A stretch of 64,000 bases of DNA from positions 11,709 through 75,708 of the forward strand of contig CALCHE010000228.1 in assembly GCA_937901145.1 (NCBI GenBank), read 5' to 3'. Both the position numbers and the translations under genes were made by a program. Shown here one piece after another: positions 1 to 64,000 of this stretch. Origin of the DNA: an uncultured Clostridia bacterium (lineage in GTDB: Bacteria > Bacillota > Clostridia > Oscillospirales > Acutalibacteraceae). Below the pieces are notes generated by a model that ran no database searches, had not been told where the DNA came from, and saw only the letters and a program-made list of their open reading frames with translations. Numbering within the stretch: the stretch's first letter is position 1; each line of letters starts with the position of its first letter.

Positions 1-179
1 TAGTTTGCCATAGTTACAGCGTTCACGGGACAGATAGCATAGCAGTGACCGCACTGAATGCAGCGTTCATACATATATTCTGCCTTGCCGTCAATGAGTT
101 TAATTTTCTCTGAAACACAGTCTGCGACACATTTTCCGCAGCCGATGCATTTTTCTTTGTCGATAATAACAGGCTTCAT
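1..179 (-). CDS. 4Fe-4S ferredoxin-type domain protein, N-terminal part (gene runs off the window start)
   Basis: Reverse-strand ATG at 179-177. Hand translation MKPVIIDKEKCIGCGKCVADCVSEKIKLIDGKAEYMYERCIQCGHCYAICPVNAVTMAN shows two CxxCxxCxxxC cluster motifs. Absent from the ORF track because it is truncated. Confidence 0.6.
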   Translation of the reverse strand, partial: MKPVIIDKEKCIGCGKCVADCVSEKIKLIDGKAEYMYERCIQCGHCYAICPVNAVTMAN

Positions 180-297
180 AAAATTCTCCTTGTGTTTTAT
201 TATAGGAGAATTATATCAGTCTTATTTTTTATTGTCAATTTAATTTTTATTAAAACATAAGGGTGCAGTTCAGCTCTGCACCCTTGTCTGTTATAAT

Positions 298-2526
298 TTA
301 TTTTGTCGGAGGAGTGGTGGTAGCAGTTACTACGTCGATTATACCGCCTGTAGTCGCTACTTCTGATGTATTTTTCATGTCTTCCTCAGAAACTATAATG
401 CAGCTTCTTATTCTGTCGCCTGTGTCAAGATTATGCTCGATAATTTCGTTATTACCGATGGTGTAAAGAAGATTTCCGATGTATGTGCCTCGGAAAAGGT
501 CACTGAAATAATAGTCCCGATAGGTCACATTGTAGTCGCTACTGCTTACATTGTAATGGATGTAGCCAAGACTTTCTTTTATCTTGCCTTCTTCGATGGT
601 GAGGGTGTGAATACTATTTACGGTGTTTCCGTCACGGTAGTGGCTTACGGGAATACCTATCATATTTCTCTCTTTGTAGAAGAAGAGAGCCTTCGGGTTC
701 TCATTTACGAGAGAGTAAGCATCCCTGATAACGAAGGTGTCGGTTTCCTTCGGTTCTTTCTTGTCTCTTACATCGAAAACGGAAACCTTTACAGTGTCAA
801 ACTTAGCATTTTCGTCAGTTCCGTCATAGCCTATACCTACAAGATAGCCGTCAGCTATAGGGTGGATGTAGGTGGAATATCCCGGGATTTTCAGTTCACC
901 GGTAATTTCGGGCTTTGTCGGGTCAGAAAAGTCAATGATGAAAAGGGGGTCAGTATTATGGAATGTAACCACATAGCCTGTATCTCCCATAAAGCGCACA
1001 GCCTTTACCTGCTCATCCTTTGCGATGTCAGTAAGCTCACCGATGATGTTTAAGCTGTCGTCAAGAATATAAACACAGCTTACGTCCACTGCTTTTCGGT
1101 AGTCGTAGTAGGTAGCAGCTACACGGAGGTTGCCTTGATATTCGTCGAAGGAATACTGATTGAGACAGGTGCCTTTAAATGAGCCTGTGGCCTTGTGAGT
1201 AATCTCTGTGCCGTTAAGAGCGAAGGCGTTAACCACAGTTCTAACCGTTTCGTTATCGTCTCTGTTATAGTAATCAGCAGAATATACATAAAGATTTTTC
1301 GCTGTGGAGAAAATTTCAAATCCGTCACCCAGAACGGAAATGGCATCTACCTTACCTTCGGGTTTACTTGTGTCAAAGGCGGAAACTACGATATATCTCG
1401 TGCTGTCTTCATCTATCATATAGCATCTGGAATATGGTATACAGTCGCAGTTTACCTGAGGAATCGCATTCTTTTCTACCTCTTCTGCAGATGAGCCTCT
1501 TACGGTATAGTTGGTTACGGTATAGAGTATGCCGTCTACCATTCGAGAGGAAATGTAAGTGCCGTCCTGGTCGAAGCGTCTTATTTCCTTAGGTGCGTGT
1601 CTTTCACTGATGTCATAAATTACTGCATAGGTTTTCTCATTGTAGGTACAGACTGCAGTCAGTATGTCTCCGTCGAGATAAATATCCTGAATATACATGT
1701 CCGTGGTAAGGTCGCTGTGGTATTTTTCTGTGTTTCCTTTTTCTTTGATTTTTTCTAAAACCTCTGAATCCTTAAGCTCGATTTTCCCGCGGTAAACACG
1801 CTTCATTGATTCTGTGTCCACGATGGTGACAGCATTGGTATCCGAATAGCCTTTACCCGGGTAATTTACGATGTAAAGATATCTGCCGTCGTTTTTGATT
1901 ATGTCTCCCTCGTCTACATCGGTAACCTGTACATTGGTCGTGCCGTGAGGAACTGTGCCTGTGGCAGATTCACCTCGGTTTGCCTGTGCCTGAGGTACTG
2001 CTGTGGCAGCCATGGTAGGAGCCATATTCATGCTGTCTTCTGAAAGTGAATCAGTTGCCTCGTCGACGGTTGCTTCGAAAAGAACAATATCACTTGCATA
2101 GTTTATCACAGTATCGACATACTGATCAATTTTACCCTCGGCATACATTTTTACGAAATGGTTTTTAAGATCCTTTTCGCTTTTGGCCACCTTAAGGTTT
2201 GTTGATGTCGGTGCTTCTTTCTTTTCTTCTGTTTCCGGTTGTTCGTTATTCTGCTGCTCACTCGGAAGTACAGCAGGTGCAGTGGTGGGTGTACTCTGAT
2301 CTTCCACATCTACGAACTCACTTCTGAGACTTAATGAAAATACCGCTACGGTAATGATTGCGAGCATTGCTGCCGCAGAAAGCACCTTAGGTAAAATCTT
2401 TACCTTGACTTTCTTTTCGGGCGTGATACCTTTCTCTTGGAGCATTTTTATCATATTATTCTTCGAAAGGCTTTCGGGAAGCTCGATTTCTTTTTCGAAT
2501 TCTTCTTTTAATATATCTTTTTTCAT
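298..2526 (-). CDS. Membrane-anchored beta-propeller-domain protein, probable anti-sigma partner of the upstream ECF sigma
   Basis: 742-aa ORF. Short N-terminal cytoplasmic segment, one TM helix (LSAAAMLAIITVAVFSLSL), then a large extracytoplasmic domain with Beta_propel-type signatures (TNVQVTDVDEGDIIKNDGRYLYIV, NQYSFDEYQGNLRVAAT, VRFMGDTGYVVTFHNTDPLFIIDFSDPTKPEITGELKIPGYSTYIHP). Its start overlaps the sigma gene stop (ATGA, 2523-2526). Confidence 0.8.
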   Translation of the reverse strand: MKKDILKEEFEKEIELPESLSKNNMIKMLQEKGITPEKKVKVKILPKVLSAAAMLAIITVAVFSLSLRSEFVDVEDQSTPTTAPAVLPSEQQNNEQPETEEKKEAPTSTNLKVAKSEKDLKNHFVKMYAEGKIDQYVDTVINYASDIVLFEATVDEATDSLSEDSMNMAPTMAATAVPQAQANRGESATGTVPHGTTNVQVTDVDEGDIIKNDGRYLYIVNYPGKGYSDTNAVTIVDTESMKRVYRGKIELKDSEVLEKIKEKGNTEKYHSDLTTDMYIQDIYLDGDILTAVCTYNEKTYAVIYDISERHAPKEIRRFDQDGTYISSRMVDGILYTVTNYTVRGSSAEEVEKNAIPQVNCDCIPYSRCYMIDEDSTRYIVVSAFDTSKPEGKVDAISVLGDGFEIFSTAKNLYVYSADYYNRDDNETVRTVVNAFALNGTEITHKATGSFKGTCLNQYSFDEYQGNLRVAATYYDYRKAVDVSCVYILDDSLNIIGELTDIAKDEQVKAVRFMGDTGYVVTFHNTDPLFIIDFSDPTKPEITGELKIPGYSTYIHPIADGYLVGIGYDGTDENAKFDTVKVSVFDVRDKKEPKETDTFVIRDAYSLVNENPKALFFYKERNMIGIPVSHYRDGNTVNSIHTLTIEEGKIKESLGYIHYNVSSSDYNVTYRDYYFSDLFRGTYIGNLLYTIGNNEIIEHNLDTGDRIRSCIIVSEEDMKNTSEVATTGGIIDVVTATTTPPTK

Positions 2527-3068
2527 CTTAACACCTCATCTGTATGTAGCATCTGTCTTAATTTTTCCGTACTTCGCATAAGCTTAGAGCGTACTGTCGA
2601 GTCCTTGAGACTGAGCATCTTTCCTATTTCTTTACTGGTATAGCCGGAAATGTAAGAAAGAAGTATGATGGTCCGTTCTTCCTCTGTGAGCTTTTCGAGA
2701 GAATTTTTCAGACTGATTATTTCGCTCTGATCAGAATCCTCTCTGCATAAATCAATAAGTGAAGAAAGCTCGACCGTATCTCTTGACCTGATTTTTTCCG
2801 TGAGAGCTTTATTACAGCAGTTGTATAAAATTTTGAAAAGCCAGCTTTTGAAGGCTTCAGGCTTTTTCAGGGTACCTATTTTCTGAAAAGCTGTAAGCAC
2901 ACACTCACTTACACAGTCCTCGGCCAGGGGAGCAGAGCTTAAGTAATAAAAGGCGAACTTATACATATCCCTGCTGTAGGTCTCATAAAGAATTCCGAAG
3001 GCTTCAATATTTCCTTCTTTTGCTTTGATAACCAGATTGTTAATAATTTCTGAGCTCATATTTATCAC
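2523..3068 (-). CDS. ECF-type RNA polymerase sigma-70 family factor
   Basis: 181 aa with region 2 and region 4 organisation (C-terminal HTH YTSKEIGKMLSLKDSTVRSKLMRS). Translationally coupled to the downstream TM protein. Confidence 0.9.
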   Translation of the reverse strand: MINMSSEIINNLVIKAKEGNIEAFGILYETYSRDMYKFAFYYLSSAPLAEDCVSECVLTAFQKIGTLKKPEAFKSWLFKILYNCCNKALTEKIRSRDTVELSSLIDLCREDSDQSEIISLKNSLEKLTEEERTIILLSYISGYTSKEIGKMLSLKDSTVRSKLMRSTEKLRQMLHTDEVLR

Positions 3069-3194
3069 ATCCGTTCATACTATTAGATGAAAAAAGAATA
3101 TGTTCTGTTGCATTTATTTTACATAATTTTTTTCTGTTTTACAATAGTATCTTTTCATATACTATATATGACTCTGACCGTGAAAGGATTTTTT

Positions 3195-3356
3195 ATGGCT
3201 GATAAAGCGAAAAGAGACAGAATAATGAAAAAAGCACGTTCCGTAATAAAGGTAAGAACCGATGACGGACGCATTAAAAGTGATGTTAACGGCTCTTACA
3301 CAGGGGTTCCCTTCGACAAAAACGACAAACCCATACAGGATGCCGACGACCTCTGA
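3195..3356 (+). CDS. Small basic/acidic hypothetical protein (53 aa)
   Basis: Internal ATG of the 3087..3356 ORF, preceded by GAAAGGA 7 nt upstream. Product MADKAKRDRIMKKARSVIKVRTDDGRIKSDVNGSYTGVPFDKNDKPIQDADDL. The upstream 36 codons of the track ORF lie in AT-rich promoter DNA. No family recognised. Confidence 0.4.
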   Translation: MADKAKRDRIMKKARSVIKVRTDDGRIKSDVNGSYTGVPFDKNDKPIQDADDL

Positions 3357-3403
3357 GAGTAAAAGGGGACTTAATATTTTTATGTGTCCTTACCGATGAG
3401 GCA

Positions 3404-3484
3404 GCGGGTCGAATGAAAGCCCTGCGGGCTTTCCGCGGCTTCCCTACGGAAAGCCGCCCCCCCGTAAACGGGGATTCGACCCGC
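3404..3484. other. Isolated GC-rich element foldable as a four-way junction (outer 11-bp stem plus three hairpins)
   Basis: Outer stem GCGGGTCGAAT (3404-3414) pairs with ATTCGACCCGC (3474-3484). It encloses GAAAGCCC-tgc-GGGCTTTC (3415-3433), GCGGCTTCC-ctac-GGAAAGCCGC (3435-3457) and CCCCG-taaa-CGGGG (3460-3473). The flanks are AT-rich. Confidence 0.45.
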
Positions 3485-3525
3485 GTCCGTCTTTTCATCA
3501 TTTATTATTTAATTTAATAAAAAGG

Positions 3526-3554
3526 TTGACTTTTGGAAAGCAATTCATTATAAT
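3526..3554 (+). promoter_or_regulatory. Sigma-A-type promoter for the Cys-rich secreted protein gene
   Basis: TTGACT (3526-3531), 17-nt spacer, TATAAT (3549-3554). Confidence 0.6.
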
Positions 3555-3611
3555 ATAGATGTTAAAAAGGTGTTTTATATATATTCACCGGAAATTCAGG
3601 AGGATTTTAAT

Positions 3612-4070
3612 ATGAAAAAAGCTCTTTCAATCTTAATGTCAATTCTTATAATTGCTCTTTCCTTTACATTCATCGCATCTGCTGTTGATGCTTGTCCCGA
3701 ATGCGGAAGTAAAGAACATAAAGCTGAAAAGTGTGGTTGCTGCTTATATTGCCCCAACCTCGACACTGCACTTGTTGTTCCCTGTCTCAGAGACGGTGCA
3801 GGCATAAAAAAGGATCATAACGGCGAGATTGCATTCTGTTGTGGCGATTGTGACGGTTGGTATCCTTGCGACTGTAGCTGTGACTGCTGTGTAAAGGGTG
3901 CTTCCGATTTCGAAAACTCAAACAATAATCAGATATTAAATGAAAATCAGCAGCAGCAGGTTATCAGCGGTTTCCAGGCAGTTATGGCTCGTCTTCGTGA
4001 GTTCTTCGACAAACTCTTTGATACTATCTTCGAATTCTTAAGATTCGACGAAATTATGGGTAACAACTGA
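3612..4070 (+). CDS. Secreted Cys-rich protein (15 Cys) with a C-terminal amphipathic module related to the neighbouring small peptides
   Basis: ATG at 3612, 9 nt after GGAGG. Signal peptide MKKALSILMSILIIALSFTFIASA. Cys-dense core (CPEC, CGCC, FCCGDC, PCDCSCDCC), Asn/Gln linker, and tail FFDKLFDTIFEFLRFDEIMGNN. The track start at 3570 has no RBS. Confidence 0.8.
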   Translation: MKKALSILMSILIIALSFTFIASAVDACPECGSKEHKAEKCGCCLYCPNLDTALVVPCLRDGAGIKKDHNGEIAFCCGDCDGWYPCDCSCDCCVKGASDFENSNNNQILNENQQQQVISGFQAVMARLREFFDKLFDTIFEFLRFDEIMGNN

Positions 4071-4087
4071 TAAACAAATAATACATA

Positions 4088-4117
4088 AGAGACTGTCTTC
4101 GGACGGTCTCTTTTTTT
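4088..4117 (+). terminator. Intrinsic terminator
   Basis: AGAGACTGTC-ttcg-GACGGTCTCT followed by TTTTTT. Confidence 0.85.
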
Positions 4118-4159
4118 GTTAAAAAGCAGATAAAATATTAATTATTTTTGAATAAACTA

Positions 4160-4188
4160 TTGACTTTTTTATTTCTATCATATATAAT
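4160..4188 (+). promoter_or_regulatory. Sigma-A-type promoter for the P1-P2 peptide bicistron
   Basis: TTGACT (4160-4165), 17-nt spacer, TATAAT (4183-4188). Confidence 0.6.
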
Positions 4189-4239
4189 TTAAGCATATTA
4201 AGGGAAACCTTGATAAATTTAAAAAGGAGGCACACAATA

Positions 4240-4371
4240 ATGGAAAAATTCACTGAAATTCTCAAGCTCGTTCTTAACTATTTCTGGGAAATCTTCAAGT
4301 TCTGGGAAATCATCCCCGGCGATCTCGCTGACAAGATTGAAGACGAAGCTGACAAAGCAGCTCAGAACTAA
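4240..4371 (+). CDS. Small peptide P1 (43 aa), aromatic amphipathic N-terminal part plus acidic tail, no signal peptide
   Basis: AAAGGAGG then 8 nt to ATG. MEKFTEILKLVLNYFWEIFKFWEIIPGDLADKIEDEADKAAQN. Below the 60-aa cutoff of the ORF track. Confidence 0.6.
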   Translation: MEKFTEILKLVLNYFWEIFKFWEIIPGDLADKIEDEADKAAQN

Positions 4372-4418
4372 TTTAACTGATTAATTTAATCAAAAAATAC
4401 TTATAGGAGGAACACAAT

Positions 4419-4550
4419 AATGGATTGGGCAAAAAACTTTGCTGAAATGTGGGAACGTCTTTGGGACCTTCTTATTTTCCCCATTCTTAAAATGTTTGGC
4501 ATTGAAAAGAATGAAGACGGCAACCTTGAATACGTAGAAAAAGCTGAATA
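4419..4550 (+). CDS. Small peptide P2 (43 aa), same family as P1
   Basis: TAGGAGG then 8 nt to ATG. Its initiation region aggaggaacacaataatgga differs at one position from that of P1 (aggaggcacacaataatgga). MDWAKNFAEMWERLWDLLIFPILKMFGIEKNEDGNLEYVEKAE. Confidence 0.6.
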
Positions 4551-4580
4551 ATTCTATCTGAATTAAACAATTGTTTAAGG

Positions 4581-4615
4581 ACACAACCCACCTTTCGGTG
4601 GGTTGTGTTTTTTTC
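4581..4615 (+). terminator. Intrinsic terminator after P2
   Basis: ACACAACCCACC-tttc-GGTGGGTTGTGT (12-bp perfect stem) followed by a T-run. Confidence 0.9.
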
Positions 4616-4625
4616 TTTCTAAATA

Positions 4626-4654
4626 TTGACATTTCTGAGCAGTAGTTATATAAT
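4626..4654 (+). promoter_or_regulatory. Sigma-A-type promoter for peptide P3
   Basis: TTGACA (4626-4631), 17-nt spacer, TATAAT (4649-4654). Confidence 0.6.
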
Positions 4655-4686
4655 TATATTGTAATAATTATTGCAGGAGGAACTGT

Positions 4687-4791
4687 ATGATGAAAAACAT
4701 TGAAGCTTACTTTAAAGGTGTCGTTGACTGGATAGAGAGACTTTTCACTATTATTTTCGAATTCCTCGGCGATATCGGAGTAGAGGCATAA
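4687..4791 (+). CDS. Small peptide P3 (34 aa), same family
   Basis: GCAGGAGG then 6 nt to ATG. MMKNIEAYFKGVVDWIERLFTIIFEFLGDIGVEA. The segment RLFTIIFEFLGD matches KLFDTIFEFLRFD at the C-terminus of the 3612 protein, and both share the DNA string TTCGAATTC. Confidence 0.6.
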   Translation: MMKNIEAYFKGVVDWIERLFTIIFEFLGDIGVEA

Positions 4792-4806
4792 AATTGTTTA
4801 AAGTTT

Positions 4807-4840
4807 AAGAGACTGTTCATAACGAACAGTCTCTTCTTTT
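4807..4840. terminator. Bidirectional intrinsic terminator (P3 on +, dnaJ on -)
   Basis: AAGAGACTGTTC-ataac-GAACAGTCTCTT followed by CTTTTTT. The stem sequence resembles the terminator at 4088. Confidence 0.8.
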
Positions 4841-6025
4841 TTATCTGAACTTGTCGAAAAATCTTTTCTTTTCTTCACCGATAGTAGTGCCGTCGTCGAT
4901 ATTGTTCTTCGGCTTATTGGGGAGAGAATCGTTGAATTTTCTGAGCATTTCCTTCTGCTCGTTTGTGAGAGATTTCGGAACCTCTACCACGATTTTAACG
5001 AACTGGTCACCCTTACTGCGTGCGGAAAGCTGCTGAATACCTCTGCCTCTGAATCGGAAAACTTCTCCGGGCTGTGTTCCTGCGGGAAGGTCATATTTTA
5101 CCTTTCCGTCGAGAGTGGGGATGTAGAGCGTGTCACCGAGTGCCGCCTGAGCATAGGTTACGGGAACCTCACACCACACATTGAAGCCGTCACGCTCGAA
5201 GAAGGGATGGGGACGTACATTTACGTTTACACGAAGGTCGCCTGCAGGACCGCCGTTTACACCGGGATTACCGCCGCCGCTTACATTAAGTGACTGTCTG
5301 TCATCGATACCTGCGGGGATATTGATTTCCACGGTCTGAGGCTTGGATTCGAGACCTGTGCCGCGACATTTCTGACAGGGTGTTTTGACGATTTTACCCT
5401 TACCGCCGCATTCGTTGCACTGTCTGGTAGTGCTCATAACACCGAAGGCTGTTCTCTGCTGTATGTTTACCTGACCTCTGCCGTGACAGGTAGGACAGGT
5501 TTCCGGTGAGGTACCCTTAGCGGCACCTGAGCCGTCACATTCCTTACATTTTTCTACTCTGGTTATGTTTACCTTTTTCTTACAGCCCTTTGCCGCTTCC
5601 TCGAAGGAAATGGTTACATTGGTCTGAATGGTTGAGCCTTTACGGGGAGCGTTGGGGTTCTGCTGTCTGCCGCCGCCAAAGCCTCCGAAACCGCCGAAGC
5701 CGCCTCCGAACATACTGCCTAAAATATCTCCGAGGTCAAAATCTCCGCCAAATCCACCGAAACCGCCGCCGAAGCCGCCTGCACCGAAGTTGGGGTCTAC
5801 GCCTGCATGGCCATACTGGTCATATCTTGCCTTTTTATCGCTGTCAGAAAGCACCTCATAGGCCTCGTTTGCTTCCTTAAACTTAGCTTCAGCTGTGGCA
5901 TCACCAGGATTAAGGTCGGGATGATACTGCTTAGCGAGCTTACGGTATGCTTTTTTTATTTCATCCTCTGAAGCTCCCTTGCTTACGCCGAGGACTTCAT
6001 AGTAGTCGCGTTTATTTTCTGCCAT
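4841..6025 (-). CDS. dnaJ: Molecular chaperone DnaJ
   Basis: J-domain with HPD (KQYHPDLNP), Gly/Phe-rich linker, four CxxCxGxG zinc-finger repeats. Confidence 0.97.
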
Positions 6026-6103
6026 TTAATTTATCTTCCTCTCAAAGAGTGAAATCATAACACGGGCTGTCCGCTAAGGAACAGCCCATATCTTTTATCT
6101 TGA

Positions 6104-7987
6104 TCAGTTAGCGTCTGTAAAGTTTGCATCGGTGTAGCCGGCATCTGTGTAACCGCCATTGTCAGCAGCACCGCCGAAATCACCCTGATTGAAGCCGCCC
6201 TGAGCACCAGCGAAGTCATTGGGGTTGAAGCCCTGTGCACCCTGAGGATTAGCCTGCTGGTACATCTTTTCGCTGAGCTTGTAGAATGCCTGAGTGAGAG
6301 CTTCCTTTTCGTTTTTGATGAGGTTGATATCCTCGCCCTTGAGAGCATTCTTAAGAGAATCTATCTTAGCCTGGATGTCAGCCTTGTCGTTTTCATCCAA
6401 AGCCTTTGCGGCGTCTTCTGAAAGGATTTTTTCGCACTGGTAAACCATCTGGTCTGCTTCGTTTCTTGCGTCGATTTCCTCACGGCGTTTTTTGTCTTCC
6501 TGAGCAAACTGTTCAGCTTCTCTTACTGCCTTTTCGATATCTTCCTTGGACATATTTGTGCTGGAGGTAATGGAGATTGACTGCTCTTTACCTGTGCCGA
6601 GGTCCTTAGCGGAAACGTGAACGATACCGTTAGCATCGATGTCGAAGGTTACTTCGATCTGAGGAACACCGCGGCGTGCGGGCATAATGCCGTCGAGGCT
6701 GAATACGCCGAGAGTTTTGTTATCTCTTGCGAATTCGCGTTCACCCTGAAGCACGTGAACCTCTACTGAAGGCTGATTATCTACTGCTGTGGAGAAAATC
6801 TGGCTCTTCTTTGTGGGGATGGTTGTATTTCTTTCGATAACCTTTGTGTTGATACCGCCCATAGTTTCGATACCGAGTGAAAGGGGAGTAACGTCGAGGA
6901 GAAGAAGACCCTTAACGTCGCCGCCTAAAACACCGGCCTGAAGTGAAGCACCGATAGCTACACATTCGTCGGGGTTGATGCCCTTGAAGGGTTCCTTACC
7001 GATGTACTTTTTGATAGCTTCGCTTACTGCGGGAATTCTGGAAGAACCGCCGACCATAAGCACCTTGTCGATCTGATTTACGCTGAGGCCTGAGTCAGAG
7101 ATAGCCTGACGAACGGGACCCATAGTAGCTTCGACAAGATCAGCTGTAAGCTCGTTGAACTTAGCTCTGGTGAGAGTCATTTCCAGGTGAAGAGTGTTAC
7201 CTGCAGCATCTACAGTGATGTAGGGGAGTGAGATAGATGTGGAAGTGATGCCTGAAAGCTCTATTTTAGCCTTTTCTGCAGCTTCCTTAAGTCTCTGCAT
7301 AGCCATTTTATCACCGCGAAGGTCTACGCCTTCTTCAGCCTTATATGAAGATACCATCCAGTCGATGATTCTCTGGTCGAAGTCGTCACCGCCGAGACGG
7401 TTGTTACCTGCAGTAGCTAAAACCTCCTGAACACCGTCGCCCATTTCGATGATGGAAACGTCGAATGTACCGCCGCCGAGGTCGTAAACCATAACCTTCT
7501 GGTCAGCTTCCTTGTCGATACCGTAGGCAAGAGCAGCAGCAGTGGGCTCGTTAATAATTCTCTTTACCTCGAGACCTGCGATTTTACCTGCGTCCTTGGT
7601 AGCCTGTCTCTGAGCATCGGTGAAGTAAGCGGGAACAGTGATAACAGCTTCTGTAACTGTGTCGCCGAGATATGCTTCAGCATCTGCTTTAAGCTTCTGA
7701 AGAATCATAGCGGAAATTTCCTGGGGAGTGTAGTTTTTACCGTCGATGGAAACCTGATAGTTTGAACCCATCTGACGTTTGATAGAAGAGATAGTTCTTT
7801 CAGGATTTTTAACAGCCTGTCTTTTAGCTACCTGACCGATCATTCTTTCGCCTGTCTTTGAAAAAGCAACTACTGAGGGAGTAGTTCTTGCGCCTTCTGC
7901 GTTAGCGATAACTACGGGCTCGCCGCCTTCGATAACTGCTACGCATGAGTTTGTAGTACCTAAGTCAATACCGATAATCTTTGCCAT
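6104..7987 (-). CDS. dnaK: Molecular chaperone DnaK (Hsp70)
   Basis: [24 protein letters not shown] and the rest of the Hsp70 signatures. 627 aa. Confidence 0.98.
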
Positions 7988-8047
7988 AATATAATACCTC
8001 CGAATATAATTTACATTTTAATTTTTGTTTTATGTTAAACTGAAAAA

Positions 8048-8569
8048 TCAGTTTGCAACCTTTACTACTGCGTGTCTTAAAACCTTGTCGCCGAGCTTAT
8101 ACCCCTTGTTGAATACCTCTGCGATTGTGTTTTCACCGAGCTCCTCATCCTCTATGGACATTACTGCGTTGTGGAAGTTCGGGTCAAATTCCTCGCCCTT
8201 TTCACCGAAGGCTTCGACACCTAATTTTTTGAGTATATCCATAAAGCTTGTGCTTATCATTTCCATACCCTTTTTATAAGTTTCTGCATCTGCCTGCTGA
8301 ACATTCAGTGCTCTGTCGAAATTATCCAGAACAGGTAAAAGCTCACTTAAGCAGGAAACCTTTGCATCGGCATAAATGCTTTCCTTTTCTTTTACAGAGC
8401 GTTTTCTGTAATTATCGTATTCCGCTAAGGTTCTGATGTGAGCCTCTTTTGCAGCGGCAAGCTCCTTTTCGAGCTCTTCGATTTTTGCATCTGTTTCGTT
8501 TACGGAAGCTTCTTCGGTCTGCGCCTCTTCAATAACTTCCTCATTTTTTTCGATAGCTTCTTTTGCCAT
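8048..8569 (-). CDS. grpE: Nucleotide exchange factor GrpE
   Basis: 173 aa, acidic coiled N-terminal part, GrpE core (YDNYRKR, FDPNFHNAV). Position between hrcA and dnaK. Confidence 0.95.
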   Translation of the reverse strand: MAKEAIEKNEEVIEEAQTEEASVNETDAKIEELEKELAAAKEAHIRTLAEYDNYRKRSVKEKESIYADAKVSCLSELLPVLDNFDRALNVQQADAETYKKGMEMISTSFMDILKKLGVEAFGEKGEEFDPNFHNAVMSIEDEELGENTIAEVFNKGYKLGDKVLRHAVVKVAN

Positions 8570-8572
8570 AGC

Positions 8573-9598
8573 TTATTCCTCCAATGTATCTGTTAACATT
8601 TCACCTACGAGTGAAGTGAGATATTCTATGCTGGGTATGATTCTCGCGTAGTCGAGTCTGGTGGGACCGATGACACCGATCGTTCCTCCGTCATGACCTC
8701 CGATGGAATAGCGGGCGATGATCATACTCGAATTTTCTAACTGTCGGTACATATTTTCCTTACCGATAATTACATTAAGTCCGGGCTTATCGGTGGAAAT
8801 GGCTCTTTCGAGCTTATCTTTTTCATCGAAAAACTGCATCATTTCATAAATGCTGTTACCGAATTCTCTGTGGTGTAAAAGGTTCTGCTCACCCTCGAGT
8901 CTTATTTCGGCCTGCATAGCCTGTGCGGCGATGTCGGCTAAAACCACGAAAAGGGGACTCATTGAAAGTGCATTTGCACCGAGAGAGGCTACGAGAGTCT
9001 GTATCATAACCGTACCAACATCCGAGACAGGTCTGCCGATGAAGCATTCGTTCACGATGTCGTAAAAGGTATTAACCATATCACGGGTAATTTCTGTATC
9101 AGTTTTACAGATGCCGTTTTTTATGATACCTGATGATGTCATCATTACTATCATCGCTATTCTCGTACCTACGGGCATAAGCTCTATATGCTTGATGGTG
9201 GCACCCTCGTCTGTCGGCGTAGTGGACAGAGCGGCACAGCCCGTTATCTTTGCGAGCATTTCGCCTGCCTTTTCCAGAAGTTTGTCGGGAGAACCCATGA
9301 ACCGTTCAAGCTCACGCTTGATCCCGAGACGCTCTTCATCTGAAAGCTGGTCTGCGTTCATCAGATGGTCGATGTAGTATCTGTAGCCCTTCTGAGAGGG
9401 GACACGTCCTGCTGAGGTATGGGGCTGATCAAGATAACCCATTTCAGCCAGCTCACTCATCTCGTTTCTGATGGTAGCCGAAGAAACAGAGATTGGGAGA
9501 CACTGCATTATCAGCTTTGAGCCGATAGGCTCGCCTGTTTTGATATACTGCTCTACGACAGCAGCAAGTATCATTTCCTTACGCTTTGCCAGCTCCAT
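8573..9598 (-). CDS. hrcA: Heat-inducible transcription repressor HrcA
   Basis: 341 aa, N-terminal winged helix (GEPIGSKLI, SSATIRNEMSELAEMGYL). First gene of the dnaK operon, with CIRCE upstream. Confidence 0.95.
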   Translation of the reverse strand: MELAKRKEMILAAVVEQYIKTGEPIGSKLIMQCLPISVSSATIRNEMSELAEMGYLDQPHTSAGRVPSQKGYRYYIDHLMNADQLSDEERLGIKRELERFMGSPDKLLEKAGEMLAKITGCAALSTTPTDEGATIKHIELMPVGTRIAMIVMMTSSGIIKNGICKTDTEITRDMVNTFYDIVNECFIGRPVSDVGTVMIQTLVASLGANALSMSPLFVVLADIAAQAMQAEIRLEGEQNLLHHREFGNSIYEMMQFFDEKDKLERAISTDKPGLNVIIGKENMYRQLENSSMIIARYSIGGHDGGTIGVIGPTRLDYARIIPSIEYLTSLVGEMLTDTLEE

Positions 9599-9647
9599 TT
9601 CTTCACACTCCTTATTTTTATCAGTCAGTAGTTCGTTTTATTAATTT

Positions 9648-9674
9648 TTAGCACTCTGTGTATTTGAGTGCTAA
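9648..9674. promoter_or_regulatory. CIRCE operator (HrcA binding site)
   Basis: TTAGCACTC-N9-GAGTGCTAA, a perfect match to the CIRCE consensus, between the promoter and hrcA. Confidence 0.95.
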
Positions 9675-9685
9675 TCACTGTCATC

Positions 9686-9714
9686 AATATACTATCTTTG
9701 CTAAAAAAAGTCAA
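9686..9714 (-). promoter_or_regulatory. Sigma-A-type promoter of the hrcA-grpE-dnaK-dnaJ operon
   Basis: On the reverse strand: TTGACT (9714-9709), 17-nt spacer, TATATT (9691-9686), immediately upstream of CIRCE. Confidence 0.65.
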
Positions 9715-9788
9715 TAGAAAAAAGCAACTTTTTTCAAAAATCTTTTAAAAAAGCTGCTTTTTTAACTTCGTTTTAAGTTGTATCAGGG

Positions 9789-10664
9789 TTATGCTCTGTT
9801 ATATATGAACTTGCCCTCATTCATAAAAGCTTTTATCTTCTCATCATCTACCAGTGCCTGCAGAATATTTCTGAGCATAACGGAATAGCTTACGTATTTT
9901 TCTGTTCGTATTTCCAGAGAGAGTGTTTTTAGGAATGCGGTGAACATTTCATCGAAGCCTACACCGTTACAAAGACCGTAAACGATTTCTTTTAATTCCT
10001 TCAGCTTGGCTATGTTAAGGTCGGCAAGCTCCTTTATATCTGCCAGAGGCTCATTGTGAGAGGGAACGTAAAATTCTGCTTCGCTTTCGCGGAGCATCTC
10101 CAGGGTTTTTATACTGCTGTTTACATCGTGAAAAAAGGGTGCCTTGAATTCTCTCCATGTTTTTTCAGAAAGTATGCTGTCAGCCACAAAGAACACACCG
10201 TCAGAGGTCTTAACACCTATCATATCGAAGGCGTGGCCCGGGAGCTTTATTATTTCCAGTCCTTCGGGAAGGTTTTCTTCAGTGAGAGCTTCGACAACAG
10301 TCGGCTCTACGGTAAAGAAAGGATTACGGCTTTTATCTGTGTCGATGCCGTTATAATAGAAAGTGCCCTCCAGATCAGGCTGTGCAATAAAAGGCATTTC
10401 TTTTTCAGTGGCTAAAATCCTACATCCGTACTTTTCGTAAAAGTCCTTGTTTCCGCATATATGGTCTACATGACAGTGAGTACATATTATTGTGTCTACT
10501 GTAAGATTATTGGCTTTCAGATAATTATTAACCGCTTTAGCCATTCTTTTATGATCCGTACCGTCGATGAGAACGACTCTGCTTTCATCGAGCTTATATA
10601 TTCCTACATTGGAAAAGGCTTCAAAATAGTAAGTATTACCTTTTATATGCTTAACTTCAAACAT
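9789..10664 (-). CDS. MBL-fold metallo-hydrolase
   Basis: 291 aa with the HCHVDH metal-binding motif (ICTHCHVDHICGN). Confidence 0.85.
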   Translation of the reverse strand: MFEVKHIKGNTYYFEAFSNVGIYKLDESRVVLIDGTDHKRMAKAVNNYLKANNLTVDTIICTHCHVDHICGNKDFYEKYGCRILATEKEMPFIAQPDLEGTFYYNGIDTDKSRNPFFTVEPTVVEALTEENLPEGLEIIKLPGHAFDMIGVKTSDGVFFVADSILSEKTWREFKAPFFHDVNSSIKTLEMLRESEAEFYVPSHNEPLADIKELADLNIAKLKELKEIVYGLCNGVGFDEMFTAFLKTLSLEIRTEKYVSYSVMLRNILQALVDDEKIKAFMNEGKFIYNRA

Positions 10665-10741
10665 AGATATGCTCCTTATTATTGAAAAATAAATTTTTTT
10701 GTGATAAAATCAATTCATTGCTTTTTATGAGAAGGTGTGTT

Positions 10742-11107
10742 ATGACAGTCGGTATTGCGGGTTCGCGCTCTTTGGATGTACCCATTCCCGAAAATATAAT
10801 AGAAACAGACGGTGTGTCTATGATATACACAGGCGGTGCTGTAGGTATTGACCGACGCGTCCGTGATTTCGCAGCGAAAAAAAGCATTCAGATCACAGAA
10901 ATACTTCCTGAATATGACCTTTACGGAAAGTATGCACCTCTTGTCAGAAATGAGCTGATTGTACGTCTGAGCGACATAATGTATGTTTTCTGGGACGGTA
11001 AAAGCCGCGGAACTGACAATGTAATAAATCTGTGCAAAGAAAATAATAAGCCCTGTAAGGTATATTTATGGAACAAAAACGGATTTTATCTGACAGACAG
11101 ATATTAA
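10742..11107 (+). CDS. Small SLOG/DprA-LOG-like (DUF2493-type) protein
   Basis: Start moved to the internal ATG after GAAGGTG. 121 aa: MTVGIAGSRS...YTGGAVGIDRRVRDFA, a GSR plus GGAxGxD pattern as in SLOG-fold proteins. The family call is from motif memory only. Confidence 0.55.
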   Translation: MTVGIAGSRSLDVPIPENIIETDGVSMIYTGGAVGIDRRVRDFAAKKSIQITEILPEYDLYGKYAPLVRNELIVRLSDIMYVFWDGKSRGTDNVINLCKENNKPCKVYLWNKNGFYLTDRY

Positions 11108-11110
11108 CGA

Positions 11111-11140
11111 AACAGTTGCGTAAACCGTAGCTGTTTTTTT
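11111..11140 (+). terminator. Intrinsic terminator
   Basis: AACAGTTGCG-taaac-CGTAGCTGTT (with G-U pairs) followed by TTTTT. Confidence 0.7.
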
Positions 11141-11264
11141 ATTATTGTTTTTCATTATATAATAATATTATCTTAAAATCAATAAAAAATAACGTCCTTA
11201 TTGTTTTTGAACAATGCATGTGATAAAATAATACAGTAAAGAAAGATTAAAAGGAGGTAGTATT

Positions 11265-13103
11265 ATGCCTGAAAATAAAAAACTTCCCATTCTTCGCAGC
11301 AAGGCAATGAAGCTGCCTCTTACTCCCGGTGTATATATAATGAAAAATAAAGACGGTAAAATTATATACATCGGCAAAGCAAAAAAACTGAAAAACCGCG
11401 TGAGTCAGTATTTCGGTTCTCAGAGCGGACACAGCACCAAGGTAAGAAAAATGGTCGAGAATGTGGATGATTTTGATTATATTCTTACGGACAGCGAGTT
11501 TGAGGCGCTGGTTCTTGAGTGTAGTCTTATCAAGCAGAATATGCCGAAATATAACATTCTTTTAAAGGATGATAAGGGTTACAGCTATATAAAAATTACT
11601 AAAGGCCCGTGGGGCAAAATAAGTCCCTGCTTCCGCAAGGATGATCCCGATGCAGATTATCTCGGGCCTTACACAGGTAACTATTCCGTAACCAATGCCT
11701 GTGCCCGTGCGGCGGAAATATTCCGTCTGCCCACCTGTAATAAGGTATTCCCACGTGATATTAAAAGCTCCCGTCCCTGTCTTAACTATTTCATTTCCCG
11801 ATGCAGTGCTCCCTGTGCCGGCAAAATAAGTCAGGCAGAATATGAGGAAAACCTTAAAAGTGCAGTAGAATTTCTGAAAAATCCCGATGCATCTGCTGTA
11901 AAAGAGCTTCGCGCGGAAATGGAAAAGGCTGCAGAAAACCTTGATTTCGAAAAAGCTGCTAAGCTCCGTGATCGTATAAAGGCTATAGAGAGAATTTCTC
12001 AGAAGCAGAAGGTGGTGGTTAACTCTGAAGGGGATGAGGATGTATTTGCCATCGCTCAGAGGGGCAATAAAGCCTGTCTGTCAGTTCTTTCCTTTGAACA
12101 GGGTGCGCTTAAAAACAGCGAGCATTTTATATTTGATACCGGTGAAAATCTTGCCGATGAAAGACAGTCACTTATTACCTCATATTATTCTCTTGACCGT
12201 AAGATTCCTCCGCTTATTATAGTGGACGGGGAGGTAAGTGACAGTGAGCTTATTACACAGTGGCTTTCGGAAAAGAGAGGTAAAAAGGTTACACTTCTTA
12301 TTCCTCAGAGAGGGGACAAGGTTAAGCTTACACAGATGTGTCTTACCAATGCAGCTCAGAAGCTCAGCGAGCATTTAGGCTTTTTCGGTGCAGATACAGC
12401 TGTGCTCGATGAACTGAAAAAAATCCTGGCCCTGAAAAAGACTCCCGAATATATCGAGGCTTATGATATATCTCACACAGCTGGCAGTGATAATGTAGCG
12501 GGTATGGTAGTATTCAAGGATGCCAGACCGCTTCGTAGTGCCTATAAGCGTTTTTCTATCAAAACCTTTTCAGGACAGGACGATTACGGTTCGATGCGCG
12601 AGGTAATCAGCCGAAGACTTAACCGCTATGTTGAAAACGAAGGAAGTGATGAGGGATTCGGCAGACTTCCTGACCTTATTCTTCTTGACGGCGGTCAGGG
12701 GCAGGTGAGTGCGGTCAAGCCTATAATCGAAGCATTCGGACTCGATATACCTGTTTTCGGTATGGTTAAGGACTCGAAGCACCGCACCAGAGCCATAACT
12801 GATGAAGGGCAGGAAATATCCATAAATTCGGGCAGAAAGGTCTTTACGCTCATTTCCTCCATCCAGGAGGAGGTGCACCGATTCGCCATAACCTACCACA
12901 AATCAAAGCACAGCAAAAACAGTCTTGCTCTGTCTCTAACCAAAATCGAAGGCATCGGCGAAAAAAAGGCAGCTCTTCTTCTTAAGCATTTTAAAACCCT
13001 GTCTAATGTAAGAACTGCTGACAGAGAAGCTCTCACAGCAGTAAAAGGTATCAGCCGAAAGGATGCAGAGAATATTTTCATTTATTTTAATGAGGTACGA
13101 TGA
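11265..13103 (+). CDS. uvrC: Excinuclease ABC subunit C
   Basis: 612 aa. GIY-YIG N-terminus (PGVYIMKNKDGKIIYIGKAKKLKNRVSQY), UVR domain, C-terminal HhH. Confidence 0.97.
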   Translation: MPENKKLPILRSKAMKLPLTPGVYIMKNKDGKIIYIGKAKKLKNRVSQYFGSQSGHSTKVRKMVENVDDFDYILTDSEFEALVLECSLIKQNMPKYNILLKDDKGYSYIKITKGPWGKISPCFRKDDPDADYLGPYTGNYSVTNACARAAEIFRLPTCNKVFPRDIKSSRPCLNYFISRCSAPCAGKISQAEYEENLKSAVEFLKNPDASAVKELRAEMEKAAENLDFEKAAKLRDRIKAIERISQKQKVVVNSEGDEDVFAIAQRGNKACLSVLSFEQGALKNSEHFIFDTGENLADERQSLITSYYSLDRKIPPLIIVDGEVSDSELITQWLSEKRGKKVTLLIPQRGDKVKLTQMCLTNAAQKLSEHLGFFGADTAVLDELKKILALKKTPEYIEAYDISHTAGSDNVAGMVVFKDARPLRSAYKRFSIKTFSGQDDYGSMREVISRRLNRYVENEGSDEGFGRLPDLILLDGGQGQVSAVKPIIEAFGLDIPVFGMVKDSKHRTRAITDEGQEISINSGRKVFTLISSIQEEVHRFAITYHKSKHSKNSLALSLTKIEGIGEKKAALLLKHFKTLSNVRTADREALTAVKGISRKDAENIFIYFNEVR

Positions 13104-13127
13104 AGCTTAATTTTTTGTCGATTTGTG

Positions 13128-13156
13128 TTGAAATATTTCACTGTGTGTGTTATAAT
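13128..13156 (+). promoter_or_regulatory. Promoter of the XRE regulator gene
   Basis: TTGAAA (13128-13133), 17-nt spacer, extended -10 TGTTATAAT (13148-13156). Confidence 0.55.
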
Positions 13157-13185
13157 GTCACAAATTATTTCAAAGGAGAATTCTG

Positions 13186-13557
13186 ATGCTTGCAGATAAT
13201 CTCAGACTTTTAAGAAAAAATTTCAAACTGACTCAGCAGGAGGTAGCTGACATTCTCGGCATTGACAGAAGCACTTATACCTTTTACGAAGCCGGAAAAA
13301 GCACACCTTCGAAAGAAAATATAGTTAAGCTTTGTGATATTTTCAATGTGACAGTCGGCTATCTTTTCGGTGTGGAAAAGAACTGCCCTGAGTTGAAGGT
13401 TGCTAACCGTTCTGATTTCATAGATGAAAACCTTCACGGACTTAAGGAAATATCCAGAAATGAAAAGTTCATTCTTATGGCTTACAGAAGCCTCGACAGT
13501 GAAAGCAAGGAACAGTTTGTAGATGTGGTGAAAAAATTCCTCAAGGAAACAAAATAA
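13186..13557 (+). CDS. XRE-family helix-turn-helix transcriptional regulator
   Basis: 123 aa. N-terminal HTH_3 pattern (LRKNFKLTQQEVADILGIDRSTYTFYEAGKSTPS). Confidence 0.9.
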   Translation: MLADNLRLLRKNFKLTQQEVADILGIDRSTYTFYEAGKSTPSKENIVKLCDIFNVTVGYLFGVEKNCPELKVANRSDFIDENLHGLKEISRNEKFILMAYRSLDSESKEQFVDVVKKFLKETK

Positions 13558-13579
13558 TTATTTCTTTATATAAAAAATA

Positions 13580-13608
13580 TTGACAAAAAGGTCAATAAAT
13601 TATATACT
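13580..13608 (+). promoter_or_regulatory. Sigma-A-type promoter for the 13640 gene
   Basis: TTGACA (13580-13585), 17-nt spacer, TATACT (13603-13608). The track ORF start at 13580 falls inside this promoter. Confidence 0.55.
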
Positions 13609-13639
13609 TAAAGTACTAAATATTAAGGAGGAGATAACT

Positions 13640-14038
13640 ATGAAAAAGGTTATTTCAATTTTACTCGCAGTTTTAATGATGTTCTCACTCGTTTCAGTTG
13701 CATTTGCTACTGAGGATACAGGTACTACAGACATTCCTGTAACTGAAGCTCCCGAAGAAGGTACTGAAAGCATTATTCCCGACCTCGGTGAATATAACTG
13801 GATTCTTGACCTTCCCTTCTGGACAGTAGGTCCTGCTCTTAAGTTCGCAAAGATCGCTCTTAAGCTCGTAAGCGTTTACCTCAAGGTTGCAAAAATCTTC
13901 GGTCTCGTAGAAAAGGATATGGACGATTATATCATCGATATTATCAAGGGTATGATCGATGATGCACAGAACGCAGGTCAGACTGAAGAACCCACTACTG
14001 AAGCTACTGAGCCTTCATCAACACCTGTAATTGCATAA
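13640..14038 (+). CDS. Secreted protein: signal peptide, acidic Thr/Glu/Pro-rich flanks, central amphipathic module related to the small peptides
   Basis: ATG at 13640 after AAGGAGGAG. MKKVISILLAVLMMFSLVSVAFA signal. Core NWILDLPFWTVGPALKFAKIALKLVSVYLKVAKIFGLVEKDMDDY, in which KIFGLVEKDMD resembles P2 KMFGIEKNED. Confidence 0.75.
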   Translation: MKKVISILLAVLMMFSLVSVAFATEDTGTTDIPVTEAPEEGTESIIPDLGEYNWILDLPFWTVGPALKFAKIALKLVSVYLKVAKIFGLVEKDMDDYIIDIIKGMIDDAQNAGQTEEPTTEATEPSSTPVIA

Positions 14039-14051
14039 GATTACATATTAA

Positions 14052-14080
14052 AAGCATCCTTAGGGGTGCTTTTTTCTTTT
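14052..14080 (+). terminator. Intrinsic terminator
   Basis: AAGCATCC-tta-GGGGTGCTT followed by TTTTTCTTTT. Confidence 0.7.
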
Positions 14081-14158
14081 AAAAAGTTATAAAATCTTAT
14101 TTTTTTTATTAATAAATATTTAATTTCATTCAACTTTGCTTTTAATATTATTTACCTA

Positions 14159-14187
14159 TTGACAAAAGAATAACAATCAGTTAAAAT
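14159..14187 (+). promoter_or_regulatory. Sigma-A-type promoter for peptide P4
   Basis: TTGACA (14159-14164), 17-nt spacer, TAAAAT (14182-14187). Confidence 0.5.
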
Positions 14188-14217
14188 TAAATCAATAATT
14201 ATTAGGAGGACTAAACA

Positions 14218-14352
14218 ATGGAACTTATTGAAAAACTTTATCTTCAGATTTTAAACTTAATTCTTGATCTTCTCACAGCTTTCGGTGCTGATACCAGCGT
14301 TGTAGAGGAAATGATTAACGCTACTAAGAAAGAAGAAAGCGAAGAAGCATAA
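14218..14352 (+). CDS. Small peptide P4 (44 aa), same architecture as P1-P3
   Basis: TAGGAGG then 8 nt to ATG. MELIEKLYLQILNLILDLLTAFGADTSVVEEMINATKKEESEEA. Below the ORF-track cutoff. Confidence 0.55.
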   Translation: MELIEKLYLQILNLILDLLTAFGADTSVVEEMINATKKEESEEA

Positions 14353-14370
14353 TTATCTGTGAATCTCTTC

Positions 14371-14402
14371 ATCCTCCGATGAATTTCGGAGGATTTTCTT
14401 TT
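14371..14402 (+). terminator. Intrinsic terminator after P4
   Basis: ATCCTCCGA-tgaatt-TCGGAGGAT followed by TTTCTTTT. Confidence 0.8.
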
Positions 14403-14502
14403 AATATTTATTAATGAAAAAAACGAAGATTTTAAATTAATTTTACAGTAAAATGATTATAATATAGAATATTATTATAAAAATTCACGGAGGGGTTTTG
14501 TT

Positions 14503-15306
14503 ATGAATAATTTTATCGAATACATTGACAAGTCTTTTGAAAATATGAAGGAAACAGAATCACTGTACCGTTATAAGCAGAAGCTTTTGGCACAAATGAC
14601 GGAAAGAGCAAACGAACTTGTGGCTGCAGGTCTTAAGGATGATAAAATTATATGTGCCATAATTATGGATGAATATCCTGATCTTGCAGGCAAATATAAA
14701 GAATCGATGAAGAAAAAAACTGAAATGAGCAAAAAATCAAGGAAGAGCTCCCTTATTGCTGTCGGCACTATGGGCGGCATCTTCGCCGTTGTGTGTCTTT
14801 ATCTTGCTGTCAGCTTCCTTACAGGTGACTGGGGCAAAACATGGATGCTTCTTCTCGGCGGAATTTTTGCAGTTCTTGTTTTTATGTTTGTTGTCATTGC
14901 CGGAAGACTTACTAAAAAAACAGGAAAATTCGGCTTTGTTTCACGGATACTGTGTGTAGGTGCAGTAGCTCTTATAGCTACATATATGTTCCTTTTTACC
15001 ACGATAATTGTTCCTGTTCAGGGAAGCTGGATTATATTTGTACTGGCGATTCCCTTTGCCATGATTTTCGATATGCTATTATCTTATAAATTCAATAAAA
15101 AGACTGGAATTTTCAGTGTGCTTCTTTACATACCCGCTGTATTTACACTGTTTTATGTAGTTCTCGGTATAGCGAAGGTTCTTCCCTGGCATCCGGGTTG
15201 GCTCCTTATACTTTTGGGTATATTTGTAGATTTTGTGGTAGTAACTGTACGACTTCTTTCAGGTACGAAAGTAAAAGAGGAGGATGAAGGATGGAGCGAA
15301 GATTAA
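14503..15306 (+). CDS. Multi-pass membrane protein with an N-terminal soluble helical domain
   Basis: 267 aa. About 85 aa of charged helical N-terminus, then 5-6 hydrophobic spans. RBS GGAGGGG upstream. No specific family recognised; it resembles 'permease-prefix' membrane proteins. Confidence 0.75.
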   Translation: MNNFIEYIDKSFENMKETESLYRYKQKLLAQMTERANELVAAGLKDDKIICAIIMDEYPDLAGKYKESMKKKTEMSKKSRKSSLIAVGTMGGIFAVVCLYLAVSFLTGDWGKTWMLLLGGIFAVLVFMFVVIAGRLTKKTGKFGFVSRILCVGAVALIATYMFLFTTIIVPVQGSWIIFVLAIPFAMIFDMLLSYKFNKKTGIFSVLLYIPAVFTLFYVVLGIAKVLPWHPGWLLILLGIFVDFVVVTVRLLSGTKVKEEDEGWSED

Positions 15307-16574
15307 ATGCCGAGCTTTGGGATAAGATGCACTATCTATTCCGAGATTTTAACGACAGAATGGTTCATCTCGAGCTTCATTACGATTATGAAATTAACTA
15401 TGAAGCATTCCGGACGGTGCTTATCTGCTTCTTTGAAAAGGCACCTGTTTTCCATTCCGGCTTCGTGGATAATAAGGTAAGACCCTACTGGGAGGTAAAG
15501 CCCTACGATATCGACGATGTAATTACACTTAAGCATATTTCAGATGAAGAGGTTCCATTCGCTGTGGATAACTTTCTTACTCAGTATATTCCGCCTGAGA
15601 GCAGTTTACAGATGAAGGTAGGAGTGTTCTATCACAGCGGTAAAACTACCGTATGCTTTGTTGAGAATCATATGTGTATGGATGGCGGTGATTTCAAATA
15701 TTTCATAAGTGCCTTCTGTAAAAATTACAATGATTACATCGAAAAGGGAATATTACCTCTTAATTTTAAAGAGGGCACACGCTCTTATGAGTCGGTTTAT
15801 GATGATTTCACTCCCGCTCAGGAAAAAATGGCCAGAAACCTTTATAAAAATGTCTGTGCTAAGGATGACCACAAATTTCCTCTCACAGAGGACAGAGAGG
15901 AAGACCGTAGCTTTATAGCTCGAAGAAAGCTGACTGAGGAAGATTTCCTTATTCTTAAGCAGGTCGGCAAAAAATACGGTGCTACAGTAAACGACGTGCT
16001 TGTTGCTGCGTATTTTGACGCACTTTATAATCTGGCAGAATATAACCCTGATGACAGTGTTACCATTTCTTGCGCTATTGACCTTAGACGTCATATCAAA
16101 GACAGTACAGATCAGGGCATAACTAACCATACAGCTTTTATGCAGTGCAGAATACCCCGTCTCGGTGATGATATAATCGAAACACTGAAGTATGTGGTAA
16201 ACTCAGCCAATCTTTTCAAAAAAGATAAGTTTATGGGCCTTTACGGCCTGCCGCTTCTTCGTTTCGGTTATAAAATATTACCTCACGCCGCCAGTGAGGA
16301 GATAATCAAGATAGGCTATTCAAATCCGCTTCTGGCTATGAGTAATATCGGTATTCTTGACCATAAAGCTCTGGCTCTCGAGGGACATGAGCCTACTGAC
16401 GGATTTATGACAGGCGCAGTCAAGTATAAGCCCTATGTTCTCCTTTCAGCCACATCAATGAAAAATGTCATCACTCTTTCGATGTGTGTCAGAGGTAACA
16501 GTGATGATAAAAAAATTGTAGAACGGTTCTTCGATCTTTATGAGGAAAGCGTAGAAAAATTAAAAAATTCATAA
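15291..16574 (+). CDS. Stand-alone condensation/CAT-superfamily acyltransferase-like protein (HxxxDG motif)
   Basis: 427 aa. NHMCMDGGD matches the HHxxxDG catalytic motif of the NRPS C-domain, WS-DGAT and PapA families. Start overlaps the preceding gene by 16 nt, with RBS AGAGGAGGA 5-6 nt upstream. Confidence 0.7.
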   Translation: MERRLNAELWDKMHYLFRDFNDRMVHLELHYDYEINYEAFRTVLICFFEKAPVFHSGFVDNKVRPYWEVKPYDIDDVITLKHISDEEVPFAVDNFLTQYIPPESSLQMKVGVFYHSGKTTVCFVENHMCMDGGDFKYFISAFCKNYNDYIEKGILPLNFKEGTRSYESVYDDFTPAQEKMARNLYKNVCAKDDHKFPLTEDREEDRSFIARRKLTEEDFLILKQVGKKYGATVNDVLVAAYFDALYNLAEYNPDDSVTISCAIDLRRHIKDSTDQGITNHTAFMQCRIPRLGDDIIETLKYVVNSANLFKKDKFMGLYGLPLLRFGYKILPHAASEEIIKIGYSNPLLAMSNIGILDHKALALEGHEPTDGFMTGAVKYKPYVLLSATSMKNVITLSMCVRGNSDDKKIVERFFDLYEESVEKLKNS

Positions 16575-16580
16575 GCTTTT

Positions 16581-16607
16581 GAGTGCTCTTCTGAGCACTC
16601 TTTTTTT
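16581..16607 (+). terminator. Intrinsic terminator
   Basis: GAGTGCTC-ttct-GAGCACTC followed by TTTTTTT. Confidence 0.85.
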
Positions 16608-16670
16608 ATACATAAAAGCAAGTGTTGAGGGTTAAAATAATTTCGAAATAAAATTTTACGGAAAGCGGGA

Positions 16671-18221
16671 ATGATTATGCGAGGGGAATACATAATCGAA
16701 ATGATAGGAATAACCAAAGAGTTTCCCGGTATTATTGCAAACGATAATATAACTCTTCAGCTGAAAAAAGGAGAAATTCACGCTCTTTTAGGGGAAAACG
16801 GTGCAGGAAAAAGTACTCTTATGTCTGTGCTTTTCGGTCTTTATCAGCCTGAAAAGGGCATCATAAAAAAGAACGGTCAGCCTGTGAAAATTTATGGCCC
16901 GAATGATGCCACTGCTCTCGGAATAGGTATGGTGCATCAGCATTTCAAGCTGGTGGATGTGTTCACCGTTCTGGACAATATAATTCTCGGTACAGAGACA
17001 GTGAGACTCGGATTTATTCAGAGACAGGCTGTCAAAAGTAAAGTGAAGGAATTAAGTGAAAAATATTCTCTCAGAATAGATCCTGATAAAAAAATCGAAG
17101 AGATCAGCGTAGGTATGCAGCAGAGAGTCGAAATACTTAAAATGCTTTACAGGGATAATGAAATTCTGATCTTTGATGAGCCTACAGCCGTTCTGACGCC
17201 TCAGGAAACTGCGGAACTGATGAAAATAATGAAAGCCTTTGCAGCGGAAGGAAAATCTATTCTGTTTATCACTCACAAGCTGAGCGAAATTATGGCTGTT
17301 TCAGACAGGGTCAGTGTTATAAGGAAGGGTAAATATATCGGTACTGTCGAAACTAAGGATACTACCAAAGAGGAGCTGTCGCAGATGATGGTAGGACGTC
17401 CCGTAGAGCTTTCTGTAAAGAAAGAAAAAGCTCAGCCAAAGCAGACGATTCTGAAGGTTGAAAAACTTTCTGTCGGTGGCAAGGATAGTAAAAAATCTGC
17501 TGTAAATAATGTCTCCTTTGAGGTTAAAAGCGGAGAAATAGTAGCCATAGCAGGTGTGGACGGAAACGGACAGTCGGAACTGATAAGAGCGATAACAGGA
17601 CTTGAACGGATAAATTCCGGTAAGGTATTTATCTGCGGTGAGGATATTACAGAATATTCTGTCCGTGAAAGGCTTCAGGCGGGTATCAGTCATATTCCTG
17701 AGGACAGGCATAAACACGGATTGGTTCTGGACTTTTCCCTGGAAAACAACTGCGTCCTGCAGCGATATTTCGAGGATGAATTTCAGCAAAAGGGTTTTAT
17801 CAGAAATTCAGCCGTCAGAAAATATACCGAAAGGCTTATTGATGCATTCGATATACGTTCGAATCAGGGTCCGGTGACCCATACGCGCAGTATGTCGGGC
17901 GGTAATCAGCAAAAGGCAGTAATCGCCCGTGAGCTTGACAGAAATCAGCCTCTCATTATAGCTGTTCAGCCTACACGGGGACTTGATGTCGGGGCTATAG
18001 AAAATATTCACAGGGCACTTGTCGAAAAAAGAGACGAGGGAAAGGCTGTATTGCTTGTATCGCTGGAGCTTGACGAGGTTTTGAATGTATCTGACAGAAT
18101 ACTGGTAATTTATGAGGGTGAAATAACAGGGGAGTTTGAACCTGATAAAACAACGGTTTCTGAGCTCGGTTTGTATATGGCAGGTACAAAAAGAAAGGGG
18201 AAGGATGATACCGATGACTAA
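16671..18221 (+). CDS. ABC transporter ATP-binding protein, duplicated ATPase (BMP/nucleoside-sugar importer type)
   Basis: 516 aa with two Walker A/ABC-signature units (GENGAGKST, SVGMQQRVEI; GVDGNGQSEL, MSGGNQQK). The start may be the second ATG at 16677, which has better RBS spacing. Confidence 0.93.
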   Translation: MIMRGEYIIEMIGITKEFPGIIANDNITLQLKKGEIHALLGENGAGKSTLMSVLFGLYQPEKGIIKKNGQPVKIYGPNDATALGIGMVHQHFKLVDVFTVLDNIILGTETVRLGFIQRQAVKSKVKELSEKYSLRIDPDKKIEEISVGMQQRVEILKMLYRDNEILIFDEPTAVLTPQETAELMKIMKAFAAEGKSILFITHKLSEIMAVSDRVSVIRKGKYIGTVETKDTTKEELSQMMVGRPVELSVKKEKAQPKQTILKVEKLSVGGKDSKKSAVNNVSFEVKSGEIVAIAGVDGNGQSELIRAITGLERINSGKVFICGEDITEYSVRERLQAGISHIPEDRHKHGLVLDFSLENNCVLQRYFEDEFQQKGFIRNSAVRKYTERLIDAFDIRSNQGPVTHTRSMSGGNQQKAVIARELDRNQPLIIAVQPTRGLDVGAIENIHRALVEKRDEGKAVLLVSLELDEVLNVSDRILVIYEGEITGEFEPDKTTVSELGLYMAGTKRKGKDDTDD

Positions 18222-19491
18222 AAAAAACGAAGAAAAATCACCGCTTAAAGAAATTTATTCTAAGAACGGAACAAAAACTGCTTTGGCATCTGTTCTTTCC
18301 ATTCTTGCAGGTCTTGCAGTCGGTAGCATACTGATACTTGTTGTTTCTGTATTTAATTCGGATATAGGTCTCAAGGGAGGCATAGAAGGCCTCAAGCTTA
18401 TTCTTTTCGGCCTGTTCAGTAAGGGCAGAGATTCTGTCGGTGAGCTTGTTTTCGGATTCAATCCGATAAACGCAGGCAATCTTCTTTTTAGGGCAACTCC
18501 TGTTATTATGACAGGTCTTTCCGTGGCTGTAGCGTTCAAAACAGGTCTTTTTAATATCGGTGCACCCGGACAGTATCTGGTAGGTACAGCGGCAACTTTG
18601 ATTCTGGCGCTGAAAATACCGTCGGATGTGATACCGCCCTTTGCTATATGGATAATTGCTTTTTCAGGTGGTATGCTGGCTGGCGCGCTGTGGGGTGCAA
18701 TTCCGGGCATTCTTAAAGCATATCTTAGTATAAATGAGGTTTTAGCCTGTATTATGACTAACTGGATAGCGGCAAATGCCGTTACCTGGATTTTTGAAAA
18801 CAGCGAGCTTAGAAACAGCGGTGAGTCAGGTAAAATAGCTTTTATTATGAAGACCTCAGCGAACGGTGTCGCAACCGCCAAATTCGGTCTCGATAAAATT
18901 TTTTCGGGCTCGCAGGTGAACGGCGGCATTTTTATCGCTGTTGCTTTCGCAGTATTTGTTTACATTGTTATTACCAAAACCGTTTTAGGATATGAAATGA
19001 AGGCCTGCGGATATAATAAGGATGCGGCAGAATATGCAGGCATAAAAAGCCGTCGTATGATAGTTTTTTCTATGGCATTTGCAGGTGCGCTCTCAGGTGG
19101 AGGTGCCGCACTTTATTATCTTTCAGGTAATACTGAATTCTTTTGGTCGACCTATCAGTCCCTGCCCACAGAAGGCTTTAACGGTATACCCATAGCACTT
19201 TTAGCCAGTAATAATCCTATCGGTGTTATTTTTACGGGTCTGTTTATGTCTGTTCTTTCCGTAGCGGGACAGCAGCTTAAAAATCTCACACCATACAATG
19301 AATATATTACAAATATCATAATAGGTATAATAGTTTATCTCAGCGCATTTTCATTGGTTATCAAAAGCTTTATTTCATCAGACAAAAGAATTTTTAAACG
19401 GAAAACTACCACCGCTGATGAAAACACACATTCAGATGAAGAAATTATTTCTCAGGCGCAGAGACAGTCTGAAGAAGGGGGAGAAGCATAA
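18214..19491 (+). CDS. ABC transporter permease (BMP-type importer)
   Basis: Start reset to ATG 18214 (MTKKNEEK), overlapping the ATPase stop (ATGACTAA) after GGGGAAGG. The track start at 18136 lies deep inside the ATPase gene. Multi-pass membrane protein. Confidence 0.88.
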   Translation: MTKKNEEKSPLKEIYSKNGTKTALASVLSILAGLAVGSILILVVSVFNSDIGLKGGIEGLKLILFGLFSKGRDSVGELVFGFNPINAGNLLFRATPVIMTGLSVAVAFKTGLFNIGAPGQYLVGTAATLILALKIPSDVIPPFAIWIIAFSGGMLAGALWGAIPGILKAYLSINEVLACIMTNWIAANAVTWIFENSELRNSGESGKIAFIMKTSANGVATAKFGLDKIFSGSQVNGGIFIAVAFAVFVYIVITKTVLGYEMKACGYNKDAAEYAGIKSRRMIVFSMAFAGALSGGGAALYYLSGNTEFFWSTYQSLPTEGFNGIPIALLASNNPIGVIFTGLFMSVLSVAGQQLKNLTPYNEYITNIIIGIIVYLSAFSLVIKSFISSDKRIFKRKTTTADENTHSDEEIISQAQRQSEEGGEA

Positions 19492-20501
19492 TGGAATTTC
19501 TTGTTCAGCAGACGCTTACCTATGCCACTCCTCTTCTTATTGTGGCACTTGCAGGAGTTTTCGCTGAAAGAAGCGGCATAGTAAACCTTGCACTTGAGGG
19601 TATAATGATTTTCGGTGCTTTTTCTGGTGTTCTGTTTATACGGATAATGCAGGATACCGATACCTTTAATAAGGAACAGGCTTTAGCTCTTGAGCTTCTG
19701 ACTATGCTCGTGTGCGCAGTGGCAGGGGCTTTGTTCTCGTTGCTTTTGTCTTATGCGGCGATAAATCTGCGTGCCAATCAGACAGTTTCAGGCACAGCAC
19801 TTAATATGCTTGCACCGGGACTTGTTCTTTTCCTCACTAATGTTCTGGTTAATCAGAATGTACTGACTATGTCTGAGGGTGATTCGGCAAGCTGGTTTAT
19901 GCTTAAAAGAAGTGACTTCGGATTTACGAAAACAGAGGATCTTAATTTTTTCGAGAGCACTTTTTTAGTAAAAAATTATCTTTCTGCTTACATTTGTATT
20001 GGACTTTTCATAGTACTTTCTGTTATAATGTATAAAACAAGATTCGGACTCAGGCTTCGGGCTTGCGGTGAAAATCCCCAGGCGGCAGATTCTGTGGGTA
20101 TAAATGTAGCTAAAATGCGCTATGCGGGCACCACAATTTCCGGTGCTTTAGCGGGCATCGGTGGCTTTGTTTTCGCCCTCACTACGGCAAACTGTTCTTC
20201 TACAGGGGATGTAGCGGGCTTCGGATTTCTCGCACTCGCAGTAATGATATTCGGCAACTGGAATCCGTGGACTATAGCTGCTGCTTCCTTTGTTTTTGGA
20301 CTTTTTAAGTGTATAGCCGCGGCATACTCTACCATAGATATTAACGGTGACGGTGTTTATGCTCTTGCTGAAATCGGAGTCAGTACTAATTTTTACCGTA
20401 TGCTGCCCTATATAATAACTCTTGTGGTACTTGCCTTTACCTCGAAAAGCTCGAGAGCGCCGAAGGCATCAGGTATACCCTATGACAAATCAGTAAGATA
20501 A
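19491..20501 (+). CDS. ABC transporter permease (second subunit)
   Basis: 336 aa, multi-pass. ATG overlaps the previous stop (TAATG). Confidence 0.9.
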   Translation: MEFLVQQTLTYATPLLIVALAGVFAERSGIVNLALEGIMIFGAFSGVLFIRIMQDTDTFNKEQALALELLTMLVCAVAGALFSLLLSYAAINLRANQTVSGTALNMLAPGLVLFLTNVLVNQNVLTMSEGDSASWFMLKRSDFGFTKTEDLNFFESTFLVKNYLSAYICIGLFIVLSVIMYKTRFGLRLRACGENPQAADSVGINVAKMRYAGTTISGALAGIGGFVFALTTANCSSTGDVAGFGFLALAVMIFGNWNPWTIAAASFVFGLFKCIAAAYSTIDINGDGVYALAEIGVSTNFYRMLPYIITLVVLAFTSKSSRAPKASGIPYDKSVR

Positions 20502-20531
20502 AATCCATTAAAAATGGAAAGGAAGATAAAT

Positions 20532-21833
20532 ATGAGAATTTACGACATTATTTCCCGTAAAAGAGACGGATTCGAACTGACCGATGAAGAGATTCATTTT
20601 TTCATTGACGGCTATGTGAAGGGAGAAATACAGGATTATCATGCCTCGGCACTGCTGATGGCTATTTATCTTAAGGGAATGAGTGACAGAGAGATGGTTA
20701 CGCTTACTCTTGAAATGGCTAAATCGGGGGATATGCTTGATCTGAGTGCTATCGACGGAGTTACTGCAGATAAGCATTCTACGGGAGGCGTCGGGGACAA
20801 GACAACCCTGATAGTTACTCCTATAGTGGCCTCTCTCGGTGCTAAGGTAGCCAAAATGAGCGGTAGAGGACTCGGTCACACGGGCGGTACTGTAGATAAA
20901 CTTGAATCAATCGAGGGCTTTGATGTGGCTCTTAGTCCCGAAAGGTTCATCGAAACGGTGAAAAAGACCGGTATCTGTGTGGTAGGACAGACGGGAAATC
21001 TCGCTCCGGCTGATAAAAAGCTTTACGCGCTTCGTGATGCTACGGCTACTGTAGGATGTATGCCTCTTATTGCTTCGAGCATAATGAGTAAAAAGCTTGC
21101 CGCCGGTTCACAGTGCATCGTTCTCGATGTTAAATACGGTAGCGGAGCATTTATGAAGACAACAGACGATGCCGAGGAGCTTTCAACGAAAATGGTGGAA
21201 ATCGGCAAAATGGCCGGCAGAAAAATGGCTGCTGTCATTTCGGATATGGACACACCTCTCGGAAAAAATATCGGTAATACTCTCGAAATCATCGAAGCTG
21301 TCGAGACACTGAAAGGTAAGGGCAGTGAGGACCTTCGTGAAGTCAGCCTCACACTCGCTTCTGAGCTTATATCTCTCGTAAAGGGTATTGACTATCATGA
21401 AGCAAGGCAGTTATGTGAAAAGGCACTCGATGATGGCTCGGCCTATGAAAAATTCCTCGAATTTATCTCGGCTCAGGGCGGTAATACAGAGCAGATAATC
21501 GACACAGATAATCTTCCGAAAGCCAAGATAATTCATAATGTTATCGCAAAAGAAAACGGTTATATCTCAAAGACTGATGCTGAAAAAATCGGCTCTGCAA
21601 GTGTAGTTTTAGGTGCGGGCAGAGTCAATAAGGAAGACAGTATAGATTATACTGCGGGAATTATCCTTCATAAAAAAACAGGGGATAGAATCAAAGCGGG
21701 GGATGTAATCGCTGAATTCCATACAAATGATGAAAAACTGATTGCACCTGCTGAAAAGGTGTTTTTCGATGCTCTTACTGTTTCGGAAAGTAAGCCTGTA
21801 GAGTCTGAATTGATTTATAAGGTTATCAGATAA
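20532..21833 (+). CDS. pdp: Pyrimidine-nucleoside (thymidine) phosphorylase
   Basis: MRIYDIISRKRDG..., DKHSTGGVGDKTTL and SGRGLGHTGGTVDKLE motifs. Start moved to the ATG after GGAAAGGAAG. Confidence 0.95.
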   Translation: MRIYDIISRKRDGFELTDEEIHFFIDGYVKGEIQDYHASALLMAIYLKGMSDREMVTLTLEMAKSGDMLDLSAIDGVTADKHSTGGVGDKTTLIVTPIVASLGAKVAKMSGRGLGHTGGTVDKLESIEGFDVALSPERFIETVKKTGICVVGQTGNLAPADKKLYALRDATATVGCMPLIASSIMSKKLAAGSQCIVLDVKYGSGAFMKTTDDAEELSTKMVEIGKMAGRKMAAVISDMDTPLGKNIGNTLEIIEAVETLKGKGSEDLREVSLTLASELISLVKGIDYHEARQLCEKALDDGSAYEKFLEFISAQGGNTEQIIDTDNLPKAKIIHNVIAKENGYISKTDAEKIGSASVVLGAGRVNKEDSIDYTAGIILHKKTGDRIKAGDVIAEFHTNDEKLIAPAEKVFFDALTVSESKPVESELIYKVIR

Positions 21834-21929
21834 ACGAACGCATCACGGTTCATTTATGAATCGTGTTGCTTTTTCGTCAGTGGTTATTTAAAGAATATTC
21901 TTCTTAAATGTAATTCGTTTCGTTAAATC

Positions 21930-22154
21930 TTAAATAATGCTTCTGAAGCTTATATATACGGGATTGCTGTAATCGAGTATTTTACTGTAGAATTTATCGG
22001 GATTAGGGAATCTGAAAGTGCTCCTGCAGAGTCCTGAAAAAAGCAGAGTTAATACCGCCGTACCTACCATCAGAAGCCAATCGAATTTAGTGATGATTCC
22101 GATAACGACCATTAAAGTAAGAAATCCTGTAATAATACATCCGAGAACAGTCAA
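21930..22154 (-). CDS. Small two-TM membrane protein, probably frameshifted (see findings)
   Basis: The 74-aa ORF opens only with TTG and has no RBS. A good RBS plus ATG at 22213 is in a different frame and is separated from this ORF by an A7 run (22187-22193). Confidence 0.4.
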   Translation of the reverse strand: MTVLGCIITGFLTLMVVIGIITKFDWLLMVGTAVLTLLFSGLCRSTFRFPNPDKFYSKILDYSNPVYISFRSII

Positions 22155-22403
22155 AAGGATGATAAAGAGTAGAAGTAAAGGCTTTGTTTTTTTATCATTA
22201 AAAAGAAATTCATTATTTGCTACTCCCTTTGACGTAAAAATACGAAAAATAAGCTGACTATACTATTATTAAATCTTCCTGTGTGGAATTGTTGGTTTCT
22301 GCTTTTATATAGACACCTCTTTTTTTATACAGCTACACAAAAAATGTCAATCATAAATAGAGAACACCCGAATATTTCAATTCAGGTGTCCGAGATATAT
22401 TTT

Positions 22404-23381
22404 TTACGCCGTAAAATCATCGATATTTTTCAACGTTTCCAGGTAAACCGTTTGTTTTTTTGTCCAGGAATGAATGATTTCAGGGTTTTCAAAAATTTCA
22501 TCCAACTTCTTTGTGAAGGGGACTATGTCGCCGAAATCAAGGGCTCTGTGGTCAAAGGCAATGCAGATGGGAAGCACCTTACCGGGAACTACTTCATCCT
22601 TTCCGTGACTGTTCTGCTTTACGACAGGCTTTTTCTGAACGGCACCGATGCCGATAGCGCATACCTGAGGAGGAATGATCTCTAAAAGTCCCACAGCACC
22701 TCTCTGGCCGAGGTCAAGGGAGCCGATGTTTGAAATGGTAATGGTGCCTTGCTCTATATCCTTGTCGCCGAGTCTTTCCGTTTCGGGTATGGCATGATAA
22801 TCTCTTTTTGCCTTGCCTTTGAGTGTTTTTACTTTGTGTTTACCTGTTTTCGCACCGATGATACGAAGGAAAGCTTCGATTAGTCTGCCTTCCTTTATGG
22901 TGTTGAGAGTTCTGTTAAAGGAAACACTGTAAAGCGCCTCTGTAAGATCCGACTGTTCCGCTCTTCTGCGAAGGTCCTTTATGTAGGCTGTCATTTCGTC
23001 AAGGTCCTTTTTATCGAAATCACGGCAGTTGGTGGTCATCATCTCGCCCGAGGGCAAAATGGTTGCCATTGAAATATTGATATTTTCATAGGTTTTTACT
23101 GTGCCTCTTACCAAAGCGGAATTGTATTCTATATGCGAATTCATAACGGGCGCTGCTTTTATACCCTCTGTGATAGCTTTTACCATCAGAGTGTTAAATG
23201 TAATTTTTTCGTCCGGACTTCTGCCGAAATTAATCTTTTTATATTCATCAAAGAAACGGCTGACTTCGGGCTCATAAATAAAAGTAACGTGGGGTATAGT
23301 TTTCCAGGATTCTTCAGTCATTGCAGCTACCATTTTTCTCTGTATCCCGAAATGCTCTTCCTTTATAAGTCTTTTGTTCAT
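22404..23381 (-). CDS. Stand-alone 2-oxoacid dehydrogenase E2-type catalytic (acyltransferase) domain protein
   Basis: 325 aa. CIAFDHRALDFGD matches the DHRxxDG active-site motif. No lipoyl or E3-binding domains in the ORF. Confidence 0.8.
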   Translation of the reverse strand: MNKRLIKEEHFGIQRKMVAAMTEESWKTIPHVTFIYEPEVSRFFDEYKKINFGRSPDEKITFNTLMVKAITEGIKAAPVMNSHIEYNSALVRGTVKTYENINISMATILPSGEMMTTNCRDFDKKDLDEMTAYIKDLRRRAEQSDLTEALYSVSFNRTLNTIKEGRLIEAFLRIIGAKTGKHKVKTLKGKAKRDYHAIPETERLGDKDIEQGTITISNIGSLDLGQRGAVGLLEIIPPQVCAIGIGAVQKKPVVKQNSHGKDEVVPGKVLPICIAFDHRALDFGDIVPFTKKLDEIFENPEIIHSWTKKQTVYLETLKNIDDFTA

Positions 23382-23632
23382 TATTTTACCTCTTTTCTTT
23401 TAACTTTAAACTGATAAATGATTTCCATGAGTTTATTAATTTTGAACATATTCTACAGTGTTCTTTTTAGCATAACGCTGTGAAAGTGTTAACAAAATGT
23501 AAACAATATAAATTAATGTTGAATAACAGCGTAACATTTTGGTAATAATCAAAATCTTATATGCTGTAAATAATGAAAATTTTCCCTTACGTTTAAAGCA
23601 AAGGGAGGCTGATCTTTTCAGCCTCCTGGTTT

Positions 23633-24835
23633 TTATATAATATCCAGATTTACATTGGGAAAGTTTTCATTTTTAAGTCCTTTTTCATAATCTCTGTCAA
23701 CTTTAATTTCTCCGTCTTTCATTTTCTCGAAAAGTTCTTCATATTCTTCCACGGTGAAATTCTCCATCCTCCATGTGTCTGTAGGCAATGAAACTGCATC
23801 ATCCTTGGCACCGAGTGTGGTTTGGACACCACCTATATCTTCCCAGGAGTCTGAATAAACCTTTTCCAGAACATATTCTACGGACTCTCTTATTCCCTTG
23901 GTTGCAGATGTGATAACTGTATCTGATTCGCCTGACTGATCAATGTCTACTCCGATTACCGCACCTTCGTTAGCTGATGCTGCCGCAAATACTGACTGGC
24001 ACATAGCACCTCCGCATACAAAGACTACCTGTGTGCCTTTGGAATACCAACCGTTAATCATAGTCTGAAGCTCTGCTGAAGCGCTGAAGGATGAACCGTA
24101 TTCCCAGCTGAATTTCATATCAACGGTGATATCCTTTTCCTTGGCGGCGTCCTGCGCTCCCTGAACATAACCGTAACCGAATCGACAGCAGGCACCGTTT
24201 GTACCTCCGCCACCACCGCTGAAGCCTAATTGAGTGTAACCTTCTTTTACTGCAGCATATCCGGCAAGATAACCCGACTGCTCCTCGTTGTAATCGATAG
24301 AAGCAACATTTTTCAGAGGTGTACCGTCTTTATTTTTGAGAACCCAACCGTCTATAAAAATAAATTTCGTATCGGGTAATTCTCTTGCAGCTCTTTCCAA
24401 GGCAGTGCCCTGTAAAAATCCGGCGCAGACCACTATTTCAGCACCTGCATCTGCAGCGGCCTTCATAGCGTCGTATCTGTCTTCGTCTGTTACGCTGTCA
24501 CCGCCTGCCGGCTGATAATATTTGTATGATTTACCGTTTTCGTAGGCGTAGCGTTTGAGACCTTCCCACGTTCCCTGATTAAAGGACTTGTCCTTCAGTT
24601 GTCCCAGGTCGGTAACAAAGGCTATTTCATATTTTCCGTCTGATGAGTTCATTGTGTCGCTGATGGAATCATAATCGAACTCTTTTTCAGCTGTTTTCGT
24701 AGTTTCTGTTTCTGAAGTGGTAGAGATAGCCGATGTAGTTCTGTTTGTGGTAGAGTCAGGCGTTTTGTTTCCTCCGCAGGCAGTGAGCGTAAATAAAAGC
24801 ACTGCTGTCACCGTGATAGCAATAATTTTTTTCAT
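23633..24835 (-). CDS. BMP-family ABC transporter substrate-binding lipoprotein (nucleoside-binding type)
   Basis: Lipobox LFTLTAC-GG, Thr/Ser-rich linker, PnrA/Med-like body. Terminator GGAGGCTGA-N5-TCAGCCTCC downstream (23605-23627). Confidence 0.9.
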   Translation of the reverse strand: MKKIIAITVTAVLLFTLTACGGNKTPDSTTNRTTSAISTTSETETTKTAEKEFDYDSISDTMNSSDGKYEIAFVTDLGQLKDKSFNQGTWEGLKRYAYENGKSYKYYQPAGGDSVTDEDRYDAMKAAADAGAEIVVCAGFLQGTALERAARELPDTKFIFIDGWVLKNKDGTPLKNVASIDYNEEQSGYLAGYAAVKEGYTQLGFSGGGGGTNGACCRFGYGYVQGAQDAAKEKDITVDMKFSWEYGSSFSASAELQTMINGWYSKGTQVVFVCGGAMCQSVFAAASANEGAVIGVDIDQSGESDTVITSATKGIRESVEYVLEKVYSDSWEDIGGVQTTLGAKDDAVSLPTDTWRMENFTVEEYEELFEKMKDGEIKVDRDYEKGLKNENFPNVNLDII

Positions 24836-24908
24836 AAATAAAAATCCTCCTTTGAATACTTATAGTATTATCTTCAAAGGAGGATTTTATATCATATTAT
24901 AAAAGTTT

Positions 24909-25577
24909 TTATTCTAAAGACCAGTCTATGGGCTCTAGTCCTGCTTCTGCAAGTAACTCGTTACATTTCGAAAAATGCTTACAACCGAAAAATCCGCCGT
25001 AGGCTGAAAGTGGACTGGGATGAACACTTATAAGCTTTTTATGTATGGGGTTTGTTATTTTTTCACACTTTTTACGTGCGTTTGCTCCCCACAGAATGAA
25101 CACTACGGGTGTGTCCTTTTCATTGAGCTTTTCTATTACTACATCAGTAAACTGTTCCCATCCTTTGTCTTTATGGCTGTTTGCATTTGCTCTTCTGACT
25201 GTAAGAACATTATTAAGCATCAGTACACCGCTTTTTGCCCATTTTTCGAGATATCCGTTCTTTGCAGGCGGAATACCAAGGTCGGATTCAAGCTCTTTAT
25301 AGATATTTTTCAGAGAAGGCGGCAAAGGTACACCGGGTTTTACAGAAAAGCACAGTCCGTGAGCCTGGCCGGGCTCGTGATAAGGATCCTGACCGATAAT
25401 TACTGCTTTGCAGTCGGCGAAAGAAGTATACTTGAGAGCATTAAAAATGTCGTGCATATCAGGATAAATCTGATATGTCGAATATTCCTTTTTCAGAAAC
25501 TGCCTTAGCTGTTTGTAGTAAGGCTTTTCCCATTCATCCTTTAATATTTCGTCCCAATCGTTACCGAGCTTAACCAT
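24909..25577 (-). CDS. ung: Uracil-DNA glycosylase
   Basis: 222 aa. GQDPYH and the HPSPLS C-terminal motif. Confidence 0.96.
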   Translation of the reverse strand: MVKLGNDWDEILKDEWEKPYYKQLRQFLKKEYSTYQIYPDMHDIFNALKYTSFADCKAVIIGQDPYHEPGQAHGLCFSVKPGVPLPPSLKNIYKELESDLGIPPAKNGYLEKWAKSGVLMLNNVLTVRRANANSHKDKGWEQFTDVVIEKLNEKDTPVVFILWGANARKKCEKITNPIHKKLISVHPSPLSAYGGFFGCKHFSKCNELLAEAGLEPIDWSLE

Positions 25578-25578
25578 T

Positions 25579-26958
25579 TTATCCTTCCTTTACTTCGTAT
25601 CCTTTGTTTTTTATTACATTTATTATTGAACAGACACATTCTTCACAGAGCTCTTTGCTTTCAGCTTCTGCCATAACACGTATAACAGGCTCTGTTCCCG
25701 ACTCTCTGACGAGAACTCTTCCCTTTGAGCTCAGCTTTTCTTCTGCCTGAGTTATAGCGTAAATTACATCTTTATCATATCTGACCGTCTTTTTGTCAGC
25801 TACCCGTATATTAACAAGAATCTGAGGATAGGGGGTAAAGCCTTCGAGAAGCTCGCTGAATTTCTTTTTTCGCGAAAGCATAACCTCCATCATTTTAAGG
25901 CTTGTAAGAATACCGTCACCTGTGGTAGCATATTTTGAAAAGATTATATGTCCCGACTGTTCTCCGCCGAACTTACAGCCGTTCTTTGACATATATTCAT
26001 AAACGAAGCGGTCGCCAACATCGGTTTTCGCATAGTCTATACCAAGGCCTTCAAAAGCTTTATAAAGACCGAAGTTTGACATAACAGTGGTCACAACCGT
26101 GCTGTTTGCGAAAAAGCCCATTTCTTTCATATACTTACCGAAGATATATAAAATTCCGTCTCCGTCGACTACATCACCGTTTTCGTCTACACAGATACAT
26201 CTGTCAGCATCACCGTCGAAGGCAAATCCTACATCAAGACCCTTTTCTCTGACGAGCTTCTGCAGCCCTTCAATATGAGTAGAGCCTGCATTTTTGTTTA
26301 TGTTTGTGCCGTCAGGCTCAGCGTTGATAACATAGGTTGTGGCACCGAGAGCATCGAAAACAGACTTAGCGATGTTCCAGGAGCTTCCGTTAGCACAGTC
26401 TAAGCCTACTTTGTATCCTCTGAAGGAATAAAGACCGAGAGAGATAAGATATCCGATATATCTGTTTCTGCCCGACACATAGTCTACTGTTTTGCCGATT
26501 TTCTCCTTAAGAGCAAAGGGAAGCTCAGTAAGTTCGAATTCACCGTCAATAAATTGCTCTATAATGTCGGTTACGCTTTCATCCATTTTTTCGCCCTTTG
26601 TGTTTATGAGCTTGATACCGTTATCATAGTAAGGATTATGACTCGCAGAAATCATAATACCGCAGTCAAAGGCGTCTATCTTGGTAATATAAGACACACA
26701 GGGGGTGGTAGTAACGTGCAGAAGATAAGCGTCTGCTCCTGAGGCGACCAATCCACCTACGAGAGCATATTCGAACATATAACTTGAACGGCGTGTGTCT
26801 TTACCGATTATTATTTTCACAGATTCGGTATTACCTGAGTTTGATTTTTCTTTGCCGTAGTACCAACCTAAAAATCTGCCGATTTTGTATGCGTGGTCAG
26901 CCGTGAGACTTACATTGGCTTCTCCTCTGAAACCGTCTGTGCCGAAGTATTTACCCAT
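25579..26958 (-). CDS. glmM: Phosphoglucosamine mutase
   Basis: 459 aa. Active-site SASHNPYYDNGIK. GFAFDGDADR. Confidence 0.96.
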   Translation of the reverse strand: MGKYFGTDGFRGEANVSLTADHAYKIGRFLGWYYGKEKSNSGNTESVKIIIGKDTRRSSYMFEYALVGGLVASGADAYLLHVTTTPCVSYITKIDAFDCGIMISASHNPYYDNGIKLINTKGEKMDESVTDIIEQFIDGEFELTELPFALKEKIGKTVDYVSGRNRYIGYLISLGLYSFRGYKVGLDCANGSSWNIAKSVFDALGATTYVINAEPDGTNINKNAGSTHIEGLQKLVREKGLDVGFAFDGDADRCICVDENGDVVDGDGILYIFGKYMKEMGFFANSTVVTTVMSNFGLYKAFEGLGIDYAKTDVGDRFVYEYMSKNGCKFGGEQSGHIIFSKYATTGDGILTSLKMMEVMLSRKKKFSELLEGFTPYPQILVNIRVADKKTVRYDKDVIYAITQAEEKLSSKGRVLVRESGTEPVIRVMAEAESKELCEECVCSIINVIKNKGYEVKEG

Positions 26959-26961
26959 TAC

Positions 26962-27621
26962 TTACCTCTTCTCTGTTATATTGTTTTCGTCTTTGTAAAT
27001 AGAGTTTTCTTTTACAAAGCCTCTGACGCGTGAAAGGGGATAGATGATTGTATTTTTACCGATTACCGTACCGGGGTTAAGGACACTGTTGCAGCCTATC
27101 TCGACACCGTCACCTACCATTGCACCGAATTTCCTGAGTCCGGTTTCTATTATTTCGTCAGCTTTTTTTATTTTGACAGGACTTTTATCTGATTTGATAT
27201 TTGACGTAACGGCACCTGCTCCTAAATGTGATTTGTATCCGAGGATACTGTCACCTATATAATTATAGTGGGGGATCTGAACCTTGTCGAATATGATAGC
27301 ATTTTTTATTTCGGTCGAATTGCCTACAACACAGTCTTCGCCGATCAGAGCTGAACCTCTGATGAAAGCGCAGTGCCTTATTTCAGTATTTTTTCCGATA
27401 ATACAGGGAGAGCCTATGAAAGCTGTAGGTGCCACCCTGGCATTCTTATGAACCCATATTTCAGGTGCAATTTCCGTATATTCGGATTCATTAAGATTTT
27501 TCCCTGCTTCTTTAATAAAACTGCTGATTTCTTTGAGTGCCTGCCACGGATATTCATAGGAAGCAAGATAATCTTTGGCTAATGTATGCTTAAGAGAAAA
27601 AAGCGCATCTGTTTTAATCAC
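26962..27621 (-). CDS. Left-handed beta-helix (hexapeptide-repeat) acetyltransferase, GlmU C-terminal-domain-like
   Basis: 219 aa, GTG start 5 nt after AGAGGTG. Imperfect hexapeptide repeats throughout. Lies 3 nt upstream of glmM. No nucleotidyltransferase domain. Confidence 0.75.
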   Translation of the reverse strand: MIKTDALFSLKHTLAKDYLASYEYPWQALKEISSFIKEAGKNLNESEYTEIAPEIWVHKNARVAPTAFIGSPCIIGKNTEIRHCAFIRGSALIGEDCVVGNSTEIKNAIIFDKVQIPHYNYIGDSILGYKSHLGAGAVTSNIKSDKSPVKIKKADEIIETGLRKFGAMVGDGVEIGCNSVLNPGTVIGKNTIIYPLSRVRGFVKENSIYKDENNITEKR

Positions 27622-27837
27622 ATTATCACCTCTTGATTATATTATACTGTACAATGCAGTTATAATATAAATAAATTGTGAATATAATCGGAGAAATATT
27701 TTTGTCAGTTTATATATTTTATACAAAACAGAGCCTGTTATGAAATGCTACAACAACTAAATAAGGCTGAAATAAAAGGTGAGAACACTATTTCGTTGTG
27801 CATAATATACAAAATAAAATAAATATGTGAAAAACTA

Positions 27838-27866
27838 TTGACAGATAAATGTAATTTATGTATAAT
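27838..27866 (+). promoter_or_regulatory. Consensus sigma-A-type promoter driving a non-coding unit
   Basis: TTGACA (27838-27843), 17-nt spacer, TATAAT (27861-27866) with TG immediately upstream. Confidence 0.6.
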
Positions 27867-27872
27867 TAAGAC

Positions 27873-28445
27873 ACAATCAAACAAGAGATTGAAACTAAAA
27901 GAAAGAGGTGTTACCGATGTACTGTTTAATGTAAACTGTACAGTCTGATAAGAAATCTTGAATTTGATAATCTTACGGGGCTGACCGAAAATAAAGGATT
28001 GAATAAATACCTGAAAATAATATAATTTTACAAAAGGGTCAGATATTCCGTTGATAATAAAGTAAATTACCTTTCTGCAGACACTAAGTGCAGAGGATTT
28101 AGGAATATATTATCGATTGTTCAGTAAATTTTGTGTTTTAAAGGTAATGTGCAGAGGAACATAACTTTAAAACAGGAGAAAGTGCCTTTGTGTGAAGAAA
28201 CAACGGCTGATGAAGAAAATAAAGAAAGTATCTCTCAGCATTATACGTTTTCTATGATTCGGATTTATTATTTGCATCTGAAAAGTAAAGAGGGATAAGT
28301 AAAAGGCGCAGAGGAGCCCTTATCCGAAAGTGTTTTTAAAGTGACTTTTAGTGCGAATAAGGAGATACTTAAAGAGTAAGAAAACAGAATAAAAACATTA
28401 TGAAAGTTCAGTCTCCGGCAGAGAATACTCTGTCGGAGATTTTTA
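27873..28445 (+). ncRNA. Candidate large structured non-coding RNA (about 570 nt), class unknown
   Basis: Bounded by a consensus promoter and a 12-bp-stem terminator. No ORF of 60 aa or more in any frame. Several hairpins, three of which show the identical loop GCAGAGGA. The ends are estimates. Confidence 0.45.
28412..28445 (+). terminator. Intrinsic terminator of the non-coding unit
   Basis: TCTCCGGCAGAG-aata-CTCTGTCGGAGA followed by TTTTT. Confidence 0.85.
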
Positions 28446-28479
28446 TATGTGTCTAAAGAATAAATTTATCGTCTTGTAC

Positions 28480-28508
28480 TTGAAATATCCTTTCTGTTGA
28501 TATATAAT
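28480..28508 (+). promoter_or_regulatory. Promoter of the queT leader
   Basis: TTGAAA (28480-28485), 17-nt spacer, TATAAT (28503-28508). Confidence 0.55.
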
Positions 28509-28523
28509 ACTTATTATGTTTAT

Positions 28524-28598
28524 GCGGTCAGTTCGAAACCTTCCTGACCTAAACCGACGGAAGTATCCCGGTTTAAAATCAAAACTAAAGGAGCTTAA
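28524..28598 (+). promoter_or_regulatory. Probable preQ1 riboswitch (class not resolved)
   Basis: Directly upstream of queT. Hairpin GGTCAG-ttcgaaaccttc-CTGACC. Its loop CTTCC can pair with GGAAG (28559-28563) inside a second hairpin AAACCG-N12-CGGTTT (pseudoknot). An A-rich tail AAAATCAAAACTAAAGGAG runs into the SD. Confidence 0.6.
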
Positions 28599-28601
28599 AA
28601 A

Positions 28602-29135
28602 ATGAATATGTCAAAAAGAATTCACCGACTTGTCCTGTCGGGAGTTATCGCTGCTTTGTATGTAGCACTCACTCTTGTTCAGGAAATGATTTTTCCTACC
28701 AGTGCCACTATGGCTGTACAGTTCCGTGTTTCGGAAGCACTTACGGTGCTGTCCCTGTTTACACCGGCAGCTATACCCGGTCTTACGGTTGGCTGTTTTA
28801 TAGCCAATTTCTCTGTGCTCGGAGCGTTGCCTACTGATATAGTTCTCGGCTCGTTGGCATCTTTTTTAGCGTGTCTTTTTATGTACAGGTTAAGGAATTT
28901 TACTGTGAAGGGATTTCCTTTTTTATCTTTGCTTATGCCTGCACTTTTTAACGGAATTATTATCGGTGCAGAAATCGAGATTTTCTTTATTGAAGGACCC
29001 TTTAATTTCGTCAGCTTTCTTATCCAGGCAGGCCTTGTAGCCTTAGGAGAGTTAGGCGTACTTTACACTCTTGGTGCCGCTCTGGTCAGAGTAATAAAGG
29101 ATAAAAAGCTCGGCAGGTATCTTAACGGTGTTTAA
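28602..29135 (+). CDS. queT: Queuosine-precursor transporter QueT
   Basis: 177 aa, 5-6 TM, QueT-like N-terminus (RLVLSGVIAALYVALTLV..., RVSEALTVL). RBS AAAGGAG 8 nt upstream. Confidence 0.85.
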   Translation: MNMSKRIHRLVLSGVIAALYVALTLVQEMIFPTSATMAVQFRVSEALTVLSLFTPAAIPGLTVGCFIANFSVLGALPTDIVLGSLASFLACLFMYRLRNFTVKGFPFLSLLMPALFNGIIIGAEIEIFFIEGPFNFVSFLIQAGLVALGELGVLYTLGAALVRVIKDKKLGRYLNGV

Positions 29136-29173
29136 TATAAAATTTTAATATAAAAATCAAGGAGGAAAAACTA

Positions 29174-30682
29174 ATGGAAAACAAGCTTTCCAAAAGAACA
29201 TGGCTGAACATCATTGTTTTCAGCTTTATGGGCGGTATTGCATGGAATCTCGAAAACATGTACTTCAATACCTTTCTGTTCGATTCTGTCTATGACGGTG
29301 TGTCAAAGGCCAAACTCGAAGAATGGGGTATTATGGCTCCCACTACAGCAATCAGCCGAATGGTTGCGCTTTCAGCTATCACTGCTGTTGTTACCACATT
29401 TATTATGGGTACTCTCAGTGAAAAAATGAAAAAACGTAAGGTGTTCATCTCTGTCGGCTACATTGTATGGGGTGTAATTACTGCTTCTTTCGGATTTATT
29501 TCTAAAGAGAATATCGCGTCTCTGTTCGGTCTTACAGACGATGCAAAAATTCTTCTTTTCACAGTATGGGCAGTTATTCTTATGGATATGGTTATGACCT
29601 TTATGGGTTCTACAAGTAACGACTCGGCCTTTAATGCCTGGACAACAGACGTTACAAATCCTGTGGTCAGACCTACAGTTGAAACTGTTCTCCTTTTTGT
29701 CGGACTTTTTGCTATGCTCGCTGTTATGGGTGTGGGCAGTCTTTGTCAGGCTGATGTAGTATCTTATCAGGTATTCTTCCTCGCTCTGGGTATTATAGTG
29801 AGCCTTAGCGGTGTTTTTGGCTTATTTGCGCTTAAAGATCCTGAAATCAAGGGTGAAAAGACAAACTCAAATTATTGGAGAGATCTTTTCTACGGCTTCA
29901 GACCTTCTGTAGTCAAGGAAAACTCCATGCTTTATCTTGCTCTCGTAGCTATCTGTATCTATAATATCGCCATTCAGGTTTTCTTCCCGTACCTGTTTGT
30001 TTATCTCGGAAGTGTAATTATTCCCGGTGCTGTATTTGATGTCAAAACAATCATCGTAGCTGTTCTTGCAGTTGCAGGACTTGCTGCAGGTGTGATTCTT
30101 CTCCTCAAAGCATCCGGTAAGGATAAGGTAAAGGCATATATTATTACTATTGTGCTCTTTATTGCAGGTCTTTCAGTTCTTTCCACATCCACAAATATTG
30201 CTGTTGTTCTCATCGGTATTGCACCCACACTCATCGGTTATGTAGTTCTTCAGATTCAGCTCAATGCATCTGTACGTGACTATATTCCTGAGGATAAGGT
30301 TGGTCTTTTCCAGGGTATAAGAATGATTTTCTTCGTACTTATTCCTATGGTTGTAGGTCCTTGGCTCGGTGATATAGCTTGCCGTACATCAAACTTTACT
30401 ATTATCGAATACGGTGAGGAGAAACTCGTACCCTCTACAAGTATGTTCTTCTATGCAGCTGTTGTTGCTCTTCTCATTTTTGTACCTCTTTACCTTCTTA
30501 TGGGAAAGGATAAGAATGGTTCTAAAGACAATAAAGGTAAGTTCATTCCCGCTATCATTGTTGCAGTTATAACTGTAATTGTTGCCGCAGTTGTTGTGAA
30601 TCTTCTCGGTAACAGCGGAGCGACTCCTACTGATCTTGCTCCCGGTGATATAGTCGAAACCACGGCCGCATTACTCCAGTAA
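29174..30682 (+). CDS. MFS-type transporter (about 12 TM), substrate unknown
   Basis: 502 aa, hydrophobic throughout. RBS AAGGAGG. Only 38 nt after queT with no terminator between them. Confidence 0.8.
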   Translation: MENKLSKRTWLNIIVFSFMGGIAWNLENMYFNTFLFDSVYDGVSKAKLEEWGIMAPTTAISRMVALSAITAVVTTFIMGTLSEKMKKRKVFISVGYIVWGVITASFGFISKENIASLFGLTDDAKILLFTVWAVILMDMVMTFMGSTSNDSAFNAWTTDVTNPVVRPTVETVLLFVGLFAMLAVMGVGSLCQADVVSYQVFFLALGIIVSLSGVFGLFALKDPEIKGEKTNSNYWRDLFYGFRPSVVKENSMLYLALVAICIYNIAIQVFFPYLFVYLGSVIIPGAVFDVKTIIVAVLAVAGLAAGVILLLKASGKDKVKAYIITIVLFIAGLSVLSTSTNIAVVLIGIAPTLIGYVVLQIQLNASVRDYIPEDKVGLFQGIRMIFFVLIPMVVGPWLGDIACRTSNFTIIEYGEEKLVPSTSMFFYAAVVALLIFVPLYLLMGKDKNGSKDNKGKFIPAIIVAVITVIVAAVVVNLLGNSGATPTDLAPGDIVETTAALLQ

Positions 30683-30690
30683 AAAATTTA

Positions 30691-30728
30691 AAGCAGTTAA
30701 GTTTGAGTCTTAACTGCTTAATTTTTTT
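30691..30728 (+). terminator. Intrinsic terminator
   Basis: AAGCAGTTAAG-tttgagt-CTTAACTGCTT followed by AATTTTTTT. Confidence 0.85.
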
Positions 30729-30825
30729 CTGTTATTTTCACATTCATATTACCACAAAATCCGAAAAAAATCAAGACTTGAATTTTATCTTGTTTTATGT
30801 TATTAGGATATATGAGGTGATTTTT

Positions 30826-31293
30826 ATGAGAAAAAATACAACAGTGATAGCAGAGTTCTTTGAAAGTACTGCTATAGAAAATGCACTGAAGCTCGGAATA
30901 AGAAATCTTCTGATTTTCGGTGACGAAACATACTGTAAAAAGTATGAAAATGTGACGTTGTATGTTTCTGAAAAATATGTTGATTTTCTTAGTGTGTTTA
31001 AAGAAAAAGGGATAAATTTAAGCTTGAGCGAACCGCTGCTGTGTAGCTTTTTACACTGCGATTTTTCTGTGGAAAAAGTATATTCTGTTCTTGAACAGCT
31101 GAAAAAATTTCCTGAAGGAACGACGGTTATTTTTACACACTGTAATGATATGTATGATACGGAGAAAAAGATAGGCGACTGTTTTTTTCGTACCGTAGAG
31201 CATTTTTCATTGGATAAGGTAGCTCACGCTCTAGTGAAAAAAGATGAGAAGTTCGGAGAAAATAACTGTTACTGTCTCTGTGTAAGAAAATGA
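30826..31293 (+). CDS. Hypothetical protein (155 aa)
   Basis: Start moved to the ATG after GAGGTG. The upstream track codons cover the terminator. No family recognised. Confidence 0.6.
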   Translation: MRKNTTVIAEFFESTAIENALKLGIRNLLIFGDETYCKKYENVTLYVSEKYVDFLSVFKEKGINLSLSEPLLCSFLHCDFSVEKVYSVLEQLKKFPEGTTVIFTHCNDMYDTEKKIGDCFFRTVEHFSLDKVAHALVKKDEKFGENNCYCLCVRK

Positions 31294-31300
31294 AAAAAGA

Positions 31301-31333
31301 GCAACCGTCGAAAAAGACGGTTGCAATATTTTG
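31301..31333. terminator. Bidirectional terminator between convergent genes
   Basis: GCAACCGTC-gaaaaa-GACGGTTGC, flanked by an A-run upstream and T-rich sequence downstream. Confidence 0.7.
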
Positions 31334-31340
31334 TCGATAA

Positions 31341-32015
31341 TCAGTCGAGAATGTAGAGTCCTGATTTAAGCCACACGAATTCTCTGCCCATTACATTGAT
31401 GTACTTATATACCTTTTCGTTGAAAACTCTGTAATCTCTTACGGAGTTTGTCTGAATGTTAAGAGTGCGGATTTTTTTAGATGCCTGGTTGCTGATGTAA
31501 AGGGTGTTGCCCTGAAGAGAAACAGCACAGGGGCTCTCAAAAGCTGTGGCATCTCCGCCACCTACTCTGAGAAGTATTCTGCCTTCGCGGGGAGAATATT
31601 TGATTATTGCATTTTCTGCAGGGACCGCGCACCACACATAAGCACCGTCGACAGCGATATCACATACGGGAGAACCGTGGTAGGTGAGGAGAGAGGACAC
31701 ATTGAGCGAACCGTCAGTGTTAAAAATGTTGTATTCACCGTTAGGGAATATTGCCATAATTCTGCCGTCACCGAGAACACCTACATCGCAGGAAACATAA
31801 TCACCTAACTGCTGTGCGATTTCCTCGTATTCGTAGCCGAATTTTACTTTAAGAAAGACAGATTTTTTTATATGAGTGAATTTATCGTTAATGGCATCAT
31901 AGCCGTAAAAGTTTGCTTTGAGCTTGCCGTCATCGGTGTAGCTTTTTGTAGCAAAAACAAAACCGTTTTTGAAGGGAGTAATATTTAAAATTTCGCCTGA
32001 AAAAACTATTTCCAT
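31341..32015 (-). CDS. Hypothetical protein, possibly beta-propeller/NHL-like repeats
   Basis: Start moved to MEIVFSGEIL after AAAGGAAAAA. Repetitive beta-strand-like segments. No firm family. Confidence 0.6.
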   Translation of the reverse strand: MEIVFSGEILNITPFKNGFVFATKSYTDDGKLKANFYGYDAINDKFTHIKKSVFLKVKFGYEYEEIAQQLGDYVSCDVGVLGDGRIMAIFPNGEYNIFNTDGSLNVSSLLTYHGSPVCDIAVDGAYVWCAVPAENAIIKYSPREGRILLRVGGGDATAFESPCAVSLQGNTLYISNQASKKIRTLNIQTNSVRDYRVFNEKVYKYINVMGREFVWLKSGLYILD

Positions 32016-32195
32016 TTTATTTTTCCTTTCTTTGACAGGGCAATACATTATACCCCAACATAATCTATTCTATATAATACAATAGATTTGTCTACAGGTC
32101 AAGACTGAAATACAACAATATTTTAATTAACGTTGCTGAATTTTTTGGTTAAAGTAAAATATTTGTGAGTGGGGGTAAAAAACTCCTGTTTAATG

Positions 32196-32224
32196 TTGAC
32201 AAAACAACTGTTTTCAAGTACAAT
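32196..32224 (+). promoter_or_regulatory. Promoter of the glpK leader
   Basis: TTGACA (32196-32201), 17-nt spacer, TACAAT (32219-32224). Implies a 5' UTR of about 175 nt. Confidence 0.55.
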
Positions 32225-32319
32225 GTATGTGTAAATTTGAAGACACGTTTATTCGGAGAATTGTATATGTGTTTTCGGAATATTAATTGTTATGAGATAT
32301 GATTCTATGGAGATGAGAG

Positions 32320-32372
32320 AATAGATTGAATATCCCGTCCGTGGGTTAAGTGTATCTATTTTTTCGTTTTTC
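32320..32372 (+). terminator. Possible leader terminator/attenuator upstream of glpK
   Basis: AATAGAT (32320-32326) pairs with ATCTATT (32354-32360), with inner CCC/GGG pairing, followed by TTTTTCGTTTTTCTTTTT. The stem is weak and AT-rich. Confidence 0.3.
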
Positions 32373-32407
32373 TTTTTATATCCCGTAGCAAAGGAGGAAA
32401 AGAAAAT

Positions 32408-33922
32408 ATGAGTGAAAAATTAATTCTGTCCCTTGACCAGGGTACCACAAGTTCAAGAGCTATCGTTTTTGACAAAAAAGGTAACATCATCGCTAAAGCT
32501 CAGAATGAGTTTGAGCAGATTTATCCTAAGGCAGGCTGGGTTGAGCACGATCCGCTTAATATTCTTTACAGTCAGTTCAATTCCATTACTACCGTTCTTC
32601 GTTCAGGTAAGTTCTCTGCATCAGATATCGCAGGTATCGGTATCACAAATCAGAGAGAAACCACCATTCTGTGGGACAGAAGCACAGGTAAGCCTGTTTA
32701 CAATGCTATCGTTTGGCAGTGCAGAAGAACTGCTGATATGTGCGAAAAAATCAAAGAGGACAAAGAACTCTGTGATTATATCACTGAGCATACAGGACTT
32801 ATCGTGGATGCTTATTTCTCCGCCACAAAGATTAAATGGATTTTAGACAATGTTCCCGGTGTAAAGGCTCTTGCTGAGGCAGGACAGCTTCTTTTCGGTA
32901 CTGTTGAAACCTGGCTTATATGGAATCTTTCAGGCGGTAAAACTCACGTAACCGACTATTCGAATGCATCAAGAACAATGCTCTTTGATGTTGATAAGCT
33001 TTGCTGGGACGAATATCTCTGTGAAAAATTGGGCGTTCCCATGAACATCCTTCCCAAGCCTGTTCCTTCGAGTGAAATTTACGGTCAGGTTGCAAGTAAC
33101 ATCATCGGTATCGAAGAGCTTGCAGGTGTTCCTATCTGCGGTGCTATCGGTGACCAACCCTCAGCACTTTTCGGACAGGCATGCTTTAAGCCCGGTATGT
33201 CAAAGAATACCTACGGTACAGGCTGTTTCCTTCTTATGAACACAGGTAATAAACGTGTAGTATCTAAAAATAATCTTCTTACAGGTGTCGCATGGAGCTA
33301 TAACGGCGAAACTACATATTCTATCGAAGGCAGTGCCTTCAATGCAGGTTCGGTTATCAAATGGCTCCGTGATGAGGTTCAGCTTATTGACAGTCCGAAA
33401 AGATGTGACGAGCTCGCTGAAAGTGTTCCCGATGCTAACGGATGCTATCTTGTTCCCGCATTTACAGGTCTCGGTGCTCCTTACTGGGATATGTACGCCC
33501 GCGGATGCATCGTAGGTCTTACCAGAGGTGTAAACAGAAAGCATATAGCACGTGCCGTTCTCGAATCAATCACTTATCAGATGACTGACCTTCTCGAGGC
33601 TATGAAGGATGATTCAGGCATTGATATTTCCGAGCTTCGTGTAGACGGTGGCGCCAGCGTAAGTAACATCATGATGCAGATTCAGGCCAATATGGCACAG
33701 ACTAAGGTTGACCGTCCGAAGACTGTAGAAACCACAGCGCTCGGTGCAGCATATCTCGCCGGTCTGGCTGTAGGCGTATGGGACAGCCTCGAAGATATCG
33801 AAGTAAACAGAGAGGTTGACCGTATATTTACTCCCGAAATGGATATGGACGAAAGAAACAGACTCTATGCGGGCTGGAAAAAGGCTGTAACCAGAGCTAT
33901 GGACTGGGAAGAAAAAGAATAA
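32408..33922 (+). CDS. glpK: Glycerol kinase
   Basis: 504 aa. LSLDQGTTSSRAIVFD, GITNQRETT, FGTVETWLIWNL. Confidence 0.97.
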   Translation: MSEKLILSLDQGTTSSRAIVFDKKGNIIAKAQNEFEQIYPKAGWVEHDPLNILYSQFNSITTVLRSGKFSASDIAGIGITNQRETTILWDRSTGKPVYNAIVWQCRRTADMCEKIKEDKELCDYITEHTGLIVDAYFSATKIKWILDNVPGVKALAEAGQLLFGTVETWLIWNLSGGKTHVTDYSNASRTMLFDVDKLCWDEYLCEKLGVPMNILPKPVPSSEIYGQVASNIIGIEELAGVPICGAIGDQPSALFGQACFKPGMSKNTYGTGCFLLMNTGNKRVVSKNNLLTGVAWSYNGETTYSIEGSAFNAGSVIKWLRDEVQLIDSPKRCDELAESVPDANGCYLVPAFTGLGAPYWDMYARGCIVGLTRGVNRKHIARAVLESITYQMTDLLEAMKDDSGIDISELRVDGGASVSNIMMQIQANMAQTKVDRPKTVETTALGAAYLAGLAVGVWDSLEDIEVNREVDRIFTPEMDMDERNRLYAGWKKAVTRAMDWEEKE

Positions 33923-33991
33923 ACAGTAATTTAAGCGTTAATGCTTGAATATAGAAAAGAAAATAATTTTAAATAATAGGAGTGGACTAAA

Positions 33992-35104
33992 ATGCCAAAA
34001 GTAATTCTCGACTGGAAAACCACACACGACTTTATCAAGGATGCCTTCATCGGTGTAGGTGTGCCTGCTGATGACGCAGAAATTGTTACCGATGTTCTTC
34101 TTGAATCCGACAGAAGAGGCATCGAATCTCACGGCTGTAACCGTTTTAAGCCTGTTTACATTGACCGTATCAATGCAGGTATTCAGCAGCCCGTAACTAA
34201 TTTCGAAATTCTCAAGGAAACTCCCACCACAGCAGTAGTTGACGGTCACCACGGTATGGGTCAGGTTATCGGCTACAAGGCTATGAGTATGGCTATCGAA
34301 AAAGCTAAGAAATACGGTATGGGTATGGTTGCAGTACGTAACTCATGTCACTACGGTATCGCCGGTTATTACACCACTATGGCTACAAAAGCAGGCTGCA
34401 TCGGTATGACAGGTACAAACGCTCGTCCTTCTGTTGCTCCCACACTCGGTGTAGAAGGTATGTTCGGTACTAACCCCTTTACTCTCGGTGTTCCTACTGA
34501 TGAAGATTTCGACTTTAACTTCGACTGTGCCACATCTATCACACAGAACGGTAAGGTAGAATATTATGAGAGAATCGGTGAAGAAATCCATCCCGGTACT
34601 GTTATCGACCTCGACGGTAATCCTGTAGAAGGAGATGCAGGTGTTGCTCTCAAGAAAATCCGTCAGGGTACAGCTGCTCTTACCACTCTCGGTGGTATCG
34701 GTGAAGCTCTCGGCGGTTACAAGGGATACGGCTTTGCTCTCTTCGTAGAATTCCTTTCATCCATTCTTCAGGACGGTGCTTACGGTAAGGATCTCGACGG
34801 TAAGGATGCAGAAGGCAATATCCGTCCCTATCAGCTCGGTCATTTCTTTATTGCTATCGATACAGAACACTTTATGGGTGAAGAAATCGCACGTAAGAAG
34901 GCAGGCGACATCATCCGTTCAATGAGAGCATCCAAGAAGGCTCCCGGTGAGGATAGAATCTACACTGCAGGTGAAAAGGAATATGACATCTGGATGCAGA
35001 GAAAAGACAGCGGTGTGCCCATCAATGAATCTGTTCAGGCTGAAATGAACAAGGTTCGCGACGACCTCGGTCTTACACAGTACACTTTCCCCTGGGAGAA
35101 ATAA
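33992..35104 (+). CDS. Ldh_2-family (malate/L-lactate/ureidoglycolate-type) NAD(P)H-dependent dehydrogenase
   Basis: 370 aa. SDRRGIESHGCNRF and GGYKGYGFAL signatures of the Ldh_2 family. Confidence 0.85.
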   Translation: MPKVILDWKTTHDFIKDAFIGVGVPADDAEIVTDVLLESDRRGIESHGCNRFKPVYIDRINAGIQQPVTNFEILKETPTTAVVDGHHGMGQVIGYKAMSMAIEKAKKYGMGMVAVRNSCHYGIAGYYTTMATKAGCIGMTGTNARPSVAPTLGVEGMFGTNPFTLGVPTDEDFDFNFDCATSITQNGKVEYYERIGEEIHPGTVIDLDGNPVEGDAGVALKKIRQGTAALTTLGGIGEALGGYKGYGFALFVEFLSSILQDGAYGKDLDGKDAEGNIRPYQLGHFFIAIDTEHFMGEEIARKKAGDIIRSMRASKKAPGEDRIYTAGEKEYDIWMQRKDSGVPINESVQAEMNKVRDDLGLTQYTFPWEK

Positions 35105-35120
35105 TTTATTTAATAAGAAT

Positions 35121-35155
35121 GTGCCGACGGAGTTTAATCTGTCGGCACTCTTTTA
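35121..35155 (+). terminator. Intrinsic terminator
   Basis: GTGCCGAC-N14-GTCGGCAC followed by TCTTTTAT. Confidence 0.75.
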
Positions 35156-35164
35156 TATGAAAAC

Positions 35165-35189
35165 AGAGCCTACTTTTGCAGTAGGCTCT
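35165..35189 (-). terminator. Intrinsic terminator of the M20 peptidase gene
   Basis: AGAGCCTAC-N7-GTAGGCTCT, with GTTTTC after it on the reverse strand. Confidence 0.7.
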
Positions 35190-35198
35190 TTACTATTT

Positions 35199-36674
35199 TT
35201 AGTTTTCTGCGCTTGCTCTTCTGATGTAATTTTTGAAGAAAATGAGAGCGTTTTCCATACAGGATATGGGTAATCTTTCGTTGGTACCGTGAGTACAGCG
35301 AAGAAGAGGAACATCTACCTTAAATGGAGCATAGCGATAAATATTATCACAGATGGGTTCGTAGTTATAAGCATCAGTGCCGCCCATAACCAGATAAGGT
35401 GCCACGATACCGCCGGGTTCGATGGCTTTATTAATCTCTGAAATGATTTTGTATGCTCTGGAATCAGTGGGAGAGAACTTTGATGCTTCTTTTGAGTTGA
35501 GAACATTGATTTCGATATCCTTGTATCGTACACACTTTCTGATGTGGTCCACGAGGTCCTGTTTGGTTGTGCCGGGCATAGCACGGAAGTTGACGGTAGC
35601 AGATGCTCTCTGTGGAAGAACGTTTGCGGCAGGACTGCCCTGAGCCATAGTAACGGCTGTGGTCGTTCTTACTAGGCAGGCGCCGAAGGGGATTGCCTTA
35701 AAAGCTTCGAGGATAACAGGCATAAGCAAGGGCATATTACAGGTGATGAGTCGAACGGGATATGTGCATTCTCTGCCAATAGAATCAATGAGCATTTTCA
35801 TATTTTCGTTGAAATAAGCCTTGAACTGATTCTTTTCCAGGTCAGAAATTGCGGTAGCGAGCTTGCCTAAAGCACTGTGAACGGGAGGCTGTGATGAGTG
35901 GCCGCCCTTTGCATTGACCACGATTTCGATGTCTGAATATCCTTTTTCAGCCACACCTACGCCTACGAGATACTTATCGTTAAGTACACCCGGTACATTG
36001 ATGGGAATAATGGCTCCGCCTTCATCGATAACGCTGTCGAGACGGATGCCTCTTTCTTTAAGTGTCGTCATAAGGTCATGTGCACCGTTTTTGTCGTTGG
36101 CTACCACTTCTTCGTTATCACCGAAGAGAAGATAAACATCTCTTTCAGGTTTGAAGCCATCCTTAAGAAGAGCTTCGACAGACTCCATAACAGCGATAAG
36201 GTGATTTTTCATATCTATGCTGCCACGACCCCATACGAATTCACCGTCGTCATATCCACTGAAAGCATCGTGCTCCCAGTCCTGTTCAGTACCCTCTGAA
36301 ACGGGAACTACGTCCTGATGTGCCAGAAGTGCGATAGGCTCGAGGTCATCTCTTGTTCCCTTCCAGCGGTAGAGAAGATTAGCGGGAGGAACTATTTCTT
36401 TTTCGAGATTTTCTTTGATGAGGGGGTAAGCTTCGTCCAGAAAAGCGTGAAATTTTTCGAATTCTGCCCAGTCTACTTTGTCTGAATCTCTGTATGAAAC
36501 GGTTTTATACTGCACAGCCTTTGAAAGATGTGCACGGTATGAGTCCACATCTACCGATTCCTGAGGAATGGGAGGAACTTCAGTTTTCTTTGGACGGTAA
36601 ACTGCGGCATGTACTGCATTGCCTACGGCTGCAGCACCGAGAGCACCAAGAACGATTTTAGTTGATTTCTTCAT
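35199..36674 (-). CDS. M20/M25/M40-family metallopeptidase with N-terminal membrane anchor
   Basis: 491 aa. N-terminal TM, LLAHQDVVP and GRGSIDMK motifs typical of M20 enzymes. Confidence 0.88.
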   Translation of the reverse strand: MKKSTKIVLGALGAAAVGNAVHAAVYRPKKTEVPPIPQESVDVDSYRAHLSKAVQYKTVSYRDSDKVDWAEFEKFHAFLDEAYPLIKENLEKEIVPPANLLYRWKGTRDDLEPIALLAHQDVVPVSEGTEQDWEHDAFSGYDDGEFVWGRGSIDMKNHLIAVMESVEALLKDGFKPERDVYLLFGDNEEVVANDKNGAHDLMTTLKERGIRLDSVIDEGGAIIPINVPGVLNDKYLVGVGVAEKGYSDIEIVVNAKGGHSSQPPVHSALGKLATAISDLEKNQFKAYFNENMKMLIDSIGRECTYPVRLITCNMPLLMPVILEAFKAIPFGACLVRTTTAVTMAQGSPAANVLPQRASATVNFRAMPGTTKQDLVDHIRKCVRYKDIEINVLNSKEASKFSPTDSRAYKIISEINKAIEPGGIVAPYLVMGGTDAYNYEPICDNIYRYAPFKVDVPLLRCTHGTNERLPISCMENALIFFKNYIRRASAEN

Positions 36675-36820
36675 AAAATCTGCCTCTTTTCCTTAAATTA
36701 AATTTTACTGTTAGATTATATACCAAAATTAACTTTATTTCAATAATAATCCGGATTTATTATTTACAACAGCGAAAAATAGTGTATAATCTTTATGAAA
36801 ACAGAAAATGAGGTGTACAT

Positions 36821-37564
36821 ATGTTTGATGTAAAAAAAGTTACAGACGGCGCAATAAAATGGATAAGAGATTGGTTTGAGGAAAACGGTAAGGGCTGTAA
36901 TGCTGTTATCGGTATTTCGGGAGGAAAGGATTCTACCGTTGTAGCCGCTTTGTGTGTAGAGGCTTTAGGCAAGGACAGAGTATACGGTGTTCTTATGCCT
37001 AACGGTGAGCAGAAGGATATTGACGATGCTCTTCAGCTCGTTAATTTCCTCGGTATCAGATACTATGTTTGTAATATTAAGGATGCATACGACGGTGTAA
37101 TCAAGGGTATGAATGACTGCGGTCTGGAAATAGGTGAGCAGACGAAGATTAATCTTGCGCCGCGTGTCAGAATGACTACAGTTTACGCTTTTTCTCAGTC
37201 TCTAAACGGCAGAGTGGCAAATACCTGTAATTTGTCTGAGGACTGGGTGGGATACTCCACGCGTTACGGTGACAGTGCAGGTGATTTCAGCCCTCTGGCT
37301 CACCTTACAGTTCAGGAGGTAAAGGAAGTGGGAAGATGTCTCGGCCTTCCTGAAAACCTTATCGAAAAGGTGCCCTCTGACGGTCTTTGCGGTTATACGG
37401 ATGAGGATAAGCTCGGCTTCACCTATGCAGTTCTCGATAAATACATCAGAACGGGTGTATGTGAAGACGAAAAGACCAAAGAAAGAATAGACTACCTTAA
37501 CCGTATCAATGCTTTTAAATTAAAGACTATTCCAGGCTATGTCCCTGACGAAAAATATATCTAA
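36821..37564 (+). CDS. nadE: NH3-dependent NAD+ synthetase
   Basis: 247 aa. PP-loop GISGGKDS. Confidence 0.93.
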   Translation: MFDVKKVTDGAIKWIRDWFEENGKGCNAVIGISGGKDSTVVAALCVEALGKDRVYGVLMPNGEQKDIDDALQLVNFLGIRYYVCNIKDAYDGVIKGMNDCGLEIGEQTKINLAPRVRMTTVYAFSQSLNGRVANTCNLSEDWVGYSTRYGDSAGDFSPLAHLTVQEVKEVGRCLGLPENLIEKVPSDGLCGYTDEDKLGFTYAVLDKYIRTGVCEDEKTKERIDYLNRINAFKLKTIPGYVPDEKYI

Positions 37565-37574
37565 TGAGGTAAAA

Positions 37575-38054
37575 ATGGAGATACGGAAAACAACACGTGA
37601 TGACCTTGACAGGGTTATGGAAATATATGCTCTTGCACGTGATTTTATGGCGAAAACAGGTAATCCGAACCAGTGGAAAACCCATAAACCTCAGAGAGAG
37701 CTTATTGAAAAGGATATAGAAATCAGTCAGAGCTATGTCTGTACCGAGGACGGAAAAGTAGTAGGCGTCCTTGCTTTTATTCCGGGTGAAGACCCTACCT
37801 ATAAGGTTATATATGACGGAAAATGGCAGAATAACGAGCCTTATGCAGTCGTGCACCGAATAGCTTCCTCAGGTGAAGTGAAGGGTACAGGTACCTTTAT
37901 GATGAAGTGGGCTGAAAATCAGTTCCCGCATATCAGAATTGATACACACAGAGATAACAGGGTTATGCAGAATATGCTCTCTAAGCTCGGATACACTTAT
38001 TGTGGAATTATACATCTCGAAGACGGCGATGAGAGACTTGCTTTTGAAAAATAA
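37575..38054 (+). CDS. GNAT-family N-acetyltransferase
   Basis: Start moved to MEIRKTTRDDLDRVMEIY after GAGG. About 159 aa of typical GNAT size and pattern. Confidence 0.8.
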   Translation: MEIRKTTRDDLDRVMEIYALARDFMAKTGNPNQWKTHKPQRELIEKDIEISQSYVCTEDGKVVGVLAFIPGEDPTYKVIYDGKWQNNEPYAVVHRIASSGEVKGTGTFMMKWAENQFPHIRIDTHRDNRVMQNMLSKLGYTYCGIIHLEDGDERLAFEK

Positions 38055-38100
38055 ACATAAACAGCACCTAAGGATTTGAATCCAAAGGTGCTGTTTGTTA

Positions 38101-38985
38101 TTAATATCTGAATTTACCTTCTGCTACTTTCTTAAGATGCTGTCCGTAGAGAGATTTACCGTATTTTTCAGCGGCCTTCTTAAGCTGATCTTCGCTTATC
38201 CAGCCTTTTATGAATGCGATTTCCTCGGGTGCTGAAATCATAACGGACTGTCTCGTTTCTGTGATTCTTACGAACTCAGCTGCTTCGTGAAGGCTTTCTA
38301 CCGTACCTGTATCGAGCCAAGCAAAGCCTCTGCCTAAAAGCTTGACAGCAAGGGATTTTTCCATTAGATAGCGCACATTGAGGTCTGTGATTTCGTATTC
38401 GCCTCTGTCTGATTTTTTTATTGATTTGGCATATTCACTAACGCGGTTATCGTAGAAATAAAGACCCGTAACACAGTAGTTCGATTTGGGATTTTTCGGC
38501 TTTTCTTCGATGGAGATGACGTTCTTATTTTCGTCGAATTCCACCACACCGAAGCGCTCAGGGTCATCTACGTAATAGCCGAAAACGGTGGCGATACCTT
38601 TTTCAGCATTTTCTTTGGCTTCGGTTAAAATCTTCGTAAAGCCGTTTCCGTAAAAGATGTTATCACCGAGCACCATAGCACAGCAGTCGTCACCGATAAA
38701 ATCTTCGCCGATGATGAATGCCTGAGCCAATCCGTCAGGTGAGGGCTGTTCTGCATAGGAAAGGTTAACACCGAAATCACTTCCGTCGCCTAACAGTCTT
38801 TCGAAATTCGGCAGGTCCGTAGGAGTGGAAATAATTAAAATGTCCTTTATTCCTGCCAGCATAAGAACTGAAAGGGGATAGTAAATCATCGGCTTGTCAT
38901 ATACAGGGAGAAGCTGTTTGGACATAACCATAGTAAGAGGATAAAGTCTTGTGCCTGAGCCACCGGCTAAAATAATACCTTTCAT
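38101..38985 (-). CDS. rfbA: Glucose-1-phosphate thymidylyltransferase
   Basis: 294 aa. [29 protein letters not shown]. Confidence 0.96.
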
Positions 38986-38999
38986 ATTTTAGTCCTTTC

Positions 39000-40562
39000 T
39001 TATCTGTTATTGTATTCGGAATATTCCAGTACATTTCTGCACAGGTAAATCAGCATAAGTGAAATTATGCCATTGAGTATTGCTATAAAAGTGTATATGA
39101 TTTCGGGATTGAAGGGGAATGCCATACCTGTTATGACTCCCACAGTTACAGCTGGCAGAGAGAAGATTACTGTAAGAAGGAAATAAACCATAACTGAAAA
39201 AAATCTTTTCTCCGAGTCGCCTGCAAATCTTTGTAATATAAGATTAACACCTATGAACATTATACCAAAGGAAAATCTTGCCAGAACCATAGCTGCTCCT
39301 TCGATTACGCTGCATGAGCCGAGAAGGATAAGCGGAATAAAGCAAATTAAGCTTTCGGCTGCCATAAGAGGAATGTCCGACTTTAAAAGATAAATAAGCT
39401 TTCTGAAATTACTTTCGGGTATAAGATAGATGTAGGGATAGGTGAATTCCTTAGCCCATCTGCCTATGCATACTGTCATAGACATAGTATATACGTTTAT
39501 TACGAAAAGTGCAATATTTTCTTCCGAAAACATCAGACAGTAAACGAAAGAAAATCCTGCCATAAGAAAGGACAAGGGACTCAGAAGCAGAGGATTACTT
39601 CTTTTATTCTCTTTTCTGTGTTTATACGTTATGACAGATGCACCGTAGCCTTTTGTGATGCCTGCTTTTCCGATTTTTACGTTTCTGGGAGCGTTTTCAG
39701 CAGCTTTGCCTTCTTTTCGGGCAGTTATGGCTGAATGACTTATCTGTGTTGCTTTAAGTACATCCTCGTAAAAATCTCCTTTTATTCCGGAGAGCACCAG
39801 GTAGAAGGTAAGGCATAAAAAAGTAAAAATGGCTATGCCTGTAATTAATGAATGAACATTACCTTCTATAGCTCCCTGAACCGTGAAGGAAACAAATCCG
39901 CTGACAGGGAAAAGGTACATTATTTTCTCTCTGGAGGCGTAAACAAGGCTTTCAAGGGATATTCCGGAAATATATGTTCTGCAAAGAAGTATGGCGATGA
40001 ACATAGCGAATACCCCGTAAAAAATGCTCTTGCCTCTTAACACCTTTCTGTCATCTGAACAGGTCAGTGTGTATATAACTGTAGCAAACATCTGTCCTAT
40101 AAAAACCACTGCCCCATAGCCGACAAGTACGGAGAAAAGCGACGAAACAGGTAAGCCGTAAATATTTTTTACCACAGAAGACTGATAAAGGATGAAAAGT
40201 CCCAGAGTAAGGGATTTTCCCAGCTGCTGAAAAAGACCGAAAGTAAGCACGCTTTTTTCTTTCAGAGGTGCCGTAAACATCAGGTTAACATCAGCCATGG
40301 AAAACATTGATGCACCGTTTATGAATCCGTTTTTTGCCGTCATAAAGAATACGTAAGTATAAAGGGCGAACACTATTGCATAAAACTCTGTTTTATCTCT
40401 TAAAAAGCTTTCTGGAGGAGTTGATGTTGCACTCGTATAAAAGCTGAAAACTAATATAAAGAGAAAGAATAACAGAAAAATAATTTTTGAGGGCTTTCTG
40501 ATAAATTCTTTTATGATGTTTTTCGCTCTTCTTGTGACAAGATAAACATAAGGTATCATCAT
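39000..40562 (-). CDS. Multi-pass membrane component of a putative ABC exporter
   Basis: 520 aa, about 12-14 TM. Overlaps the upstream ATPase gene stop by 4 nt. Confidence 0.8.
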   Translation of the reverse strand: MMIPYVYLVTRRAKNIIKEFIRKPSKIIFLLFFLFILVFSFYTSATSTPPESFLRDKTEFYAIVFALYTYVFFMTAKNGFINGASMFSMADVNLMFTAPLKEKSVLTFGLFQQLGKSLTLGLFILYQSSVVKNIYGLPVSSLFSVLVGYGAVVFIGQMFATVIYTLTCSDDRKVLRGKSIFYGVFAMFIAILLCRTYISGISLESLVYASREKIMYLFPVSGFVSFTVQGAIEGNVHSLITGIAIFTFLCLTFYLVLSGIKGDFYEDVLKATQISHSAITARKEGKAAENAPRNVKIGKAGITKGYGASVITYKHRKENKRSNPLLLSPLSFLMAGFSFVYCLMFSEENIALFVINVYTMSMTVCIGRWAKEFTYPYIYLIPESNFRKLIYLLKSDIPLMAAESLICFIPLILLGSCSVIEGAAMVLARFSFGIMFIGVNLILQRFAGDSEKRFFSVMVYFLLTVIFSLPAVTVGVITGMAFPFNPEIIYTFIAILNGIISLMLIYLCRNVLEYSEYNNR

Positions 40563-41248
40563 TTGTCACCTTCCGTAACTGCGAAGAAAATTTCGCTGAG
40601 AGAAGCGCCTTCCTGTCCTTTGAGAATCTTTTCCTTAAGCTGTCCGTCTACCATTATATAAGCAGTATCCCAATAATCCTCTATGCTGTCAATCATGTGA
40701 GTGCTTATAAGAACCGAAGCACCCTCATTTTTAAGCTTCAGAATGATTTCTTTCAGATTTTTAATGGCGTGGGGGTCAAGACCGACCATAGGCTCATCAA
40801 AAACAACCACTTTTGGTCTGTGGATAAGAGCACAGCAGATGGACAGTTTTTGCTGCATACCCTTTGAGAGTTCTTTGCAGAGCTTATCTTTTTTATCCTT
40901 CAGCTCGAAAAGCTCCATGAGCTCATCAGCGTAGCCGTCATCGTCCTTTTTGTATGCTCTCAGTATGAACTCTAAGTGTTCACCGACAGTAAGCATATCG
41001 TAAACAGCGGGCATTTCGGGTATATATCCGATCTGAGATTTTGCATAAATACTTTTGTTGCTTTTACCGTCAACAGATATTTCGCCTTCAAAGCGAAGAA
41101 GACCTACGATGCTTTTTATAAGAGTGGATTTTCCCGCGCCGTTAGGTCCTAAAAGAATGGCGATTTCTCCGTCGTTTACTGTTAGGGATATATTGTCGTT
41201 TGCTTTCAGTTTCCCGTATTTTTTAGTTGCATTTTTGATGTCAAGCAT
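40559..41248 (-). CDS. ABC transporter ATP-binding protein
   Basis: 229 aa. Walker A GPNGAGKST, signature LSKGMQQK, Walker B VVVFDEP. Confidence 0.95.
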   Translation of the reverse strand: MLDIKNATKKYGKLKANDNISLTVNDGEIAILLGPNGAGKSTLIKSIVGLLRFEGEISVDGKSNKSIYAKSQIGYIPEMPAVYDMLTVGEHLEFILRAYKKDDDGYADELMELFELKDKKDKLCKELSKGMQQKLSICCALIHRPKVVVFDEPMVGLDPHAIKNLKEIILKLKNEGASVLISTHMIDSIEDYWDTAYIMVDGQLKEKILKGQEGASLSEIFFAVTEGDK

Positions 41249-41451
41249 ATTTCTTCACCTTTAATTTGTTTTACATAAAAAAATTATATCACATTTTTTG
41301 GATAAAATATATAAATAAAATGTTTTTTAGAAAAAAATTAAAAATAACGTTTAATATTTATAGGGCGTTATGAATAAATTCCTACACGGTGTTGCATTTT
41401 TCTACTTTCTGTGATATAATGATTTGAAATTAACACATAGGAGATAAGAAT

Positions 41452-42021
41452 ATGTCTGAAATAAAAGAAAGTCGCAGGGTCAAAATGACCAAAATACTTC
41501 TTAAAGAAAGCCTTATCGATCTTATGAAGGAAAAGTCTATTCATTCTATCAGTATAAAAGATATCTGTGACGGTGCAGATATAAACAGAAGCACCTTTTA
41601 CCGTCATTATAATACTCAGTATGAGCTTTATGACGACATTGTTCAGGATATTATGAACGATATGCTGGATGTGTTTTATACTGTTAATAAGGAAGGGTAT
41701 AACACTACTGTTTTCCTGACAAAGCTTCTCGAATACATCGAAGGAAAAAGAGAATTATTCCTTATTGTTTTGAGCGATAAGGGTAATATCAGCGTAGGTG
41801 AGGCTTATATAAGAATGACAGGAAAATTTCTTGACGGAGAGACAGTGGGCGAAACAGCCAGCTATATTATTAATTTTATATCCGCAGGTATGACCAGTTT
41901 TTTGTGGACCTGGCTCAATAAGGAAACTCGTCGCCCTGCTGCTGAGGTTGCTATGCTTATGTCAAGCCTTATGAGACACGGACTAGGTAAAGGTATTGAC
42001 TTTCTGCCTGAGAAAAACTAA
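41452..42021 (+). CDS. TetR/AcrR-family transcriptional regulator
   Basis: 189 aa. N-terminal TetR HTH (ISIKDICDGADINRSTFYRHY). Divergent from the ABC exporter pair. Confidence 0.9.
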   Translation: MSEIKESRRVKMTKILLKESLIDLMKEKSIHSISIKDICDGADINRSTFYRHYNTQYELYDDIVQDIMNDMLDVFYTVNKEGYNTTVFLTKLLEYIEGKRELFLIVLSDKGNISVGEAYIRMTGKFLDGETVGETASYIINFISAGMTSFLWTWLNKETRRPAAEVAMLMSSLMRHGLGKGIDFLPEKN

Positions 42022-42094
42022 GGTATAAATTACTGTTTTTGCTTGACAAAATATAAGTATATATAGTAAAATTACAGTGTTATTAATATTTTAA

Positions 42095-42318
42095 CGACTA
42101 TGACGAAAGAAACCTCTTCGACTGTCATTTCAGAGATAGTGGCCTTCGGCTGTGAGCCACTTATGACGGGAAGTACGGTCGCTGCTTTCATCAGTTGCTC
42201 CCGAAAGGGTTGACGTCTGACCTGCGTTAAAGGTTACAGAGTGGTGCTTTATGCACAAATCGGGTGGTACCGTGGCTATGTTCACCCCGAGAAGTGTGTG
42301 GCACTATATTTTTTTGCT
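42095..42318 (+). promoter_or_regulatory. T-box leader (tRNA-Ala-responsive) of alaS
   Basis: Conserved T-box sequence AAATCGGGTGGTACCGTGG at 42258-42276. AGAGA/GA-motif stem I region. GCT codons in the specifier region (GGTCGCTGCTTTC). T-run at about 42310-42317. Promoter TTGACA at 42043. Confidence 0.85.
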
Positions 42319-42354
42319 AAAAATAAAATCATATACTGAAAGGAAATCAGACTT

Positions 42355-44991
42355 ATGAAATGGATGGGACTTAATGAAATCAGAGAGAAATATCTCTCAT
42401 TTTTCGAGAGCAAAGAGCATCTCAGACTCCCCAGCTTTTCTCTCGTGCCTCAGGGAGATAAAAGTATTCTCCTTATCAATGCAGGTATGACACCGATGAA
42501 AAAATACTTTACCGGTGAGGTGACCCCTCCCAGTAAAAGAGTAACTACCTGTCAGAAGTGTATTCGTACTCCTGACATCGAAAATGTAGGTAAAACCGCA
42601 CGTCACGGAACTTATTTCGAAATGCTCGGTAACTTCTCTTTCGGTGATTATTTTAAAAGAGAGGCTACAGCCTGGGCCTGGGAATTCTTTACCAAGGTTA
42701 TGGAGATTCCCGAAGAGCTTCTTTATGTCAGTGTTTATCTTGATGACGATGAAGCCTTCGATATCTGGACTAAGGAGGTAGGTGTTGATCCCTCCCACAT
42801 GGTTCGCTTCGGTAAGGAGGATAATTTCTGGGAGCACGGTGCAGGTCCCTGCGGTCCCTGTTCAGAGATTTATTTTGACAGAGGTCCCTCTAAGGGCTGT
42901 GGAAAGCCTGACTGTAAGGTAGGTTGTGACTGTGACAGATATATCGAGGTCTGGAACCTTGTTTTCACACAGTTTGAAAACGACGGCAACAATAACTACA
43001 CGCGTCTGGCTAATCCTAATATCGATACAGGTATGGGTCTTGAGAGACTTGCATGTGTTATGCAGGATGTTGACAATCTCTTCGAGGTTGACACCGTCCG
43101 TAATATTATGAAGCACATTATCGACATCGCAGGTATCAATTACCACGATGATGAAAAGAAGGATATTTCTCTTCGTGTTATCACCGACCACATCCGCAGC
43201 ACTACCTTTATGGTAGGTGACGGTGTTCTTCCTTCAAACAGCGGACGCGGCTATGTTCTTCGCCGACTTCTCAGAAGAGCTGCCCGTCACGGCAGGCTTA
43301 TCGGTATCGACAGACCTTTCCTTGCTGAGGTTTGCGAAACCGTTATCGCGGAGAATGCCAATGCATATCCCGAGCTTGTGGATAAGAAGGATTATATTAA
43401 AAAGGTTATTTCTATGGAAGAAGAAAGCTTCTATAAGACCATTGACTCAGGTCTCGGACTTCTTAATGAAATGATCGCAAAGTCCGAAGGCGGTGTTCTT
43501 TCAGGTGACGACGCATTCAAGCTTCAGGATACCTACGGCTTCCCCATCGATCTTACCAAGGAAATCTGTGAGGAAAAGAATATAACTGTTGATGAAGCTT
43601 CTTTCAGAAAGCTCGTTGAAGAGGCAAGACAGCTTGCAAAGAAAGGTAAGGGCGCAACTGCAGAGTCCGACTGGAGAAACACTGGTGTATCTCTTAAGGA
43701 CATTTCCGCTACCGAATTCAGAGGTTACTCAGAAAACAATGTAGAAGCCACCGTTCTTGCTATCGTTGCTGACGGTGAAAGAAAAGACTTTATCGAAGAC
43801 GGTACAGAGGCAACTCTTATTCTCGATAAAACCTCTTTCTATGCAGAAAGCGGCGGACAGGCCGGTGATACCGGTGTGATAACTGTCGGTGAAAATACCT
43901 TCGAGGTTACCAATACTACCAAGGACGCTGACGGTGTTATTCTTCATCACGGTGTACTTTCTGGTGATGCAGTTAAGGTTGGCGACAGAACGGTAGCTGC
44001 TTATTATGAATGTAAAAGAAAGGCAACGATGAGAAACCACACAGCTGCCCATCTTCTTCAGGCAGCTCTCAGAAAGGTTCTCGGTACTCATGTTGAGCAG
44101 GCAGGTCAGCTCGTTAACAGCGATATTCTCCGCTTTGACTTTACTCATTTCGCTGCAGTAACTGCAGATGAGCTTAAAGAAGTAGAAGCTATGGTAAATG
44201 AAGAAATCCTTTCTTCCGTAGAAATGCTTGTTAAAGAAATGCCTATCGATGAAGCTAAGGCTATGGGTGCTATGGCTCTCTTCGGTGAAAAATACGGTGA
44301 TGTGGTAAGAGTCGTAAAAGCAGGCGATTTCTCTACTGAACTTTGCGGCGGTACCCATGTAGAAAATACAGGTAATATCGGTCTCTTCAAAATTGTTTCC
44401 GAATCATCTGTTGCTTCAGGTGTTCGCAGAATCGAAGCAGTAACAGGTATGAATGTTATGACCTATATTGACAGCAAAAACGCTCTTATCCGTGATACTG
44501 CGGTCGCTATTAAGGCTCCTAACCCCAATGATATTGCTACTAAAGCGATTTCAGTAATGGCTGACCTTAAAGCAAAAGAAAAGGAAATCGAAAAGCTTTC
44601 AGGTGTTCTTGCTAACATCAAAACCGAGTCGATGCTCGGTAATGCTCAGGAAATCGGCGGTGTAATGCTTGTAACAGCCTTCTTTGATGACACTACTCCC
44701 GATGAGCTTCGTAATATGTGCGACCTTGTAAAGAGTAAGGGCGACAATTATGTAGGTGTAATCGCAGGTGTTCAGAAGGCTAAAGGTACAGGTAATATCT
44801 GCACCTGCTGCGGTAAGGATGCAGTGGCTAAGGGTGCCCATGCAGGTAATCTTGCCCGCGAAATCGCAAAAAAGGCAGGCGGTAACGGTGGCGGTAAGCC
44901 CGACAGCGCTATGGCAGGTGCCAAAGATATCGCGCTTCTTCCCGAAGCAGTAAAGAGTGCCGCAGAGGTTCTCACTTCTATGCTTAAATAA
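42355..44991 (+). CDS. alaS: Alanine--tRNA ligase
   Basis: 878 aa. FFESKEH, the FEMLGNFSFGDYFK motif, editing domain HTAAHLL, C-terminal DHHA1. Confidence 0.98.
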   Translation: MKWMGLNEIREKYLSFFESKEHLRLPSFSLVPQGDKSILLINAGMTPMKKYFTGEVTPPSKRVTTCQKCIRTPDIENVGKTARHGTYFEMLGNFSFGDYFKREATAWAWEFFTKVMEIPEELLYVSVYLDDDEAFDIWTKEVGVDPSHMVRFGKEDNFWEHGAGPCGPCSEIYFDRGPSKGCGKPDCKVGCDCDRYIEVWNLVFTQFENDGNNNYTRLANPNIDTGMGLERLACVMQDVDNLFEVDTVRNIMKHIIDIAGINYHDDEKKDISLRVITDHIRSTTFMVGDGVLPSNSGRGYVLRRLLRRAARHGRLIGIDRPFLAEVCETVIAENANAYPELVDKKDYIKKVISMEEESFYKTIDSGLGLLNEMIAKSEGGVLSGDDAFKLQDTYGFPIDLTKEICEEKNITVDEASFRKLVEEARQLAKKGKGATAESDWRNTGVSLKDISATEFRGYSENNVEATVLAIVADGERKDFIEDGTEATLILDKTSFYAESGGQAGDTGVITVGENTFEVTNTTKDADGVILHHGVLSGDAVKVGDRTVAAYYECKRKATMRNHTAAHLLQAALRKVLGTHVEQAGQLVNSDILRFDFTHFAAVTADELKEVEAMVNEEILSSVEMLVKEMPIDEAKAMGAMALFGEKYGDVVRVVKAGDFSTELCGGTHVENTGNIGLFKIVSESSVASGVRRIEAVTGMNVMTYIDSKNALIRDTAVAIKAPNPNDIATKAISVMADLKAKEKEIEKLSGVLANIKTESMLGNAQEIGGVMLVTAFFDDTTPDELRNMCDLVKSKGDNYVGVIAGVQKAKGTGNICTCCGKDAVAKGAHAGNLAREIAKKAGGNGGGKPDSAMAGAKDIALLPEAVKSAAEVLTSMLK

Positions 44992-45046
44992 AAAATTCTC
45001 TGTCCCTCTTTCAAAAATGGACAGTATATAAAAAGGAGAAAAAAAT

Positions 45047-45385
45047 ATGGATTGCATTTTTTGTAAAATAGCGAACGGTGAAATCCCTTCAAAAAAAGCC
45101 TACGAGGATGACAGCGTACTTGCTTTTTATGACCTCGAGCCTCAGGCTCCCGTTCATATTCTCATCATCCCCAAAGAGCATATTTCTTCCTGTGCGGATA
45201 TAACTGAAGAAAACAGTGCTGTTATTTCTCACATCTTTGAGGTTGCCGCTAAGCTCGGAAAGGAGCTTAGTCTTGATAATGGTTACAGAATCGTAAATAA
45301 CTGCGGTGAAGACGGTGGACAGACCGTTAAGCATCTTCATTTCCACCTTATGGGCGGCAGACAGTTTACCTGGCCTGCAGGCTGA
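45047..45385 (+). CDS. HIT-family (histidine triad) nucleotide hydrolase
   Basis: 112 aa. HLHFHLMGG histidine triad. Confidence 0.93.
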   Translation: MDCIFCKIANGEIPSKKAYEDDSVLAFYDLEPQAPVHILIIPKEHISSCADITEENSAVISHIFEVAAKLGKELSLDNGYRIVNNCGEDGGQTVKHLHFHLMGGRQFTWPAG

Positions 45386-45412
45386 TAATACAATTAAAGG
45401 AGTAATAAAATT

Positions 45413-45952
45413 ATGGCTACTTATAAAATGACTATCGCAGGCCTCGAAAGAGAGCTTCCGATTTGTAAGGTTAACGATAAGCTTGATATCGCAGGCTTTG
45501 TAATTTTCGGTGATGTTGAAATTACTGTCGCATCTGCCGCAGAGCTTCTTGAAAAATGTCCTGAGTTTGATTTCATCGTAGCTCCCGAAGCCAAGGCTAT
45601 TCCTTTAGCACACGAAATGTCAAGACAGAGCGGCAAGCCCTATTTTATCTGCCGTAAGGGCGCTAAGCTTTATATGCAGAGTCCCGTTTCTGTAAATGTG
45701 CGCTCAATCACTACCGATAAGGTACAGACTCTCTTCCTCGACGGTCTTGAGGGTGAAAAGATGAGAGGTAAAAAGGTGCTTGTTCTCGATGATGTTATCA
45801 GCACAGGCGAGTCTCTCCTCGCTGTGGAAAAGCTTCTTGAACAGTTTGATGTACAGATTGTCGGTAAGGCTGCTATTCTCGCAGAAGGTGATGCCGCCGA
45901 CAGAGATGATATCATCTTCCTCGAAAAGCTTCCTCTTTTCTTTCACGATTAA
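45413..45952 (+). CDS. Phosphoribosyltransferase-family protein
   Basis: 179 aa. PRPP-binding motif VLVLDDVISTGES. Confidence 0.8.
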   Translation: MATYKMTIAGLERELPICKVNDKLDIAGFVIFGDVEITVASAAELLEKCPEFDFIVAPEAKAIPLAHEMSRQSGKPYFICRKGAKLYMQSPVSVNVRSITTDKVQTLFLDGLEGEKMRGKKVLVLDDVISTGESLLAVEKLLEQFDVQIVGKAAILAEGDAADRDDIIFLEKLPLFFHD

Positions 45953-45955
45953 AAT

Positions 45956-47998
45956 ATGAAACGGCCACTTGCGTGCTTTGGCTTTACTTTGTTTGCAGTT
46001 CTGCTGTGCCTTAATCTTTTAGAAAGCACGGCTGTTTCAGTGAGCCTTCTTATCCTTGGGGCAGTATCTTTCATAATTTCATTTATAATTAAAAAGACAA
46101 GACAGACTTTGATTATTCCTACTGTTTTTGGTGGGGTAATTCTTGGCTGTCTTTTGTTTTCTGTTTTTCAGACGGAGTATAACGACACTGTAGCTTTAGT
46201 CGGTGATAATGTTTCTGTCAGTGGTGTGATTACAGAAAGACCTGAGTTTTCCCGGGAAAACAGACGTTATTACTGTGTAATCAAAGCTGATAGTGTGAGT
46301 GAAAATAAAGTCAGAACGAAACTACGTTTTTCATTTTCTGAGTCTTATGATCAAATAAATCCATCTGATTTACAGATAGGTGACATAGTAAGCTTCAGCG
46401 GTACCGTATATAAAACGGGAACCTATTCAGAATCCTCTCGGTATAGCTATAAGTCACGCGGTATATATATCGGTGCATACTCGCTTGAAAAATTTGAAGC
46501 TGAAAAGCCATTGCGAAGACCTGTAGGTTACTACATTGATTTGCTCAGACGTAGTGTTTCTGAAATTCTTATGCACGATTTTGACAACGAAAACGGTTCA
46601 CTTCTTGTTGCTGTTCTTACAGGCGATAAAAGCTATATGTCTGATGAAACCTACGACAGTTTTATTGAATCGGGCGTAGTTCACATAATGGCTGTGTCGG
46701 GACTTCATCTTTCGATATGGGTTGCGTTCCTGTCGCTCTTTATGGATTTCAGAGGCAGAAAGGGCAGGATAATGGCTGCATTGATGATTGTTTTTACTGT
46801 TTTTATGATGAATTTTGCTTGCTTTACCGGTTCGGTTAAAAGAGCGAGCGCTATGACAGTTCTTTATTTTATAGGGAAAATACTCGGCAAGAGAACAGAT
46901 GCTCTTAACAGCCTTGGCTTTGCTGCCGTATGCGGTCTTATAGTTAACCCCTTCGGTGTTTTGGACATAAGCTTTCTGCTGTCATTCTTCTCTACTATGG
47001 GCATAATTATTATGGGAGTTCCCTTAAGTGAAAAGATAGACGGTAAACTGAATATTTTCGGTGAGAGGATTAAAAGAATTCTTTCAGTTTTGTTCGCGAC
47101 AGTGTCTCTCAGCCTTTCTGTAATTATATTTGTGTTTCCTGTTTCGGTGCTTGTGCTTGGCGGTGTTTCCTTTGTGTCGCCGTTTACAAATTTGTTTTCA
47201 TTTTTAGCCGTAGCACCGCTTTTACTTCTGACAGGTCTGTATTCATTTTTGAGGTTCGTGCCCTTAGTTTCACCCTTTGTGGCAACAATAATGAAGTATT
47301 TGTCTGATTATATAATCAAAGTTGCAGATTTTGCTTCTGATTTACCTTTCGCTTATGTGAATACAGAGTTTGAAAAACTCGGATTGTGGTTTGTGGTTGC
47401 TTTTGTTTTCCTTTTGGCGGCTATGCTTTTATATAATTACAGCCGTGTTCTTATGCGCATAACTGCTATTATTTCTGCAGGAATTTTCCTTCTTTCCTTC
47501 AGTGTGAATTTTTATGCCTCGCTTGATAAGTGCAAAGTGACACTTTACGGTGAAAGCAGGGGCAGCTGTGCTGTAGTTTCTCTTAACGGTAAAGGTGTAC
47601 TTATTGGTTTTGACGGAGACAGCTACGATGAAAAAGAAATAGCAGAAGATACGGAAAGGGATAAAGTTAAAATAGAAGCTGCATTTTTTGTCGAAGATTT
47701 TATTTCGAAAGATAAAGAGTCGCTTTGCACTGCTCTGGGTGTAGAAAAAGTTCTGACCCGTGACGGAGAAAGCACGGTGCTGTTTGATAAGCTGGAAATA
47801 ATAAAAGAGGATAAAAACATAACGGTTGATACAGGCGGGATAAAAACTGAGATTTTTTCCGAAGAATATTTGCAAGATGAAAAGAAATATGATACAATAC
47901 CTTACAATGGTGAAAAATTTGTATTCTCTTTCAGAGAGAATAATCCCTACACGGTTACCGTGCTGATTTCAGGAGGTGAAAAGGATGGCAGAGTTTGA
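45956..47998 (+). CDS. comEC: ComEC/Rec2-family DNA internalisation channel protein (C-terminal nuclease domain degenerate)
   Basis: 680 aa. N-terminal TM plus OB-like region, Competence domain (GVVHIMAVSGLHLSIW), and a C-terminal region of about 170 aa without an HxHxDH motif. Confidence 0.85.
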   Translation: MKRPLACFGFTLFAVLLCLNLLESTAVSVSLLILGAVSFIISFIIKKTRQTLIIPTVFGGVILGCLLFSVFQTEYNDTVALVGDNVSVSGVITERPEFSRENRRYYCVIKADSVSENKVRTKLRFSFSESYDQINPSDLQIGDIVSFSGTVYKTGTYSESSRYSYKSRGIYIGAYSLEKFEAEKPLRRPVGYYIDLLRRSVSEILMHDFDNENGSLLVAVLTGDKSYMSDETYDSFIESGVVHIMAVSGLHLSIWVAFLSLFMDFRGRKGRIMAALMIVFTVFMMNFACFTGSVKRASAMTVLYFIGKILGKRTDALNSLGFAAVCGLIVNPFGVLDISFLLSFFSTMGIIIMGVPLSEKIDGKLNIFGERIKRILSVLFATVSLSLSVIIFVFPVSVLVLGGVSFVSPFTNLFSFLAVAPLLLLTGLYSFLRFVPLVSPFVATIMKYLSDYIIKVADFASDLPFAYVNTEFEKLGLWFVVAFVFLLAAMLLYNYSRVLMRITAIISAGIFLLSFSVNFYASLDKCKVTLYGESRGSCAVVSLNGKGVLIGFDGDSYDEKEIAEDTERDKVKIEAAFFVEDFISKDKESLCTALGVEKVLTRDGESTVLFDKLEIIKEDKNITVDTGGIKTEIFSEEYLQDEKKYDTIPYNGEKFVFSFRENNPYTVTVLISGGEKDGRV

Positions 47999-49025
47999 TG
48001 AAAAGAGCCTCAAGGCTCACATAAAAGGCGGAGATTTTCTGCCCGTGTATCTTATTTACGGTGATGAGGATTACCTTAAGAAAAACTATGTTGATATGAT
48101 TGTTTCTAAGAATGTGGAGCCTTCCTTTGAGTCCTTTAATTTCGAGAAGTATGACGGTAAAGGACTCGATCTTGATTCTGTTTTCCAGGCAGCAGCGATT
48201 ATGCCGATGATGAGCGATAAACGATGTCTGGTTATCGAGGATTTCAAGCTTGAAGGTATCAGCGAGGAAAACTTCCGTATGATGGAAAATTTCTTTGTTG
48301 ATCCTCCTGAAACTTCTATAATTATTTTCTATCAGAAAAAGCCTGATTTTTCCGCTGCTAAGGCTAAAAATGCTATAACTCTGTTTAAAAAGTTCGGTGG
48401 GGTCTGTGTTCTAAATAAAAGAACAGGCAACGACCTAATTAAGCCTCTTATTTCCTCAGCCTCCAAGCAGAAATGCACTCTCACACCACAGATGGCTAAT
48501 TATCTTGTTTCACTGTGCGGTGATGATAATAATATGCTTATCAATGAGGTGAATAAGATTTGTAACTTTGTCGGTGAGGGTGAAATAACCAAGGCTCACA
48601 TTGACGCTGTCGCTACAAAGACAGACGATGCTAAAATCTACGCACTTACTAAGGCTCTGATGAATAAGAATTTTGATGAGGCATATAAAACACTTCACTC
48701 TCTTTTCAGACAGAAAATCGAAGCGGAATATATTCTCGGTGTTATCATCAGTTCTTATGTAGATATGTACAGAGCTAAGGCTTCTCTGACTTGCGGTCAG
48801 AAGGCCGATGCATTAGCCGGTGATTTCGGTTACAGAAATCGTGCCTTTGCCCTCGGTAATGCAGGCAGAGACTCATCTAAAATCGAAATGTCAGTTATAA
48901 GAAAATGTCTCGATGAGCTCGCTAAGGCTGATAGGCAGTTAAAGACCGGTTCTTCTATGCCTGCTCTCGTTTTAGAACAGCTTATGGTAAAGCTCTTTCT
49001 TATAACAAACGGTGAAAGAGTATGA
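47985..49025 (+). CDS. holA: DNA polymerase III delta subunit
   Basis: Start moved to MAEFDEKSLK after GGAGGTG. About 346 aa. Typical position after comEC, with a YLIYGDEDYL N-terminus. Confidence 0.88.
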   Translation: MAEFDEKSLKAHIKGGDFLPVYLIYGDEDYLKKNYVDMIVSKNVEPSFESFNFEKYDGKGLDLDSVFQAAAIMPMMSDKRCLVIEDFKLEGISEENFRMMENFFVDPPETSIIIFYQKKPDFSAAKAKNAITLFKKFGGVCVLNKRTGNDLIKPLISSASKQKCTLTPQMANYLVSLCGDDNNMLINEVNKICNFVGEGEITKAHIDAVATKTDDAKIYALTKALMNKNFDEAYKTLHSLFRQKIEAEYILGVIISSYVDMYRAKASLTCGQKADALAGDFGYRNRAFALGNAGRDSSKIEMSVIRKCLDELAKADRQLKTGSSMPALVLEQLMVKLFLITNGERV

Positions 49026-49618
49026 TTAAGCTCGACAGACCCGTTATAGTAGAGGGTAAATACGATATAATAAAGCTCAGCGGAATCATCGATTCCCTGA
49101 TTATTAAAACTGACGGATTCGGTATTTTTAAGGATAAGGAAAAACAAGCGTTATTGCGAAGACTTGCAAAAGAAAAAGGGATTATTGTTCTGACTGACAG
49201 TGATTCTGCAGGCTTTCTCATACGTAATTTCATCAATTCCACTATACCGAAGGATAAAATTACTCACGTTTACATTCCCGATATTTTCGGTAAAGAGAAA
49301 AGGAAAAACGAAGCATCCAAGGAAGGAAAGCTCGGTGTAGAGGGAATCAGTGAACAGATACTTCTCGACGCTTTCGCAAAGGCGGGCGTTTTAGCCACAG
49401 AAAGTGAGAAGGAAGGAAGAAGACTGATAACTAATATTGATTTATATGAATACGGTCTTACAGGCAGAGAAAACAGCAGTGAAAAAAGGAAGCTGCTTCT
49501 TAAAAAACTTGCTTTACCTGAAAGACTTTCTACCTCGTCGCTTGTAAAGATACTCAATACCTTTGTAACCTACGAGGAATTTATTATAACACTTAAGGAG
49601 ATAGGATTATGCGAATAG
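49022..49618 (+). CDS. Toprim-domain protein, RNase M5 (RnmV)-like
   Basis: 198 aa. VIVEGKYD ... [11 protein letters not shown] Toprim acidic motifs. 4-nt overlap with holA. Confidence 0.75.
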
Positions 49619-50085
49619 GACACGGATACGATGTTCATAAATTAGTCGAAGGCAGAGATCTTATTTTAGGCGGAGTAAAAATCCCATATGAGAAAGGCCT
49701 TTTGGGTCATTCTGACGCTGATGTTCTGCTCCATGCCGTTACTGATGCACTTTTAGGTGCAGCAGCTTTGGGAGACATTGGTAAGCTCTTTCCCGATACG
49801 GATATGCAGTACAAGGGTGCAGACAGTGTCCTACTTATGAAAACAGCCTATGAAGCGGTCAAGAGTAAAGGCTATGTCGCTGAAAATATTGACGCTACTA
49901 TTTTATGCCAGAGACCTAAGTTACGTCCGCACATCGATACTATGAGAGAAAATATCGCTTCTGCTTTAGGTATGGATATTGACTGTGTAAGTGTCAAAGC
50001 CACTACCGAGGAGGGACTCGGCTTTACAGGTGCAGGTGAGGGGATAGCAGTGCACAGTGTTTGTCTTCTTAAGAAAGGTGAATAA
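49609..50085 (+). CDS. ispF: 2-C-methyl-D-erythritol 2,4-cyclodiphosphate synthase
   Basis: 158 aa. [22 protein letters not shown]. Confidence 0.97.
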
Positions 50086-50086
50086 T

Positions 50087-50437
50087 ATGAATATACAGAT
50101 TTACGGTACAAGTAAGTGCTTTGATACGAAAAAAGCACAGAGATATTTTAAGGAAAGAAACATTAAGTTTCAGTTTGTTGACCTTGCTAAATACGGAATG
50201 AGCAAGGGCGAATATCAGTCAATAAAAAGGGCACTCGGCTGTAAGCTTGAGGACTTAGTCAATGAAAAAAGTAAAAAATATGATTCATCATATATTAAAT
50301 ATCTTGCCTCGGAGGATGCTAAGGAAGAAAAGCTTTTAGAAAATCAGGAGCTTTTTAAAACTCCGATAGTAAGGAACGGTAAAAAGGCTACATTAGGCTT
50401 TTGTCCTGATGAATGGAAAAAATGGGAGAGTGAATAA
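50087..50437 (+). CDS. ArsC/Spx/YffB-family protein
   Basis: Start moved to MNIQIYGTSKCFDTKKAQRYF. 116 aa, thioredoxin-like ArsC-family N-terminus. Confidence 0.8.
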   Translation: MNIQIYGTSKCFDTKKAQRYFKERNIKFQFVDLAKYGMSKGEYQSIKRALGCKLEDLVNEKSKKYDSSYIKYLASEDAKEEKLLENQELFKTPIVRNGKKATLGFCPDEWKKWESE

Positions 50438-50439
50438 TT

Positions 50440-50655
50440 ATGGTAACACAGGCACAGATTGACAGAATAAACGAGCTCGCACGAAAGGCAAAAACACCTG
50501 AAGGTCTCACCGAAGAGGAGCAGGCTGAAAGAGCTGTTTTAAGACGTGCATATATCGATTCCTTTAAGGAAAGCCTTGTAGGTCAGCTCGAAAACACCTA
50601 CATTGTGGATGAAAAGGGCAACAAGACAAAGGTAACGAGAAAAGGAAAAAAATAA
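50440..50655 (+). CDS. DUF896/UPF0291-family small protein
   Basis: 71 aa. INELARKAKTPEGLTEEEQAERAVLRRAYIDSFK pattern typical of YnzC-like proteins. Confidence 0.8.
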   Translation: MVTQAQIDRINELARKAKTPEGLTEEEQAERAVLRRAYIDSFKESLVGQLENTYIVDEKGNKTKVTRKGKK

Positions 50656-51272
50656 TGAGCAGGACTTGTTATATTATCGGTGCGGGTGACATAACTCAGC
50701 CTGATTTCAAGGCTGGTTCGGACGATTACATCATCTGTGCTGACGGTGGTTACAGCTATAAAAATCTTCTCGGCAGAGAGTGTGACTGCGTAGTAGGAGA
50801 CTTCGATTCCTTCGGCACAGTACCTGAGACGGAGAATAAAATAGTGGCACCCTGTGAAAAGGATGAAACAGATATGATGCTTGCCGTAGATACAGGGTAT
50901 GCAAAGGGTTATCGCGATTTCGTGCTTTTAGGAGCGTTGGGTGGAGAGCGCTCTGACCATTCTGTAGCTAATATTCAGCTTCTCCATTATATCACTTCTA
51001 AAGGCGGCAGAGCTACGATAATTCACGGTGACGAGATTTTTACAGTCTTTAAGAATGACACTCTTTTTCTCAATGAAAGCCTTAAAGGCTACATTTCTGT
51101 TTTCTCACTTTCCGACGAAAGCAGGGGAGTAACACTGAAAAATCTCAAATACACTCTCCAAAATGCTAATTTAAATTCCTTTAATCCTGTAGGTGTAAGT
51201 AATGAGTTCATCGGCAAAAAAGCGGAAATCAGCGTAAAAGACGGATGTTTACTTGTTGTTTATAAAAAGTAA
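50655..51272 (+). CDS. thiN: Thiamine diphosphokinase
   Basis: 205 aa. GDFDS motif, C-terminal thiamine-binding domain. Confidence 0.88.
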   Translation: MSRTCYIIGAGDITQPDFKAGSDDYIICADGGYSYKNLLGRECDCVVGDFDSFGTVPETENKIVAPCEKDETDMMLAVDTGYAKGYRDFVLLGALGGERSDHSVANIQLLHYITSKGGRATIIHGDEIFTVFKNDTLFLNESLKGYISVFSLSDESRGVTLKNLKYTLQNANLNSFNPVGVSNEFIGKKAEISVKDGCLLVVYKK

Positions 51273-51286
51273 GGAGAACCTGTAAT

Positions 51287-51499
51287 ATGAAAAAGTTTTG
51301 CTGTGAGGATATGAAGTCTCATATTTATTTGAGATGTGAAGATAAGGTTCCGGATAATGGAGATAAAGAAGATAAACCCGTATGGTTTTATTCTGATGAT
51401 AATGAATACGGTATCCCTCTTGCTGATTTAGTCGGCGGTTTTATTTCATCGTATATTGTCATAAAATATTGCCCTTGGTGTGGCAGAAGGCTTGATTAA
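51287..51499 (+). CDS. Small hypothetical protein with C-terminal CxxC
   Basis: 70 aa. RBS AAGGAGAA. KYCPWCGRRL at the C-terminus. No family recognised. Confidence 0.55.
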   Translation: MKKFCCEDMKSHIYLRCEDKVPDNGDKEDKPVWFYSDDNEYGIPLADLVGGFISSYIVIKYCPWCGRRLD

Positions 51500-51545
51500 T
51501 AATGTGTCATACGGGATAAAATTTTGATATAAGTGTAGCAAAAAA

Positions 51546-51576
51546 ATGAGGCTGAAATCAATCAGCCTCATTTTTA
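51546..51576. terminator. Bidirectional intrinsic terminator
   Basis: ATGAGGCTGA-aatcaa-TCAGCCTCAT flanked by A6 upstream and T5 downstream. Confidence 0.85.
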
Positions 51577-51588
51577 TATGCTTATATT

Positions 51589-53121
51589 TTATTCTACGAT
51601 TGAAACGCCTGTCATTTCTGCGGGCTGTTCAATGTTCATAATCTTGAGCATTGTGGGAGCGATGTCGCAGAGCTTACCGCCTTCACGGAGCTTACAGTCA
51701 TAACCGCATACAACAAAGGGAACAGGGAATGTAGTGTGTGCAGTGAAGGGTGAGCCGTCTTCCTCGTACATTTTGTCAGCGTTACCATGGTCAGCTGTGA
51801 TAAGCATTACGCCATCCATTTTCATAACTGCATCGTAAACCTTGCCTACGCAGGTGTCGACAGCTTCAACTGCAGCCTTAGCAGCGTCAAAAATACCTGT
51901 ATGACCGACCATATCACAGTTAGCAAAGTTAAGGATAATAGCGTCATATTTGCCGCTTCCGATAGCTTCAACTACCTTTTCTGTTACCTCGTAAGCGCTC
52001 ATTTCGGGCTGCATATCATAGGTGGGAACCTTGGGAGAAGCAACGAGGATTCTGTCCTCGCCTTCGTACTGCTTTTCTACACCACCGTTGAAGAAGAAGG
52101 TTACGTGAGCGTACTTTTCTGTTTCGGCGATTCTGAGCTGAGTTTTGCCCATTTTTGCCATATATTCACCAAAGGTATTTTCGAGAGTCTGAGGCTTGAA
52201 TGCTACGTGAACGTTGGGCATTGTAGCGTCATACTGAGTCATACATACATAGTAGAGAGGGAAGAATCCGTTCTTTCTTTCAAAGCCGTCGAAGGCTTCG
52301 TCAACAAAGGTTCTGGTGATTTCTCTGGCTCTGTCGGGACGGAAGTTAAAGAATACAACGCTGTCGTTTGCTTTGATTTTGCCGTCTTCAGTGAGAACTG
52401 TGGGGAGAACGAATTCGTCAGTGAGGTTTTTACCCTCAGCGTCGATGGTTTCGTAGCTTTTTTTGATAGCTTCTACGCCACATTCAGCCTTGATACCCTC
52501 ACCGTAAACCATAGCAGCATAAGCCTTACCTACTCTGTCCCAACGGTTGTCTCTGTCCATAGCATAGTATCTGCCCATTACTGTGGCGATTTTGCCAAGA
52601 CCGATTTCAGCAAGCTTATCGTAAGTTTCTTTAACATAATCTGCACCTGATGCGGGAGGAACGTCACGGCCGTCGAGGAAGCAGTGTACGAATACTTCTT
52701 TGACACCCATCTTCTTAGCAAGCTCGATGATTGCATAAAGGTGTGTGTTATGTGAGTGAACACCGCCATCACTCATCAGACCCATAAGGTGAAGAGCTGA
52801 GCCGTTTTTAACGCAGTTTTCCATGGCACCGCAGAGAGCCTCGTTTTCAAAGAAATCGCCGTCAGCGATTGACTTTGTGATTCTTGTAAGCTCCTGATAA
52901 ACAACACGGCCTGCACCGATGTTGGTGTGACCTACTTCGCTGTTACCCATCTGACCGTCGGGAAGACCAACGTCCATACCTGATGCACCGATGAAGGTCA
53001 TGGGGTTTTCATTCATAATTTTATCAAGATTAGGAGTTTCGGCAGCTACGATAGCATTACCGTATTCGGAAGGATTCTTACCGAAACCGTCCATAATGCA
53101 AAGTAAAACAGGTTTTTTCAT
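51589..53121 (-). CDS. gpmI: 2,3-bisphosphoglycerate-independent phosphoglycerate mutase
   Basis: 510 aa. LCIMDGFG, GNSEVGHTNIGAGR, ITADHGNAD. Confidence 0.97.
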   Translation of the reverse strand: MKKPVLLCIMDGFGKNPSEYGNAIVAAETPNLDKIMNENPMTFIGASGMDVGLPDGQMGNSEVGHTNIGAGRVVYQELTRITKSIADGDFFENEALCGAMENCVKNGSALHLMGLMSDGGVHSHNTHLYAIIELAKKMGVKEVFVHCFLDGRDVPPASGADYVKETYDKLAEIGLGKIATVMGRYYAMDRDNRWDRVGKAYAAMVYGEGIKAECGVEAIKKSYETIDAEGKNLTDEFVLPTVLTEDGKIKANDSVVFFNFRPDRAREITRTFVDEAFDGFERKNGFFPLYYVCMTQYDATMPNVHVAFKPQTLENTFGEYMAKMGKTQLRIAETEKYAHVTFFFNGGVEKQYEGEDRILVASPKVPTYDMQPEMSAYEVTEKVVEAIGSGKYDAIILNFANCDMVGHTGIFDAAKAAVEAVDTCVGKVYDAVMKMDGVMLITADHGNADKMYEEDGSPFTAHTTFPVPFVVCGYDCKLREGGKLCDIAPTMLKIMNIEQPAEMTGVSIVE

Positions 53122-53140
53122 TTGATTTATCCTTTCTTCA

Positions 53141-53167
53141 TCAAAAAGGGGCTCTGTGAGCCCCTTT
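53141..53167 (-). terminator. Hairpin plus U-run between tpiA and gpmI (internal terminator/attenuator)
   Basis: On the reverse strand: AAAGGGGCTC-aca-GAGCCCCTTT followed by TTGATG (TTTTT counting the last stem residues). Confidence 0.6.
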
Positions 53168-53182
53168 AAGTTTTAATAGAAT

Positions 53183-53956
53183 TTATTTCTGCTCGGAAGC
53201 AGCCTTAACGATTACAGAGAAATCTGCAGCCTTAAGTGATGCACCGCCGATGAGACCGCCGTCTACGTTTACCTTTGAAACGAGTTCAGCAGCGTTAGCA
53301 GCGTTCATTGAACCGCCGTACTGGATGGTAACAGTTTCAGCTACATCAGCACCGTAAGCTTCAGCGATAGCAGCACGGACATAACCGTTGCCTTCGTCAG
53401 CCTGGTCAGCAGTAGCAGTAACACCTGTACCGATAGCCCATACGGGTTCGTAAGCGATAACAACGTTTTTAAGCTCTTCAGCAGAAATGTTTGTGAGAGC
53501 CATCTTTGTCTGATACTTGAGGAGAGTTTCGGTATAGCCGAGTTCTCTCTGCTCGAGAGTTTCACCTACACAGATGATGGGCTTGAGGCCTGCCTTGATA
53601 GCAGCAAGAGAGCGAAGGTTTACAGTCTGGTCTGTTTCACCGAAGTACTGTCTTCTTTCGCTATGACCTACTACTACATATTCAACACCTGTTTCCTTGA
53701 GCATATCAGCAGAGATTTCGCCTGTGTATGCACCGGAAGCTTTGAAATGTACGTTTTCAGCACCGATTTTGATGTTTGAACCCTTAGCTGCTTCGATTGC
53801 TGCAGCGATGTCTACGAAGGGAACGCAGAGAACAACTTCACAGTCAGCACCTGCTACGAGAGGCTTCATTTCCTCGATAAGAGCAGTGGTCTGAGAGGGA
53901 GTCATATTCATTTTCCAGTTACCGGCAATTACTGCCTTTCTGAGAGTCTTGTTCAT
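53183..53956 (-). CDS. tpiA: Triose-phosphate isomerase
   Basis: 257 aa. IAGNWKMN, VVGHSERR, AYEPVWAIGTG. Confidence 0.97.
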   Translation of the reverse strand: MNKTLRKAVIAGNWKMNMTPSQTTALIEEMKPLVAGADCEVVLCVPFVDIAAAIEAAKGSNIKIGAENVHFKASGAYTGEISADMLKETGVEYVVVGHSERRQYFGETDQTVNLRSLAAIKAGLKPIICVGETLEQRELGYTETLLKYQTKMALTNISAEELKNVVIAYEPVWAIGTGVTATADQADEGNGYVRAAIAEAYGADVAETVTIQYGGSMNAANAAELVSKVNVDGGLIGGASLKAADFSVIVKAASEQK

Positions 53957-53981
53957 TTTTATTACTCCTTAATTTTTAATC

Positions 53982-55172
53982 TTATTTATCGTTGAGAGCT
54001 ACTACACCGGGAAGATCCTTACCCTCGAGGAATTCGAGAGAAGCACCGCCACCTGTGGAGATGTGGCTCATTTTGTCTGCGAAGCCGAGCTTCTGAACAG
54101 CAGCAGCAGAGTCACCGCCGCCTACGATGGAGATAGCACCGCTGTTTGCGATAGCTGTAGCAACTGCGATAGTACCTGAAGCGAAGTTTTTCCATTCGGA
54201 TACACCCATAGGACCGTTCCAGATTACTGTGCCTGCATCCTTAACAGCTTCTGCAAAGAGAGCTTCAGTTTTGGGACCGATGTCAAGGCCCATCCAACCG
54301 TCGGGGATTTTGTCAGAGTCAACAACCATATTTTCGGTATCCTCTGCATATTCCTTACCAACTCTGTTATCGATGGGGATAAGGAAGTTAACGCCTTTAG
54401 CCTTAGCTGTGTCCATCATTTCCTTAGCCATGTCGATTTTGTCGGTTTCGCAGAGAGAAGTACCTACGGAGTAACCGAGAGCAGCAAAGAATGTATATGC
54501 CATACCGCCGCCTACGATAAGAGTATCAACTGTGTTGAGAAGGTTTGTGATAACGCCGATTTTGTCAGAAACCTTAGCACCGCCGAGGATAGCAACGAGA
54601 GGTCTCTTCGGATTTTCGAGAGCACCGCCGATGTATTCGAGCTCTTTTCTGATAAGGAAGCCGCCGACTGCGGGAAGGTAATCAGCTACACCTGTGGTGG
54701 AGGAGTGAGCTCTGTGAGCGGAACCGAAAGCATCATTTACATAAATTTCTGCAAGAGAAGCAAGAGCTTTGCTGAAATCAGCATCGTTCTTTGTTTCTTC
54801 AGCGTGGAAACGTACGTTTTCGAGAAGAAGAACTTCGCCTTCCTGAAGGTCAGCTGCGAGAGCCTGTGCACTTTCGCCTACAACATCCTTAGCCATTTTA
54901 ACTTCTTTACCGATGAGTTCACCGAGTCTTACAGCTACGGGAGCAAGAGAAAATTCGGGCTTGAATTCACCCTTGGGTCTGCCGAGGTGTGAGCAAAGGA
55001 TAAGCTTTGCGCCTTTTTCGAGAAGGTAGTTGATTGTGGGTAAAGAAGCAACGATTCTCTTGTCACTTGTGATAACACCGTTTTCCATTTTTACGTTGAA
55101 ATCGCAGCGAACAAGGACTTTTTTGCCTTTTACGTCAATGTCTTCAACTGATTTTTTGTTCAATACGTTCAT
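53982..55172 (-). CDS. pgk: Phosphoglycerate kinase
   Basis: Start moved to [27 protein letters not shown] after AAAGGAAAG. About 396 aa. Confidence 0.96.
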
Positions 55173-55342
55173 TTCTTTCTTTCCTTTCGTATTAAGCGTT
55201 TTATGTATTATCATACCACCGATTATTTTATATCATTAAAGGAATTTTTTCAAGTGTTTACGTTAAAATTAATGAGGCTTTATGCACTTTTTATCATTTT
55301 AAACTCTTTTCCTTTATATGTAGAGTAAAATGTTGTGTAAAA

Positions 55343-55954
55343 TTACTTTGTAGGAACGGTTTCCGTTCGTATTTTAGTCGTGTCACCGTACATTGGTCTG
55401 CTTTCGGGTTTTTCTGTTTCGGGAACATAGTTCAGATATGTGTTATAGATTATAAACTCCGAGCCGAGTGAAGCTGAATGGTACACAAAGTGAAAATTAT
55501 CCTTTGTTTTTGTCAGCTCTCCTTTGTATTCATAGGATTTCTTTTCGTAAAGCTGCATCTGATTTATTATATCTTCCGAAATATTTTCATCGTATCCCGT
55601 AATGGCCTGCACGGATGAAGATACTATCCTGATAAAGATATTTATGTCGTCCGTTGTTACAGGCTTTTCATTTGCATTTTCGTCATATTTGGGCAGATAT
55701 ATTCTGACCTCTCCGATTTTATTGTTTTCTGTTGGTGTAAGCTTAAGCATTACAACTGAATTTTCTGTGTCGAAACAGGTGTAAAAGTAATTATCTTTTT
55801 CTGACTCTCCGATAAAGAAATCCTCAGGGCTAAGCACAGAATATGTAAATCTTTCCGTAAATCCGTACAGATCCATAAATTCTTCTCTGGCGCATCCGCA
55901 CAGAATAGAAAATAATAAAAGTAGTAGGGCGGTTTTCAGAATAATTCTTTTCAT
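55343..55954 (-). CDS. Hypothetical lipoprotein
   Basis: 203 aa. Signal plus lipobox LLFSILCGC. Confidence 0.7.
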   Translation of the reverse strand: MKRIILKTALLLLLFSILCGCAREEFMDLYGFTERFTYSVLSPEDFFIGESEKDNYFYTCFDTENSVVMLKLTPTENNKIGEVRIYLPKYDENANEKPVTTDDINIFIRIVSSSVQAITGYDENISEDIINQMQLYEKKSYEYKGELTKTKDNFHFVYHSASLGSEFIIYNTYLNYVPETEKPESRPMYGDTTKIRTETVPTK

Positions 55955-56044
55955 AAAAATTCATTCTCCATGAAATATTTTAATAATTAATACTCGGTAA
56001 AAGATAAAAAAATACCGCTTCGGTCAGCCGAAGCGGTAAAAAAC

Positions 56045-57940
56045 TTATCTTAATTTGTAAACATTTGCTTCAAAGGGAGCAAGGCTGTCACTGTCAGAAA
56101 GACGGACATTGGTAATAAGCTTATTGAAGCCGTTTGTGGTTATGGGCTTTTTCTGAACTGAGGGAGTTAGATTGATTTCGATAAAGTATGTTCCTTTATC
56201 ACTTATGCGGTAATAGGTAAGAACATTTTTCCATTTTTCTTTTGCGAGCTTGAAGTCGCCGTAAACGAGCGTATCATCGCTGTGACGGAGCTCGATCATT
56301 TTGCGGTAGAAATTAAGGACAGAATCTTTGTCTTTTTCTTCTGTAGCCACATTGATTCTCTTGTACCCGGGAATAACCTCTATCCAGGGAGTGCCCGTGG
56401 TAAAACCTGCATTATCTTCAGAAGTCCAGCACATTGGGGTTCTGCCGTTATCTCGGCTACCTGCTTTGAGAACGCGGTAAACTTCATTTTTGTCTGTGCC
56501 TTTTTCAGTTTCCTGTTTGTAGTAGTTGAGAGTTTCTACATCTCTGAAATCGTCGATGCTTTCGAACTTTGAGTTTGTCATACCGATTTCCTGACCCTGA
56601 TATACGAAGGGAACGCCCTTGAAGGTCATCTGCATAACGGCTAAAAGCTTACTCAGCTCATCTCTGTACATTCCGTCGGGGCATACCTTGCTTGCCATTC
56701 TGGTGGTGTCGTGGTTTTCGAAAAAGACTGTAGGCCAGCAATGGTTTCCGTAATCAAGCTGCCATTTTACCATTTCCTTTGCCATGGGGCGAAGGTCATA
56801 CCTGTACTCGGAAAAACGTTTTTTGCCGGGATTTTCTATATGATCAAATGCGAAAACAACATTAAGCTCCTTGCGGTAATCACCTGTCATAAGCTTACTC
56901 ATTTCGATGCCTGTTCCCTGACATTCACCTACGGTGAAGGCATCATACTTATTGAAGGTGTTTTCAGCCATTTCGTGAAGATATTTATGAAGTCTCGGTC
57001 CGTAGAAATAGTGCTCTACACCCTTAACACCCATCATTGCACCGATAGTATCATTACCGTCAGGAAGGCCGTCTGTCTTGGAAATAAAGCTGATAACGTC
57101 AAGTCTGAAGCCGTCAACACCTTTTTCGAGCCAGCGGTTGACCATTTTATAAAGGTCCTGTCTTAATGCTTCGTTTTCCCAGTTGAAATCCATCTGCTTT
57201 GAGGAGAAGAGGTGTAAAGCCCACTGCTTTCTTTCGGGATAATAATTCCAAGCCTTACCGCTGAAAATGCTTTCCCAGTTATTGGGAGGGGTGTTCTCGT
57301 CTCCGTCACGCCAGATATAGTAGTCCCTGTAAGGAGAATCGGGATCGCTTACAGATGAACGGAACCATTCGTGCTCGTCTGAGCTGTGATTTATAACCAG
57401 GTCCATAATGAGCTTCATATCACGCTTATGCATTTCAGAAAGGAGCTCGTCGAAGTCCTCCATAGTTCCGAACTCTTCCATTATTTTTTCATAGTTTCTG
57501 ATGTCATAGCCGTTGTCATCGTTTGGTGAGTCATATATCGGACTGCACCATATAGCATTTATACCCAGCCCTTTAAGATAGTCGAGTTTTTCGATGATGC
57601 CGCGAAGGTCACCGATACCGTCACCGTTTGAGTCCTTGAAGGAACGGGGATAAATCTGATAAAATACGGATTCCTTCCACCATTTTCTTTCGATGGGAGC
57701 ATCGTCCTCGAGGGGAGTGTCCTGCTCACTGTTAAGGATACCTAAAAGAGAATTGATAAAATCTTCGCTGATTTTACCTCTTGAGAGCTTAATTATTTTT
57801 TCAAGAGTTAACTTGGAAAGAGGACCTTTTCTGAGAAAATCTCCGCTGAGACCTACAGAATAGAGAGCTTTCATAATTATGTCGTGACCTGCGGGAGTAG
57901 CGATAATTTCAGAAATCGGTGTATTTTTGTTTACTAACAT
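56045..57940 (-). CDS. GH13 alpha-glucosidase / oligo-1,6-glucosidase-type enzyme with an N-terminal extension of about 75 aa
   Basis: 631 aa. WWKESVFYQIYPRSF, GDLRGII, DLVINHSS, GFRLDVI, FENHD. The extension precedes the canonical N-terminus. Confidence 0.9.
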   Translation of the reverse strand: MLVNKNTPISEIIATPAGHDIIMKALYSVGLSGDFLRKGPLSKLTLEKIIKLSRGKISEDFINSLLGILNSEQDTPLEDDAPIERKWWKESVFYQIYPRSFKDSNGDGIGDLRGIIEKLDYLKGLGINAIWCSPIYDSPNDDNGYDIRNYEKIMEEFGTMEDFDELLSEMHKRDMKLIMDLVINHSSDEHEWFRSSVSDPDSPYRDYYIWRDGDENTPPNNWESIFSGKAWNYYPERKQWALHLFSSKQMDFNWENEALRQDLYKMVNRWLEKGVDGFRLDVISFISKTDGLPDGNDTIGAMMGVKGVEHYFYGPRLHKYLHEMAENTFNKYDAFTVGECQGTGIEMSKLMTGDYRKELNVVFAFDHIENPGKKRFSEYRYDLRPMAKEMVKWQLDYGNHCWPTVFFENHDTTRMASKVCPDGMYRDELSKLLAVMQMTFKGVPFVYQGQEIGMTNSKFESIDDFRDVETLNYYKQETEKGTDKNEVYRVLKAGSRDNGRTPMCWTSEDNAGFTTGTPWIEVIPGYKRINVATEEKDKDSVLNFYRKMIELRHSDDTLVYGDFKLAKEKWKNVLTYYRISDKGTYFIEINLTPSVQKKPITTNGFNKLITNVRLSDSDSLAPFEANVYKLR

Positions 57941-58076
57941 ATTTTACCTCCAATAATTGTTGTGTTTACATAATAAACTAAATAATGATTTTTTACAATA
58001 GAACGGCTTAATTTATTTGACATTTTCTTTTATACATTGTAAAATTGATTTATAAATTTTATTACGGAGGAAAATT

Positions 58077-58742
58077 ATGGATATAAAAGAAATATTATCA
58101 AAGGTAGATCATACAGTTCTTTCTCAGGGTGCTACATGGGATGACATTAAAAATCTTTGTGATGACGGAATGAGATATTCCTGTGCGAGTGTTTGTATTC
58201 CGCCCTCATATGTAAAAAAAGCAAAAGACTATGTAGGTGATAATCTTAAAATATGTACGGTTATCGGCTTTCCTAACGGTTATAATACTACTGCAGTCAA
58301 ATGCTTCGAAACCGCTTCAGCAGTTAAAGACGGTGCAGATGAAATCGATATGGTTATCAACATCGGTATGCTTAAGGATAAAAGATACGATGATGTTCTC
58401 GAAGAAATAAAATCCGTTAAAAAAGCCTGTGACGGTAAGCTCCTCAAGGTAATCATCGAAACCTGTCTTCTCACTGAGGAAGAAAAGGTCAGAATGTGCA
58501 AAATAGTTTCAGCATCAGGTGCAGATTACATTAAAACCTCTACAGGTTTTTCTACAGGCGGTGCTACCAGAGAGGATATAAAGCTTTTCAGTGAAAATGT
58601 AGAGAACGGACTTCACATAAAAGCAGCAGGCGGAATTTCAAGTATTAAAGATGCAGAAGATATGCTTTCGCTCGGCGCTGACAGACTCGGTACGAGCAGA
58701 ATAGTCAAAATAGTAAAGAATGAACAGGGAAGCGGTTATTAA
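58077..58742 (+). CDS. deoC: Deoxyribose-phosphate aldolase
   Basis: 221 aa. IDHTVL-type N-terminus (VDHTVLSQ), the active-site lysine context ADYIKTSTGF. Confidence 0.95.
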   Translation: MDIKEILSKVDHTVLSQGATWDDIKNLCDDGMRYSCASVCIPPSYVKKAKDYVGDNLKICTVIGFPNGYNTTAVKCFETASAVKDGADEIDMVINIGMLKDKRYDDVLEEIKSVKKACDGKLLKVIIETCLLTEEEKVRMCKIVSASGADYIKTSTGFSTGGATREDIKLFSENVENGLHIKAAGGISSIKDAEDMLSLGADRLGTSRIVKIVKNEQGSGY

Positions 58743-58764
58743 TCATTATTCAGGAGGTAATGTT

Positions 58765-59493
58765 ATGTCAGTTTCTACTCCGCATATTAATCTTAAAGAG
58801 GGGACATCCTTCGCGAAAACAGTTCTTATGCCCGGTGATCCTCTCAGAGCGAAATTTATTGCAGAAAATTTTCTCGAAAACGCTGAACTCATAAATAATG
58901 TCAGAGGTATTCAGGGTTACACAGGCAACTATAATGGGCACAGAGTTTCTGTTATGGCAAGCGGAATGGGTATGCCTTCCATAGGTATTTATTCACACGA
59001 GCTTTATAATTTTTTCGGTGTCGAAAATATTATCCGCGTAGGCTCTGCAGGCGGTCTTTCAGATAAAGTTAAGCTCCGTGATATTGTGGCAGGCATCGGT
59101 GCAAACACAAATTCAAATTTCGGTGCACAGTTTGGTGTAACAGGTACCGTAGCACCTACCTGTTCTTTTGAGCTTCTTACTGCTGCGACTGAAAGTGCCA
59201 AAGAGCTCGGTATAGATATGAAGGTGGGTAATCTTTACTCTTCCGATACCTTTTATGATTTTGACGAAGAATGTAACAGAAAATGGGCGAATGCAGGCTC
59301 TATTGCCGTAGAAATGGAAGCGGCAGCTCTTTATCTTAATGCTATGAGAGCCGGAAAAAGAGCTCTTGCTATCTGCACTATTTCCGATATGCCCTTCACA
59401 GGTGAAGGCTGTACTGCCGAAGAGAGACAGAACACCTTCACGGATATGATGAAGATAGCACTTGAAACCGCAGTCAGAATGGATAAAGAATAA
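58765..59493 (+). CDS. deoD: Purine nucleoside phosphorylase, DeoD type
   Basis: Start moved to MSVSTPHINLKEG after AGGAGG. VLMPGDPLRAKFIAE, VRGIQGYTG, GMGMPS. Confidence 0.95.
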   Translation: MSVSTPHINLKEGTSFAKTVLMPGDPLRAKFIAENFLENAELINNVRGIQGYTGNYNGHRVSVMASGMGMPSIGIYSHELYNFFGVENIIRVGSAGGLSDKVKLRDIVAGIGANTNSNFGAQFGVTGTVAPTCSFELLTAATESAKELGIDMKVGNLYSSDTFYDFDEECNRKWANAGSIAVEMEAAALYLNAMRAGKRALAICTISDMPFTGEGCTAEERQNTFTDMMKIALETAVRMDKE

Positions 59494-59512
59494 TATATTT
59501 TTTGGAGAAACT

Positions 59513-60685
59513 ATGAAAGCAGAACGAATCTTTTTAGTCGTACTCGACAGCGTGGGTATCGGTGAAATGCCCGACTCTCATCTTTACGGTGATGAAGGAA
59601 GCAACACACTTAAGACCTGTTATATGCAGGAAGATTTCAACATTCCGGAGCTTAGAAAAAGCGGACTTTTCAATATTGACGGAATTGATTATGATGAAGG
59701 TGTCTCTTCTCCTGACAGTGCATACGGACGCTTTGCGGAAGCCTCGAAAGGTAAAGACACCACTACGGGTCATTGGGAAATAGCGGGTATAATTTCCGAA
59801 AAGCCTTTTCCGACCTATCCTTACGGTTTTCCTGAGGATGTGCTGCAGAAATTTACCGAGGCTACAGGCAGGGGAGTACTCTGCAATAAGCCTTATTCAG
59901 GCACAAAGGTTATTGAGGACTACGGTAAAGAGCATATTGAAACAGGAAATTTGATTGTTTATACTTCCGCTGACAGCGTTTTTCAGATTGCTGCTCACGA
60001 GGAAAAAGTACCTCTCAGTGAGCTTTATACCTGCTGTGAAAAAGCGAGAGAAATACTCAAGGACGAGCACGCGGTAGGTAGGGTTATAGCGAGACCCTTT
60101 ACAGGTGAATATCCGAATTTTACACGAACACCTAACCGCCACGATTATTCTCTTTTACCTCCGACAGATACGGTTATCGATTTGCTGGAACGAGAGGGCT
60201 TTGCTACGATTCCTATCGGAAAAATTTTTGATATTTTCGCAGGGAAAGGCTTTAAGGAGTCTAATCCTACCAAATCTAATTCCGACGGAATGCGTCTTAC
60301 CTGTGAATATCAGAAAAAGGATTTTAGGGGACTCTGCTTTACTAATTTAGTTGATTTTGATATGTATTACGGGCACCGTAACGATGCAAAGGGTTATGCA
60401 AAGGCTCTTATGGAGTTTGACAGATGGCTCACGGAGTTCAAAAAGAATATGAAAAAGGGCGACGTACTTTTTATCACAGCTGATCACGGCTGTGACCCTG
60501 AAACAGAAAGCACGGATCATTCGAGAGAATATGTACCTCTTCTGGTACACGGAGACGGGATTAAAAGCATTAACCTCGGTACGAGACAAACCTTTGCAGA
60601 TATAGGAAAAACCATAGCTGATTTCTTTGGCGTTGACGGTGAAATAAGCGGAAAAAGCTTTAAAAATGAAATTACGGGAGAATAA
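59513..60685 (+). CDS. deoB: Phosphopentomutase
   Basis: Start moved to MKAERIFLVVLDSVGIGE after GGAGAA. ITADHGCDP. Confidence 0.95.
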   Translation: MKAERIFLVVLDSVGIGEMPDSHLYGDEGSNTLKTCYMQEDFNIPELRKSGLFNIDGIDYDEGVSSPDSAYGRFAEASKGKDTTTGHWEIAGIISEKPFPTYPYGFPEDVLQKFTEATGRGVLCNKPYSGTKVIEDYGKEHIETGNLIVYTSADSVFQIAAHEEKVPLSELYTCCEKAREILKDEHAVGRVIARPFTGEYPNFTRTPNRHDYSLLPPTDTVIDLLEREGFATIPIGKIFDIFAGKGFKESNPTKSNSDGMRLTCEYQKKDFRGLCFTNLVDFDMYYGHRNDAKGYAKALMEFDRWLTEFKKNMKKGDVLFITADHGCDPETESTDHSREYVPLLVHGDGIKSINLGTRQTFADIGKTIADFFGVDGEISGKSFKNEITGE

Positions 60686-60688
60686 AAA

Positions 60689-61096
60689 ATGAAGGACGCA
60701 GAACTTATCTCTTTAGCGAAAAAGGCTGCTGAAAAAGCCTACGTTCCCTATTCGGGATATACGGTAGGTGCGGCACTACTTACAGAAGACGGAAGGGTTT
60801 ATCTCGGCTGTAACATAGAAAATGCAGCCTACGGCCCTACTAACTGTGCAGAAAGAACAGCCTTTTTTAAAGCTGTCAGTGAAGGAGAGAGAAAATTCGT
60901 TGCTATAGCCGTAGTCGGCGGAAAGGATCTCGATTTTAAGGATTATTTTACACCCTGTGGTGTTTGCAGGCAGGTTATGGCTGAATTCTGTGATGAAAGC
61001 TTCCGTGTGCTGGTTGGAAAAAACGGTGACGAATATCTTTCTCTTACTCTCGGAGACATTCTTCCTTATTCTTTTTCGACCGAAAAACTGAAATAA
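60689..61096 (+). CDS. cdd: Cytidine deaminase
   Basis: 135 aa. CAERTA and PCGVCRQ zinc motifs. Confidence 0.96.
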   Translation: MKDAELISLAKKAAEKAYVPYSGYTVGAALLTEDGRVYLGCNIENAAYGPTNCAERTAFFKAVSEGERKFVAIAVVGGKDLDFKDYFTPCGVCRQVMAEFCDESFRVLVGKNGDEYLSLTLGDILPYSFSTEKLK

Positions 61097-61124
61097 TTAA
61101 AGAGGCTTCAAGCCTCTTTTTCTT

Positions 61125-61910
61125 TTATATATAAATTTTATGATGACTTTTAATCTTGTCCATAGCGCTTTTTTCCAGTCTTGATACCTGTGCCTGCGAA
61201 ATGCCTATTTCCTGTGCTACCTCAGTCTGGGTCATTCCGTTCATAAATCTAAGAGAAAGTATTCTCTTTTCTCTTTCACCGAGGTCGTTGATTGATTTTT
61301 TCAGCAAAATCTCATCTATCCAGTTTACATCGCTGTTGCTGTCACCGATCTGATCCATAACGTAAATCGTATCGCCGGCATCGTAATATACAGGCTCATA
61401 AAGAGAAACAGGGTCTACTATTGCTTCGAGAGCGATGACCACATTTTCTCTTTTAACACCTAATTTTTCTGCTATTTCCTCTACGGTGGGCTCTTTCTGG
61501 GTTTCATTGATTATCTGCTCTTTTATCTGCATAGCGTGGTAAGCAGTATCTCTTATTGAGCGACTGACTCTTATGGGATTATAGTCGCGAAGATATCTTC
61601 TGATTTCACCTATAATCATCGGAACACCATAGGTGCTGAATCTGAGATTTAGACTGATATCGAAATTGTCGATGGCTTTAATGAGACCTATGCAGCCGAC
61701 CTGAAACAAATCGTCGATGTTTTCACCTCGGGATGTGAAGCGCTGAATAACGCTCAGAACCAGACGTAGATTTCCGTTTATGAGTTCCTCGCGCGCTCTT
61801 TTATCGCCTGATTTAGCTTTTATCATCAGTTCTTTTATCTCTTTTTCACTTAGTGTTTTAAGTTTTGAGGTGTCTATACCGCATATTTCCACTTTGTTAT
61901 AATAGTTCAA
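61125..61910 (-). CDS. sigG: Sporulation sigma factor SigG
   Basis: 261 aa, TTG start. KVEICGIDTSKL, GNLRLVLSVIQRF, NPIRVSRS, DPVSLYEPVY and ISQAQVSRLEK track B. subtilis SigG rather than SigF. Confidence 0.88.
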   Translation of the reverse strand: MNYYNKVEICGIDTSKLKTLSEKEIKELMIKAKSGDKRAREELINGNLRLVLSVIQRFTSRGENIDDLFQVGCIGLIKAIDNFDISLNLRFSTYGVPMIIGEIRRYLRDYNPIRVSRSIRDTAYHAMQIKEQIINETQKEPTVEEIAEKLGVKRENVVIALEAIVDPVSLYEPVYYDAGDTIYVMDQIGDSNSDVNWIDEILLKKSINDLGEREKRILSLRFMNGMTQTEVAQEIGISQAQVSRLEKSAMDKIKSHHKIYI

Positions 61911-62074
61911 AATCCGTTACCCCCACAAATATCCGTTAAAATAATTATTGACCTGCCGGTATTATTTTAACAGTTACATTTGTTGGAAAAAGTATTTTAT
62001 AAAAAAGAATTTGACGATTTTTGTCAGTTAGTGTATAATTATGATGTCAGATATTAAAGGAGATTATTTGCGGT

Positions 62075-63205
62075 ATGTGTAAGAAAAGCATAATGTTTCT
62101 GCTCTCGGCCTTAACTGTTTTTGCCGTGTCTGTTTTATGTGTAAGTGCAGAGTGTCAGCACGATTTTTCTCCGTCGGATTTTAATACTAATTTGATTGTA
62201 AATGATGATATGTCACATTCGTATTTTTGCAGAAATGGTTGTGGCGCATACGGTACGGTCAGTGGCGGTGAAAGGGGAAAAGAACTCTGTACATTAGTTA
62301 TTGTTTCTCAGACGGAACCTGATTGCATAAGCGAAGGGAAGAAGATTTATGCGTGCAGAGTCTGTTTCAGCAATAAGATTGAAGTCGTGGATAAAATTCA
62401 GCACAGTTATTCTGCGGTACGCACATTTCCTACTTGTACACAGCAGGGATATGACACTCATACCTGTACAGTGTGTAAAGATAGTTATCGGGATAATTAC
62501 ACAGAGAAGCTGAAGCATATTGCTGACGGCGGTGTGATTGAAGTTTTGCCGACCTATGAAAAAGAGGGTTTATGCAAAGTCTCCTGCAGAATGTGCGGTG
62601 CCTTACTCGAAAGCAAAAGCCTGAGTAGGTTTTTCAGAGAGGAAGAACTGCATTCTTACACAGCAAAGGTAAATAATCTGAAAAGTATGAAAAGTAGTAC
62701 CTCTGCTGTTAAATTAGTATGGGACAGAGCAAAAGGTGCAGATTTATATAAGGTTTCCTTCAGCGCAGACAAGAAAAAATGGAATGTGCGTACGACGGAT
62801 AGGCTTTACATAACACTCAAAGGACTCAGTGCCTCACAATTATATTATTTTAAAGTTACCCCTTTCAGTAACGGCGCAGAAGGGGAGGAAAGTGAAGTCT
62901 TTTCAGTCTGCACCAAACCCGAAAAGGTGGTGCTTACTAAAGTAAAGTCAGCAAAAAAGTCTACTGCTGCATTGAAATGGAAGAAGCAAAACGGAGTCAG
63001 CGGATATGAGATTTCTTATACTGCTGACAGCTTCAAGAAAAAGAAAACTGTCAAGACGGTATCGGTGAAAAAAGGAACATCAAAAACCATCAGAAGGCTT
63101 AAGAGTGGTAAAAAGTATTATTTCAGAGTCAGAGCATATAAAAAATACGGTGCGGTAAAAATCTACGGTGCTTACGGTAAAACAAAGAGCATAAGAATAA
63201 AATGA
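62075..63205 (+). CDS. Secreted protein: Cys-patterned N-terminal repeats plus two fibronectin-III-like domains
   Basis: 376 aa. Signal peptide. Repeated H-x-Y...P-x-C-x(2)-G...C-x(2)-C units. Two approximately 90-aa repeats (LVWDRAKGADLYKVSFS..., LKWKKQNGVSGYEISYT...). Confidence 0.8.
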   Translation: MCKKSIMFLLSALTVFAVSVLCVSAECQHDFSPSDFNTNLIVNDDMSHSYFCRNGCGAYGTVSGGERGKELCTLVIVSQTEPDCISEGKKIYACRVCFSNKIEVVDKIQHSYSAVRTFPTCTQQGYDTHTCTVCKDSYRDNYTEKLKHIADGGVIEVLPTYEKEGLCKVSCRMCGALLESKSLSRFFREEELHSYTAKVNNLKSMKSSTSAVKLVWDRAKGADLYKVSFSADKKKWNVRTTDRLYITLKGLSASQLYYFKVTPFSNGAEGEESEVFSVCTKPEKVVLTKVKSAKKSTAALKWKKQNGVSGYEISYTADSFKKKKTVKTVSVKKGTSKTIRRLKSGKKYYFRVRAYKKYGAVKIYGAYGKTKSIRIK

Positions 63206-63212
63206 AACACTG

Positions 63213-63241
63213 TTGAAAATAAAACAGTATTATGTTATAAT
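63213..63241 (+). promoter_or_regulatory. Promoter of the GH2 gene
   Basis: TTGAAA (63213-63218), 17-nt spacer, extended -10 TGTTATAAT (63233-63241). Confidence 0.5.
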
Positions 63242-63294
63242 ACTGGCAAATATTTCTCAGGAAAGGACAGAACATTTTTGTTCGGGAGAAAATT

Positions 63295-64000
63295 ATGAAG
63301 TATCAGATAAAAAAACTCAGTATCAACGATTTTTCTGTCTATGAGCAGAACAAGCTTGCAGGCAGAAGCTATTTCATTCCGTATAAGGACAAGGAGAAAC
63401 TGCTTAAGCAGACTGTCCTTACGGAAAGATATTCAAGCGACAGGGTCACAGTACTTTCAGGTGATTGGAAGTTCAGATATTTTGAAAAGATTTCACGTCT
63501 TCCTACTGTTATTGACACAGAAGGAATGAGCTTTGACGACATCAGGGTTCCGTCTACCTGGCAGAGAACAGGCTACGAAAACCCCTGTTATCTTAACACA
63601 AGATACGAGTTTCCTATGACTCTTCCAAATGTACCCGATGAAATGTCTGCAGGTGTATATTTCAAAAAATTCACTATCAGAGATATAAGTAATCCTATCA
63701 TTACTTTTCTTGGCGTGTGCTCCTCTCTTACTCTTTATGTGAACGGAAAATATGTCGGATACAGTGAAGGCAGTCATAACAGCGCAGAATTTTCTCTTGA
63801 CGGTTTCGTTAACGAGGGAGAGAATGAGCTTCTGGCTATTGTTTCCAAATGGTGTAACGGTACATATCTCGAATGTCAGGATATGTTCAGGGAAAACGGC
63901 ATTTTCCGTGATGTTTATATAACTGAAAATCCTTCTGAATATATTTTCGATTTCCACGCAAAAACCTGTGAGAAATCCGAGGGATATTCTTTAGAAATCG
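63295..64000 (+). CDS. GH2 beta-galactosidase-type glycoside hydrolase, N-terminal part (runs off the window end)
   Basis: Open frame from ATG 63295 to the window end, read by hand. MKYQIKKLSINDF...IRVPSTWQRTGYENPCYLNTRYEFP...SKWCNGTYLECQDMFRENGIFRDVYI matches the GH2 sugar-binding-domain signatures. Absent from the ORF track because it has no stop. Confidence 0.85.
   Translation, partial: MKYQIKKLSINDFSVYEQNKLAGRSYFIPYKDKEKLLKQTVLTERYSSDRVTVLSGDWKFRYFEKISRLPTVIDTEGMSFDDIRVPSTWQRTGYENPCYLNTRYEFPMTLPNVPDEMSAGVYFKKFTIRDISNPIITFLGVCSSLTLYVNGKYVGYSEGSHNSAEFSLDGFVNEGENELLAIVSKWCNGTYLECQDMFRENGIFRDVYITENPSEYIFDFHAKTCEKSEGYSLEI

Follow-up and report, generated by a model that had tools for sequence, protein, structure and literature searches.

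Gene content and expression signals of the locus

The window, i.e. the whole 64-kb stretch of DNA that was analysed, carries a gene for a secreted Cys-rich protein (CRP) directly upstream of three short genes, P1, P2 and P3, whose conserved partner it is. The signal peptide of CRP is of the typical Sec type (MKK-hydrophobic-AxA). A fourth short gene, P4, sits 10 kb from P1-P3 and is preceded by AGGAGG at 14204-14209. The features of the first region are listed here, with their basis in brackets.

3526-3554, + strand: promoter-like site of CRP, TTGACT-17-TATAAT, 11/12 (consensus match)
3612-4070, + strand: CRP, 152 aa, with signal peptide, Cys-rich middle and long C-terminal amphipathic helix (ORF)
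3786-3941, + strand: hypervariable patch of CRP, residues 59-110 (allele comparison)
3942-4067, + strand: C-terminal helix module of CRP, ...REFFDKLFDTIFEFLRFDEIMGNN (family alignment, hhalign, DNA repeat)
4087-4112, + strand: CRP terminator (stem TAAGAGACTGT in common with the P3 terminator)
4160-4188, + strand: promoter-like site of the P1-P2 operon, TTGACT-17-TATAAT, 11/12 (consensus match)
4225-4230, + strand: AGGAGG ribosome-binding site of P1 (sequence)
4240-4371, + strand: P1, 43 aa, orthogroup G1 (ORF)
4405-4410, + strand: AGGAGG ribosome-binding site of P2 (sequence)
4420-4551, + strand: P2, 43 aa, orthogroup G2 (ORF)
4577-4612, + strand: terminator of the P1-P2 operon (16-bp stem and T run)
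4626-4654, + strand: promoter-like site of P3, TTGACA-17-TATAAT, 12/12 (consensus match)
4687-4791, + strand: P3, 34 aa, orthogroup G3 (ORF)
4807-4835, + strand: P3 terminator (sequence)

The window was scanned for small ORFs of 20-90 aa that begin with ATG behind a Shine-Dalgarno-like motif; AGGAGG-preceded ORFs of the P1-P3 design came up at the P1, P2, P3 and P4 sites only. The original prediction had placed P1 and P3 correctly and translated all three genes correctly, with P2 set one base off (4419-4550). The strong Shine-Dalgarno sequences that it described proved to be a perfect AGGAGG in all three cases, located 9, 9 and 6 nt from the ATG of P1, P2 and P3, respectively, rather than the 6-8 nt given. 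P3 also has a second ATG at 4690, 9 nt from its AGGAGG, which is used as the start in some strains and yields a peptide of 33 aa. The initiation regions of P1 and P2 differed at one of 20 nt, again as described; this region is the sole basis for the proposed tandem duplication of P1 and P2, the similarity of the two proteins being at noise level. A promoter and terminator shared by P1 and P2, and a separate set for P3, had likewise been predicted, and these signals could all be located. No promoter or terminator was found in the P1-P2 gap and P3 has its own set, an arrangement consistent with P1 and P2 as one operon and P3 as a separate unit.

Recomputed net charges of P1, P2 and P3 agreed with the earlier values of -5, -5 and -3, and pI across the peptides was 4.0-4.5. 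The N-termini were acidic and displayed no Sec-type n/h/c region, and no leader-like or double-glycine motif was present in the peptides, the related genes standing in tandem. Hydrophobic moments over 18 residues were 0.59-0.65 for P1-P3; the overall range of amphipathic moments, 0.5-0.65, was similar to the values for delta-toxin and PSM-alpha3 computed likewise. Calculated monoisotopic masses with formyl-Met are 5187.62 Da for P1, 5288.57 Da for P2, 4021.04 Da for P3 (3890.00 Da from the second ATG) and 4994.57 Da for P4. P1 also contained an internal repeat of 15 nt with 18-nt spacing at 4282-4314 (FWEIF/FWEII). From sequence signals alone we infer that P1-P3 may be highly expressed.

Orthologues and selection

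All comparative data were derived from MAGs and metagenome contigs. Orthologues were present in the same order at every related locus retrieved, with the same three-gene order and an AGGAGG before each gene in L001-L010 and L014-L024. Overall dN/dS ranged from 0.07 to 0.3, indicative of purifying selection, with values of 0.07-0.23 for P3, 0.175 for P1 (window versus L009) and 0.106 for P2 (window versus L008). Fisher tests supported the synonymous excess (p = 1e-6 to 2e-3), and indels among orthologues and alleles preserved the reading frame. The homologue and HMM search with P1-P4 that had been proposed as a check thus returned orthologues with synonymous-biased substitutions and intact frames, not the missing homologues or broken frames named as grounds for rejection. 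P3 was the most conserved of the peptides, and P2 comprised a conserved Trp-rich head and a variable tail. The Gly noted at positions 27-28 was confirmed in P1, P2 and P3 (positions 27, 27 and 28), but is not universal; Asp takes its place in the P2 orthologues, and the P1 orthologue of L008 has no such Gly.

Conserved orthologue order, purifying selection and strong initiation signals show that P1-P4 are real protein-coding genes. That they are instead chance ORFs in small RNAs or in intergenic DNA downstream of dnaJ, a reading to which their shortness and a database annotation limited to automatic gene calls might point, is scarcely credible and effectively refuted by the comparative data, given that frames and gene order are kept across species at low dN/dS despite saturated synonymous divergence, that every ORF has a perfect ribosome-binding site, that indels are frame-preserving and that Rfam gives no match.

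Family relations and predicted structure

When 1.84 billion proteins were searched exhaustively with the family HMM, 15 representative clusters emerged at E<=1e-3, all of them unnamed and 32-49 aa in length, whilst a word-indexed search returned 44 peptide clusters and a scan of a genome collection at least five loci. Family members are acidic peptides of 33-50 aa that lack a signal peptide, have their own AGGAGG and lie downstream of CRP. Their common plan comprises an M-[ED] start, an aromatic heptad helix of 20-25 residues and an acidic C-terminal segment; in the G1, G2, G4 and G5 types the aromatic helix ends in an aromatic-Gly turn and an acidic second segment follows.

The family HMM scored P1-P4 at 38-53 bits, all four being in its training set, and the rest of the window at 9 bits or less except for the CRP tail. 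Independent support for family membership came from leave-one-group-out searches and hhalign controls. The P1-group profile scored 32 against the P4/G5-group profile (reversed/shuffled controls at most 17) and the P2-group profile scored 30 (controls at most 17.5). Direct P1-P2 and P1-P3 comparisons scored inside the reversed/shuffled controls, and these peptides are linked only via the G4/G5 group. The paralogous family of the original prediction was therefore upheld for P1 and P2 in relation to P4/G5 and for P3 in relation to the CRP tail, and not for the direct pairs P1-P2 and P1-P3.

No meaningful match to the peptides was found in Pfam, NCBIfam, PHROGs, PADLOC, PDB or Rfam, which bears out the statement that they could not be assigned to a described family. 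In Pfam-A and NCBIfam at E<=10, the sole hit of the peptides was that of P1 to an irrelevant glucan-branching-enzyme model (E=0.035). A literature search found no description of comparable peptides in Clostridia or Acutalibacteraceae. The genes had been called unannotated; they are indeed unnamed, but the exact P1-P4 sequences already exist in public collections as called genes, including in an NCBI assembly. As judged by these searches, the peptides are an undescribed family confined to a small clade of uncultured gut/rumen Clostridia (Acutalibacteraceae-like MAGs).

AlphaFold2 predictions, made on single chains, gave a helical hairpin for P1 (helix 2-21, turn 22-26, helix 27-42; pLDDT 79). 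The Gly was placed in the turn between the two helices, and the stretch originally described as an acidic closing tail is therefore, in P1, predicted to be a second helix.

CRP and its P3-like tail

The CRP family comprised 27 unnamed clusters in which the C-terminal helix was nearly invariant throughout. AlphaFold2 predicted two helices in CRP, at residues 2-23 and 111-149, and Foldseek searches of the PDB with the CRP and P1 models found nothing meaningful. P3 matched the CRP tail in hhalign (94 %, E 1.3e-7), and the P3-group profile scored 33 against the CRP-tail profile, with reversed/shuffled controls at 19 or less. The two are also related in DNA, where a repeat was detected and the P3 gene with its terminator is colinear with the CRP 3' end and its terminator. 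By these alignments, P3 duplicates the C-terminal helix of CRP as a gene of its own.

Between one and five peptide genes followed CRP in L008-L012, L014-L018, L021-L024 and L026, and the adjacency held even in the distant relatives L011, L012 and L026. A metagenome scan with the CRP tail returned only three short contigs. The linkage to CRP with its P3-like helix, the P1 hairpin and the extreme allelic variation of P1 and P2 were absent from the original prediction; together, the CRP linkage and the allelic variation alter the most likely biology of the cassette.

Within-species allelic variation

The flanks of the locus were 98-99.5 % identical among strains of the same species (dS ~0.04), and dnaJ was 98-99 % identical. 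Within one species, P1 alleles displayed 68 % nucleotide identity and P2 alleles 67-73 %, with the replacement in P2 spanning the whole ORF; alleles of CRP residues 59-110 displayed 75 % (dS 1.6, dN/dS 0.11). Across the divergent alleles of P1, P2 and CRP 59-110, dS was 1.0-2.5 and dN/dS 0.1-0.34, and the heads of divergent P1/P2 alleles varied as much as the tails. Four haplotype combinations were identified in independent samples. Conservation within the species extended to P3, P4, the tail of CRP and every promoter and terminator. Nine same-species contigs were compared at the P4 locus and were 98.5-100 % identical there; four of them (L029, L033, L035 and L036) came from samples that also contained divergent P1/P2 or P2 haplotypes.

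These comparisons indicate that P1, P2 and CRP 59-110 are ancient, independently reassorting alleles within one species. A hint of co-variation between CRP and P2 alleles from L001 and L002 was not sustained, as L021-L024 pair one CRP allele with three P2 alleles; there is therefore no genetic support for a specific P2-CRP contact. Ancient polymorphism bounded by ORFs is typical of bacteriocin/immunity, pheromone and surface-antigen loci, and the divergence of P1 and P2 among strains suggests a role in cell-surface or cell-cell interactions.

The P4 locus and gene neighbourhood

The features of the second region are as follows.

13186-13557, + strand: XRE-type HTH regulator (upstream of SP2)
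13640-14038, + strand: SP2, 132 aa, with signal peptide, acidic linker, Lys-rich amphipathic helix and acidic tail (ORF)
14159-14187, + strand: promoter-like site of P4, TTGACA-17-TAAAAT (consensus match)
14218-14352, + strand: P4, 44 aa, orthogroup G4, net charge -7 (ORF)
14371-14394: P4 terminator

L008 carried a single contiguous cassette, SP2-CRP-G1-G2-G3-G5-G4, which in the window is split between two loci; the P4 orthologue is the last gene of this cassette, which also holds P1-, P2- and P3-like genes. On the basis of this contiguous arrangement, CRP and the peptide genes are seen to move as a unit. The G5 type (MDFFKD...), seen in L008, had no copy in the window by tblastn. In L008 and L025, SP2-CRP(-peptides) was likewise preceded by an XRE-type HTH gene, and by this position the regulator may control the cassette. 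SP2 was considered as a member of the peptide family fused to a signal peptide and rejected (family HMM 9 bits, hhalign 1.9 %); it is syntenic, not homologous.

The neighbours were either dnaJ, CRP, a 53-aa gene and an ECF sigma/anti-sigma pair, or uvrC, HTH, SP2, queT and an MFS gene. In no locus examined was a recognisable gene for export, immunity, modification or processing linked to the cassette; the earlier statement that the first three kinds are missing from the locus holds as far as recognisable families go. The ABC genes that follow P4 were considered as an exporter and found to be of importer type (BPD_transp_2), whilst the sole PF16962 ABC_export gene of the window, at 39000-40562, lies 25-35 kb away and is unlinked. 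Genes for agrB, a C39-peptidase transporter, a histidine kinase, an Rgg/RNPP receptor or a T7SS were absent from all loci examined.

Proposed function and alternatives

We infer a function for the cassette peptides from the patterns above, and the reading that we favour, while holding it tentatively, is that they are strain-variable interaction peptides, released by a non-Sec route, that work with CRP. The peptides would keep their initiator Met and exit the cell independently of Sec, like PSMs and leaderless bacteriocins, and would act at the membrane/wall interface via packing of their hydrophobic seams against each other, against the P3-like tail of CRP, or both. Their single mRNA and near-identical ribosome-binding sites suggest that P1 and P2 are made in roughly 1:1 amounts. 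The conserved helices (P3 and the CRP tail) would be assembly or anchoring parts, whilst the hypervariable parts (P1, P2 and CRP 59-110) would carry strain specificity toward other cells, with antagonism, kin discrimination and evasion of phage or host recognition as candidate interactions. Several observations weigh against this reading: linked exporter, immunity and processing genes were not found in any locus; the negative charge of the peptides disfavours binding to anionic bacterial membranes; the suspected co-variation of P2 with CRP alleles was refuted; and the leaderless peptides and Sec-exported CRP begin in different compartments. A more elaborate version envisages a strain-specific surface system of a hitherto unknown kind in anaerobic gut Clostridia, in which acidic hairpins exported by a non-Sec route dock by their aromatic seams on the CRP helix and form a hetero-oligomeric helical bundle; P1, P2 and CRP 59-110 would serve kin discrimination or antagonism, CRP would probably bind metal, and P3 would be a free docking helix capping or regulating assembly. 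We regard this version, taken as a whole, as speculative and unlikely.

The peptides could instead be intracellular or inner-leaflet micro-proteins, such as SpoVM-like peripheral membrane binders, small regulators or escorts; for example, their target might be the C-terminal helix in the precursor of CRP, or P3 might compete with that helix, before or during export. We consider this possible, if doubtful. It fits the lack of a signal peptide and of a linked exporter, the prediction of an acidic, soluble hairpin as expected of a cytosolic protein, the mimicry of the CRP tail by P3 and the tight linkage of the peptide genes to CRP, but ancient, reassorting polymorphism of P1 and P2 would be unusual for housekeeping intracellular partners, and P2 and CRP alleles do not co-vary. 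Action outside the cytoplasm is furthermore favoured because the sole detectable homologue of P3 is the tail of a Sec-exported protein.

We think it unlikely that the peptides are PSM-like surfactants, i.e. detergent-like molecules, secreted in abundance and with no strain-specific target, that would structure biofilms, promote spreading, release vesicles or wet substrates. Such a role would explain neither the ORF-bounded hypervariable alleles nor the consistency with which the peptides are paired with CRP and its P3-like tail, and the peptides have no sequence relation to Pfam PSM families. They nevertheless resemble beta-type PSMs in being 33-50 aa long and negatively charged, in their amphipathic helices, in their tandem gene arrangement and in an initiator Met that would be retained. 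PSM genes, too, are unlinked to those of their exporters. PSM transporters recognise their cargo by its hydrophobicity rather than by its sequence (PMC9974410).

Pheromone precursors of the AgrD or double-glycine type, in which the N-terminal helix would be a leader or membrane-targeting element and the variable segment after the aromatic-Gly a strain-specific signal, would account for the AgrD-like combination of amphipathic head, variable middle, acidic end and net charge of -5, and for a P2 tail that differs among strains in the manner of a pherotype. This reading is very improbable: P1-P3 lack any Cys or Ser from which a thiolactone or lactone ring could form, none of the transporter, kinase and receptor genes named above, nor agrB, was found in any locus, AgrD models were unmatched, the heads of divergent P1/P2 alleles are as variable as the tails, and P2 orthologues have Asp in place of Gly.

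Three traits of the cassette are unusual: its peptides are negatively charged, their hairpin design is homologous to the tail of CRP, and its ancient alleles are reshuffled among strains of one species. Exported and active peptides of this kind would constitute a new class of anionic interaction peptides and point to an unknown export route, and the locus would be a marker of strain-level competition in the rumen or gut; should they be intracellular partners of CRP, they would exemplify micro-proteins that mimic a protein's own tail. To our knowledge, few products of gut and rumen bacteria are as poorly explored as small leaderless peptides, which are known almost wholly from staphylococci and lactic acid bacteria, and the cassette offers a compact, easily synthesised peptide set from uncultured Clostridia.

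Comparison with known systems

The WXG100 proteins (~100 aa, WxG turn, linked T7SS) share with the cassette only a hairpin with an aromatic-Gly turn, predicted for P1; the cassette peptides are 33-50 aa, have no Pfam WXG100 match and are not accompanied by T7SS genes. Unlike double-glycine-leader peptides, which have a GG/GA/GS cleavage motif behind a leader of 15-25 aa and are served by a C39-peptidase ABC transporter, they carry an aromatic-Gly motif that is unconserved and lies in a predicted helix-helix turn, and no C39 transporter was found in the loci. AgrD is similar in its length of ~45 aa, N-terminal amphipathic helix, acidic C-terminal tail, net charge of about -5 and strain variation, but the P1-P3 types and their orthologues have no Cys/Ser at a conserved position, and the cassette has neither an agrB neighbour nor a match to AgrD models.

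The E. coli enzymes PBP5 and PBP6 are exported and have C-terminal amphipathic helices as membrane anchors. CRP is comparable in being Sec-exported and ending in a long amphipathic helix that could lie on the membrane's outer face. The CRP helix differs in being nearly invariant, Phe-rich, slightly acidic and duplicated as the adjacent leaderless gene P3; we know of no free-standing leaderless copy of a PBP anchor.

Strain-variable loci are typical of bacteriocins. Multi-peptide leaderless bacteriocins consist of two to four related, Trp/Phe-rich, helical peptides of 30-44 aa encoded by adjacent genes (PMC6131525), and the cassette resembles enterocin L50/MR10/DD14, aureocin A70 and garvicin KS in these respects. 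In contrast to the characterised leaderless bacteriocins that have been tabulated, all cationic at +3 to +7 with pI above 10 (PMC6131525), the cassette peptides carry -3 to -7 with pI 4.05-4.45. They also lack the adjacent ABC transporter and immunity genes of leaderless (class IId) bacteriocin clusters, as well as any sequence or family match to them.

The staphylococcal PSM-beta1/2 and SLUSH-A/B/C peptides are ~43-44 aa in length, have no signal peptide and are encoded by two or three tandem genes with no adjacent exporter. The cassette is like the beta-type PSMs in size, absence of a signal peptide, tandem genes, amphipathic helices, net negative charge and comparable hydrophobic moments, and P1-P4 are, by their moments and predicted helices, short amphipathic helical peptides without a signal peptide as PSMs are. 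No match to the PSM-alpha, PSM-beta or delta-lysin models of Pfam-A or NCBIfam was found, even at E<=10, and no Pmt/AbcA-type ABC transporter adjoined any locus; selection by PSM transporters depends on hydrophobicity and not on sequence (PMC9974410). The cassette further differs in its origin from Clostridia MAGs, a different phylum-level lineage, in a predicted order that puts the amphipathic aromatic helix at the N-terminus and a second, acidic helix behind it, in its obligatory pairing with a secreted Cys-rich protein bearing a homologous helix, and in alleles that are hypervariable within species. In sum, multi-peptide leaderless bacteriocins or beta-type PSMs may be the best analogues of these peptides, which belong to neither group.

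Peptide genes and their signals

Three tandem ORFs for leaderless acidic peptides (P1-P3) were delimited in the window, together with a fourth member about 10 kb away (P4), a gene for a Sec-secreted Cys-rich protein (CRP) and the surrounding expression signals.

Features of the peptide loci
3612-4070, + strand: CRP, 152 aa, directly upstream of the peptide genes
4160-4188, + strand: promoter-like TTGACT-17-TATAAT ahead of P1-P2 (consensus scan)
4240-4371, + strand: P1 ORF; AGGAGG, 9-nt spacer
4420-4551, + strand: P2 ORF; AGGAGG, 9-nt spacer
4577-4612, + strand: strong terminator after P2 (scan)
4626-4654, + strand: promoter-like TTGACA-17-TATAAT ahead of P3 (consensus scan)
4687-4791, + strand: P3 ORF; AGGAGG, 6-nt spacer (9 nt to second ATG, 4690)
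4807-4835, + strand: strong terminator after P3 (scan)
14218-14352, + strand: P4, MELIEKLYLQILNLILDLLTAFGADTSVVEEMINATKKEESEEA, net charge -7; has a promoter-like site and a terminator of its own

All three translations agreed exactly with those quoted; P1 and P3 lay where the original prediction placed them, whilst P2 was shifted by one base. The strong Shine-Dalgarno sites proved to be perfect AGGAGG in all three cases, although the claimed spacing of 6-8 nt held for P3 and not for P1 and P2. The P1 and P2 initiation regions form a 20-nt repeat with a single-base difference, as had been noted, and consensus scans found no promoter or terminator between these genes; the signal layout therefore bears out one P1-P2 operon and a separate P3 unit. 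Net charges of -5, -5 and -3, Gly at positions 27, 27 and 28 and the aromatic content were likewise confirmed. Hydrophobic moments over 18 residues (0.59-0.65) were similar to those of delta-toxin and PSM-alpha3 under the identical calculation. A scan of the window for small ORFs lying behind a Shine-Dalgarno-like motif returned P4 as the sole additional ORF of this design, and the exact P1-P4 sequences were already present in public collections as called, unnamed genes.

P3 begins with two in-frame ATGs (4687-4692), and three same-species contigs (L004, L021 and L024) encode only the 33-aa MKNIEAY form; the second ATG, with a 9-nt spacer like that of P1 and P2, may be the true start in the window. 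P1 carries a 15-nt direct repeat at 18-nt spacing (4282-4314; TTCTGGGAAATCTTC / TTCTGGGAAATCATC, encoding FWEIF / FWEII), a pattern that indicates a recent six-codon duplication within the P1 helix in this lineage.

Conservation and family membership

Exact-sequence look-ups and homologue searches yielded 37 related loci. The order CRP, P1-like, P2-like, P3-like was constant in same-species contigs (L001-L007, L021-L024), a sister species (L009) and distant relatives (L010, L014-L018), and AGGAGG preceded every peptide gene in these same loci. Between species, synonymous sites were near-saturated and amino acids retained, with dN/dS of 0.07-0.23 for P3, 0.175 for P1 (window versus L009) and 0.106 for P2 (window versus L008); the synonymous excess was significant (p = 1e-6 to 2e-3), and indels observed among orthologues and alleles preserved the frame. 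The original prediction was to be abandoned if homologous ORFs were lacking or frames broken; conserved order, low dN/dS and frame-keeping indels thus leave it standing. That these ORFs are non-coding is scarcely credible, and on this comparative evidence P1-P3 are genuine genes that belong to a new family.

The peptides gave zero matches in Pfam, NCBIfam, PHROGs, PADLOC, PDB and Rfam. With all peptides aligned as the query, a word-indexed search retrieved 44 clusters, all of 33-49 aa and unnamed, and 1.84 billion representative proteins, searched exhaustively with HMMER, gave no more than 15 clusters at E<=1e-3, each of 32-49 aa. The source records were MAGs of Clostridia, Ruminococcaceae and Acutalibacteraceae, some of which bear sheep-rectum or rumen (RUG) assembly labels. 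Five orthogroups were apparent, G1-G4 corresponding to P1-P4 and G5 having no copy in the window. In profile-profile comparisons controlled with reversed and column-shuffled profiles (control scores at most 19), links to G4/5 were supported for G1 (score 32, probability 93%) and G2 (score 30, probability 90%), the G2-G3 link was weaker (score 23, probability 68%), and direct G1-G2 and G1-G3 scores were within the noise of the controls. A paralogous family is therefore upheld, but not a simple duplication of P1 and P2. Membership of the AgrD, double-glycine-leader and WXG100 families was also tried and rejected.

CRP and genomic context

The original prediction overlooked CRP as the partner of the peptide genes. 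The CRP signal peptide is typical of Sec substrates, with MKK, a hydrophobic stretch and then ASA|V. The middle region contains about 16 Cys, in motifs such as CxCC..C and CC..C.G...C.C.C.CC, and the protein may bind metal. AlphaFold2 predicted helices at residues 2-23 and 111-149 (mean pLDDT 66), with the middle domain at low confidence. Searches of Pfam, PDB and Foldseek gave no match for CRP; its homologues form 27 clusters, all unnamed, in which the middle is only ~50% identical and the tail ...REFFDKLFDAIFEFLRFDEIMGNN nearly invariant. P3 is homologous to this tail (hhalign 94%, E 1.3e-7, score 33 versus controls at most 19), and at the DNA level 4008-4037 in the CRP 3' region matches 4735-4764 in P3. 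The CRP 3' end and terminator are colinear with the P3 gene and terminator, including a common stem, TAAGAGACTGT; judged on this colinearity, either P3 is a stand-alone copy of the CRP 3' end or CRP gained a P3-like gene via fusion. In distant relatives (L011, L012, L026) CRP is followed by one family peptide each, and only the most distant CRP-like gene, a high-GC one in L013, is without a following family peptide.

L008 carries a single cassette (XRE-HTH, SP2, CRP, G1, G2, G3, G5, G4), whereas in the window CRP-P1-P2-P3 adjoins dnaJ and HTH-SP2-P4 adjoins uvrC, an arrangement indicating that the CRP-P1-P2-P3 block moves as a unit. As originally stated, no exporter or immunity gene was linked to the peptide genes in the loci examined.

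Several neighbouring genes were also recorded. SP2 (13640-14038) combines a signal peptide with an acidic linker of Thr, Glu and Pro, an amphipathic, Lys-rich helix (KFAKIALKLVSVYLKVAKIFG) and an acidic tail, a layout that recalls a prepro-antimicrobial peptide; SP2 shares synteny with the cassette in L008 and L025, yet is not a sequence member of the peptide family, and same-species contig L030 has an 89.5% identical allele. Between the ECF sigma gene and CRP, a conserved 52-53-aa gene (3198-3356; MADKAKRDRIMKKARSVIKVRTDDGRIKSDVNGSYTGVPFDKNDKPIQDADDL) occurs in the window genus and L010, has no family match and is missing from the L008 cassette. Divergent from the cassette, 298-3068 (- strand) holds the ECF sigma gene (2523-3068) and an overlapping gene for a 742-aa anti-sigma-like protein with a Beta_propel domain, syntenic in most loci but not L008. 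Directly after P4 (14503-16574) are two genes, one for a protein of 267 aa that weakly resembles VIT1/DUF2207_C and one for a protein of 427 aa that matches the Condensation domain (E 5e-8); both are kept in same-species contigs and missing after the L008 P4 orthologue, where queT and an MFS gene (28602-30682 in the window) come next. A single exporter-like system was seen in the window (39000-41248, - strand), unlinked at 25-35 kb from the peptide genes; it comprises a 520-aa PF16962 'putative ABC exporter' membrane protein and then a 229-aa ORF, probably its ATPase. In L011 (6001-8800), a distant Acutalibacteraceae MAG, CRP and its one peptide lie beside sequences resembling ctsR and mcsA by eye, and the window block lies beside hrcA-grpE-dnaK-dnaJ; both settings are heat-shock regulons, probably by coincidence. 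A 70-aa ORF at 51287-51499, which has an AGGAG site and encodes Cys motifs in pairs (MKKFCCEDMKSH...CPWCGRRLD), is unrelated to the cassette.

Allelic variation within the species

Within one species, P1, P2 and the middle of CRP are hypervariable. In contigs that share 98-99.5% identity with the window across dnaJ and the ECF-sigma gene (dS about 0.04), sharply bounded divergent patches fell at CRP residues 59-110 (75% nucleotide identity, dS 1.6), the P1 ORF (68%, dS 2.5) and the P2 ORF (67-73%, dS about 1.0), with promoters, terminators, P3 and the CRP tail still 92-100% identical. Allele-versus-allele dN/dS was 0.1-0.34.

Haplotypes among same-species contigs
CRPa-P1a-P2a: window, L003
CRPb-P1a-P2b: L001, L002
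CRPb-P1a'-P2a': L021, L024
CRPb-P1c-P2c: L022, L023

Alleles of the three genes reassort among these contigs, which refutes co-variation of P2 with CRP, and each divergent haplotype was present in two independent samples, arguing against assembly artefacts. P4 was 98.5-100% identical in all nine same-species P4-locus contigs examined, four of which (L029, L033, L035, L036) came from samples also yielding divergent P1/P2 or P2 haplotypes. Polymorphism that is ancient, bounded by ORFs and recombining is seen at bacteriocin/immunity, pherotype and surface-antigen loci, and by this analogy the pattern favours a function that involves interaction with other cells, with phages or with the host.

Predicted structure and possible function

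AlphaFold2 modelled P1 (23-sequence alignment, pLDDT 79) as a helix at 2-21, a turn at 22-26 (WEIIP) and a second helix at 27-42, with Gly27 immediately after the turn. The aromatic-Gly motif is thus predicted to be a hairpin turn, and the acidic tail thought to close P1 is instead modelled as a second helix; the corresponding G1 segment has its own conserved aromatic positions, and P3 is without this helix. The proposed common plan, with Gly after the N-terminal segment, applies to P1-P3 but is not universal, P2 orthologues having Asp. Hydrophobic residues in all peptide heads, read from the sequences, are spaced 3-4 apart, which would suit helix-helix packing or interfacial binding. Foldseek gave no meaningful match.

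We tentatively propose, as a possible joint reading, that the peptides exit the cell without Sec, that at the surface their aromatic seams would pack peptide-to-peptide and against the P3-like CRP tail, and that P1, P2 and the CRP middle would supply strain specificity. The models for release are PSMs, exported by PmtCD/AbcA (PMC9974410), and leaderless bacteriocins, which leave the cell without Sec (PMC6131525). The missing linked exporter or immunity gene is a weak point, as is the negative charge. An intracellular role, as micro-proteins or as escorts of the precursor of CRP, is an unlikelier account, and that of generic PSM-like surfactants a more doubtful one. AgrD-like or double-glycine pheromone precursors are very improbable, as the peptides have no Cys or Ser to form a ring, the loci contain neither agrB nor a C39 transporter, and the Gly is not conserved.

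The genes and their population pattern are solid and unexpected; their function is what we infer. In design, the peptides come closest to beta-type PSM loci and to leaderless bacteriocins of the two- or multi-peptide kind. Membership of the PSMs is rejected on family models, and that of the leaderless bacteriocins on family models, charge and cluster content, the known leaderless bacteriocins being all oppositely charged to these anionic peptides (PMC6131525). Among leaderless amphipathic peptides they are unusual in their negative charge, their predicted hairpin, their homology to a secreted Cys-rich protein's tail and their hypervariable alleles.

Follow-up and report, generated by a model that had tools for sequence, protein, structure and literature searches.

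In this study we describe a uvrC-adjoining system of uncultured gut Acutalibacteraceae that was previously undescribed, and the region under study genuinely belongs to it. The DNA analysed, here called the window, is a stretch of 64,000 nucleotides from an uncultured Clostridia bacterium. Very probably the region under study is that half of the system which lies next to uvrC; the system as a whole is fixed in the chromosome and restricted to one lineage, Acutalibacteraceae (Oscillospirales) of herbivore guts. There is similarly little doubt about the parts: a small XRE-type regulator, two exported proteins (carrier2 and carrier1) and 0 to 11 mini-genes for leaderless peptides. Taken together as one explanation, the identity of the system and its proposed way of working have a little under an even chance of being right. 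For the coordinates of all features see Table 1.

Table 1. Features of the two loci, in positions of the window.
Feature	Position	Strand	Remarks
Carrier1, 152 aa, Sec-exported (predicted)	3612-4070	+	directly downstream of carrier2 in 13 other genomes
P1 (4240-4371) and P2 (4420-4551)	4240-4551	+	bicistronic leaderless acidic pair, one promoter
P3, leaderless, 34 aa	4687-4791	+	helix matches carrier1 C-terminal helix
XRE gene promoter	13128-13156	+	TTGAAA-17-TATAAT with TG extension; block conserved in 12 near-clade genomes
XRE-family HTH regulator, 123 aa	13186-13557	+	PF01381, E = 1.6e-16
Carrier2 promoter	13580-13608	+	TTGACA-17-TATACT
Carrier2, 132 aa, Sec-exported (predicted)	13640-14038	+	AGGAGG ribosome-binding site 13626-13631
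Carrier2 intrinsic terminator	14050-14073	+	hairpin aaagcatcc...ggtgcttt, conserved in most of 12 near-clade genomes
P4 promoter	14159-14187	+	TTGACA-17-TAAAAT
P4, leaderless, 44 aa	14218-14352	+	AGGAGG ribosome-binding site 14204-14209; net charge -7
P4 intrinsic terminator	14371-14394	+	hairpin and T-run, same place in 12/12 orthologous loci

The gene order uvrC, XRE regulator, carrier2 was found in 37 of 37 species-level genomes, with the XRE gene detected between its two neighbours in 36 of them; uvrC itself is 69-97% identical at these loci. Carrier1 lies directly 3' of carrier2 in 13 more distant genomes, beside uvrC and together with the same XRE gene, and 12 of these 13 carry 1-11 peptide mini-genes after the carrier2-carrier1 pair. 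The arrays are bounded by uvrC on one side and by a ybaK-like gene and pcrA on the other. In the window a first locus with carrier1, the P1-P2 bicistron and P3 (3612-4791) is separated by 8.8 kb from the locus under study, in agreement with the distance of about 9 kb given in an initial annotation of this DNA. This first locus is collinear with the carrier2-carrier1-peptide arrays of other genomes. Its order of carrier1, bicistron and single gene also occurs in L026, L034 and L037, as well as in L042 and L043, in which the locus is conserved; contig L043 is a member of the near clade. Because the blocks are contiguous elsewhere, we regard the two loci of the window as one system. The single block behind the XRE gene in 13 other genomes likewise bears out the earlier proposal of a single recurring system that unites small ORFs and secreted proteins. 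P4 orthologues are found approximately 190 nt downstream of carrier2 in 11 close relatives.

No exporter, immunity, processing or maturation genes were detected within 6-10 kb of any locus. A downstream 267-aa membrane protein and a 427-aa acyltransferase-like protein were considered as members of the system and rejected, since both are neighbours in the near clade only. All source organisms are uncultured.

Carrier2 starts with a Sec-type signal (residues 1-23, MKKVISILLAVLMMFSLVSVAFA, followed by TE). It consists of a basic MKK segment, the hydrophobic stretch ISILLAVLMMFSLVSV and AFA ahead of TE, and is invariant or nearly so in 30 homologues. Judged by sequence, both carriers possess the n-region, h-region and A-x-A motif of a predicted SPase I signal peptide. 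PDB matches of the carrier2 family profile were confined to bacterial signal peptides left in deposited Fab-chain sequences, and a PDB sequence search with carrier1 returned signal-peptide or noise matches only. After the signal, carrier2 continues with a linker of acidic T/E/P composition; its conserved core (residues 47-112, about 65 in all) and an acidic tail complete the protein, so that disordered acidic T/E/P linkers flank the core on both sides. The core reads DLGEYxWILDLPFWTVGPALKFAKIALKLVSVYLKVAKIFGLV and continues into an acidic helix; it is built up from a short helix, a Lys-rich amphipathic helix (ALKFAKIALKLVSVYLKVAKIF, charge +5) ending in FG, and the acidic helix. An AlphaFold2 model with an overall pLDDT of 62 (70-82 in the core) contains helices at residues 49-56, 63-87 and 94-111 between disordered flanks. 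The layout of signal peptide, acidic Thr/Glu/Pro stretch, core and acidic tail that had been read from the DNA before is confirmed. The dN/dS values are 0.10 for the core and 0.35-0.60 for the linker.

We found 212 homologues of carrier2. In a set of 1.84 billion representative proteins, matches that cover most of its length fall into only about 50 clusters at 50% identity. The carrier2 module also immediately follows the signal peptide in larger proteins, namely one of 699 aa with a weak match to GDSL lipases (E = 0.0011, 20 bits, under Pfam's cut-off of 32.9 bits) and one of 331 aa. Beyond this weak lipase fusion the profile search of the 1.84 billion representatives yielded no other informative domain partner. 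The promoter block of the gene (cTTGACAAA...TATATACT...TACCAAAT...AGGAGG) can be recognised in the majority of the 37 loci, and its -10 box and leader vary among the most distant loci. A TTG at 13580 was rejected as the start of carrier2: it belongs to the -35 box, and the ORF starts at 13640.

Carrier1 has a domain rich in Cys, with 14 that are invariant or almost so plus His36, and ends in one long, Phe-rich amphipathic helix. AlphaFold2 predicts this helix at residues 111-149 with a pLDDT of 81-90; the overall value is 59 and the Cys-rich domain is not modelled. The helix aligns with P3 in hhalign with a probability of 92-95% (E = 6e-7 to 6e-8), a score that was reached by 1 of 2000 sequence shuffles and by none of 60 column shuffles. 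From these alignments, the P3 lineage is in all likelihood a free copy of the C-terminal helix of carrier1. The corresponding relationship at the second locus did not hold up. The initial annotation had described AKIFGLVEKDMDD of carrier2 as resembling LKMFGIEKNEDG of P2, and the carrier2 core scored no better than controls against the P2-like and P4-like profiles (z = 2.3 and 1.0, respectively, with reversed and column-shuffled controls); no significant similarity of the core to any peptide subfamily was found. Hence the idea that both loci pair a module carrier with free peptides stands for carrier1 and P3, but not for carrier2.

In P4 an amphipathic helix (residues 1-22) leads into an FG-x-D turn, after which come a short second helix and an acidic tail. 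This plan of helix, F-G and acidic tail, as well as the computed net charge of -7, is as originally described. Eight positions are invariant in the alignment (M1, Y8, I11, L12, L14, I15, G23 and D25). Q10, N13 and D17 lie on one face of the helix, and there is no transmembrane segment. The peptide contains no Cys, and its alignment no conserved Cys or Ser. Conservation is concentrated in the helix, and constraint is weakest in the tail (dN/dS 0.75). With a dN/dS of approximately 0.47 for the whole peptide compared with 0.10 for the carrier2 core, the pattern of P4 is more constrained than its sequence. An exact-word protein search found only 6 relatives. The promoter block cTATTGACAAAA-N13-GTTAAAAT and a 30-nt leader are conserved in 12 orthologous loci, whereas the stem sequence of the terminator differs in each of them although its place does not. 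Carrier2 and P4 each have a near-consensus promoter and a terminator of their own, as had been noted; two terminator-like sites were found, compared with 0.5 +/- 0.7 in shuffled sequences. The only antisense promoter-like site is a weak one with a score of 9 of 12.

To survey the peptide genes, we scanned both strands of the 37 loci and the window (approximately 450 kb) for ORFs of 25-65 aa with a strong ribosome-binding site, a hydrophobic N-terminal half and a net charge of -2 or lower. Of the 61 ORFs found, 60 share the strand of the carriers and follow shortly after them. The leaderless peptides comprise 29-53 residues. They start with M-D/E in place of a basic n-region and form an amphipathic helix, usually followed by F/L-G and an acidic tail; some are nearly tail-less. 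The net charge of the 60 peptides ranges from -2 to -9, its negative sign being partly a product of the selection criterion. Hydrophobic moments over 18 residues are 0.50-0.73 for P1-P4 and both carrier cores (0.50-0.65 for the peptides), comparable with delta-toxin and AgrD. The typical mini-gene is a separate cassette of near-consensus sigma-70 promoter, AGGAGG, ORF and terminator. A promoter of the form TTGAC[AT]-16..18-TAnnnT precedes 51 of the 60 genes, and in the arrays of L035 and L024 promoters and terminators alternate. We also considered the N-terminal helix as an atypical Sec signal cleaved after FG and rejected this on account of the missing basic n-region, the polar residues in the helix and the poor conservation of the tail.

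The P4-like and P2-like profiles are related (hhalign score 28.9, reached by 0 of 60 column shuffles, z = 9.3). The subfamily pairs A-B, B-C, D-E and C-E, together with the pair of P3 and the carrier1 helix, exceed their column-shuffle controls with z = 5-14. Reversed-sequence controls, however, score up to 29, so the similarity between subfamilies may partly reflect a shared helical periodicity and not descent. Metagenome scans with the P4-like and P2-like subfamilies gave no confirmed locus, with confirmation based on only the first, divergent sequence.

The number of peptide genes per locus varies between 0 and 11. Pairing of carriers and peptides was assessed locus by locus, as adjacency. 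In 10 of 34 evaluable loci the XRE gene and the exported proteins have no adjacent peptide gene; the same holds for L046 and L047, which represent a further lineage, and in L045 no peptide gene occurs within +/-10 kb. These peptide-less loci indicate that the XRE regulator and the exported proteins form the conserved core of the system, that the peptides are a variable accessory, and that the exported proteins are able to function without adjacent peptides. The co-occurrence anticipated in the initial annotation is therefore only partly borne out: carrier-peptide blocks recur, but strict pairing fails, and the secreted protein without a peptide, which had been named there as evidence against a two-component system, is indeed observed at the level of the locus.

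The gene upstream of carrier2 does encode the XRE regulator that had been assigned to it. Its product scores 60.5 bits against PF01381 (HTH_3; Pfam gathering cut-off 23) and thus belongs to the XRE/Cro-C1 family. An N-terminal HTH domain is followed by a helical C-terminal part of about 55 residues; no TPR or other sensor domain was found in the 123 residues. Its dN/dS is 0.07, and in L039 and L046 such a gene is found once more ahead of carrier2-like genes that are divergent in sequence. An inverted repeat, ATTGAC-N6-GTCAAT (13579-13596), overlaps the carrier2 promoter and might serve as the operator. Two known types of regulator were compared and rejected. Peptide sensors of the RRNPP class (Rgg, PlcR, PrgX, AimR) carry an HTH fused to a TPR-type peptide-binding domain of about 200 residues or more, which is missing here; for a pairing of the SinR/SinI type, neither a SinI domain nor a SinI/SinR oligomerisation domain was detected.

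Searches of Pfam, NCBIfam, PADLOC and PHROGs with carrier2, carrier1 and P1-P4 matched only the HTH domain and the signal-peptide-like N-termini of the system. Among anti-phage defence and phage families (PADLOC, PHROG) in particular, the generic HTH of the XRE protein was the sole match. For 49 peptides searched singly against Pfam and NCBIfam, no PSM, delta-lysin, AgrD or bacteriocin model appeared even at E <= 1. A scan of IMG/VR viral contigs with both carriers gave no relatives, Rfam no credible match to either locus, and a literature search that included the exact peptide motifs no description of these proteins. Neither Pfam nor NCBIfam has a model for the two families of exported proteins or for the related peptide subfamilies, of which there are at least five.

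Based on these results we propose the following way of working, which we put forward tentatively and would sooner expect to see revised than upheld as a whole. Strong promoters and ribosome-binding sites would lead to very abundant amphipathic helices that seek the membrane surface. Carrier1 and carrier2 would be located in the wall or on the outer face of the membrane, where the amphipathic core would anchor them or offer a surface for interactions, and the acidic T/E/P tails would extend through the wall. The leaderless peptides might behave like surfactant peptides of the PSM-beta or LspU type and partition into the membrane; their release could occur via vesicles, lysis or an unlinked exporter. 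Helix-helix packing would join the peptides to each other and to the carrier helices. Such a co-assembly is conjecture, since the carrier2 core is not detectably related to the peptides. The outcome could be altered envelope or surface properties, e.g. aggregation, retention of exported proteins or antagonism. Operators overlapping the cassette promoters would allow the XRE protein to act as a repressor. Our best guess, held with low confidence, is thus one of highly expressed membrane- or surface-seeking helices acting like PSMs or LspU.

Several observations point against this way of working. Anionic peptides (-2 to -9) are unusual among membrane-lytic bacterial peptides, the loci lack an exporter, immunity or processing gene within 6-10 kb, and none of 49 peptides matches a PSM family model. 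Carrier2 also has no peptide gene beside it in 10 of 34 loci and in L045-L047. A novel envelope system is a further possibility, though on the unlikely side. Here, exported display helices and leaderless free helix copies would co-assemble or compete across or within the membrane under one XRE repressor. A variable, very highly expressed battery of peptides, at least one of them derived from the C-terminal helix of an exported protein, would set surface and aggregation properties or strain-specific interactions, with no need for a dedicated exporter.

Beta-type PSMs are weakly anionic, a point of resemblance to the peptides found here. PSMs have no signal peptide, and those of the beta type comprise about 45 residues (PMC5442197). 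LspU is a leaderless amphipathic small protein that is encoded beside the gene of a Sec-secreted lipase and traps this lipase at the cell surface (PMC12607899). With both, the peptides described here have in common that they are leaderless, amphipathic and α-helical (approximately 20-45 aa in the known systems); they lack a signal peptide and form an amphipathic helix, as is characteristic of PSMs. As in staphylococcal PSMs there are several tandem paralogues whose sequences differ widely between species, and as in the case of LspU, which acts on its neighbour at the cell surface, the peptide genes adjoin genes of exported proteins. In other respects they differ from PSMs. None of the 49 peptides matches PF05480 or the PSM-alpha and delta-lysin models (E <= 1), no transporter comparable to the Pmt-type ABC exporter is encoded in the 6-10 kb flanks of any locus, and the regulator is of the XRE type instead of Agr. 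Furthermore, the tails are far more acidic (net -2 to -9), most cassettes are monocistronic with their own promoter and terminator, two dedicated exported helix proteins accompany the peptides, and the hosts are uncultured Oscillospirales with a strictly anaerobic way of life.

Multi-peptide bacteriocins of the leaderless class IId (e.g. aureocin A70, enterocin L50, garvicin KS) consist of several helical peptides of 30-50 aa encoded in tandem, and in this respect they resemble the peptides found here. They are strongly cationic and rich in Trp and Lys, and their loci carry ABC transporter and immunity genes, whereas the present peptides are anionic, have no linked transporter or immunity gene and match no NCBIfam or Pfam bacteriocin model. 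In the short and long chaplins of Streptomyces a domain occurs both stand-alone and within a larger exported protein, as the helix does in P3 and carrier1. The matrix proteins TasA and TapA of Bacillus subtilis are associated with the XRE-type repressor SinR, comparable to the putative envelope or matrix protein genes beside a small XRE-type regulator, presumably a repressor, in our system. Chaplins, TasA and TapA all have signal peptides, unlike the peptides here, and there is no sequence relationship. AgrD is similar in size (about 45 aa) and likewise begins with an amphipathic helix and ends in an acidic tail; its conserved part is the middle segment and not, as here, the helix, and the peptides have neither a ring-forming Cys or Ser, nor an AgrB, nor a match to an AgrD model. 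WXG100/type VII substrates, helical hairpins of about 100 residues with a central W-x-G motif, were discarded as relatives of peptides with 29-53 residues, an F/L-G turn and no Pfam match.

No part of bacterial genomes is annotated as poorly as small proteins of fewer than 50 residues, and the protein collection searched contained few relatives of the present peptides. The locus provides a clean, comparatively validated example, in which promoter-ORF-terminator cassettes are repeated at one fixed place of the chromosome in Oscillospirales of hindgut and rumen that are abundant yet uncultured. Should the peptides be surfactant- or PSM-like, such a biology would reach beyond staphylococci into strict anaerobes of the gut, with anionic chemistry; should they be free helix copies that tune envelope assembly, a regulatory or structural principle of a new kind would have been found. 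Either way, models of the families are warranted, which would enable annotation of the genes, and the system is amenable to culture-free study via synthetic peptides alone.

Several other explanations were weighed against the proposed envelope role. Carrier2 might be a Sec-dependent bacteriocin, i.e. the precursor of a cationic antimicrobial helix held inactive by its own acidic helix and flanks, with the acidic peptides as cytoplasmic immunity or antidote factors and the arrays as collections of orphan immunity genes. The Lys-rich helix, with all its Lys on one face and acidic pro-regions around it, indeed resembles a classical antimicrobial helix; the peptides carry the opposite charge, P4 lies directly 3' of carrier2 in the usual place of class II immunity genes, and tandem paralogues with independent promoters are reminiscent of immunity islands. 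An arms race is disfavoured, however, because the pattern is the reverse: the carrier2 core is near-invariant across species, and the putative immunity peptides evolve about 5 times faster. In addition, at least 10 loci have carrier2 but no peptide gene beside it, its N-terminal position in larger proteins fits an anchor better than a toxin, and no bacteriocin or immunity family was matched. We consider this explanation unlikely. It is similarly improbable that the peptides are intracellular decoys or escorts, i.e. cytoplasmic free helix copies that bind the carrier precursors before Sec export and act as chaperones or post-translational regulators of export and assembly. Such a role would suit the relationship of P3 to carrier1, peptides without export signal or linked exporter, acidic tails that would maintain solubility, and an accessory status next to a core of exported proteins. 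Up to 11 divergent paralogues for two clients are hard to explain in this way, however; no subfamily except P3 resembles a carrier helix, and the very strong promoters suggest bulk and not regulatory amounts.

The site downstream of uvrC and the XRE gene could also be a hot spot for cassettes in which P4 and carrier2 are adjacent but functionally independent. This would account for the separate transcription units, the dissimilarity of carrier2 and the peptides, the variable peptide content of 0 to 11 and the different site of carrier1 with three peptides in the window's clade. We assign it a low probability, since the relocated carrier1 is still accompanied by three peptide genes in unchanged order, 60 of the 61 peptide cassettes in about 450 kb (both strands) lie beside carriers, and P3 and carrier1 share a helix. 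Far less probable are signalling precursors of the AgrD/Phr type, in which the helix targets the membrane and a processed fragment is released and sensed by the neighbouring XRE protein. The amphipathic N-terminal helix with its acidic C-terminal tail resembles AgrD, and a regulator gene is adjacent. P4, however, has no Cys or other conserved residue that could form a thiolactone or lactone, AgrD models give no match, and no AgrB or processing gene is present, the neighbouring 267-aa membrane protein lacking an AgrB domain and being restricted to the near clade; the XRE protein has no TPR or peptide-binding domain, and the conserved part of P4 is the helix and not the tail, which is nearly absent in some members. 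Finally, it is very unlikely that P4 arose as an ORF by chance or that it represents an sRNA gene or a toxin-antitoxin locus of type I. Its short length, its few detectable relatives and its own promoter and terminator, as in sRNA genes, would be compatible with this; Rfam gives no match, the transmembrane segment typical of type I toxins is missing, and dN/dS is below 1. The perfect AGGAGG is well spaced from the start codon, and five of the eight invariant positions (Y8, I11, L12, L14, I15) are hydrophobic and spaced like a helix face. Together with the homologues of carrier2, these data support the initial view that the small ORFs are not due to chance: the P4 frame is open in all 12 orthologues, the third codon position is the most variable one, and the other two frames carry 30-36 stops.

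Carrier2 (a Sec-exported protein of 132 aa) and P4 (a leaderless peptide of 44 aa) belong to a conserved set of exported and leaderless amphipathic-helix proteins that is linked to a gene for an XRE helix-turn-helix (HTH) regulator. A scan of one genome per GTDB species resulted in 37 loci, all from MAGs named Acutalibacteraceae, Oscillospiraceae, Clostridia or "uncultured Faecalibacterium"; the hosts, where given, are ruminants (sheep, goat, roe deer). The order uvrC-XRE-carrier2 was found in 37 of 37 loci (XRE detected in 36; uvrC identity 69-97%). In the near clade (11 genomes, uvrC 91-97%) a P4-like cassette comes after carrier2, with genes for proteins of 267 and 427 aa next in line. In 13 more distant genomes a homologue (29-43% identical) of carrier1, the Cys-rich Sec-exported 152-aa protein of the window's first locus (locus 1), directly follows carrier2, and 12 of these 13 carry 1-11 small peptide genes downstream. 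For a blind peptide scan of the 37 loci and the window on both strands we accepted ORFs of 25-65 aa whose ribosome-binding site measured 5 nt or more, whose N-terminal half was hydrophobic and whose net charge was -2 or lower. It returned 61 ORFs, of which 60 lie on the carrier strand just 3' of the carriers. The comparison of the 37 loci therefore supports the proposal of the initial annotation that the arrangement is a functional system and not a set of chance ORFs.

The flagged region comprises four separate transcription units between uvrC and a nucleoside ABC-transporter operon (see the table). The window scan reproduced the features originally described here (Sec signal, acidic stretches, charge of P4, promoters, terminators, upstream XRE gene), except that the position first assigned to the start of carrier2 is actually the -35 hexamer of its promoter. 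The scan gave 14 promoter-like sites (6.3 +/- 2.4 in shuffles) and 2 terminator-like sites (0.5 +/- 0.7). Carrier2 opens with a typical Sec signal (MKK, then a hydrophobic stretch and AFA|TE), followed by an acidic Thr/Glu/Pro stretch, a core of ~65 residues and a second acidic low-complexity tail. The family-model scan detected no second domain in the XRE protein beyond PF01381. The 267-aa product is a polytopic membrane protein whose N-terminal domain is soluble and helical; its gene overlaps that of the 427-aa protein by 16 nt, so the two are probably translationally coupled. This pair, which may modify lipids or the envelope, follows P4 in every near-clade genome with sufficient sequence (one contig breaks off inside the first gene) and is absent at the carrier2 locus of distant clades.

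Features of the window discussed in the text
Feature	Position	Strand	Remarks
ECF sigma factor gene (181 aa) and beta-propeller protein gene (742 aa)	298-3068	-	PF09826 (742-aa protein)
53-aa basic ORF	3195-3356	+	MADKAKRDRIMKKARSVIKVRTDDGRIKSD...
Structured element	3395-3491	+	GC-rich three-way junction, U-run
Locus 1: carrier1, P1, P2, P3	3612-4791		
uvrC	11265-13103		
XRE gene	13186-13557	+	own extended -10 promoter; PF01381, E = 1.6e-16
Inverted repeat	13579-13596		ATTGAC-N6-GTCAAT
Carrier2 promoter	13580 (-35 hexamer)	+	TTGACA-17-TATACT
Carrier2 ORF	13640-14038	+	AGGAGG 8 nt upstream
Carrier2 terminator	14050-14073	+	
P4 promoter	14159-14187	+	TTGACA-17-TAAAAT
P4 AGGAGG site	14204-14209	+	
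P4	14218-14352	+	net charge -7
P4 terminator	14371-14394	+	
Membrane protein (267 aa) and condensation/WS-DGAT/PapA5-like acyltransferase (427 aa)	14503-16574	+	PF00668, E = 5e-8 (427-aa protein)

A collection of 5.8 billion proteins contained 212 homologues of carrier2, every one unnamed or "hypothetical". An alignment of 30 diverse members shows a nearly invariant signal peptide and core (DLGEYxWILDLPFWTVGPALKFAKIALKLVSVYLKVAKIFGLVxKD) and linkers that are hypervariable in length and sequence, with a dN/dS of ~0.10 for the core versus 0.35-0.60 for the linkers. Orthologues of P4 were located in 11 other species-level genomes. Its frame is open in 12 of 12 orthologues, the other two frames hold 30 and 36 stops, and substitutions at codon positions 1, 2 and 3 amount to 775, 521 and 973. 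Conservation upstream covers a promoter block (cTATTGACAAAA-N13-GTTAAAAT), a leader of 30 nt and the AGGAGG site, and every orthologue is followed by a hairpin and a T-run, the stem sequence being different in each. The invariant residues are M1, Y8, I11, L12, L14, I15, G23 and D25; five of them are hydrophobic and spaced like one face of a helix leading to an F-G-x-D turn. The dN/dS of ~0.47 (helix 0.50, tail 0.75) is a rough value with dS near saturation. Judged from frame conservation, substitution pattern, conserved signals, invariant residues and dN/dS, P4 is a small protein that is translated and under weak constraint, and neither a random ORF nor an sRNA. Rfam has no match for the region, and we regard a non-coding P4 as scarcely credible.

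The two loci of the window are a single locus in other genomes. In L026, L034 and L037, carrier1 is followed by a bicistron (peptide subfamily C, then the P2-like B) and a single gene (D); locus 1, with carrier1, the P1-P2 bicistron and P3, is collinear with these. The P4-like subfamily A forms the distal end of the long arrays in L024, L030 and L035, which are the largest (11, 6 and 7 genes, respectively); a ybaK-like gene and pcrA mark the end of long arrays. Two further loci (L042, L043) match the window in the order ECF sigma factor, 53-aa ORF, carrier1, three peptides and dnaJ, and the split into two loci is conserved in near-clade genomes. Both carriers apparently lie on one contig in several assemblies, in one case with locus tags ten genes apart.

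The pairing of carrier and peptide that had been proposed is borne out by the near clade and by 12 of the 13 distant genomes and has exceptions elsewhere. In 10 of the 34 loci that could be evaluated (downstream sequence of at least ~900 bp), carrier2 stands without carrier1 or any peptide beside it, and one locus has carrier1 without peptides. For one genome of this kind (L045) a 20-kb view revealed no carrier1 or peptide within +/-10 kb. In the lineage of L046 and L047, uvrC and XRE are accompanied by an exported basic-helix protein of 89 aa and by a carrier2-like gene; on the opposite side of uvrC lies a carrier1-like gene, and the 14 kb examined contain no leaderless peptides. Because of these peptide-less loci, the conserved core, counted by locus, is XRE plus the exported helix proteins, with the leaderless peptides as an expanding and contracting accessory. 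XRE again lies upstream of a very divergent carrier2-like gene in L039, and L040 has a carrier2-like followed by a carrier1-like gene. Exported helix proteins are duplicated in some lineages: L032 (6001-6874) contains two tandem carrier2 paralogues, and in L038 (242-867) and L046 (1563-2378, - strand) an extra exported protein of 83-89 aa, ending in a basic amphipathic helix, sits just upstream of the carrier2-like gene.

Subfamily profiles were compared by hhalign with the reversed target and 60 column shuffles as controls. A against B scored 28.9 (z = 9.3, reached by 0/60 shuffles), B against C 42 (z = 13.8), D against E 30 (z = 7.5) and C against E 24 (z = 5.2); reversed controls of these periodic sequences score up to 29, so shared helical periodicity contributes to these values. 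The P3 family matches the C-terminal helix of carrier1 (score 33.2, probability 95%, E = 6e-8, z = 10.8), with 1/2000 P3 shuffles reaching the observed HMM score, and the likeness is visible by eye (DWIERLFTIIFEFL vs EFFDKLFDTIFEFL). To this extent the suggested shared module holds. For the carrier2 core it does not: scores against A (12.3, z = 1.0, 8/60 shuffles) and B (15.0, z = 2.3, 2/60) are near the controls, and the resemblance first noted between AKIFGLVEKDMDD of carrier2 and LKMFGIEKNEDG of P2 is no better than chance. The helix-FG-acidic-helix plan of carrier2 is like that of the peptides in architecture only.

A separate TTGAC[AT]-16..18-TAnnnT promoter, with A/T-rich sequence upstream and a leader of ~30 to 58 nt downstream, serves 51 of the 60 peptide genes; the other nine lack one and lie behind another peptide gene (like P1-P2 in the window) or carrier1. 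Promoters (score 10-12 of 12) and terminators take turns along the entire arrays of L035 and L024. Near-consensus promoters and perfect ribosome-binding sites imply very high predicted expression, and the leaderless peptides are probably made in bulk. Most of the 37 loci have a recognisable carrier2 promoter and leader. In the window clade the promoter spacer is overlapped by the inverted repeat listed in the table, in L012, L015 and L017 by a different one (ACAAAT-N7-ATTTGT); the XRE proteins of these clades are 33-40% identical. This is consistent with clade-specific repeats as candidate operators for a co-evolving XRE protein.

The AlphaFold2 model of carrier2 (30 sequences, pLDDT 62) contains the signal helix, a disordered segment (25-48), helices 49-56, 63-87 and 94-111 and a disordered tail. 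Helix 63-87 carries five Lys on one face (+5), helix 94-111 is acidic, and the broader family keeps the Lys-zipper helix LKxAKIALKLVKVFxKLG. For carrier1 (42 sequences), the Cys-rich domain with 14 invariant or nearly invariant Cys and one His fails to model; residues 111-149 form a single confident helix (pLDDT 81-90). For six helices (P1-P4, both carrier cores) the hydrophobic moment over 18 residues is 0.50-0.73 and the mean hydrophobicity is modest, which we take to be the "surface-seeking" region of the Eisenberg plot. Two larger proteins have the carrier2 module right behind their signal peptide, which suggests that the module can serve as an N-terminal anchor of larger exoproteins. One (P0153, L041 786-2885, 699 aa) continues with a Cys-rich stretch and a GDSL-lipase-like C-terminus, a weak match (E 0.0011, 20 bits) below Pfam's 32.9-bit cut-off; in the other (P0167, 331 aa) the module directly follows the signal peptide.

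Searches of Pfam, NCBIfam, PADLOC, PHROGs and PDB sequences matched only the HTH domain and signal-peptide-like N-termini, viral contigs contained no relatives, and exact-motif and keyword searches of the literature found no description of these proteins. No ABC transporter, immunity, protease, radical-SAM or AgrB gene was found in any locus flank. Leaderless multi-peptide bacteriocins are cationic and accompanied by transporters. AgrD, which has the same plan as the leaderless peptides here, requires Cys and AgrB. PSMs are amphipathic, lack a signal peptide and are ABC-exported, the beta-type having ~45 aa (PMC5442197); LspU is a leaderless amphipathic small protein encoded beside a Sec-secreted lipase gene and traps the enzyme on the cell surface (PMC12607899). 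Tested for membership, our proteins fell outside all four groups, and the likeness is functional and architectural only. The finding is genuine and reaches further than the initial annotation could show. The system, from organisms that are all uncultured, is uncharacterised and lineage-restricted; its cassettes are unusual in architecture, and its two loci are demonstrably linked. Leaderless amphipathic peptide loci are the nearest known sort of system; a categorically new envelope system appears doubtful.

We tentatively propose, as one possible mechanism, that the membrane or envelope is where the helices act. The amphipathic cores would serve the exported proteins as anchors or for interaction, and the acidic linkers would cross the wall; the peptides, released by an unlinked route, would be PSM-like or LspU-like surfactants or co-assembly partners, and the XRE protein would be a repressor. 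The Lys face of carrier2 would also suit a Sec-dependent cationic bacteriocin with the acidic peptides as immunity factors, a reading we consider unlikely beside the ten loci in which carrier2 has no adjacent peptide. The peptides could be cytoplasmic decoys or escorts of the carriers' helices; the P3-carrier1 match speaks for this and the near-control scores of the carrier2 core against it, and its probability is likewise low. A small chance of the same order is left to independent cassettes that are merely co-located, to which the peptide-less loci would be congenial and the placement of 60 of 61 ORFs would not. As precursors of signalling peptides they would share the AgrD plan; the flanks contain no AgrB gene, and this reading is very improbable.

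The structured element next to locus 1, between the 53-aa ORF and the carrier1 promoter, folds with a dG of -62.5 kcal/mol (z = -7.4; 0/200 shuffles fold as well) and has no Rfam match at E <= 0.1. An elaborate terminator is one possibility, a structured RNA not yet described another; at the equivalent position of L043 (4638-4886) the gene caller read a Gly/Pro/Arg-rich 82-aa ORF. The 53-aa ORF, flanked by carrier1 and the ECF sigma factor gene, has counterparts of 94% identity in L042 (4584-4745) and L043 (4477-4638), with no family match in the family-model scan. The ECF sigma factor and beta-propeller genes, divergent from locus 1 in the window and in both these loci, overlap by 4 nt and are therefore probably translationally coupled. 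Their products may form an anti-sigma pair.

Follow-up and report, generated by a model that had tools for sequence, protein, structure and literature searches.

The segment at 27838-28446 of the window, the 64,000-nucleotide (64-kb) stretch of uncultured Acutalibacteraceae DNA analysed here, very probably constitutes a new stand-alone gene for a structured non-coding RNA, a reading to which we assign a probability of about 85%. The RNA family is previously undescribed and ~570-600 nt in length. Its status as a new family is based on conservation above the neutral rate, covariation, the lack of a coding signature, and a promoter and terminator conserved in 12 species. The original prediction had proposed a large structured non-coding RNA belonging either to a known class or to a new one, and the second branch is supported.

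To our knowledge, few bacterial non-coding RNAs combine a length above ~400 nt with extensive conserved structure. The known classes (RNase P, tmRNA, OLE, GOLLD, ROOL and RNAIII) have each proved to do something unusual. The present finding adds a well-supported new RNA family from uncultured, ecologically important Acutalibacteraceae of ruminant and other animal guts, and makes it directly testable: its coordinates are exact, its 12 sequences are aligned, and 15 helices and two loops that may serve in recognition are defined.

Transcription unit and selection

The 980-nt gap at 27622-28601 is the window's longest stretch without an ORF of at least 110 aa, in agreement with its earlier description as the longest non-coding stretch, and the second-longest such gap (4071-4840) contains three real small genes. 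A sigma-70 promoter, TTGACA-17-TATAAT, lies on the + strand of the gap at 27838-27866, where it had originally been noted; it scores 12/12, and only two other promoters in the window, counting both strands, match the sigma-70 consensus perfectly. Its hexamers are perfect in 11 of the 12 homologues, the exception being L006 with TTGACG, while the 17-nt spacer is free to vary and an upstream AAAACTA is invariant. Promoter spacing places the predicted transcription start at ~27873. The predicted 3' end is set by an intrinsic terminator found by scanning at 28410-28446 (+ strand), with a 14-pair stem (28410-28441, 7 G-C), a 4-nt loop and a U tract reading TTTTTAT; the 12-bp stem previously placed at 28412-28445 was thus essentially right. 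The terminator is 100% paired in the 12 sequences, with two compensatory and three one-sided changes, and its sequence is unusually conserved. The predicted transcript therefore covers ~27873-28446 of the + strand, or ~570 nt, and predicted lengths are ~570-600 nt in the 8 of 12 copies for which they were computed. It is AU-rich (33% G+C), and the + strand is purine-rich (A+G 59%).

Collection of homologues by nhmmer, as had been suggested for this region, gave 12 distinct full-length copies from Acutalibacteraceae/Oscillospiraceae gut MAGs (E 1e-120 to 1e-173). Their comparison indicates that the whole length of the RNA unit is under purifying selection. The unit is 64-82% identical, as against 33-47% at the four-fold synonymous sites of the adjacent LbH gene, which are saturated, and 37% of its columns are invariant compared with 8% of LbH third codon positions. 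The spacer immediately upstream of the promoter shows 45-67% identity, and the 100-nt spacer separating the RNA-unit and LbH promoters evolves near neutral. Conservation extends over 570 nt and stops at the terminator. A lack of conservation in relatives had been named as evidence against an RNA; what is found is strong conservation, well above the neutral rate.

No coding signature accompanies this constraint. The substitutions have no codon periodicity in the RNA unit (p=0.95), as opposed to 4e-45 for LbH, and no ORF of at least 12 aa is shared among the homologues. Stop-free runs range from 29 to 77 codons and differ between species, and the longest ORF inside the gap has 55 aa, consistent with the earlier statement that none reaches 60 aa. 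The original prediction had also allowed that a conserved small ORF might explain the region, and the sole conserved ORF has five codons. It lies in a 37-nt block on the + strand (27905-27941) that is identical in 12/12 sequences and comprises an SD-like GAGGTG (27905-27910), an ATG at 27917 after a 6-nt spacing akin to that of the real LbH start AAGAGGTGATAATGTG, and the reading frame ATG TAC TGT TTA ATG TAA (27917-27934), which would encode a putative peptide MYCLM. The ORF covers just 18 nt of ~570, so that it cannot explain conservation of the whole unit, and its synonymous positions are invariant as well, which points to constraint at the nucleotide level.

The unit might nevertheless be primarily an mRNA, with MYCLM or another small protein as the product and the remainder untranslated. 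The strong SD, its spacing, the ATG and the in-frame stop are all conserved in 12/12 sequences, and the SD is similar to the one in front of the real gene next door. We consider this reading quite unlikely, however, given the small share of the conserved nucleotides taken up by the ORF, its invariant synonymous sites and the missing codon periodicity. Stops and indels that are not multiples of three disrupt the 55-aa ORF, a 19-aa frame starting with TTG is stopped in L002 and L160, and the real small genes of the same genome are different, with an AGGAGG SD and 34-43 aa. The invariance of the SD-AUG-ORF block at every nucleotide implies more than simple ribosome binding, and the SD/AUG block may just be one strand of an RNA tertiary contact that is never translated.

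Genomic setting and relation to known RNA classes

In one genome scan and one metagenome scan, the RNA is confined to a single sub-clade of Acutalibacteraceae (Oscillospirales) found in the guts of ruminants and other animals. In every homologue the unit is divergent from a GlmU-type LbH-glmM-ung operon, and its neighbours in the window are Bmp, UDG, GlmM, LbH, QueT and MFS. Across 75 loci, the gap upstream of LbH has a median length of 75 nt, and all gaps of at least 450 nt contain the RNA element. There is no room for it at L189 and L190 (LbH identity 70-71%) or at L155 and L162. The latter two are close relatives (LbH 77-79% identical) in which the element is absent beside LbH, and it is therefore either dispensable or relocated there. 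Genomes in which it is missing beside LbH include GCA_045544175.1 and the ERZ25021427 MAG. No paralogues were found within the window. Blastn against phages and plasmids gave no match to the unit, and phage, plasmid and viral collections held no relatives of it. A search of metagenome contigs with an invariant 21-mer returned one chance match (L151) without flank similarity.

The gene beyond the terminator differs between lineages, being queT in some, a GFO/IDH/MocA oxidoreductase in L005/L156 and a convergent 2-hydroxyacid dehydrogenase, faced by the terminator, in L161. This variation shows that the RNA unit is not a queT leader, in line with the original view that it is not the queT 5' UTR. 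An alternative in which the unit regulates the queT-MFS operon in cis, as a very long riboswitch or attenuator leader with the 28410 terminator as a conditional attenuator, would fit the co-directional arrangement with queT in the window and most homologues, and a mini-ORF followed by a terminator is superficially like ribosome-mediated attenuation. This explanation is very improbable, though: the downstream gene in L005/L156 is unrelated, read-through in L161 would have no target since the gene there is convergent, and the mini-ORF is ~480 nt away from the terminator. Moreover, queT has its own conserved promoter, TTGAAA-17-TATAAT at 28480-28508 (score 11/12), which bears out the separate promoter proposed for the queT leader at 28480, and its own conserved leader, which is present in L007 without the RNA element.

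ROOL, GOLLD and OLE form assemblies that have been resolved by cryo-EM (PMC12286853). Like them, the present RNA is a large, multi-helix non-coding RNA known from Firmicutes and from rumen or gut material. ROOL and OLE are ~580-610 nt long, close to the present RNA, and GOLLD is ~800 nt. The setting of ROOL and GOLLD is prophage- or tRNA-associated and OLE adjoins oapA, whereas the RNA unit has a chromosomal housekeeping context. It also differs from them in its very narrow distribution, theirs extending across orders or phyla, and in being AU-rich (33% G+C) with an SD and a mini-ORF.

The other branch of the original prediction, membership of a known large-RNA class, is excluded within the scope of Rfam 15. 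Rfam 15 at gathering score gave no relevant family in the whole window and 10 homologous loci (11 sequences), and a search at E<=10 on 27600-28620 left the models for ROOL (RF03087), GOLLD (RF01998), OLE (RF01071), HEARO/IscB omega RNA (RF02033) and raiA (RF03072) unmatched. No tRNA genes occur in the 64 kb, and neither prophage nor oapA-like neighbours, nor an IscB/IS605-type ORF at the homologous loci, were found. The size similarity to ROOL and OLE, the rumen/gut origin shared with ROOL and the Firmicute host would suit a diverged member of one of these five classes that the covariance models missed; given the empty 1-kb and 11-sequence searches, the missing neighbours and the lack of phage, plasmid or viral relatives, such a member is scarcely to be expected. 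Resemblances to the T-box (GGUGNUACCG) and to the RAT antiterminator (GGAUUGUU...GCAGG) misfit in spacing and context, have no Rfam match and were treated as chance.

Conserved secondary structure

In the 12-sequence alignment, 15 helices are supported and 97.3% of 1208 cells are paired. Covariation among homologues, which the original prediction had put forward as a check, is evident as 21 pairs changed on both sides, where shuffles give 6.9±2.0 (0/500) and slid controls 3-7, for a narrow sample of 12 sequences from one clade. On the - strand the paired fraction falls to 87.5%, and G.U and Watson-Crick pairs alternate in 39 of 102 pairs. Together, the pairing asymmetry and the G.U alternation assign the RNA to the + strand. 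The z-score of the single-sequence fold is modest, differs little between the strands (-2.79 on +, -2.41 on -) and is not above chance by itself, so that structural support comes from the comparative data. The covariation reaches significance over the entire structure; H1, H2 and the local 5' hairpin described below are invariant or carry one-sided changes.

The architecture deduced from the alignment is a 5' hairpin followed by two domains, each with a closing long-range helix (all features on the + strand). The 5'-terminal hairpin H1 (27874-27891, CAATC/GATTG) has 5 bp, with 100% of cells paired in the 12 sequences and one G.U change. Within the invariant block, a local hairpin GTACTGTTTA/TAAACTGTAC with an ATG loop can be drawn at 27919-27941, as originally proposed; its stem has 9 bp with a central U.U mismatch instead of the 10 bp then given. 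Because it is invariant in 12/12 sequences, it is beyond the reach of the covariation test.

The 5' domain (27936-28124) is closed by H2, which pairs 27936-27951 with 28110-28124 and begins 2 nt beyond the mini-ORF stop codon. H2 comprises 15 pairs with 97% of cells paired, five one-sided variants (A-U/G.U/G-C) and zero compensatory changes. Since it overlaps the 3' arm of the local hairpin, the two are mutually exclusive. Inside the domain, helices H3/H4 (27976-28050, CGGG..CTGACC/GGTCAG..TCCG) jointly carry four compensatory pairs, three of them in the CTGACC/GGTCAG helix (27981-27986/28037-28042) that had been recognised earlier. The SD-like block has its complement in a conserved island, AATACCT (28006-28012), of the large H3/H4 loop; the pairing of the block with AATACCY is A-U in seven sequences, G.U in three and G-C in two. 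The resulting hypothetical SD:AAUACCY pseudoknot is compatible with the data, though not significant against shuffles (90/500). A competing pairing of the SD block with 28227-28235 breaks in L006, where H9 covaries instead, and H9 is therefore preferred. Hairpin H5 (28071-28097), in which CTTTCTGC pairs with GCAGAGGA, has seven pairs, six with one-sided changes and one compensatory. This first GCAGAGGA copy serves as a stem strand, and in other species GCAGAAAA pairs with TTTTCTGC.

Between the two domains lies hairpin module A (28137-28171), supported by covariation and consisting of the H6 lower stem, an A-rich internal loop and the H7 upper stem ATGT/ACAT. Five of its seven lower-stem pairs are compensatory, which upholds the 9-bp stem once drawn at 28135-28173. 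The module displays the 8-nt loop GCAGAGGA at 28151-28158 in 12/12 sequences, and its apical AATGTGCAGAGGAA is likewise invariant in 12/12. Hairpin H8 (28184-28207, GCC..TGT/ACA..GGC) has two compensatory pairs and a conserved loop GTGAAGAAAC.

The 3' domain (28226-28370) is closed by the long-range H9, with 10 pairs between AAGTATCTCT (28226-28235) and GGAGATACTT (28361-28370) and a compensatory change, GGUAUC/GAUACC, in L006. It encloses H10 and H11 (28270-28277/28351-28358), the latter with four compensatory pairs, and hairpin module B (28293-28325), built from H12 (GGATAAG/CTTATCC), a TAAAA bulge and H13 (GGC/GCC). H12 pairs in 100% of cells, with one of its G-C pairs replaced by A-U in L006, and this one compensatory pair substantiates the 7-bp stem noted earlier at the same position. 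The module B loop is again GCAGAGGA (28308-28315), reading GCAGARGA in 10/12 sequences and UCAGAAGA in L160, and lost in L006. That L006 lacks loop B and L160 lacks H8 through deletion indicates that some modules are non-essential, H8 being dispensable in L160.

The window contains five copies of GCAGAGGA, three of which sit within 226 nt on one strand, and two of these are the apical loops of hairpins with different, covarying stems. Sites complementary to loop A show no excess over shuffles in the window. The triple GCAGAGGA pattern has 69 hits in viral contigs, none of which blastn or nhmmer linked to the element, and the 17-mer around loop A has 24 viral hits, all in ordinary coding sequence (K-C-A-E-E-Y) with unrelated flanks.

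The same comparative data bear on two further explanations. A decaying or spurious sequence, either left over from a pseudogene or lying antisense to a real gene, is suggested by the few stops on the - strand and by a 207-aa antisense ORF called in L152/L153, yet it is hardly credible: the complement of a purine-rich strand (A+G 59%) would be expected to contain few stops, and the ORF has no Pfam hit and no homologue other than itself among 5.8 billion proteins. As a search handle for further copies, it retrieved itself alone. In the other 10 species this ORF is interrupted, with - strand stop-free runs of 47-145 codons, and a pseudogene would not be expected to show compensatory changes, G.U alternation or conservation of its promoter and terminator. 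A DNA-level element that controls the divergent LbH-glmM operon, for instance through operators or sites for nucleoid proteins, would fit the constant position beside LbH-glmM and the near-palindromic TGTACA-type invariant block, which has a similar ACTGTACAAT in the LbH promoter region, but is highly improbable in view of the RNA-specific G.U alternation and strand-dependent pairing, conservation over 570 nt that ends at the terminator, the near-neutral inter-promoter spacer and the lack of conservation of the LbH-proximal ACTGTACAAT in L003, L005 and L006. A complementarity of the RNA's ACUGUACAAU to the LbH 5' region was also discarded, the LbH copy being unconserved in the same three homologues.

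Possible mode of action

For the new RNA, we tentatively propose a trans-acting, multi-domain regulatory or sequestering role by analogy with RNAIII, with well under even odds of being correct. The two hairpin modules would expose the same purine loop, GCAGARGA, as recognition sites for a pyrimidine-rich RNA or an RNA-binding protein. At 45 nt from the 5' end, the invariant strong SD, AUG and 5-codon ORF would recruit a ribosome or 30S subunit, whose presence would protect that end. Because the mini-ORF stop lies 2 nt before H2, a ribosome loaded there would also make the 5' domain alternate between H2 and the local hairpin.

RNAIII (Rfam RF00503) is the Staphylococcus agr effector; its repeated loops are C-rich and pair with SDs, and its hld ORF has 26 codons. 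Both RNAs are stand-alone genes of ~500-600 nt with their own promoter and terminator and ~14-15 helices. In each, long-range helices close the domains, an identical apical loop recurs on distinct hairpins, and the 5' part contains an SD and a short ORF; the terminator hairpin is conserved too, as a piece of the functional RNA. A genus-level distribution and high conservation along the whole length are shared as well. The likeness is one of analogy and not homology, as there is no sequence or covariance-model similarity, and no agr-like quorum-sensing locus adjoins the RNA unit. The ORF has five codons rather than 26, and the repeated GCAGARGA loops are purine-rich and not C-rich, so that any targets would need to be pyrimidine-rich.

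CsrB, RsmY and RsmZ are comparable in being stand-alone RNAs with a strong promoter and GGA purine motifs in hairpin loops and single-stranded linkers. In contrast to them, the RNA unit has one invariant GGA loop (module A), and the motif misfits A(N)GGA; in most species module B has GAAGAG, and GGA sites elsewhere are in stems or unconserved. There are too few conserved GGA loops to favour the idea of a CsrA sponge. Several Bacillus mRNAs have 5' stabilisers, namely ribosome stalling in the ermC leader, the cryIIIA STAB-SD and the aprE leader. The 5'-terminal hairpin and strong SD near the 5' end of the present RNA are similar and could load a 30S subunit or ribosome and shield it from 5'-to-3' decay, although the Bacillus elements are on mRNAs and the protected body here would be a non-coding RNA.

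A bolder and rather doubtful extension is that the RNA could be the founding member of a new large-RNA class, a ribosome-gated regulatory or sponge RNA in which the 5-codon ORF is part of the fold, a design with no described counterpart. A ribosome loading or terminating at 27917-27934 would tip the 5' domain from one of its alternatives, local hairpin or H2, to the other and would free or occlude the SD:anti-SD pseudoknot, while the twin GCAGARGA loops would capture a pyrimidine-rich RNA or a protein. If this were true, the RNA would report translational status. The absolutely conserved SD, AUG and 5-codon ORF amid competing helices is in any case an unusual design and offers a concrete experimental handle. 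On a practical note, gene callers have already mis-annotated the antisense strand of the element in public genomes (L152/L153) as a 207-aa hypothetical protein.

Transcription unit and genomic setting

The element, a candidate large structured ncRNA unit at 27838–28446 (+), occupies most of a 980-nt gap (27622–28601) between the gene for a 219-aa left-hand beta-helix protein (LbH; 26962–27621, −) and queT (28602–29135, +). The LbH protein matches archaeal-type or alternative GlmU over the acetyltransferase half (TIGR03992 positions 215–391), and after its gene come glmM and the genes for a uracil-DNA glycosylase and Bmp. A promoter scan returned TTGACA-17-TATAAT for the element (27838–27866, +; 12/12) and a second promoter ahead of queT (28480–28508, +; 11/12). 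Counting both strands, the 64-kb window has no more than three promoters with a perfect consensus; the former is among them, and one of the other two drives a bona fide small-protein gene. A scan also located the element's terminator, a 14-pair stem (28410–28441, +) followed by a T-run, and the longest ORF within the gap is 55 aa. The promoter, the terminator, the separate queT promoter and the lack of a large ORF on which the original prediction was built are thus all present.

Homologues were sought through LbH, by a scan for its relatives in species-representative genomes and then among contigs encoding close LbH homologues from a large protein collection. Twelve distinct full-length copies were obtained (the window and homologous loci L002, L003, L004, L005, which is identical to L156, L006, L152, L153, L159, L160, L161 and L164), together with three truncated ones; nhmmer E-values ranged from 1e-120 to 1e-173. 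The carriers are all Acutalibacteraceae, Oscillospiraceae or 'Clostridia' MAGs, in most records from animal gut (e.g. goat, yak and other livestock). Eleven of the 12 copies have perfect promoter hexamers (L006 has TTGACG) with a spacer free to vary, and sequence conservation of the terminator hairpin far exceeds the usual level for terminators.

In every copy the element sits divergently upstream of LbH-glmM-ung. The far-side gene varies: most copies have queT-MFS, L005/L156 a GFO/IDH/MocA oxidoreductase and L161 a 2-hydroxyacid dehydrogenase; because the latter is convergent, L161 has no cis-regulated downstream gene. This change of far-side gene rules out a queT leader, in line with the earlier inference from the separate promoter. 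Across 75 LbH loci, the non-coding gap upstream of LbH has a median of 75 nt, and gaps of at least 450 nt all occur at element-bearing loci. Loci L155 and L162 (LbH 77–79% identical, adjoined by BlaI/BlaR), as well as L189 and L190, are without the element beside LbH. Because close relatives lack it there, the element is a gene specific to one sub-clade. In the more distant relative L189 (3001–6657), the operon order is LbH-glmS-glmM, which supports a role of the LbH protein in the hexosamine pathway; the ~300-nt gap before glmS is a candidate glmS ribozyme site.

Selection, coding potential and base pairing

Four-fold degenerate sites of LbH are saturated (33–47% identity between the window and each homologue), whereas the element is 64–82% identical with gaps counted as mismatches. 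Invariant columns make up 37% of the element versus 8% of LbH third positions (12 sequences). Identity in this intergenic region is only 45–67% over the 100 nt that separate the divergent promoters, versus 82–93% for the first 90 nt of the predicted transcript.

No ORF of at least 12 aa is shared among the copies: in other species, stops and non-triplet indels interrupt the window's 55-aa ORF, and L002 and L160 have a stop within a 19-aa TTG frame. In the element the three phases have equal shares of variable columns (0.64, 0.63, 0.63; p=0.95), unlike in LbH (0.41, 0.28, 0.92; p=4e-45). Stop-free runs across species reach 29–77 codons on the + strand and 47–197 on the − strand, and public MAG annotations carry a gene-caller prediction of a 207-aa hypothetical protein antisense to the element (L152 2177–2800; L153 2172–2795), for which no homologue was found among 5.8 billion proteins. 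The + strand is rich in purines (A 39%, G 21%), which leaves its pyrimidine-rich complement with few stop codons and explains this protein as an artefact.

The single-sequence fold is only modestly better than shuffles and hardly strand-specific (z = −2.79 and −2.41), and comparative evidence was therefore needed. In the RNAalifold structure of the 12 sequences, long-range helices close two domains, and a 5′ hairpin, several further hairpins and the terminator make up the rest. Over 102 pairs in 15 helices (1208 cells, 12 sequences from one clade), 97.3% of cells are paired, and 21 pairs changed on both sides, compared with 6.9±2.0 in column shuffles (0/500 as high) and 3–7 in a control with 3′ partners slid by 1–3 columns. 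The best-supported helices, all on the + strand, are H4 (27981–27986/28037–28042; three compensatory pairs), H6 (28137–28143/28165–28171; five of seven pairs compensatory), H8 (28184–28207; two), H9 (28226–28235/28361–28370; AGUAUC/GAUACU becoming GGUAUC/GAUACC in L006), H11 (28270–28277/28351–28358; four), H12 (28293–28299/28319–28325; one) and the terminator helix (28410–28441; two). G.U and Watson-Crick pairs alternate at 39 of the 102 pairs, and pairing falls to 87.5% when read from the opposite strand. This identifies + as the strand of the RNA and speaks against a palindrome at the DNA level.

Of the four helices originally drawn, three were confirmed. The fourth, the 5′ hairpin at 27919–27941, contains a U.U mismatch and is one of several invariant helices, which puts it beyond the covariation test. 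It competes with the long-range helix H2 (27936–27951/28110–28124), at whose variable positions pairing is always kept through one-sided changes. Both overlap a 37-nt block (27905–27941) identical in 12/12 species, which contains GAGGTG, a 6-nt spacer and the mini-ORF ATG TAC TGT TTA ATG TAA; its SD is as good as that of the neighbouring real gene. Since H2 starts 2 nt after the stop codon, a ribosome positioned on the mini-ORF would cover the H2 5′ strand and the local hairpin. AAUACCY (28006–28012), a conserved island in an otherwise variable loop, is able to pair with the SD block, and the single informative pair is A-U in seven, G.U in three and G-C in two sequences; this pseudoknot was not significant (90/500 shuffles as good).

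Of only five copies of the 8-mer GCAGAGGA in 128 kb (both strands), three lie in the element, on one strand and within 226 nt. Comparative data place the first copy in the 3′ strand of hairpin H5, and the second and third in the apical loops of a repeated hairpin module, in which a lower stem of 7 bp and an upper stem of 3–4 bp flank an A-rich internal loop or bulge and the apical loop has 8 nt. Loop A is the same in 12/12 sequences and loop B is GCAGARGA in 10/12. The pattern GCAGAGGA-N40-70-GCAGAGGA-N135-165-GCAGAGGA also matched 69 viral contigs (L082–L150), far above a rough chance estimate, many spanning exactly 224 nt and several in tandem; these are unrelated to the element and are probably conserved repeat-containing coding sequence.

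Relation to known RNAs and possible function

Rfam 15 gave no match at gathering thresholds in the whole window or in ten homologous loci, and only noise within the gap (E ~1–2; yeast snoRNA, CRISPR repeat, telomeric ncRNA). Within the reach of covariance models, this excludes ROOL, GOLLD, OLE, HEARO and raiA, the classes suggested earlier. Nor does the setting suit them, with no tRNA genes in the window and no prophage genes among the neighbours. Phage, plasmid and IMG/VR collections yielded no relatives, and open-access papers on large RNAs and RNAs near glmM described nothing corresponding. The element is an independent, selected, structured, non-coding predicted transcription unit outside every described family, and very probably a new structured ncRNA gene (probability about 0.85).

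By analogy, its layout appears closest to that of staphylococcal RNAIII: the element has a strong stand-alone promoter, a length of ~570 nt, long-range helices that close its domains, one loop sequence shared by two different hairpins, a functional-looking terminator hairpin, a short ORF in the 5′ part, genus-level distribution and whole-length conservation. Because of this resemblance, we tentatively favour, at rather less than even odds, a trans-acting regulatory or sequestering RNA. The twin purine loops would bind a pyrimidine-rich RNA or a protein partner, while the SD and mini-ORF would load a ribosome that stabilises the 5′ end and may also switch the 5′ domain. The element could also form an RNP or assembly like those of OLE or ROOL, but RNA classes of that kind tend to be distributed much more widely. 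With too few conserved GGA loops, a CsrB-like sponge is less likely.

The queT leader and other small features

The queT leader (28480–28601, +) carries a separate promoter and a two-hairpin structure, both conserved; the hairpins are an invariant GGTCAG-TTCGAAACCTTC-CTGACC, and then AAACCG...CGGTTT with a variable loop, after which come an A-rich tail and the SD. It matched no Rfam family, PreQ1-I, -II and -III included, in the window or 10 loci even at E<=10, and is also found in L007, which is without the large RNA. The leader is possibly a preQ1-type riboswitch variant that has so far gone unrecognised. The RNA interior (28046–28077) shares short direct repeats with the queT promoter region (28483–28502), AAATTACCTTTCTG with AAATATCCTTTCTG and TTCCGTTGATA with TTCTGTTGATA, which may reflect chance in AT-rich DNA.

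Elsewhere in the window (4160–4835, +), three small ORFs in tandem (43, 43 and 34 aa; 4240–4371, 4420–4551 and 4687–4791, all +), each with a canonical AGGAGG SD, lie behind promoters scoring 11/12 and 12/12 amid strong terminators. The peptides had no Pfam or NCBIfam match; they look amphipathic and Trp/Phe-rich, and are possibly leaderless bacteriocin-like or membrane-active.
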